From the IMG/VR virus record IMGVR_UViG_3300027711_000016, positions 1 through 26,579 of that record: 26,579 bases of DNA. One strand, 5' to 3'. The notes under the pieces are model-generated. The model ran no database searches. It was not told the origin of the DNA and saw only the letters and a list, made by a program, of their open reading frames with translations. This stretch comes from a virus (Duplodnaviria; Caudoviricetes). Both the position numbers and the translations under genes were made by a program. Shown here one piece after another: positions 1 through 26,579 of the stretch. Numbering within the stretch: position 1 is the first letter of the stretch; each line of letters begins with the position of its first letter.

Positions 1-243
1 GCTCGCCCCGTACAGGCTCGCCCCACTAAGGTCCGCCCTGCTCAGGTCCGCCCCACTAAGGTCCGTCCCGCGCAGGTTCGCCCCGCTAAGGCTCGCCCCG
101 TACAGGCTCGCCCCGTACAGGTTCGCCCCGTACAGGTCCGCCCCGCTAAGGCTCGCCCCGTACAGGCTCGCCCCACTAAGGTCCGCCCTGCTCAGGTCCG
201 CCCCACTAAGGTCCGTCCCGCTAAGGTTCGCCCCGCGCAGGTC
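1..243. repeat. 15-bp-period coding tandem repeat (pentapeptide units) with an exact ~70 bp duplication
   Basis: Bases 1-71 are identical to 151-221; unit is approximately gctcgccccgtacag. Confidence 0.9.
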
Positions 244-450
244 CCACATATTCATCGACCATATCGGGATCAGTCCCGCCGCAACGGCCCAGCCAAAAAA
301 CTTGCGGCCAGTCGGGTCCATCAAAATACCCGCTTGCTGTACTGGAGTGTACTCGGCGATCTCGTATGCGTCGCCGAACGTTTCGCGAAACCAGTCAACG
401 CCGCTGGAGCATGCACCGGATTCATGGATCTGATTGAGTGTGATTCTCAT
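1..450 (-). CDS. Pentapeptide-repeat protein, 3' end truncated by the window edge (not in the supplied ORF track)
   Basis: Manual translation from ATG at 450: [26 protein letters not shown]...[32 protein letters not shown]..., with A[D/N/S]Lxx repeats. Open to base 1; ATGA overlap with the stop of 447..749. Confidence 0.9.
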
Positions 451-749
451 CGCACCACCCCCGCGCGCGCCGCCATGAATAGCGGGCAGCTGGAGCCTGC
501 CGACGCCTCGGTCATGCCGAGACGCCCCAACTCTCGCACAAGCTCGCGGTGCCCGATCATGTCGGCGTTCCAGGTGATTCGCTCGCGTCCGACCTCGATG
601 ATCGCCGCAGTCTCGCGCGCATCGCCCTCTTCCCAGATGACAAGGAAAGCGCCATCCCCGACGGACTGCACGGTATACGTGCCGCAGTCGCGCAGGTGGC
701 TGGCGGTCTGGATTGCGGCGAGAAGCTTCAGTCGTTTTTTGATGCTCAT
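447..749 (-). CDS. Hypothetical early protein, 100 aa
   Basis: ATG preceded by CACACGGAGG; stop overlaps the next start (ATGA). Confidence 0.8.
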   Translation of the reverse strand: MSIKKRLKLLAAIQTASHLRDCGTYTVQSVGDGAFLVIWEEGDARETAAIIEVGRERITWNADMIGHRELVRELGRLGMTEASAGSSCPLFMAARAGVVR

Positions 750-773
750 TTTGTGCCTCCGTGTGGTGTGTGG

Positions 774-800
774 CGCCCCGCGTGGTGCGGGGCGTTTTTT
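774..800 (+). terminator. Intrinsic terminator-like hairpin, antisense to flanking genes
   Basis: cgccccgc-gtggt-gcggggcg followed by tttttt on the + strand. Confidence 0.65.
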
Positions 801-801
801 C

Positions 802-1011
802 TTACCAGTCGATCTCGGCCTTCGGGATGATCACGAGGTCGGCTTTACCAGCGCCGACGATCGCGTTCTCTTCGTCCCAGCTCCACACCATCAGCGTGGT
901 GTTGGGCTCGGCGCAGTCCGAGAAGACGGGCAGCTCGGTCCAGTCGAGGTCACCGTTATCGGCGAGCATAGCGGCGAGAACTTCTTCGAGGTTGTTCATT
1001 GCGTTGGTCAT
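802..1011 (-). CDS. Small acidic early protein, 69 aa (14 D/E, 2 K, 0 R)
   Basis: RBS CACACGGAG, first gene after a consensus promoter; contains an LPVF...VWSWD motif. Confidence 0.85.
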   Translation of the reverse strand: MTNAMNNLEEVLAAMLADNGDLDWTELPVFSDCAEPNTTLMVWSWDEENAIVGAGKADLVIIPKAEIDW

Positions 1012-1063
1012 TTTGTGTCTCCGTGTGGTGTGTCAGCAGGGTCATCCCTGCTGCCTGTCTCCG

Positions 1064-1091
1064 ATTATACAGGCATCCGTATAGCTGTCAA
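1064..1091 (-). promoter_or_regulatory. Sigma70-type promoter TTGACA-N16-TATAAT
   Basis: -35 at 1091-1086 and -10 at 1069-1064 are both perfect consensus. Followed by an 8-bp hairpin (1034-1053) and the RBS of 802..1011. Confidence 0.85.
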
Positions 1092-1096
1092 CTATA
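1080..1096. promoter_or_regulatory. Putative palindromic operator TATAGCTG-T-CAACTATA overlapping the -35
   Basis: 15/17 identical to the palindrome at 10803-10819. Confidence 0.65.
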
Positions 1097-1168
1097 TATT
1101 GGCGTTTTTGACGATAAAAAGGCCCCGGCGATTGTGTTTTTTGGCTCGCGCGTGTAGGGTCCACGCAT
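1088..1168 (-). CDS. Possible 26-aa mini-ORF (MRGPYTREPKNTIAGAFLSSKTPIYS)
   Basis: Strong RBS ACACACGGAGGTGA upstream of ATG 1168; stop lies inside the -35 box. Confidence 0.4.
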   Translation of the reverse strand: MRGPYTREPKNTIAGAFLSSKTPIYS

Positions 1169-1191
1169 AACGCTCACCTCCGTGTGTGTTG

Positions 1192-1227
1192 ACCCGCCCT
1201 TGGTGAAATCCCTGGGGCGGGTTTTTT
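1192..1227 (+). terminator. Intrinsic terminator-like hairpin, antisense to flanking genes
   Basis: acccgccct...ggggcgggt stem with a U-G pair on +, followed by a T run. Confidence 0.6.
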
Positions 1228-1231
1228 GTTG

Positions 1232-1636
1232 TCATTGAAGTTCCAGCCAGTCCTCAAAAGCCTCAATCGCCGCCTGCCAGCCGAGCGCGACGCACACGAA
1301 CGCGCCCGCGTCATGCGCAGCTTTTAGCCAGGCGAGCTGATGTTTAGACCACGCTGATTTCGTGTGGTCGACGCGTTTAAGCTCGCAGCAAAACGTCGGC
1401 GCGCCCGGGATGATAATGTCCGGCGCGCCCGGGGACATCCCGTTGACGTGGTCGCTGATAGCCTGGTGCTTGTGGCGCTTGCCCTCGTTTTTTGGGTGCA
1501 GCGCGATCACCCCATAGGTGTCGGGGTGCCGGCGCCTGAGCTGGGCGAACACTGTGACATGCTCGGCGGACTCGCGCGGGCAGTCCCCGCGAAATCCAGT
1601 GTCACCATAAATTTTTAACCACTTCGGAAACTTCAT
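1232..1636 (-). CDS. VRR-NUC family (PD-(D/E)XK) nuclease
   Basis: GAPDIII...ELKR...Q motif; located after the SF2 helicase with ATGA overlap. Confidence 0.85.
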   Translation of the reverse strand: MKFPKWLKIYGDTGFRGDCPRESAEHVTVFAQLRRRHPDTYGVIALHPKNEGKRHKHQAISDHVNGMSPGAPDIIIPGAPTFCCELKRVDHTKSAWSKHQLAWLKAAHDAGAFVCVALGWQAAIEAFEDWLELQ

Positions 1637-3444
1637 TCGGCGGCCTCGGTGAGTTTGGGGGGTTGGTCGGCGGGCCTATTGACGTCGAGGAGGTCCCAGA
1701 AATCGCCGTTTTTTCGATACGTGATCGTGTCCGGCGCAACCACCCAATCGAGCGTCGCCTCGGCGACCTTGTCGAATTTTCGCTGAACGAATTTGTGTGC
1801 GCTGCCGTCGGTCAAATAAAGCCGCATCTTCCGGTACGGGGTCACCACGTCAATTTTTTTGCAGTTGTTGCCGCTCTTGGAGACGTGCGGCGAAGCGCTC
1901 CAGGAGGTGACCTTGTCGGTCTGGATGCGCGCCGTGTCGGCCTTGAATCGGTCAAATTCCAGCGACAGCTTTTCGTTTGGGTCGATGATTTCGGCCTTGC
2001 ACTCGCTGCACTTTCTCGCCGCGATATCGTTCGGCGCGTCGCACTCGGGGCATGCCTTAGACGTCCACCGATACGAGCAGCGCACGAGCTCCCCGCCGCC
2101 CGCTGGCAATAGAGCCCGGCACCGGCGATTATGGTGCACCGCGAGCGGGCCGAAATCGGTGGCGATGCGCTGCCCGGTGAGATCGGTTGCATAGCCTGCG
2201 GCGTCCCAGTTCGTCGCCTCGATGTCGATATTCATTTTTGCGACCTGGCGCGTCCCGCACTCCTCGCACTGAATTTCGACCGTTTCGCCCTCTTTTGGCA
2301 CGGCGTCGGCGGTGATCTCGGGGTCGAATATATCGCCGTCCGGGCAGTGGCGCGCGATATTCCCAGCGTAGTCTAGCACCAGGCAATCGAGCTTCCCGGG
2401 CTCTACGCGAAGCCCACGCCCCACAATTTGCTGCAATAGCGCGACCGATTCCGTAGCGCGCAGGATCGCCACGACGTCGACGTGCGACGCGTCAAAACCG
2501 GTCGTCAAAACGTCGACATTGACCAGGTATTTGATCCGGCGAGCCTTAAAATCGTCGATAATTTGCTGGCGTTCTTTTTTATTTGTCGCGCCGATAATCA
2601 GCGCCGACAGGCCGGCGGGTAGGCTCGCGAGTATTTCGCGCGCGTGCGGTATCGTCGACGCAAAAAACATCACGCCATTCCTGTTCTGTGCGCGCGACAC
2701 CACATCGCCGACGATCGCCGAGGTCTTCCTGCCGTGGCCGACAAAAGCCTGGTCGACCGTTTTGGAGTCCCACTGGCCCATCCGGTTCTTTGCGAGTTTT
2801 GAGGTGTCGTATCCCTCAGCGCTAACCTCGCCAACGGTCGGCGTCGATAGGTATCCGCGCTCAATAAGGTGGTGCGCGTCGATGGTGAATACACGCTGGG
2901 CAAAGTACGGCTCGCGCGCCCTGTCGGGGCCGTGGGCGTGTCCTGTTTCGTCCTGGCGGTAGATATAGCCGGACCCCAGGCGGTACGGCGTGGCGCTCAG
3001 GCCGATCACGCGGAGCAGGCTATTTTTTTCGCGAAGGTGATCAATAATCCGCTTCACGGTCGGCGTGATGCGGTGGCACTCGTCGATAATAACCGCGCAG
3101 AAATTCGAGCCGAACCGCGCCAGGCTATTCGCGACTGACTGCGGAGTACCGAAAACGACCGGGTATCTCAGTGATTTCTCACCCACGGACGCCGAGAAAA
3201 AGGACGCTTTTCGCCCTACGCCAACGGTGAATTTTTCGTGGTCTTGCTCGACTAGCTCCGCCGATGGCGCGATCACGAGGATTGCCTTGCCGCCGCTTAT
3301 TTTGTGCAGCTCATCCGCGATGGCCGCGATGATAAAAGACTTTCCCGCGCCCGTGGGCGCCTCGATAACGCACGGCGCGGTGTAGCGCCGGCACCACCCC
3401 ATGGCGGCCCCGACGGCGTCTTGCTGGTAGTCTCTGAGCCTCAC
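1633..3444 (-). CDS. Superfamily 2 (DExH, RadD/YejH-like) DNA helicase with C-terminal zinc fingers
   Basis: Q motif LRDYQ, Walker A APTGAGKS, DECH, SAT, QIVGRGLR and CxxC pairs. Start placed at GTG 3444 (GGAGG RBS, GTGA overlap) rather than 3456. Confidence 0.93.
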   Translation of the reverse strand: MRLRDYQQDAVGAAMGWCRRYTAPCVIEAPTGAGKSFIIAAIADELHKISGGKAILVIAPSAELVEQDHEKFTVGVGRKASFFSASVGEKSLRYPVVFGTPQSVANSLARFGSNFCAVIIDECHRITPTVKRIIDHLREKNSLLRVIGLSATPYRLGSGYIYRQDETGHAHGPDRAREPYFAQRVFTIDAHHLIERGYLSTPTVGEVSAEGYDTSKLAKNRMGQWDSKTVDQAFVGHGRKTSAIVGDVVSRAQNRNGVMFFASTIPHAREILASLPAGLSALIIGATNKKERQQIIDDFKARRIKYLVNVDVLTTGFDASHVDVVAILRATESVALLQQIVGRGLRVEPGKLDCLVLDYAGNIARHCPDGDIFDPEITADAVPKEGETVEIQCEECGTRQVAKMNIDIEATNWDAAGYATDLTGQRIATDFGPLAVHHNRRCRALLPAGGGELVRCSYRWTSKACPECDAPNDIAARKCSECKAEIIDPNEKLSLEFDRFKADTARIQTDKVTSWSASPHVSKSGNNCKKIDVVTPYRKMRLYLTDGSAHKFVQRKFDKVAEATLDWVVAPDTITYRKNGDFWDLLDVNRPADQPPKLTEAAE

Positions 3445-4316
3445 GATAACCTCCAATACTCCGACGCCTTGCCGCGGTACGGCTCCAGGTCGGCGTCTGG
3501 CGCGAGCGCTTTAAGCGCCTTCGCGTAGGAGACCGAGCCCTTGCGCACCACGCGCGTTAACTTGTGACCGTCGATCTCGGCGTCGGTTTCCCCGGTGAGC
3601 TCCACCAGGGCGGCGAGCAAGCCCTTCGCGCGGTCGCTATACTCATCGGCCATCGCCTTCGCGTGCAGATAGTCGGCGACGATCTTTGAGGCATCGGCCG
3701 TTGTCACTGTTTTACGAAGAGGCTCCAGGTGTGCGGGGTTGTCGATCTCTTTTTGGAAATCATCCCAGAACGCGCGCAGTTTTGGCAGCGCGTCGGCGAG
3801 CCACGCCATGTCTAGACCGACCCTCTCAAGTCGTTGCGCGCGCGGTGCCCACTGGTAGAAATCGCACCACATGCGCCCGGTGCAGAATAGCTGGACCTGG
3901 ATTTGCGCGTAGTAGTGGGGTTGGTCGAGGATGCTCTTAAACTCCGAGGGGTCGGTCGCGTCGCGTTTCCCATACGGGCATTTGACCTCGATCAGTCCGC
4001 CTTGCCCGACGTATCCGTCGGGGCTTGCGCCGAGCCATTGCTCATACTCAACGAAATGCGCGGGCACGACATCGAGGCCGGTGTCCATCTCATAATCAAT
4101 GACGGCGCCGTCTTCGTTCGCCACGCCCCAGGCGGTGGCGCTGTTCCCCTCGAACTCGCTGGGGGCGCCGTGGTGGTCTCGCACCATTCGGCGCATAACG
4201 TCGGCGGGTGTGGCCCATGGGTTCACTCCGAGGATCGCGCCGACCTTCGATGCTGTGACGCGCCCGCGGCGCTGTGCGAACCATTCGGGGGTTCTTTGTT
4301 CGGGTTGTTTGCTCAT
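3441..4316 (-). CDS. YqaJ / lambda-exonuclease family recombination nuclease
   Basis: QRTPEWFAQRRGRVTAS, GASPDG, IEVKCP and YYAQIQ motifs. Confidence 0.93.
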   Translation of the reverse strand: MSKQPEQRTPEWFAQRRGRVTASKVGAILGVNPWATPADVMRRMVRDHHGAPSEFEGNSATAWGVANEDGAVIDYEMDTGLDVVPAHFVEYEQWLGASPDGYVGQGGLIEVKCPYGKRDATDPSEFKSILDQPHYYAQIQVQLFCTGRMWCDFYQWAPRAQRLERVGLDMAWLADALPKLRAFWDDFQKEIDNPAHLEPLRKTVTTADASKIVADYLHAKAMADEYSDRAKGLLAALVELTGETDAEIDGHKLTRVVRKGSVSYAKALKALAPDADLEPYRGKASEYWRLS

Positions 4317-4342
4317 TGGTTGGTCTCCGTGTGGTTTTGGGT

Positions 4343-4528
4343 TTAGTCGTTTTCGTGCGTGTTCTCTTCAATCCATGCATCGAGGTCGGCGCGCTTGTAG
4401 CGAACCAGGCGCCCCACTTTGATATAGGTCGGGCCGCGCGAATCGTAGCGCCAGCGAACCAAAAGCCGGGGCTCTACCGCGAGCATCGCGGCGGCCTCTT
4501 CGGTGGTTAATAGTGTCGTGTCTGTCAT
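4343..4528 (-). CDS. Excisionase/AlpA-like (HTH_17) DNA-binding protein
   Basis: LLTTEEAAAML...WR...GP.YIKVGRLVRY...DLDAWI signature. Confidence 0.88.
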   Translation of the reverse strand: MTDTTLLTTEEAAAMLAVEPRLLVRWRYDSRGPTYIKVGRLVRYKRADLDAWIEENTHEND

Positions 4529-4568
4529 GGTGCTCTCCGCGGTGCCCCCTTTCGGGGGCTGGTTGAAT

Positions 4569-5093
4569 TTAGAACGGGATCGAATCGTCGGGGATCTCGT
4601 TCAGCGGGTTTTGGGCGGGCTTCGGCGCGGGCATCGCGACCACCTCACCGGTGGGCTTCGGCGCGACAGAGGAGACCCAGTTTCCGGTCTTGCCATTGAA
4701 CTCCCAGACTTCCAGGCGCAGCAGCATCGGCTTTTGCGTCAGCGCTTTTTGCAACAGGTTGTCGCTCAGCGAGCCCGAATGCTTGGCGATCGCGCCGCCG
4801 GCGTTCGCGTCGATGGCGGCGAGCATCCGAAGCTGGCGAAGGCGCTTGTCGCGGTTAGGGTCGTTGATCTTCACCTTTTGGAAGATCACGCGCCCCTCGT
4901 ACTCGGCGGGCTTCACGATGTGCCATTTGATTTTGACAGCCTCCTCGGGCTGGAAGTCCGGGTGCTGGTCGATCGCGGCGTCCTCGGCGTACGCGAGGAC
5001 TTGCGTGCCGCTCGGGATTGGCTCGAAGTTGGTGCTAAGCTCGAACGTGCCGGCCTTGCTGTCGTCTGTTCCTAATTCGTCGAAAAATCTCAT
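4569..5093 (-). CDS. DUF669-like putative single-stranded DNA-binding protein
   Basis: FEPIPSG near the N-terminus, acidic SSB-like tail DDSIPF, adjacent to an AAA_24 ATPase. Confidence 0.8.
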   Translation of the reverse strand: MRFFDELGTDDSKAGTFELSTNFEPIPSGTQVLAYAEDAAIDQHPDFQPEEAVKIKWHIVKPAEYEGRVIFQKVKINDPNRDKRLRQLRMLAAIDANAGGAIAKHSGSLSDNLLQKALTQKPMLLRLEVWEFNGKTGNWVSSVAPKPTGEVVAMPAPKPAQNPLNEIPDDSIPF

Positions 5094-5143
5094 TGTTTTA
5101 GTCCTGTGTGGGGGTTGTTTGTGGGTTGTTTATTGTTGGTTAA

Positions 5144-5911
5144 TTAGCAGCCGGGGACAATCCCGGTGAGCGGGTTTTTGCCTTCCGGCAATACGATGTC
5201 TTCGGTGATCCCGAAGCGGTTCTTGCTCACGTGCGCGGCGCTCGACGCCATCGACAAAAGGCGCGTGCCATCGCTGAACGCCTTGTCGGGCTTCTCCGAC
5301 GCGGTTTGACGGCGGTAGGTCTCCAGCGAGATAAGCCCCACCGCATCGACGTCGTCGATATAGGGCTGGCACGACCTTTTACCCAGGCGCAGGCTCACGC
5401 GCGTGTAGCTGGTGCCGTCCGGCGGGTCTACGGTCTCGGTCTCGGTGTGCGCGATGAAAACGGTCGCCATCCCGTGCTTTTCTCGCAGGATGCCCGCGGC
5501 TTTTCTGATCCGCTGGTGCATCGCTGCCACCGCGCGAAGCCCCGCGCCGTATCCGCCTAGAGCCTGGTTGATTGACTTGGGCTTGCCGGGATCGGTCGCC
5601 ACGACGTAGTCGATGAATTTCGACTCCAGGGCGGTGACCGAATCAATGACGAGCGTCTTGTAATCGTGCTCCTCGCGGATCAGCGCGGTGAGCTGCGCCC
5701 ACAGGGCGTCGACGTCTTCGTGGCCGGCGATCAAGGGCAGCGCGGCGGGGCGCTCGGCGCTGGGGATTGACTGCATCCCGTCTTCTGCGCGGATGAATAT
5801 CGGATTCGGGAACGTCGCGGCGAACCGCGTTTTACCCACGCCCGCGTCGCCTGCGATCGTCAGGATCGCGGGCTGGTCGGCGGGGGGCTTTGCTTGGGCG
5901 AGAATACTCAT
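5144..5911 (-). CDS. AAA_24 / Sak4-like ATPase (phage recombination)
   Basis: Walker A GDAGVGKT, Walker B LVIDS, C-terminal KNR. Start moved to ATG 5911 (CCACGGAG RBS). Confidence 0.87.
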   Translation of the reverse strand: MSILAQAKPPADQPAILTIAGDAGVGKTRFAATFPNPIFIRAEDGMQSIPSAERPAALPLIAGHEDVDALWAQLTALIREEHDYKTLVIDSVTALESKFIDYVVATDPGKPKSINQALGGYGAGLRAVAAMHQRIRKAAGILREKHGMATVFIAHTETETVDPPDGTSYTRVSLRLGKRSCQPYIDDVDAVGLISLETYRRQTASEKPDKAFSDGTRLLSMASSAAHVSKNRFGITEDIVLPEGKNPLTGIVPGC

Positions 5912-5949
5912 TTTAATCTCCGTGGTGTGTGGTGGTTGCTGCAGCTCGG

Positions 5950-5978
5950 TTATTAGCACGCATATAAAGCAATGTAAA
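5950..5978 (-). promoter_or_regulatory. Possible promoter TTTACA-N17-TAATAA (TG extended)
   Basis: AT-rich intergenic region upstream of 5911; the -10 is imperfect. Confidence 0.35.
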
Positions 5979-5993
5979 GTGATATTGTGTTAT

Positions 5994-6335
5994 TTAGGAC
6001 AAATAATATTTGTTCGCGTTCCTGACGGTGGTTTCCACGCGGAGTTTCCCGTTTTTGACCAGGTAGTCTAGAGCGCGGTCGACGTCGTCCTTGTCCCATT
6101 TTCGGCACGCGTTTCGAATTTTGCCCTGCATCTCGCCGTGGGTTTTCGTGACCAGTGACAGGACTTTGGAGAGCAGCGTGCTCCCCTCATCGGGCTGGTC
6201 GTTTTCGAACTCTAGAGTTATTTTGCACTTGCCGCGAACCATAGATATTTCAAAATCGCAGTCGATATCGAGGAGTTTCTCGACGCGCTCTAATATCTCG
6301 CGCTTTTCTTTTTCGGTGCGTTTTTTAATGCTCAT
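5994..6335 (-). CDS. 113-aa protein whose C-terminal half is a paralog of the primase C-terminal winged-helix-like domain
   Basis: Start at ATG 6335 (ACGGAGG RBS). LSKV.S...GE..G.IRN.C.KW....V..AL..LV..G.LR.E is shared with the primase C-terminus. Confidence 0.85.
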   Translation of the reverse strand: MSIKKRTEKEKREILERVEKLLDIDCDFEISMVRGKCKITLEFENDQPDEGSTLLSKVLSLVTKTHGEMQGKIRNACRKWDKDDVDRALDYLVKNGKLRVETTVRNANKYYLS

Positions 6336-6357
6336 TTTCAGCCTCCGTTGTGTGTTG

Positions 6358-8640
6358 TCATTTGGTAATAAAATAGCGCTTAGACACGCCGCCCGGAGCG
6401 CGGGACGCCTGGATCTCTTCCTCCCTGAGCCTTCCGGTCCCAACCAGGTGGGCGAGCGCGCTGTTGACGTTTTCGGGCGTCCATTTTTTGCAACGGTTAC
6501 GAATCACGCCCGCCGTTTCTCCCTCGTCGCCGATATGGGATATGACTTTAGATAATATCGCCTCTTGGTCGGGCGCGGTGTTCGCGTGGACCAATAGCAG
6601 CTTCCCCTCGATATCGTTTTTAACCAGCGCGTGCGCCCACCTTACGTGCTCCGTAGTGCGAAGCCCGCTCGGTATCGCTAGCAGCATCGAGATCTTGCAG
6701 ACCATCTCATAGCCACGCCTGGGGATCGGCGTGAGGCCGGTTCTCGCAACGTGGCGCTCCGCTTGCGCTTGGAATGATTCATAGGACAGATCGAGCATGT
6801 CTAACGCGTCCTCGTTTGTCTCGATATACTCAAACTCTCCGTATTTCCTGACACAATATTCGTCGGTCGTCTCCCCGCCCGAGTACAACGCGGAGAGCAC
6901 CATCACGATATTATCTGGCACGCATTTAGGGCGAACGTGAGACCGGGGTCGGCGCCTCGGGTTGTCGTCTCGCTCACGAAATATCATCGCCCTTGATACA
7001 AAACCGTTCGCCGCCATGTCGAACGTCATTAGCTCATCGAAAACGCCCGGGGTCGTCAGGCCGAAAATATTCAGGAAGGGGTTTTTTATCCCCTGGCTCG
7101 CCGATTTCAAGGCGTCTTTTGCCCGCTCAAGCTTGGCCTTGTCGGCCGGGTTGTCCGGGTTCTCGCCGTATTTATCCAGGAGCGACTTATATTCCGCCGC
7201 GCGCTCCGATCCGAGCGACCGCTTGAGGTCACCGGTTACAGGCATAATCCCCCCGGCCTTGGTAAACGCGCTCATCACGGTTCCGATAATCGCTTGCAGA
7301 TACGCTGGGCCGCCGCCGTTTCTCGCGTTTTCGAGCTTCGCGAGCTGCTCGCCCATCTCGTCGACCGAATAGAGCGCGGCCTGATGCTGCAGAAGATTCC
7401 TGAATATTTCTTGCTCAGACTTGAACCCGCCATGCACCGCCGAAGATAGGCCGACCGCGTGGAGTATCTGCAGCACGGATTGTAAAATTGATTCTTTACC
7501 GGTCGACGAACCGGCGACCCCGAACATGAAAACATTCGGCATAATCTCATCGTGAGGGTCGCGAAACCGCATCCCGGTGACGCTAGAAATAACGTAGAGC
7601 GCGGCCGCGACCGCCAGGTGCTCCCTCGGGTATCGGCTCCGAGCGTTAATCCATGAGCAGATCTCGCCGACGAACCCGGGCGGGCGCAATAGGTCGACGC
7701 CTTCGGTGTCGATGTCCTCTGCGTCCTCATTTTTTGGGGTGTCGTCAATCCATTGCGCACCCGCTACAAACGTGACCGATCGCGTCCACCCCGCCTTGAT
7801 GGCGTAACTTGCGAGCGTGCCCGCGCCGACGGGCGGCTGCGCATTCTTCCCGAACGAGTGCCAGTGGTGCTCTAACTTCGCGGGACCCGGGTATTTTTTG
7901 CCCTCTTTTGACCACGCATCCCAGAGTTCCAGTCCGGCATCTGCGCCGCCGGTTATTTCATGGATCGCCATCCCACAGCGATTCCAAACCTGATAGGTGG
8001 AGTCGGGGTCAATCGCGGCGAGCATCTCGGCTATTTCAGGCGCCGACAGGTCGACCGTTTTACCCTCGACGCTCCCTCGATAGTGCTCGGGTCTTTTGAG
8101 GAGCTCCAGCAGCGCGGCGGGCGCGTCGTCGATCCTCGCCGGGTCGCCTGAGATAATTTTATAGACGCCGCCGCTTTTGTGCGTGGAGCCGGGACCGACC
8201 ACGTAACCCGATGACTTGAAATCAATCCCAGGATAGAACCCGTGGTGCTGCAGTAGCGACACCGAGGCATCTGGTATTTTGAAATAGACGTGTTTGGAGC
8301 CCTGGCCTGAGCCGGTCTCGACGATGAGTCCGGCGAGGTCGAGTGCGGGGACTTCTTTTAACAGCTTCGCGTAGGATTCAACGCCGCCGTTTCTCGCGTC
8401 AACGTCTACGACCAGAAGGCCGCCCGCGACCACCGCACCCCAACCGTTATCCCACTGGTTGGTCTCCTCCATGAACTCTAACTGCTCATCGGAGTACAGC
8501 GGGGTGTGCTGCCACCGGGAAATTCTGGGGTGCTTTCCGGCGGCCTCGCACTTCTCGTAGTCACACTCGCAATCTCCGTTTTTATCAATCCCCCACAACG
8601 GAAAGGCGGGGATACCATTGGCAATATAATCTCGATACAT
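6358..8640 (-). CDS. Primase-helicase: Prim-Pol (AEP) + PriCT-2 + P-loop helicase (DUF3987-like) + C-terminal wHTH
   Basis: VVDVDARNGG, TGSG..SKHVYF, IDFKSSGYVVGPGSTH; Y..W...GMA.H...WD.WS; GSSTGKE; SVDEMG. Start at ATG 8640 (AAGGAAG RBS). Confidence 0.92.
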   Translation of the reverse strand: MYRDYIANGIPAFPLWGIDKNGDCECDYEKCEAAGKHPRISRWQHTPLYSDEQLEFMEETNQWDNGWGAVVAGGLLVVDVDARNGGVESYAKLLKEVPALDLAGLIVETGSGQGSKHVYFKIPDASVSLLQHHGFYPGIDFKSSGYVVGPGSTHKSGGVYKIISGDPARIDDAPAALLELLKRPEHYRGSVEGKTVDLSAPEIAEMLAAIDPDSTYQVWNRCGMAIHEITGGADAGLELWDAWSKEGKKYPGPAKLEHHWHSFGKNAQPPVGAGTLASYAIKAGWTRSVTFVAGAQWIDDTPKNEDAEDIDTEGVDLLRPPGFVGEICSWINARSRYPREHLAVAAALYVISSVTGMRFRDPHDEIMPNVFMFGVAGSSTGKESILQSVLQILHAVGLSSAVHGGFKSEQEIFRNLLQHQAALYSVDEMGEQLAKLENARNGGGPAYLQAIIGTVMSAFTKAGGIMPVTGDLKRSLGSERAAEYKSLLDKYGENPDNPADKAKLERAKDALKSASQGIKNPFLNIFGLTTPGVFDELMTFDMAANGFVSRAMIFRERDDNPRRRPRSHVRPKCVPDNIVMVLSALYSGGETTDEYCVRKYGEFEYIETNEDALDMLDLSYESFQAQAERHVARTGLTPIPRRGYEMVCKISMLLAIPSGLRTTEHVRWAHALVKNDIEGKLLLVHANTAPDQEAILSKVISHIGDEGETAGVIRNRCKKWTPENVNSALAHLVGTGRLREEEIQASRAPGGVSKRYFITK

Positions 8641-8704
8641 TCTGACTTCCTTGCGGTTGGTTCGCGCATCGCGTACGATTGCGCACATATTAAAGCATCG
8701 TTTT

Positions 8705-8738
8705 GGGTCGTCACCGTCGCGGGTGGCGGCCCTTTTTT
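8705..8738 (+). terminator. Intrinsic terminator-like hairpin, antisense to flanking genes
   Basis: gggtcgtcacc-gtcgcg-ggtggcggccc-tttttt; two G-U pairs form only on the + strand. Confidence 0.7.
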
Positions 8739-8955
8739 ATTCGGCAAAAAACGACAGGTCCACGACCTCCCCGCCTTCGCCTACCGCGTGAATCACGAAC
8801 TCAAATCCAAGCGCCTCGAAATATCGCCTCAAACTCGACAGCGAGCACGAGTTTTTGACCTCCATCGAGGAGACCTGCGCCTGGCTCGTTGCCATACGCT
8901 CGGCGACCTCGGTTTGGTTGAGGCCCGTTTCCAATCGAAAATCTTGCAGTTTCAT
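8737..8955 (-). CDS. XRE/Cro-like helix-turn-helix regulator, 72 aa
   Basis: LQDFRLETGLNQTEVAERMATSQAQVSSME...SLRRYFEALG; start moved to ATG 8955 (CGGAG RBS). Confidence 0.88.
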   Translation of the reverse strand: MKLQDFRLETGLNQTEVAERMATSQAQVSSMEVKNSCSLSSLRRYFEALGFEFVIHAVGEGGEVVDLSFFAE

Positions 8956-8991
8956 TTTTTCTCCGGTGGTGTGGTGTGTGCTGCCTATATG

Positions 8992-9020
8992 CGTATAGCA
9001 TAGGCGGTTATGGTTGTAAA
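8992..9020 (-). promoter_or_regulatory. Putative promoter TTTACA-N17-TATACG (TGn extended) for the HTH/primase operon
   Basis: -35 at 9020-9015, -10 at 8997-8992; overlapped by the imperfect palindrome 8983-9005. Confidence 0.5.
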
Positions 9021-9059
9021 CACTGGTTTTTGGCCGATTGCCGCGCAAATCCGGCTCAT

Positions 9060-9451
<392 letters not shown>

Positions 9452-9621
9452 TCCGGTTATTAGCCAAGAGGGGGCGCGCAGCGGCGCTATGAGCCCAAAC
9501 ACCCGCCATACGCGCGCTTGTTGGCGCTGCGGGTAGGGATTGCTAGGGGCGCGGCGTCGGCGCGCTGTATGGGGGCTAGTTGGAGCTCAGGGCGGGCGTT
9601 GCATGGTGTGGCGGTGGGCAT

Positions 9622-9650
9622 AAAAAAGCCCGGCCTTGTTAGGGCCGGGT
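9622..9650 (-). terminator. Intrinsic terminator ending the 10751-9670 early operon before the putative origin
   Basis: Minus strand cccggcc-ctaacaa-ggccggg-c-tttttt, about 20 nt after the stop at 9670. Confidence 0.8.
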
Positions 9651-9669
9651 CGGCGGGGCGTTGCGATCG

Positions 9670-10065
9670 TTAGAAGTAGCCTGCGGTCAGGTCGGTGTTT
9701 AGCGTTTGTTTGGACTCATCAATATCGGCACCGGCCTCCATGCGCTCGGCGTGGTCTTTGTATGCCGCGGCGCGCTGGTTGGCAGCGTTGAGCCTTGAGG
9801 TTAGTCTGTCGACCTCAACTTCGTTGAATGTCCGGTGCGCGTCGAGGATTCCCGAGACCGAATCGTGGGACGCAGCAACCCTCGAAATAACGTCAATCAA
9901 CTCGCGGATAACCCAATTGGAGCGCTCGGCGCTGGGTCCGGATAGGTGGCCGCCTGATTGCTCCAGGTCGCCGAGCTCATCTTGTGTGGCCCGCATGAGC
10001 GTCAACAGCCTATCCGCATGGTTGGTGGTAATTCCGGCGAGTTTGGTTAATTCTTCGTGGGTCAA
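9670..10065 (-). CDS. Hypothetical helical/coiled-coil protein, 131 aa
   Basis: TTG start with CACACGGAG RBS; followed by a terminator. Confidence 0.75.
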   Translation of the reverse strand: MTHEELTKLAGITTNHADRLLTLMRATQDELGDLEQSGGHLSGPSAERSNWVIRELIDVISRVAASHDSVSGILDAHRTFNEVEVDRLTSRLNAANQRAAAYKDHAERMEAGADIDESKQTLNTDLTAGYF

Positions 10066-10169
10066 TTTGGTTTCTCCGTGTGTAGGGCTGTGGATGACAA
10101 GGCTGGGACGTGCTACAACACTGGCATGAGGCAGCGAGGGGGTCTTTCAGGGTTCCCCCGCATCGCCGG

Positions 10170-10197
10170 CCGGCATGGGCGTCCATGCCGGTTTTTT
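10170..10197 (+). terminator. Intrinsic terminator-like hairpin, antisense to flanking genes
   Basis: ccggcatgg-gcgt-ccatgccgg-tttttt. Confidence 0.65.
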
Positions 10198-10201
10198 GTG
10201 C

Positions 10202-10390
10202 CTAGTCGTCCTGCGGCGGGTTGGTGCGCCCAAGCGCCTGGTGGATCTCGGCGAGCGTCGTGTAGTAGCGCTTGTGCGCGGCGAGCTTGTAGCGCACGCT
10301 CATCCTCGGGCGATTAGCTATCAGCTCATCGAAGATTCGGTCGAGCTCGTCGCAGGCGTTGAGGGCTTCGGTCTTCGTTTTGGTGTTCAT
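10202..10390 (-). CDS. Hypothetical early protein, 62 aa
   Basis: ATG with CACACGGAG RBS. Confidence 0.75.
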   Translation of the reverse strand: MNTKTKTEALNACDELDRIFDELIANRPRMSVRYKLAAHKRYYTTLAEIHQALGRTNPPQDD

Positions 10391-10457
10391 GGTGTTCGTC
10401 TCCGTGTGCGCTGGGTTTGGTGTGATGCCCCGGTTTTGCCCCGGGGTTTGGTTGGTG

Positions 10458-10751
10458 TTATCCGAAATAGCCCTCGGCGAGCTCGCCCAGGCCCATGTTG
10501 TTCGCGATGAGGGTCAATCTTTCCTCGGGCGACAGGCCGGCGTGGTGCGCGCGGTGCGCGGTGTAGGCGCGCACGTAGTGGCCGCGCTCGCCCTCGGTGG
10601 CCTTGCGCCCGAGCGCCTCGTTGAGTGCGCAGTAGTCGCGGATCGTCGGGACCATCGGGGCATTGTCGAGCGAGCCGCTCCCGAGCAGCACCAGGAGTCC
10701 GACGGCGGCGTAGGCTTCGAGCTTGATTGTGTTTTTGGTTGCGTTCGTCAT
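10458..10751 (-). CDS. Hypothetical early protein, 97 aa
   Basis: Start moved to ATG 10751 (CACACGGAG RBS); first gene after the promoter at 10801-10829. Confidence 0.8.
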   Translation of the reverse strand: MTNATKNTIKLEAYAAVGLLVLLGSGSLDNAPMVPTIRDYCALNEALGRKATEGERGHYVRAYTAHRAHHAGLSPEERLTLIANNMGLGELAEGYFG

Positions 10752-10800
10752 TTTGTTTTCTCCGTGTGCGCGCTGGGCCATTCCCCGCTGAGATAATCGG

Positions 10801-10829
10801 AATATAGCTGCCAGCTATATTGCTGTCAA
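10801..10829 (-). promoter_or_regulatory. Sigma70-type promoter TTGACA-N17-TATATT containing a perfect 21-bp palindrome (putative operator)
   Basis: AATATAGCTG-C-CAGCTATATT at 10801-10821; -35 at 10829-10824. Confidence 0.8.
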
Positions 10830-10845
10830 CCCTATATCGGGACTA

Positions 10846-10875
10846 TTGACGAAATAAGCGAAAATAGTTTATGCT
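10846..10875 (+). promoter_or_regulatory. Putative promoter TTGACG-N18-TATGCT for the packaging/head operon
   Basis: Divergent from the 10801-10829 promoter; about 30 nt upstream of terS. Confidence 0.6.
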
Positions 10876-10906
10876 CCTCGCGTAGATACCCAAGGACGCG
10901 GGCGTT

Positions 10907-11473
10907 ATGGTCAACAAAAAGATATGCAGCGGGAAGACGAAAGCCGGCAAGCCGTGCGCAAGGCGCGCGACGGATGGCGCTTTTTGCTACCAGCATGGGC
11001 CTAATGCCAGCCCGTCGAAACCCACCGAAAGACAACGCCGATTCGTAGAGGCGTATATGGGCGCTGCGGCGGGCAACGCCACCGAGGCGGCAAGGCTTGC
11101 TGGGTACTCAGCAAGTGATGATAACTCGCTCGCGTCTATCGGCAATGAGAACTTGCGAAAACTTGCGATTCGTGAGGCTATTGAGTCCCGAGTTGACGCC
11201 GACCCGCTGGTAGCCACACGCTTCGACCGACAACGCTTCTGGACGCGCGTCATGCTCGGAAAGGAGCTCGACAGAGATGAGCCCCCGCAGATGCGCGACC
11301 GACTGAAAGCGGCGAGTGACCTTGCCCGGGCGCAGGGCGACTTTATCGACCGCGTTGAGCATAGCGGCCCCGACGGCAAGGCGATCCAGGTCGAGTCCTC
11401 GCCAGCGGAGCGCCGGGCGCGCATCGCAGAACTCACGGCGATGCTCGGGGTGCTAGACGATGACGACGCATGA
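10907..11473 (+). CDS. terS: Terminase small subunit with an N-terminal Cys/His (zinc-finger-like) motif
   Basis: TERQRRFVEAY...NATEAARLAGYS...ENLRK...RLKA (Terminase_2-type); directly upstream of terL. Confidence 0.9.
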   Translation: MVNKKICSGKTKAGKPCARRATDGAFCYQHGPNASPSKPTERQRRFVEAYMGAAAGNATEAARLAGYSASDDNSLASIGNENLRKLAIREAIESRVDADPLVATRFDRQRFWTRVMLGKELDRDEPPQMRDRLKAASDLARAQGDFIDRVEHSGPDGKAIQVESSPAERRARIAELTAMLGVLDDDDA

Positions 11474-12920
11474 GGCGGAGCTAGAAAGGCTGCTAGAGGC
11501 TGAGCTGCTCGACCGTGCGCGTGAGTCGCTGCTCGCGTTTACCTGCTACACGTTTATCGGGAAATACCGGGTCGGAAAAGTGCACCGCGTGATCGCCGAG
11601 AAGTTGGAGGCTTTCGAGCGCGGCGACATCAAGCGGATGATCCTGACCGTGCCGCCGAGGCACGGCAAAACTCAACTCGCATCTCGGCAACTCCCAGCCT
11701 GGGCGCTCGGTCGAAATCCAGACCGCCAAATAATCGCCACAAGCTACGCTGCGTCACTCGCCGACTCGGTGAGCCTGGACGCGAAGGCGATTGTCGCAAG
11801 CGCCGCCTTCGCGCGCGTATTCCCAGATGTCACGATCGGCGACGATCAGAAGAACACCGCCAGCGAGTGGGGCATTGACGGGCACCGAGGGCGCTATATC
11901 GCGGCGGGTGTCGGCGGTGGTATCACCGGCAAGGGTGGCGATATCCTCATCATCGACGACCCGATCAAAGACGACATCGAAGCGCAATCCGTCACGCACC
12001 GCGAGCGCGTGTGGAGCTGGTACACAAAGGTATTCAAGACCCGCGCCGCCAAAGATGCGGGAATCCTCCTCATTATGACCAGGTGGCACCTGGACGACCT
12101 CGCCGGTCGCCTGCTGGAGCAGTCCAGGCGCGACCCCAAAGCCGACCAGTGGGTCGAGGTGAGGCTCCCCGCGCTCGCCGAAGAAACCGACCGCATCCCC
12201 GAAGAATGGCGCGCCCCGGGCGAGGCGCTTTGGCCGTGGTTTAAGGAAGCAGACGAGTGGGAGAAGAACCGGCGAGAGGACCCCGCGGGACACGCTGCGA
12301 TCGGCCAGCAGCGCCCGGCGCAGGCCGGCGGAACGGTGATTAAATCAGCATGGTGCGGACAGTTTTGGGAGGTGCTTCCGCTAAACGGCGGTGGCCAGTG
12401 GTTCTGGACCGTCGACGCCAAAGCCGGCTCAAAAGACCCGTCTTCCTCGCGCGCGGTTATTCAATTGTGGTACAAACCCGCGACGCGCGAGGCTGAGTTG
12501 TATTTAGTCGACCAGGTGATGGGCGTTTGGGACCACCCCGAGACGCTCGCGCAGATGCGCCGACTTGCCAATATGTCGCCGTGGTCGCGCGCGTCGGCGA
12601 AACTGGTCGAGGCGAAGGCCGACGGCAAAGCCATCATGGCGACGCTCAAATCTGAAATCCCCGGCATCACGCCCATCAACCCGCAAGGGTCCAAGGTGGT
12701 TCGCGCGCGCGCTATTGCGCCCTACTGGGCGGCTGGTAATATATGGCTTCCGCACCCATCGCGCGCGCCGTGGATCTCGGAATTTATTCACGAAATAACC
12801 ACGTTTCCAGCCAGCGCACACGACGACCAACTCGACGCTATGACCATGGCCGTCGACCACGCTTTTGTTCGGGACCAAAACGACCCGATCGCTCATTTGA
12901 GGAGAATCACCGGTGGATGA
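11460..12920 (+). CDS. terL: Terminase large subunit
   Basis: Walker A PPRHGKT, GGGITGKG, Walker B IIDDP, MTRWH.DDL, nuclease HDDQLDA. Confidence 0.96.
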   Translation: MTTHEAELERLLEAELLDRARESLLAFTCYTFIGKYRVGKVHRVIAEKLEAFERGDIKRMILTVPPRHGKTQLASRQLPAWALGRNPDRQIIATSYAASLADSVSLDAKAIVASAAFARVFPDVTIGDDQKNTASEWGIDGHRGRYIAAGVGGGITGKGGDILIIDDPIKDDIEAQSVTHRERVWSWYTKVFKTRAAKDAGILLIMTRWHLDDLAGRLLEQSRRDPKADQWVEVRLPALAEETDRIPEEWRAPGEALWPWFKEADEWEKNRREDPAGHAAIGQQRPAQAGGTVIKSAWCGQFWEVLPLNGGGQWFWTVDAKAGSKDPSSSRAVIQLWYKPATREAELYLVDQVMGVWDHPETLAQMRRLANMSPWSRASAKLVEAKADGKAIMATLKSEIPGITPINPQGSKVVRARAIAPYWAAGNIWLPHPSRAPWISEFIHEITTFPASAHDDQLDAMTMAVDHAFVRDQNDPIAHLRRITGG

Positions 12921-14199
12921 AAGAATAGACTCGATTGCGAATTATCTCTCAGGCCTCGGCGACCCTGAGCGCGATTCCGGCGCGGCGTCGCGCCCGTTTA
13001 TGGACCAGCGCCTGGCGCCCCACGAAATCGACGCGCTGTATCTTCAAAACGACATCGCGGCGATCATCGTCGACGAACTCGTCGAGGAGGCGTTGCGAAA
13101 CGGCTTCGAGATCAAAGACGCCGACAACGCCGACCCCGCGCTTGTGGACGATCTCTACCGGCTCGACGTCGACGGGAAGTTCACCGAGGCCGCGAAGACC
13201 GCCCGGCTCTACGGCGCGGCGTATCTGTGGGTTATCATCAACGACGGTCGCGAGCTCGCGGACGAGATCGGAGACGGCGAGGTCGTGCAGCTTATCCCCT
13301 ACGATCAGTGGGATATGCGCCCGCACGCTGTCCAGGGCGACAAGTCCCAAGAGGGTTACGGCGAGCCGGTCCTGTATCGCTCGCGTGACGGCGAGATCAT
13401 CCACGCGTCTAGGCTGCTAAAGTTCACCGGTGAGCGCCTGCCGCGCCGGTTGTCACAAGGCGGACAAGAGCCGTTTGATTCCGTGCTCCAACGCCCGTGG
13501 CCTAGCATCCGCAGGTTTACCGACGTCGAGAACGCGATCGCTCGTATTGTGCAGTCGTTTGAGGTGTCAAAGATCTCAATCGGCGGGCTTGCCCAGGCGA
13601 TGGCTGCCCAGGGCGGGGCGGAGCTCATCGAAGCGCGGATGAGGCTGATTGCGCGGTCTAGGTCCATCCTAAATATGATCCTCCTCGACGCCGACGCCGG
13701 CGAGCAGTACAGCCGCGATACCGCGTCGGTCGCGGGGCTTACCGAGATACGCATGGGGCTTGCTGAGTCGGTCGCGAAGTCGGCGCGTATGCCGATGACG
13801 ACGCTATTCGGGCAAGCGCCCTCGGGGCTAAACACCGACGGGAATTCCGGCATTCAAGCGTGGCATAAGCGCGTGCAGACCTACCGCGCCCAGGACCTCA
13901 CGCCGCAGATCGACCGGCTTGCGACGATTCTATTTCGCGGCAACGAACCCGCGTCGTGGGCGGTTATCTGGCCCGCGCTCGACGAGCCTAGCCAGCGCGA
14001 GACCGCCGAGCTCCGGAAGATGGTCGCCGAGACAGACGCGCTTTATTTGGACCGCGGCGTCCGCTCGCCCGATCAGGTCGCGCGCTCCAGGGACGGCGGC
14101 GCCGAGTGGTCGATGGAGACCGAGTCGCTCGACGATGACATTGATTTTTCAGCGTTCCAGGAGGCCCTGAGTGGCGTTCAACTTTCCGAAGACGATTGA
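12913..14199 (+). CDS. Portal protein (DUF1073-like)
   Basis: Position after terL; ARLYG, IHASRL, P.T.LFGQAPSGLN.DG motifs; AGGAG RBS before GTG. Confidence 0.9.
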   Translation: MDERIDSIANYLSGLGDPERDSGAASRPFMDQRLAPHEIDALYLQNDIAAIIVDELVEEALRNGFEIKDADNADPALVDDLYRLDVDGKFTEAAKTARLYGAAYLWVIINDGRELADEIGDGEVVQLIPYDQWDMRPHAVQGDKSQEGYGEPVLYRSRDGEIIHASRLLKFTGERLPRRLSQGGQEPFDSVLQRPWPSIRRFTDVENAIARIVQSFEVSKISIGGLAQAMAAQGGAELIEARMRLIARSRSILNMILLDADAGEQYSRDTASVAGLTEIRMGLAESVAKSARMPMTTLFGQAPSGLNTDGNSGIQAWHKRVQTYRAQDLTPQIDRLATILFRGNEPASWAVIWPALDEPSQRETAELRKMVAETDALYLDRGVRSPDQVARSRDGGAEWSMETESLDDDIDFSAFQEALSGVQLSEDD

Positions 14200-14944
14200 G
14201 CGGGATTATCAGCGTTATATCCTGGCGCTGGTTAAAACGATCCGCAGGCTCTACCTCGAAGCGCTCAAAGAATGGGCCCCGTTTAACCTCGACCAGCGCG
14301 CCGACGCCCCGGCAAACCCGGCGCGTATGGCGGCGATGGTGCGCACTGCGTTTTGGGGCACGGTCGACCTTGACGCGATGTTTCAAAAAGTGATCGGCGT
14401 CTATGACCGCTCGCAGAAATACGTCGATAACAACCTCGCGCGCACGTACCTGAGGGCGGCCGGTGTTCGACCCGTGCTCTCGCAGATCCCCAAGGCCCGC
14501 GCGCAGGTGTTCGCCAAGCGCAACGCTGACCTGATCGTCACGCTCTTGGAGGACCAGATCGCACGCATCGAGGCCGCGACGTTCGAGGCGGTGGCCGCCG
14601 GCGCCCGGCCTGAACAGCTCGCCAAGACGATCCGCGAGGAGACCGGCACGTCAGAATGGCACGCCCGTTTTTTGGCGCGCGACCAGACCGCGAAGTTGGT
14701 GAGTAACGCCAACGAGCAACGCCAGCGCGAGCTTGGCGCAACCCGCTATATCTGGCGCACTGTGCAGGATGAAAGGGTCAGGGATTCCCACGCCGCGCTT
14801 GAGGGCAGTATTCAACATTGGAGCGATCCGCCCGAACCCGGTCACCCCGGGGAAGACTATAACTGCAGATGCACAGCCGAGCCGTGGCTTGGCGACGTGC
14901 TTGAGGCGCTGAAAATTAACCCCGACGAGAGTCTTCCGCGATGA
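14171..14944 (+). CDS. Head morphogenesis / minor head protein (SPP1 gp7 / Mu gpF family)
   Basis: ARFLARDQT.K, Y.W.T..DERVRDSH, HPGEDYNCRC. Confidence 0.93.
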   Translation: MAFNFPKTIERDYQRYILALVKTIRRLYLEALKEWAPFNLDQRADAPANPARMAAMVRTAFWGTVDLDAMFQKVIGVYDRSQKYVDNNLARTYLRAAGVRPVLSQIPKARAQVFAKRNADLIVTLLEDQIARIEAATFEAVAAGARPEQLAKTIREETGTSEWHARFLARDQTAKLVSNANEQRQRELGATRYIWRTVQDERVRDSHAALEGSIQHWSDPPEPGHPGEDYNCRCTAEPWLGDVLEALKINPDESLPR

Positions 14945-15141
14945 TAAAATTCACGAAATTAGTAGTCGGTCGCAGGTTCGGCGAGGGCGTGGAACTCACG
15001 CAGGGCGGCGAGGTCGTCGGCATTGTGCGCATCGAGAATAACCCGGGCGGCGGCGGGGTGCGCGCGGTTATCTACGCGCCAAGAGAGACCAAGATTGAGC
15101 GAGTCGGTGCTCCTGGCGAGAGAGAGTTGACAACGAAATAA
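14941..15141 (+). CDS. csrA: CsrA/RsmA-like translational regulator (divergent, lacks the canonical C-terminal helix)
   Basis: LVVGRRFGE...VRAVIYAPRETKIER matches recalled E. coli CsrA LILTRRVGE...VRIGVNAPKEVSVHR with identical VR-AP-R44 spacing. ATGA-coupled to the upstream gene. Confidence 0.72.
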   Translation: MIKFTKLVVGRRFGEGVELTQGGEVVGIVRIENNPGGGGVRAVIYAPRETKIERVGAPGERELTTK

Positions 15142-15155
15142 AATTCATTTATCGT
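15127..15155 (+). promoter_or_regulatory. Putative promoter TTGACA-N17-TATCGT for the capsid/tail operon
   Basis: Perfect -35 and 17-bp spacer, 50 nt upstream of ATG 15205. Confidence 0.7.
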
Positions 15156-15170
15156 CTCATCCATTCACAC

Positions 15171-15200
15171 CATATCAAGGACACGATATGCTCAAGGAGA
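15171..15200 (+). promoter_or_regulatory. Dual CsrA-type site: hairpin with GGA in the loop plus a second CAAGGA in the RBS
   Basis: catatc-AAGGACAC-gatatg, then ctCAAGGAgaagttATG; the two sites are 17 nt apart. Confidence 0.55.
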
Positions 15201-15204
15201 AGTT

Positions 15205-16257
15205 ATGCCCAAGCCTATCGAATCCACACGCGTCTACCGCACCGATGCAGCAGACGCAGCCACGCCCACTGTCGCACGCTATGACCGCGCCGCGCTGAAA
15301 TCTTTCGTCAAAACCGACGAGGGATATTTGCTCGTCGAGGGTTACGCGTCTCGCCCCGGCATCCTGCAATATATCCAGCCCGACGGCACCGCTCGCCGGG
15401 AACTGGTCCCCGCAGACGAACTCGCCAAGACCGATTCGCTCGCGACGCTGGCCCGAAAACCGGTGACGCTCGATCACCCCGATGGTTTCGTGACGCCTGA
15501 GAACGTCGCGGAGCACCAGGTTGGCGATGTCTCGGAGTCGATCGAGATCGAGGAGTTAAACGGCTTCGTCAAGATCCGCATGGCCGTTAGAAAAGCCGAC
15601 GCCATTGAGGCGATCAACAACGGCGTGCGCGAGCTCTCGGTTGGCTACACCACCGAGATCGAGGAGACCTCGGGCGTTGACCCCGTGTTTGGGCGCTACG
15701 ACGCCATCCAGCGAAACCGCAGATATAACCACGTCGCGATCGTCCCGCGCGGGCGCGCCGGCAGCGAGGTCGGCCTCCGGGCCGATAGCGCAGACGAGAT
15801 CGCGGAGCTCCGAGCCGAGATCGCCGCGGTTCGACAGATGGTTGTGGAGGCCGCTAAGGCGCCCGAGCCCGACGCTGAGCCCGCCGATGAGCCGGTGGAG
15901 ATCGACCAGGGGGCGACGCCGACCGAGGAGGCCCCGAAGGCCGACGCCGAGGACAGGATGTCCTGGTTCGCCGCGCGGGTCGACGCGATGGAAGTCGCGA
16001 AGCTCGCAGGCGCAGAGCACGCCGCGACCGCTGATGTTGGGGATATCCAGCGCGCCGTGGTTCGAAAATTCTACGGCGACGTCGAGCGAAACGACGAGGC
16101 ATATATCGCCGCGGCCTACGCGCTCGCGAAGAAGTCGATCCGCGAGGATAGGCACAAAAAAACCTACACCGTTGTTGACGCACAGCCGGCCGCACCGGTC
16201 GAATCCGCCGAAGACATTTATCGGCGCAAACTCAAAGAAACCTTCAATCGAGGATAA
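15205..16257 (+). CDS. DUF2213 family putative prohead protease/scaffold
   Basis: T.EGYL...SRPGI..Y, KPVTLDHP, ELSVGY, NHVAIVPRGRAG; acidic helical C-terminal half. Confidence 0.9.
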   Translation: MPKPIESTRVYRTDAADAATPTVARYDRAALKSFVKTDEGYLLVEGYASRPGILQYIQPDGTARRELVPADELAKTDSLATLARKPVTLDHPDGFVTPENVAEHQVGDVSESIEIEELNGFVKIRMAVRKADAIEAINNGVRELSVGYTTEIEETSGVDPVFGRYDAIQRNRRYNHVAIVPRGRAGSEVGLRADSADEIAELRAEIAAVRQMVVEAAKAPEPDAEPADEPVEIDQGATPTEEAPKADAEDRMSWFAARVDAMEVAKLAGAEHAATADVGDIQRAVVRKFYGDVERNDEAYIAAAYALAKKSIREDRHKKTYTVVDAQPAAPVESAEDIYRRKLKETFNRG

Positions 16258-16262
16258 TCATT

Positions 16263-17057
16263 ATGGCCGCAAAAACAAAACATTTGGCAGGATTTCCCGG
16301 CGGTGCCTACGAGGCATTCGGCGAGGAATTGGACTTCACCAACGCCTCGCCGCTGACCGCGCAGGTCACGACAATCACGTTCGGCGGCACGCTCGCAAGC
16401 AGCGACGTTGTCGAGGTCGCAATCGGCGGCGAGACCGTGAGCATTACGCTCGCAGGCGCGTCGAAAGCGGACGCAGCCAACGCCCTCGCAGACGCGCTCA
16501 ACGCGAATATCGGGATTTACACGCTCGTCTCATCCGTGAGCGATGGCACGTCGAAAGTCACGCTGACTTCGCGCGTTCCCACCGACGCGTTCACAGCGGT
16601 ATCGTCGATCACGAGCTCCGCCGGTACGACCACCGACGCGACCACCGCAGGAACCGGCGCCGACGCCATCCCGTTTGGCCGCTATATCCTTCGCGATGAA
16701 GTCGCCTCGACCGTCACCCCGTACCCGAACCGACGCGGGCGTCTGCCCAGCGCTGCGGGCGATGTCGACGATGACAAGGCGCTTTGCGTCTCGCTTCGCA
16801 AATACGATGAGCCAGGCGACTCCTACGCTCCTAACAGCCGATGCGCTGGAATGAAGCGCGGGTCCGTGGTTGTGCAGCTGGGGTCGGCTACGGAGCCGGT
16901 CGATGGCGGCGTTGCATATGTCGGCCACGGAACGGGCATCGAGGGAGTCTTCTTCGCAAACAATGCTGCGAATACCGTGGCGCTCGATGCATCCGTTGCG
17001 CGTTTTCGTAAATATCTTGGCGACGGCTTGGCCGTTCTCGATTGTAACTTCCACTGA
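16263..17057 (+). CDS. Putative head decoration/cement protein with an inserted beta-rich domain
   Basis: Lies between protease and capsid genes; AIPFGR and RG.V.V motifs; Thr/Ala/Ser-rich insertion. Confidence 0.7.
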   Translation: MAAKTKHLAGFPGGAYEAFGEELDFTNASPLTAQVTTITFGGTLASSDVVEVAIGGETVSITLAGASKADAANALADALNANIGIYTLVSSVSDGTSKVTLTSRVPTDAFTAVSSITSSAGTTTDATTAGTGADAIPFGRYILRDEVASTVTPYPNRRGRLPSAAGDVDDDKALCVSLRKYDEPGDSYAPNSRCAGMKRGSVVVQLGSATEPVDGGVAYVGHGTGIEGVFFANNAANTVALDASVARFRKYLGDGLAVLDCNFH

Positions 17058-17072
17058 TTTTAGGAGCTGAAA

Positions 17073-18047
17073 ATGAGTATCATCGAAATTAAAGCAGCGG
17101 GATCGGTTCCCCGAATCGACGCGCAGACTCGGGAGTCCATCAACGCCAAGCGATTCGACGCGGCCGGGAACGGCCTGTTTCTCGCACGTCAGCTTGAGCA
17201 TGTTTATGCGGAGGTTTTGACCGAAGATGTTCCGCCTCAGAACGCGCTGGAGTTCTTCCCCATCGACAACTCGGTCGCAGCGGGTGCGCGCTCGCATACC
17301 GTGCGACGCAAGGAGATTCGTGGGCAGGCAAAGGTGCATCGTGGAAACGCGCCGCCTCCGCTTGTCTCGATCGGTCAGGAGACTGAAGAGTTCAAGGTCA
17401 ACCACTACGTCATCGGCGTTGAGCTGGATATTTTCGAGCTTCAGTCAGCGAGTTTTGCAGGGACGGCGATTCGTCAGGAGCTTGAGGACGCTGCTCAAAT
17501 CATCCTGCTCGAATACCTGAACGCCAAGACGTGGTTTGGCGATGTCGAGAACGATATCACGGGCGTCCTGAACTATCCGTGGCTCGCGAAGCTGGCGCTG
17601 TCTCAGGCGTTCAACATGGCCGCGGATGCAGGGGACATGCTCACTGCCCTAACCTACGCGGCGAACAAGCAGGGCAGCGAGACGAACACGGCCTACGCGC
17701 CGGACTCGCTTCTTGTCTCGCCCCGCCTGTATCAAATCCTTCAAGCGAAGCGATACGGCACGGTGGACGGCACTCGATTGCTTGCGGAGTTCATGGCGGT
17801 GAACCCGCACATCCGAAACGTCGACCAGGCTCTTGAGCTTCAGGGCACGGGTCCGGGCGGGACCGACCAGCTTCTGTTCTATCGCCGGGACCGTCGCTCC
17901 ATCGCGAACGTGGTTCCCCAGTCGTTCACGATGTTGCCGGCTCAGGCGCATAACTACTCTTGGACCATCCCGTGCTATATGAGTCACGGCGGCGTGGTGC
18001 AGCGTGACGTTCTCAATAACCTGTTGGCCTACGTGGAGGTTTCCTGA
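17073..18047 (+). CDS. Major capsid protein (DUF2184 family, HK97 fold)
   Basis: FLARQLEH, WFGD...ITGVLNYP, PDSLLV.P, GGV motifs; strong RBS; synteny. Confidence 0.9.
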   Translation: MSIIEIKAAGSVPRIDAQTRESINAKRFDAAGNGLFLARQLEHVYAEVLTEDVPPQNALEFFPIDNSVAAGARSHTVRRKEIRGQAKVHRGNAPPPLVSIGQETEEFKVNHYVIGVELDIFELQSASFAGTAIRQELEDAAQIILLEYLNAKTWFGDVENDITGVLNYPWLAKLALSQAFNMAADAGDMLTALTYAANKQGSETNTAYAPDSLLVSPRLYQILQAKRYGTVDGTRLLAEFMAVNPHIRNVDQALELQGTGPGGTDQLLFYRRDRRSIANVVPQSFTMLPAQAHNYSWTIPCYMSHGGVVQRDVLNNLLAYVEVS

Positions 18048-18301
18048 TGGCGACTAAAGACAAGACGGTGGTCGTGCGAAATAACTCGCGCGCTGAGGTT
18101 TACGTTTCGTTTCCTTCTTCGGTGAAGGCGCAAGTCGAGGGCGGTTTCGTTGAGGGTCTCGACATCGAGATCCCGCGCAAACCCAAAGCCGACTACACCT
18201 CACCGGGCGTTGAATTCGACGCCGCCGACTGGGAAAAAGTCGAGAAGAACCAGGCCATCGCTGGCATGGTTTCGACCGGCGTTCTGCAGGTATCCGCATG
18301 A
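18047..18301 (+). CDS. Small virion-associated hypothetical protein, 84 aa
   Basis: Coupled to the capsid gene stop; GGAGG RBS. Confidence 0.75.
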   Translation: MATKDKTVVVRNNSRAEVYVSFPSSVKAQVEGGFVEGLDIEIPRKPKADYTSPGVEFDAADWEKVEKNQAIAGMVSTGVLQVSA

Positions 18302-18651
18302 ATCCATTCTTCGCAGCCATAGCGCCCGAGTTTTCGGGTGACGACCCCGCGCCCTTTCTGGCGATGGCGGCTGCGAGGATGGACGCGCGCCATTTCGGTG
18401 CGCTGTACCCGCAGGCCGAGGCGTATCTTGCCGCGCATCTGATGGCCCTCGCCCACCGCTCCGCCAATAGTGGCGGCGGTGGCGGGGTTGTCGGCGCGGT
18501 TAAGTCTGCCTCGACCGGCGGCGTGTCGGTGTCCTACGGGATCGACGGATCAATCGGCGTGGGCGATTCGTCGCTTGCGTCGACCGCCTACGGGCTGGAA
18601 TACCTGGCGATTCTTAAATCCATCCCTTTGGCGCGGCTTATCAGGGCATGA
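18298..18651 (+). CDS. Head-tail adaptor (DUF4054-like)
   Basis: PEF, YLAAHL, S.S.GGVSVSY, T.YG.EYL motifs. Confidence 0.85.
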   Translation: MNPFFAAIAPEFSGDDPAPFLAMAAARMDARHFGALYPQAEAYLAAHLMALAHRSANSGGGGGVVGAVKSASTGGVSVSYGIDGSIGVGDSSLASTAYGLEYLAILKSIPLARLIRA

Positions 18652-18654
18652 ATT

Positions 18655-19113
18655 ATGGGCGTCAAAGACAACCGAAAAAAGCTCGATAAGGTCCTAAAGC
18701 AGCTGGACCTCACCGCCGCGATGTATGTCGTGGTCGGCATTCCCAAGAGCGCGCCGCCTCGCGAAGACGACCCGTCTGTAACGATGGCAGAGGTGGCGTT
18801 TTTTAACGAGTTCGGCACCGTCAATGCGCCCGAGCGCTCGTTCATCCGCGCGACCGTCGACAAAGAAAGAGACAAATATTTCCGGATGCAGGAAACGTTC
18901 GTCGATGCGCTCTATCAAGGCAAGATCGACCCTAAAAAGTCGCTCGGTCTCCTCGGCGAGCAGGCGAAAGCCGATATCCAGCGCACAATTGCGGCCGGGG
19001 TTGCGCCAGCTAATGCCGAGAGCACCATCGAGCGCAAAGGCTCATCGAAAACGCTCGTGGATACCGGCGCGCTTCGCCAGGCTATCGACTACGAGATCCG
19101 AGGTGCAAAGTGA
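18655..19113 (+). CDS. Neck / tail-completion protein
   Basis: A.VA.FNEFGT...PERSFIR, PANA.STI.RKGSSK.L.DTG motifs. Confidence 0.85.
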   Translation: MGVKDNRKKLDKVLKQLDLTAAMYVVVGIPKSAPPREDDPSVTMAEVAFFNEFGTVNAPERSFIRATVDKERDKYFRMQETFVDALYQGKIDPKKSLGLLGEQAKADIQRTIAAGVAPANAESTIERKGSSKTLVDTGALRQAIDYEIRGAK

Positions 19114-19433
19114 TCCTCGGCCTACGTCCACAATCGGGGCGCCGTGCTGCCCCGCCCGTAAACAACGAGGGGGTGATCTCGACTATCTATTCGGGGTTTG
19201 ATTTCAGCGGTGCGATTCAGCCGCTTGGAATGCGCGAGCGCGAGGCGCTGGACCCCGGATTCGCGGAGCGCGCCCGCTATATGCTTTTCACGTACGAGGA
19301 ATTGCACACCCTCACCGACCAGGTATTGCACCGCGGCGAGTGGTGCGAGGTTTTCGGGTGGGCGGACTGGCAGGATGCGCCCGTTCTGGCGCACAACGAG
19401 TACGTTCTTTTGCGCCCGGAGCCCGCCACGTGA
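19110..19433 (+). CDS. Putative head-closure / head-tail joining protein
   Basis: Synteny, size, G.IQP motif, GTGA overlaps at both ends. Confidence 0.65.
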   Translation: MILGLRPQSGRRAAPPVNNEGVISTIYSGFDFSGAIQPLGMREREALDPGFAERARYMLFTYEELHTLTDQVLHRGEWCEVFGWADWQDAPVLAHNEYVLLRPEPAT

Positions 19434-21004
19434 CCTACACCCCCACAGCTTACGAAAAGGGGCTTTGGCACTGGCTCGACTCCGTGGTGGGGTCGACGGT
19501 CGACGATATCCGCTACGCAAATCAGCCGTTTGCGGTCGGCGGTAAAACCGTTGTCACGATCCAGGTTTTGCAGGTCACCCAGGAGATGACGCCGAGCCGC
19601 AGGCTGACCATCCCCGGCCGACACGAGGAGATCGAGTCAGCCTATACCGGGACCGTTTCGGTGCAGGTCTTCGGGCCGAATCACCGCGCGATCGCGCAGA
19701 CGATTGTGCGCTCTTTATGGCGCGATGACATCGGGCGAACGAACACCGCGAACGGCGTCGAGGTGCGCGGCGAGGTCGGCGGGATTCAGGACCTCTCGGC
19801 GCTTATCGCGACGGATTACCTGGCGCGCTCGGGCGTTGATTTCTCGTTTTCATTCCGCCAGATATGGACCGCCGACGAGGCAAGCGCCGCGATCACCGCC
19901 GCCGCCGCGACCGGCATGGGCGGCACCGCGTTTGTTGAGCAGTCCAAGCGCATCGCCGCGGCGCTTCGCGGCGAGTCGACTGTCACGGTTGGCGCGTCGG
20001 TGAGCATGACGGCGAGCGCCACAATCGAGGGCGCATCGACGGTCAGCGTGGGCGCGACGGTCCGCGTTCCGGTCTCCGTGCAGTGCGTCGGGGGGTCGTC
20101 TGTGATTGTCGGCGCGATGGCGCGCAGGATTGCAGAGGCTACATGTGCGGGCGCGTCTTCGGTGCTCGTTGGCGGAATGGTGCGCAGGCTCGCGAAGACC
20201 TCACCCATTATCGGCGCGTCTAGCGTCATCGCCTCGACGTTGGCTCGACGCATGGCGATCGTCGCGACAAGCGGGGGGTCGGTCGTGACGGCGTCCGGCG
20301 GCATTAGGCGCCCTTACGACGATATCGAAGCGCTAAACCCGGATTTTTTCGTCCAGTTCAAATATCCTGTTTACGCCGGGCAACAGGCTCTATTTCGCGA
20401 TGAGCTTTGCACAAGCCCGGTAACCGACGCGGGCAACCATACGATCGGCGGGGCGAAGAACCCTTTCAGTGGGGACATCGTGCTGACTCAGGCTAGCGCA
20501 TCGGCTCGCCCGCTGTGGGGCGGGGGAAGTGTGGGGGCAGTTTTTGACGCGATTGATGACTTCCTTGAGAGTCCATCAAGTCTTATTTTGGCTCTGCCCT
20601 ATACGCTTGGGATTAGGCAGCGGAACACAAACGCAGACACGACAAGGCAGACGTTTATTCACTACGGGGCATCCTATTTGTTTAGAGAGGGAGGCAGCCT
20701 AAAATCAGCTGTCGCTTACACCTTTCCCAACGATACCTCCTATCCTAATGATATGTCTGAAGTGATGCTTATCAAGGAGGCGCTAGCCAACCCGCCCGCC
20801 GCAACCGCATCTGTAGAATGGAACGGAAACAGGACCGAGCAAACGCAGGCGAGCGAGACGGTAGCCTTCGGAACTTCAGGCCCTATTATCGTTGGATCTC
20901 AAGCTGGCTCAATCAGGTTCGCCGCGATGGAGGTTAGTTTTGTTGTCGCATTTGCTCGTGTTTTGTCGGAACCTGAGAAGGCCATATTGCGAGGTGCCCC
21001 ATGA
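19430..21004 (+). CDS. Tail-terminator-like N-terminal domain fused to ~20-aa beta repeats and a C-terminal beta-sandwich (lectin/LamG-like) domain
   Basis: Start moved to GTG 19430 (GGAG RBS, GTGA overlap). First ~150 aa look terminator-like (SVQVFG, IQDLSAL, RSGVDFSF); FDAIDDFL opens the C-terminal domain. Confidence 0.65.
   Translation: MTYTPTAYEKGLWHWLDSVVGSTVDDIRYANQPFAVGGKTVVTIQVLQVTQEMTPSRRLTIPGRHEEIESAYTGTVSVQVFGPNHRAIAQTIVRSLWRDDIGRTNTANGVEVRGEVGGIQDLSALIATDYLARSGVDFSFSFRQIWTADEASAAITAAAATGMGGTAFVEQSKRIAAALRGESTVTVGASVSMTASATIEGASTVSVGATVRVPVSVQCVGGSSVIVGAMARRIAEATCAGASSVLVGGMVRRLAKTSPIIGASSVIASTLARRMAIVATSGGSVVTASGGIRRPYDDIEALNPDFFVQFKYPVYAGQQALFRDELCTSPVTDAGNHTIGGAKNPFSGDIVLTQASASARPLWGGGSVGAVFDAIDDFLESPSSLILALPYTLGIRQRNTNADTTRQTFIHYGASYLFREGGSLKSAVAYTFPNDTSYPNDMSEVMLIKEALANPPAATASVEWNGNRTEQTQASETVAFGTSGPIIVGSQAGSIRFAAMEVSFVVAFARVLSEPEKAILRGAP
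19949..20312 (+). repeat. Six degenerate ~20-aa (60-bp) repeats with a G-x-S-x-V core
   Basis: RGESTVTVGA / EGASTVSVGA / VGGSSVIVGA / AGASSVLVGG / IGASSVIAST / SGGSVVTASG. Confidence 0.8.
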
Positions 21005-21339
21005 TAATCCTTGCCAAGCACTTGCTAATCTTATGCCCAATCCCCTCCATCGAGGCCGCCAATCAGGCTTGCGTACAGGTCACGGGGCTTGAAGCCTCAG
21101 CCAACACCTTCTCAGCCGATAACATCATGCTGATGGGCGGTATCGAATACGCTGTTGCAGGTGTATATGTCACGATGACAGAGTACGAAGACCTTGAGCC
21201 GCTGAAACAAGCTCTAGGTGGGCACTACTGGACCACCAAAGAGCAAACCGTTGAGCAAGGTTGGGTTGATGTGCAAAGTGTAGATTTAATTATGTCAGAA
21301 AATAATATAACACGCCCCGAAATAGAGGATGAAATCTAA
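21001..21339 (+). CDS. Hypothetical acidic protein, 112 aa (possible fibre chaperone/accessory)
   Basis: ATGA overlap, GAGGTG RBS, lower-GC codon usage. Confidence 0.7.
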   Translation: MIILAKHLLILCPIPSIEAANQACVQVTGLEASANTFSADNIMLMGGIEYAVAGVYVTMTEYEDLEPLKQALGGHYWTTKEQTVEQGWVDVQSVDLIMSENNITRPEIEDEI

Positions 21340-21689
21340 TGGCAAAATTAACTGATTTAATCGCAACCACCCTCGCCCAAACCACCGGCTCACTTATCGC
21401 GCTACATGCCGGGAACCCCGGCGCGGACGGTTCGGCGAACGAACTCTCGGGCGACGGATACTCGCGCGCAGCCGGGACCTACACGATCTCAGGCGACACC
21501 GCGACGCTCGACGACGACGCTGTATTTGGACCCGCGACCGGCGACTGGGGCACTATTACGCACGTCACGATCTGGGCATCGGACGGAACCACCGGGCTGT
21601 GGTCGGGTGCGCTCACCGCGTCTAAGACCGTTTTGACCGGCGACGAACTCGTCATCAAATCCGGCGACCTGACCATTCAAGAAACCTAA
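21339..21689 (+). CDS. Small beta-rich virion structural / fibre-associated protein, 116 aa
   Basis: ALH..NPG..G.ANE.SG.GY.R, F..AT.DWGTITH..IW, G.L..SKTV..GD pattern, common in phage structural modules. Confidence 0.75.
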   Translation: MAKLTDLIATTLAQTTGSLIALHAGNPGADGSANELSGDGYSRAAGTYTISGDTATLDDDAVFGPATGDWGTITHVTIWASDGTTGLWSGALTASKTVLTGDELVIKSGDLTIQET

Positions 21690-21710
21690 TATTTCACCAG
21701 GAGTTGAACA

Positions 21711-22772
21711 ATGAGTTTAGACCATAAAATCGATATCCAAATCTCGCTCGGCGCGCCGTCGGTATCGCGCGCCGGGTTCGGGGTCGTCTTAATCCTCGAC
21801 GATGGCGCGTCTTTTGCCACGCGCGTTAAAACGATCGCTGCCGCCGACAACTACGCGTCCGACGCCGAGCTCAGCACCGAGTCGATAGCCGCGCTCGCCG
21901 CGATCTTCTCGCAGCCGATGGCGCCCACCAAGGCGATCGTCGCGCGCGCGGATACCGCTGGCAGCGAAACGCTCACCGACGCCCTTGGGCTTGCGCGTGA
22001 CGTTTCAAGCGACTGGTACGGCATCGTATCGGTGAGCCGCCTTGCGGCAGACATCGAGGAGATCGCCGCCTGGGCCGAGGCGAACGGGCGGCTTTTCGTC
22101 GCGCAGTCGTCCGACGCCGACATCCTGACCGCCGGATCTGGCGACGTTGCAAGCGGCCTTGCAGCACTCAGCTACCGCAACACCGCGCTCATCTACCACG
22201 ACACCGACGCCGAGGCGCTTGACGCCGGCTGGCTCGGCGGATTCCTCGCGAAGTCGTTTGACCTGATGGCGCCTACCGCGGTTTACCAGACCGTCGCAGG
22301 CGCTGCCCCGTCGCTCGATGACGTCGGCGCGCAGACCATCGTGGAGGGCAAAAACGCGAACTATTACAGCACGCTCAAAGGCGTCCCGGCGACGTTTGGC
22401 GGCACGGTCGCAGACGGACACGATATCGAGCATATTGTCACCGGCGCGTGGGTCCGCGCGCGCTTGTCCGAGAGCATCGCGCAGTTGTTTTTGAACGCCA
22501 CCGAGCGCGGGTCGCGCATCCCGTACAGCGACCTCGGCATCGCGATGTTTGAGCAAGTCACCTATGACGTGCTCAAGCGCGGCGAGGAGATCGGCCACTT
22601 TAACCCCGGCACTTCTTCGGTCGCGATGCCCGCGCGCGCCGATGTCCCCCAGGGGGATATCGACGACGGCATCCTTCGCTATGTGTGGGGCGCTCAGTAT
22701 TCCGGCGTGATTAAATCGGTCGAAATGGTCGGCTATGTCTCGCTTGACTTCAACGGTTTCGAGGAGAATTAA
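21711..22772 (+). CDS. Tail sheath protein (DUF3383-like, compact 353 aa)
   Basis: SRAGFG..LI, IFSQ...P, DWY, IAAWAEA, N.NYY, IPYSD.GI motifs; upstream of the tube gene. Confidence 0.88.
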   Translation: MSLDHKIDIQISLGAPSVSRAGFGVVLILDDGASFATRVKTIAAADNYASDAELSTESIAALAAIFSQPMAPTKAIVARADTAGSETLTDALGLARDVSSDWYGIVSVSRLAADIEEIAAWAEANGRLFVAQSSDADILTAGSGDVASGLAALSYRNTALIYHDTDAEALDAGWLGGFLAKSFDLMAPTAVYQTVAGAAPSLDDVGAQTIVEGKNANYYSTLKGVPATFGGTVADGHDIEHIVTGAWVRARLSESIAQLFLNATERGSRIPYSDLGIAMFEQVTYDVLKRGEEIGHFNPGTSSVAMPARADVPQGDIDDGILRYVWGAQYSGVIKSVEMVGYVSLDFNGFEEN

Positions 22773-22774
22773 AA

Positions 22775-23197
22775 ATGGCTTTACACGATTACAACTTTGC
22801 GCATTGCGCTATCTTAGTGGACGGGTTGCCCGTCGAAGGTTTCAACGGGGACGACGGGGTGGAGATCGCCTATGAGTCCGACGTGTGGACCAGCGAGGCG
22901 GGGGCCGACGGGGAAGTGGTGCGTTCTGCCACCAACGACCGGCGAGCGACGATCACCTTTCACCTCAACGAAACAAGCGCGCTCAACGCGTTCTTCCGCG
23001 CCAAGGTCCTGGTCGGGCGCACAGCCGGGATCGGCGACACGTTTTCGTTCTTCCTGAAAGACCTGCACACCGGCGAGACCGTCACCGCGCCGCAGTGCTG
23101 GGTCCAAACCGACCCGGGCGTCACCAAGGCGCGAGCAGCTGGCGCGCGCGATTGGGTGTGCATGGGCGCTGACGTCACGATCACGGGAGGCATTTAA
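22775..23197 (+). CDS. Tail tube protein (DUF3277-like)
   Basis: GADGE, ITF.L..TS..N, R.W motifs; 140 aa; follows the sheath gene. Confidence 0.85.
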   Translation: MALHDYNFAHCAILVDGLPVEGFNGDDGVEIAYESDVWTSEAGADGEVVRSATNDRRATITFHLNETSALNAFFRAKVLVGRTAGIGDTFSFFLKDLHTGETVTAPQCWVQTDPGVTKARAAGARDWVCMGADVTITGGI

Positions 23198-23652
23198 TGT
23201 TGGATTCTCACGAGACAACTTTGGTCGATGATTTCGGTCTGGAGCATAATTATTCAACCCAGCTCTACCCCGCGGGCGAGGGGTTTAAGCTGCTCCCGAT
23301 CATCGTCAAAATGGCCAGCGGGCCGATCGGCGACCTTATCGACGCCATCGGCACCGACGGGCTCAACGCGGACATCGACGGCGCCAAATTATCGTCCGCC
23401 CTGGGCGGGATTGCGCAGGCGATTATCGCCGAGGGGAGCGAGGAATTCTTAAAACGAATCCTCAAATATACCATCCGCGATTCGGCGAAGGTCCCGCTTG
23501 GTTTTGACAAGGCCTACCAGGGGAATTATGGCGAACTTTTCGCAGCGATCGCCTGGGTGTTGATGAAAAACTACGGCCCTTTTTTTCAAAGACACCTCGC
23601 GGGCGGCTTGTCACAAGTCAAAGCGCGCTTGGCGAGCGTGTCAACAGACTGA
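23197..23652 (+). CDS. Tail assembly chaperone (gpG-like)
   Basis: Between tube and tape measure; slippery site near its 3' end. Confidence 0.8.
   Translation: MLDSHETTLVDDFGLEHNYSTQLYPAGEGFKLLPIIVKMASGPIGDLIDAIGTDGLNADIDGAKLSSALGGIAQAIIAEGSEEFLKRILKYTIRDSAKVPLGFDKAYQGNYGELFAAIAWVLMKNYGPFFQRHLAGGLSQVKARLASVSTD
23577..23586 (+). promoter_or_regulatory. -1 programmed ribosomal frameshift site (C CCT TTT / T TTT TTT)
   Basis: In-frame X XXY YYZ heptamer; the -1 frame is open to TGA at 23817-23819. Confidence 0.8.
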
Positions 23653-23819
23653 CCGAGAAAAGCGGGGTCGAGTGGCTCTACTGGCGCCTTTGGCTACAAA
23701 AGAACACCGACCCCGTGCACGTCCGCCGCACCTGGACGATCTACGACGTCCTAGACGCACACGAGGCACTCGACGTCGAGGCTGACATCGAGGAAACCAT
23801 AGCAAGGAAGCAACGGTGA
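23583..23819 (+). CDS. Frameshift extension of the tail chaperone (gpGT-like; not in the ORF track)
   Basis: ...KSGVEWLYWRLWLQKNTDPVHVRRTWTIYDVLDAHEALDVEADIEETIARKQR*; stop overlaps the tape-measure GTG. Confidence 0.78.
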   Translation, partial: FSKTPRGRLVTSQSALGERVNRLTEKSGVEWLYWRLWLQKNTDPVHVRRTWTIYDVLDAHEALDVEADIEETIARKQR

Positions 23820-25552
23820 TAGTTCGCGAGTTGGTCACAGCACTGGGGTTTAATGTCGACGAAAAAGCGCTCGGCGGATACGAGCGCCGAATCGGCGGCC
23901 TTAAAAAGTCCCTCGCCGTTGTCGCAGGTGCGGCAGCAGCGGGCGGGGCTGCGCTCTTCGCGCTGGCGCAAAAGGCGGCGAACGTCGGCGATGACGCGGC
24001 GAAAACCGGCGTCGCGATCGGCCTAACCGCCGAGCAGGTGCAGGAGTATCGCCACGCCGCGAGCCTTGCGGGAATCGATTCCGGCCAGCTGACCTCGGCG
24101 TTTATGCGGCTTACCAAAAGCGCAGGCGACGCCGATAAGGGGAGCGCGACACTTGCCCAAACGTTCGCCGACCTTGGCGTGGAGCTTCGAGGGGTTGATG
24201 GCGAGCTCAAAGACTCCTCGACGCTATTCGAGGAGGTCGCCGACGGCATCGCAAAGATGCCCGATGGAACGGCTAAGGCCGCCGCCGCTATGAATCTTTT
24301 CGGGCGCTCGGGCGGGCGAATGCTCACGCTGCTAAATACGGGCGCCGATGGCATTCGCGAGGCTAGACAGGAGGCGCGCGACCTTGGCGCGGTTCTGTCT
24401 AACGATGCGGCGGCGGCAGGCGAGTCGTTTAACGACACGTTTTTCAGGCTACAACAACTCGTCGGTGGCCTGGCGCTACAACTCGGGTCGGCGCTTATCC
24501 CGGAGATCGACGACGCAGGCCAGGGTCTTTTGGAGCTCGTGAAGGCCAACCGCGAACTTATCCGGGTGAAGATGCGCGAGTTCATCCAAGCGGTTGTGAA
24601 GGCGTTCAAAATCGCGGCGATCTGGGCGAAGCGCATCGCTGAGGGCGTCGCGGTTATCACGCGCGCGCTGGGCGGGTTCGAGAGAGCGTTAAAGCTCGCC
24701 ATCCCGCTGCTCCTTGCGTTCGTTGCGTTCAAGGGAATCGCAGGCGTCGCCGCGCTCGCCAAAAGTTTTATGCTCGCAGCGAGCGCCGTTAAAGCGTTCG
24801 GGGTTCAAGGGCTACTGGCCTGGGCGAAGATACTCGCGCCCATCGCCCTAGTCGTTGCGGGTATCGCGCTTGTTATCCTGATTTTGGAGGATCTTGTCGC
24901 GTGGTCGGAGGGTCGCGACTCGGTGTTCGGCGGGCTGTTCCCAGATGTCGCGTTCGAGGATATCAAAAAATATATCGGCTGGATTATGATCGCGCTCGGC
25001 GCAATCATTGGCCTGATAGCGTTGGTCGCCGGCGGCTGGGTCATCGCTGTGGTCGCCGCGGTCGGGGTCGCCGCTGGGGTGTTCGCGCAGTTCTACGACG
25101 ATATGGTCGACTGGACCGCGGGGGCGATCGGCAAGGTGGCGGCGTTCTTCGCGGCGATGGGCGACTCGATCAAGGCCGTTTTCATGGGCGTTGTCGATGC
25201 AATAACCAGCGCCATCAATAACGTATCGGGCAAGGTCAACAAGGTCGTAGGCGGCGCGCGCTCGCTTCTAAACAAGCTCACGGGCGTCAATATAGGGTCC
25301 GGCGAAGCACTCGCCGGCGCGCAGGTCGGCGGGGGCGCTGCGGGCCCGGGCGTCGACGCGGGCAGGCGCGCCGCGCAGGTCCAAAACAACCGATCGGCCA
25401 CGTCGAGTATCGGCAAGGTCGAAGTGCAGGTGCAGGGGTCTAGCGGGATGGGCCCCGAAGAAATGTCACGCGCGACCGAGGAGGGCGTTAGGCGCGCGAT
25501 GTCTAGACAACTCGCCAACGCGGGCGCAGCTTTTGACGGCGGGGGCTACTAA
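23816..25552 (+). CDS. Tape measure protein
   Basis: IVRELVTALGF.VD start, Ala/Gly-rich helical sequence, AM.LFGRSG motif, hydrophobic segments; synteny. Confidence 0.92.
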   Translation: MIVRELVTALGFNVDEKALGGYERRIGGLKKSLAVVAGAAAAGGAALFALAQKAANVGDDAAKTGVAIGLTAEQVQEYRHAASLAGIDSGQLTSAFMRLTKSAGDADKGSATLAQTFADLGVELRGVDGELKDSSTLFEEVADGIAKMPDGTAKAAAAMNLFGRSGGRMLTLLNTGADGIREARQEARDLGAVLSNDAAAAGESFNDTFFRLQQLVGGLALQLGSALIPEIDDAGQGLLELVKANRELIRVKMREFIQAVVKAFKIAAIWAKRIAEGVAVITRALGGFERALKLAIPLLLAFVAFKGIAGVAALAKSFMLAASAVKAFGVQGLLAWAKILAPIALVVAGIALVILILEDLVAWSEGRDSVFGGLFPDVAFEDIKKYIGWIMIALGAIIGLIALVAGGWVIAVVAAVGVAAGVFAQFYDDMVDWTAGAIGKVAAFFAAMGDSIKAVFMGVVDAITSAINNVSGKVNKVVGGARSLLNKLTGVNIGSGEALAGAQVGGGAAGPGVDAGRRAAQVQNNRSATSSIGKVEVQVQGSSGMGPEEMSRATEEGVRRAMSRQLANAGAAFDGGGY

Positions 25553-26163
25553 TGGCCGAATATACGATCATGCTGCACGGGTCGATCATCGGGGATATCG
25601 TCACGCTCGACGCGACCGAATCCGAGATGCACACCCAGGACGCGGAGGTCACCGAATTCCCGACCGAGACCGGCGGGGCTATCACCGACCACGTGCGCGC
25701 GAAACAACTCACGCTCTTGCTCAGGGGGACGCTGTCGGCTTCGCCACTAGATGAGTCGCTACAGTCCGAGTTGAGGTTAGAAGACGCGCACGAGGCGCTT
25801 CTGGCAGCCGTCGAGGAAGGCGCGCCGACGACCATCGTCACTGGCCTGACGTTTTACCAAAATATGGTGATTCGCTCGTACTCAGCGGAGCGATCGGGGC
25901 AAGGTGGGCGGGCGCTCGCCGTGGTGCTGGATCTGGTGCAGGTGCGGATCGTCGACGAGGTCGAGGTTGATATTCCGCCGTCGATACTCGATCCGAAAAC
26001 AACGCGGCCTGACGGGCAATCCAAGAAGGACGCGGGCGCACAGACCGGCCAAAAACCTGATGAGAACGAAACCAAAGCGGCCGCGTCGGGCTTGAAACAA
26101 ATCACTGGTGGAGGCTCGATTCTCGGCGGGCTAGGCCAGGGCGTGTCGGGGTTATTTCCATGA
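25552..26163 (+). CDS. Baseplate / tail-tube initiator (Dit-like) protein
   Basis: LDAT.SE.H....VTEFP.E.G..ITDH, IVTGL..Y.NMVI, L.QVRIV motifs. Confidence 0.85.
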   Translation: MAEYTIMLHGSIIGDIVTLDATESEMHTQDAEVTEFPTETGGAITDHVRAKQLTLLLRGTLSASPLDESLQSELRLEDAHEALLAAVEEGAPTTIVTGLTFYQNMVIRSYSAERSGQGGRALAVVLDLVQVRIVDEVEVDIPPSILDPKTTRPDGQSKKDAGAQTGQKPDENETKAAASGLKQITGGGSILGGLGQGVSGLFP

Positions 26164-26519
26164 GAATTTTGCCGATATTTACGAGTTCCACCTTCTTCGA
26201 GTACGTGATCGACCTCGACGGCGCAGACTGGGTGCTGCGCTTTCGTTGGTCTTCGCGTTTCGACACGTGGTATCTCGACGTCTTTGACGCCGACGAGCAA
26301 CCCGTTGCGCTTGGCGTTCGCCTGGTGCTTGGCGTGGATCTCCTCGCGACATATCCCGGCGAGAAACCCGCGGGGATGCTCGCGGTTATCACGCTCGACA
26401 AGACGCCCACAGACCCAGGTTTCGGTTCGTTTGATCGTGGTCACCGCCTTGTTTATTTCGAGGCCGCCGATATCGAGGCCGTGCCGCCTCCGAGCTTGAG
26501 GATCTACGATGCAGTTTAA
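26160..26519 (+). CDS. Small baseplate protein (plug/hub-associated)
   Basis: I.LDG....LRFRW..R...WYLD, G.RLV.G.DLL motifs; synteny. Confidence 0.78.
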   Translation: MRILPIFTSSTFFEYVIDLDGADWVLRFRWSSRFDTWYLDVFDADEQPVALGVRLVLGVDLLATYPGEKPAGMLAVITLDKTPTDPGFGSFDRGHRLVYFEAADIEAVPPPSLRIYDAV

Positions 26520-26579
26520 CCGGCGCGCAAAACTCCGGGTTGGGAATCGTGAGTGGACCGAGCTGCGGTTGGTGCTAGT
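26509..26579 (+). CDS. Probable baseplate hub protein, 5' fragment (MQFNRRAKLRVGNREWTELRLVL...)
   Basis: GAGG RBS, overlaps the upstream gene's stop; function assigned from synteny only. Confidence 0.55.
   Translation, partial: MQFNRRAKLRVGNREWTELRLVL

Follow-up and report, generated by a model that had tools for sequence, protein, structure and literature searches.

The 66-aa protein encoded directly after the minor head gene of this phage genome is, as judged from structure prediction, a divergent CsrA/RsmA-fold protein without a C-terminal helix. What is new here is a helix-less variant of the known phage csrA gene, together with an unusually clean candidate target set. Tentatively, we favor a model in which this protein acts late, as a helix-less CsrA-type dimer that would dampen the translation of early genes and of the head protease through a motif of independent origin.

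Genes for CsrA are widespread among phages. One survey counts csrA in 30 of 2,517 phages (PMC7366521), and another reports many further copies in GenBank and IMG/VR and proposes an anti-CRISPR role (PMC8450108). Phage homologues do exist, as the first-pass annotation stated. Some lie in head operons: csrA is found in that of CSP3 (PMC10269572) and between the portal and major capsid genes of Bcep22. In PTXU04 it follows the holin gene. Beyond such surveys, the literature found consists of a single knock-down phenotype and a single peptide from virions; a search of mostly open-access papers gave no account of a phage CsrA regulating phage mRNA. A further paper treats chromosomal csrA-tldR loci and has no bearing on the phage protein (PMC13418256). 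With a small protein and about a dozen defined candidate leaders, the model can be tested in E. coli and in vitro with no need of the host, and the protein also probes whether a helix-less CsrA core still reads ANGGA.

A csrA-like gene in the head operon

The window, by which we mean the whole 26,579-nt stretch of DNA analyzed, is a linear virus record of 26.6 kb (59% complete). Its leftward genes (1-10.8 kb) encode a helicase, RecE/YqaJ, an excisionase-like HTH protein, SSB, Sak4, primase and small unknown proteins, and its rightward genes the terminase, portal, minor head protein, protease, capsid, sheath, tube and tape measure. At positions 1-450, on the minus strand, a gene for a pentapeptide-repeat protein continues past the contig end. 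The capsid protein finds its nearest cellular matches in prophage-like contigs of two Lujinxingia vulgaris MAGs (54-56% identity); these contigs also have terminase, portal, protease and tail genes in common with the window, and a host of the Bradymonadales type, the order of Lujinxingia, is therefore likely. The window's helicase has no match in 48 genomes of that order, so the host assignment draws on structural genes only. Host-type csrA is common there, scoring above cut-off in 43 of the 48 genomes. Two Lujinxingia prophage-like contigs (L124:1501-1683 and L125:1498-1686) carry a second, short csrA of 53-54 bits, which ends just past the R44 region and lies directly upstream of excisionase-like and integrase-like ORFs.

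The csrA-like ATG overlaps the TGA of the minor head gene and no GGA-type SD lies upstream of it, an arrangement that suggests translational coupling of the two genes, as the first-pass annotation had proposed. Because its codon changes in relatives are mostly synonymous and a 58%-identical homologue exists, the ORF is, by these sequence comparisons, a real gene. Contigs of four other runs (X2, X3, X5 and X6) align to it, in three cases over its full length, and across them 19 of 25 variable sites fall at third codon positions and none at second positions. Synonymous changes account for 14/16 altered codons in X2, 13/15 in X5, 10/12 in X3 and 4/4 in X6, where random change would give 25%; since X2, X3 and X5 have most of their changes in common, they are not independent and represent roughly one lineage plus X6. 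This codon pattern shows the gene to be under purifying selection.

Four database homologues delimit the family, three of them near-identical (94-98%) and one 58% identical. Residues L7, R11, R12, G14, E15, A46, P47 and R54 are kept at both distances, and R11, R12 and R54, the equivalents of R6, R7 and R44, do not vary in any of the four members, the 58%-identical one included. The V30-R31 equivalents are lost in homologue P0069, and the E39 equivalent is D in relatives. Two long matches from the 1.84-billion search (P0070 and P0071) were dropped as homologues, being repeat proteins. The search for further members brought little: PF02599 was found in none of 47 records related by their minor head or protease, a set made up of L003 and 46 of the 67 minor-head loci and consisting mostly of fragments. 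In L003, whose protease is 66% identical, no gene separates the minor head and protease genes, and the record contains no early arm. A tblastn search of 50,697 phage records returned 23 chance-level rows (best E 5). With the family profile, viral contigs yielded no further loci and 301 genomes of the likely host phylum seven weak matches, six of them in frames of 235-662 aa.

A promoter match that faces the protease gene begins in the last codons of the csrA-like ORF, which encode LTT; since the 58%-identical homologue retains LTT as well, the tail of the protein may be constrained by the overlapping promoter.

Fold and dimer prediction

At the sequence level, the kinship with CsrA is faint. 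PF02599 gives the protein 14 bits (E 0.05), under the curated cut-off of 27, and its relatives 12.4-15.4 bits; CsrA is nevertheless the sole Pfam family listed for the protein and for each relative. PHROGs and PDB sequence searches returned no match. An HMM built from 11 reference CsrAs, with the window protein left out, ranks the ORF first among 11,108 six-frame pieces drawn from 15 records (E 0.11), and the two best ESM Atlas clusters consist of viral CsrA (0.88), which gives no more than a lead.

The structural comparisons point the same way. The monomer model, predicted from the single sequence, reaches a pLDDT of 72.5, and a model from a 4-row alignment is no better. Foldseek places CsrA, RsmA or RsmE in the top 11 PDB rows (E 0.45-1.6, probability up to 0.87, none at E<=0.001), and seven of the top eight viral rows are named CsrA or carbon storage regulator (probability 0.77-0.99); VIA-align ranks CsrA second with a Z of 3.3, level with unrelated folds. 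The predicted model contains the β1-β5 core, and the signature described at first pass is present, with L7, R11R12, G14E15, V40R41, A46P47, E49 and R54 aligning to L2, R6R7, G9E10, V30R31, A36P37, E39 and R44 of E. coli CsrA. The equivalents of T5 and Q29 are glycine. As that annotation had also proposed, the C-terminal helix is replaced: in both monomer models no helix H1 follows β5 past R54, where a Gly/Pro tail stands instead.

The homodimer prediction, one of the checks suggested at first pass, gives 0.63 where the best of three controls gives 0.00; contacts agree to at least 97% between runs and the pLDDT is 79-80. The mark applied is reached by 20 of 30 solved homo-pairs and by 1 of 23 single chains. 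Predicted contacts join residues 6-10 with 42-45' and 16-20 with 50-55', which are CsrA's swapped strands (β1-β4' and β2-β5'), and the pass may reflect likeness to solved CsrA dimers. The proposed CsrA homology and dimer formation are supported by fold and complex prediction, and the homology falls short at the Pfam threshold. With CsrA/RsmA/RsmE (PF02599; E. coli CsrA, P. protegens RsmE) the protein shares the L2, R6, R7, G9, E10, A36, P37 and R44 equivalents and, by prediction, the five-strand core and the swapped homodimer; it differs in its sub-threshold score, in insertions in two loops, and in a tail, conserved within its own small family, in place of the helix.

That replacement bears on function. 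In RsmA the looped-out base sits in a pocket formed by the C-terminal helix, and activity is lost when a truncation reaches into that helix, whereas RsmN binds RNA without a C-terminal helix (both PMC3791407). Other phage proteins offer a partial parallel: Bcep22 gp54 with its Lessievirus homologues and PTXU04 gp28 are likewise small divergent CsrAs in a late block, whose Pfam match also ends at position 44-45, but the window protein forms a distinct sequence family.

Candidate sites at gene starts

All ribosome-site motifs listed in the first-pass annotation are in place: ACACGGAGG ahead of the minus-strand starts at 749 and 1168, CAAGGAAGU at 8653 for the primase, CAAGGACG at 10891 for the terminase small subunit, two CAAGGA at 15176 and 15193 for the protease, and CAAGGAAG at 23803 for the tape measure. 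The pattern even exceeds that list, with six additional early CACGGAG sites at 1025, 4331, 5924, 10080, 10406 and 10766 (Table 1).

Table 1 Genes, candidate CsrA-type sites and promoter matches in the window
Feature	Position	Strand	Remark
CACGGA(GG) at SD of 100-aa gene (start 749)	758..763	-	
CACGGA(G) at SD of 69-aa gene (start 1011)	1020..1025	-	upstream CAGGGAUG within GC hairpin
ACACGGAGGU ahead of putative 26-aa ORF (start 1168)	1179..1184	-	sole early CACGGA with 3' GU
CACGGA(G) at SD of RecE/YqaJ exonuclease (start 4316)	4326..4331	-	
CACGGA(G) at SD of Sak4-like annealase (start 5911)	5919..5924	-	
CAAGGA(AGU) at SD of primase (start 8640)	8648..8653	-	
CACGGA(G) at SD of early 131-aa gene (start 10065)	10075..10080	-	
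CACGGA(G) at SD of early 62-aa gene (start 10390)	10401..10406	-	
CACGGA(G) at SD of early 97-aa gene (start 10751)	10761..10766	-	
sigma70-like leftward (early) promoter match	10801..10829	-	two operator-like palindromes overlap
CAAGGA at SD of terminase small subunit	10891..10896	+	
Minor head / Mu F-like head morphogenesis gene	14171..14944	+	stop overlaps csrA-like start
csrA-like gene, 66 aa	14941..15141	+	predicted five-strand strand-swapped homodimer, without C-terminal helix
sigma70-like promoter match TTGACA-17-TATCGT	15127..15155	+	consensus match only; faces protease gene
Tandem CAAGGA, head-protease leader	15176..15198	+	17 nt apart, second overlaps SD
Head maturation protease (DUF2213) gene	15205..16257	+	
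CAAGGA at SD of tape measure	23803..23808	+	

The motif is commoner in the early arm, and the description 'phage-wide' overstated its reach. Among 16 early starts, 14 have a GGA and nine of these CANGGA (eight as CACGGAG); among 21 late starts the corresponding numbers are 13 and three (9/14 against 3/13, Fisher p=0.054). Against shuffles that preserved the A/C-rich composition, the early enrichment is clear: hand-picked early GGA starts carry CANGGA in 9 of 13 cases where shuffled leaders average 2.5-3.0 (P 0.00015-0.00035), the hand-picked set having omitted the coupled helicase start, which would make it 9/14, and having taken in start 1168 on account of its motif. As in CsrA targets, ANGGA overlies the SD; among GGA starts this holds for 10 of the 14 early ones and for 3 of the 13 late ones.

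In detail, the sites match known CsrA ligands in part. RsmE binds the hcnA site as ACGGAN with the C looped out (PMC3791407), and the SELEX consensus for CsrA is RUACARGGAUGU (PMC7652899). The closing G of CANGGANG occurs at three of nine early sites and a 3' GU at two of nine. In none of the 13 leaders folded does such a GGA lie in the loop of a stable hairpin with closing AC/GU pairs, and the early SDs are mostly unpaired. A second upstream GGA is found, as raw counts, in 5/9 early and 3/3 late CANGGA leaders, most clearly at the protease leader. The tandem CAAGGA there is the best candidate for a two-site target, its spacing falling within the 10-63 nt over which CsrA can bridge two sites (PMC7652899). 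In runs X2, X5 and X6 no differences are listed for 15161-15204, and the short X3 contig differs five times in 15161-15209.

The motif is not simply the ordinary SD of the host, since it is rare in the likely host order: genomes of 3.5-12 Mb hold 0-12 copies each of the exact pattern CACACGGAG-N4-9-ATG, and two genomes of that order, sampled over 187 kb, have CANGGA at 7 of their 140 GGA starts. A prophage-bearing contig without csrA has it at 6 of 65.

Its origin may lie elsewhere. The similarity among early leaders runs on via the spacer into the first codons, several leaders are preceded by GC hairpins, and in one relative's contig position 10408 is joined to 10775, deleting the cassette between the leaders at 10406 and 10766. 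The early motif thus likely arose as a shared translation-initiation and recombination cassette and not as a purpose-built operator. Such arrangements have precedents in the start-associated sequences of cluster K mycobacteriophages, which overlap the SDs of many non-structural genes and are conserved outside anti-SD pairing (PMC3203893), and in the PeSL cassettes of T4-type phages, where genes are gained and lost by way of repeated leaders (PMC2839356). The window's repeat has another sequence, is shorter and looser, carries no demonstrated promoter role, and shares its genome with a gene for a candidate binding protein. Low-depth variant contigs are each missing one early gene, that for 131 aa (9658-10100) or that for 97 aa (10408-10775), and one of these two deletions has its joint at the repeated leaders.

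Competing readings and neighboring elements

The first-pass annotation had envisaged a regulon acting as a lytic timer, with CANGGA enrichment that should track the csrA gene across phages. Equal motif frequency in relatives without the gene was to count against it, and this is in part what the comparison gives: seven annotated csrA+ reference phages (Bcep22, PTXU04, F116, VvAW1, PSTCR8lys, D279 and phi297) have CANGGA at 28 of 359 GGA starts and four records without csrA at 16 of 210 (p=1.0). The window's 11/32 is the highest share among the whole records compared (p=7e-5 against the csrA+ references). Bcep22- and PTXU04-type phages, unlike the window, lack the enrichment at gene starts, with 5/70 in PTXU04, and the two csrA+ Lujinxingia prophage contigs have 2/22 and 0/7. 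Gene starts for these comparisons and for the shuffles came from a heuristic gene finder, whose mis-calls in GC-rich DNA (seen in Bcep22 and in the late arm of the window) dilute real enrichment. In Bcep22 (W01), the same gene finder shows four genes preceded by a repeated ribosome site, CAAGGAGA(G/A)AG(G), that contains two GGA-like cores.

In turn, two records resemble the window's early leaders where csrA is undetected. G021, a 38-kb record with direct terminal repeats whose genome is organized like the window's, has primase, portal, protease, capsid and sheath in common with the window and carries ACAGGGAG ahead of most of its small early genes (CANGGA 10/45 against 11/32, p=0.30); neither Pfam nor an HMM including the window protein detected a csrA in it. 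In G390, which is 70% complete and in which no csrA was detected, the A/C-rich ACGGAG leaders closely resemble those of the window. There (L229-L230, 22737-29747), about ten co-oriented small genes each follow an A/C-rich stretch with ACGGAG or GCGGAG, in many cases led by ACCACAC. For both records the best capsid matches are below 40% identity, so no host can be assigned. PF02599 occurs in one of 35 motif-picked records, a 343-kb provirus record. Enrichment and phage csrA accordingly did not co-occur in this sample of distant phages, in which a very divergent csrA could escape detection. On these sequence comparisons, motif and gene are not convincingly linked, the comparative evidence cuts against a dedicated regulon, and a dedicated phage-wide control circuit is unproven.

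The data are most compatible with the late-brake model outlined above. The csrA-like protein would be made late, with the head proteins, as the apparent coupling of its start to the minor head gene suggests. Its retained arginines could then read single-stranded ANGGA at ribosome-binding sites, for which the unpaired ACACGGAG SDs of early mRNAs would be accessible late targets and the two CAAGGA sites of the protease leader, directly downstream of the csrA-like gene, a further one. The outcome would be a modest late brake on early and replication protein synthesis plus local tuning of head genes, and not a timer around which the whole genome was built. Several points speak against this late brake: the protein falls below the Pfam cut-off, has no PHROG or PDB sequence match and scores no better with CsrA than with unrelated folds in VIA-align; the helix that RsmA needs for activity is absent here and the T5/Q29 equivalents are glycine; few early sites have the closing G or the 3' GU, and none lies in a stable hairpin loop; and the likely host's own csrA should bind strong sites and hinder early expression.

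A stronger version, in which a domesticated helix-less CsrA serves as an early-to-late switch, shutting off together the CACACGGAG sites that nearly all early and replication genes have in common while the CAAGGA sites tune protease, terminase small subunit and tape-measure output, we consider rather doubtful; if true, it would amount to a translation-level lytic timer derived from a host global regulator. Did the early sites co-evolve with the protein, being kept for a late CsrA-like shut-off as an RNA-level switch? The window's record share of CANGGA, its rarity at starts of the likely host order, and major head, sheath and tube SDs that lack ANGGA would all fit. Yet the motif is unenriched in the seven csrA+ phages and in both csrA+ Lujinxingia contigs, G021 and G390 have similar early SDs, and N is C in eight of nine early sites though CsrA tolerates variation there, which leaves such a dedicated regulon unlikely.

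About as unlikely, in our estimate, is that the protein acts on the host, repressing host GGA mRNAs or titrating or poisoning host CsrA and its sRNAs, with the phage motifs incidental. Likely hosts do carry csrA, the presence of csrA in phage and host is correlated and host manipulation including CRISPR repression has been proposed (PMC8450108), and PTXU04 forms small plaques when its homologue is knocked down (PMC11879866), despite the unenriched motif of that phage. However, the head-operon position points to late expression, when host reprogramming would matter less, and in sequence the protein has diverged well beyond most of the phage CsrAs that resemble host CsrA. The loss of the helix, the head-operon position in the window and in Bcep22, and the single CsrA peptide recovered from JC1 virions (PMC9144972) could also indicate a protein that has kept the fold, lost GGA binding and become a head-assembly or virion component; with R11, R12 and R54 invariant across the family and RNA binding by RsmN in the absence of the helix, this seems improbable.

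AGGGAG pairs with the anti-SD through G-U wobble, and the G021 leaders are therefore explained without CsrA. Hence, although ACA-N-GGAG recurs at early genes with N=C in the window and N=G in G021, and the likely host order has csrA, it is very improbable that the early leaders are host CsrA sites that sense host state, with the phage copy reinforcing or overriding the signal late, all the more as no host is assignable to G021 or G390.

Two further elements lie in the early arm. An 18-nt palindrome (TATAG/TGCTG..A.CTATAT type) occurs in three copies, at 1080-1097, 10803-10820 and 10818-10835, which overlap two near-perfect leftward sigma70 promoter matches (1091-1064 matches at 12/12 positions) and are probable repressor operators. 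Just upstream of the HTH and primase genes, positions 9060-9451 hold a 96-nt inverted repeat (86% complementary) around 200 nt of AT-rich spacer containing a long palindromic (TA)n tract, a structure that looks like a replication origin or resolution-type site.
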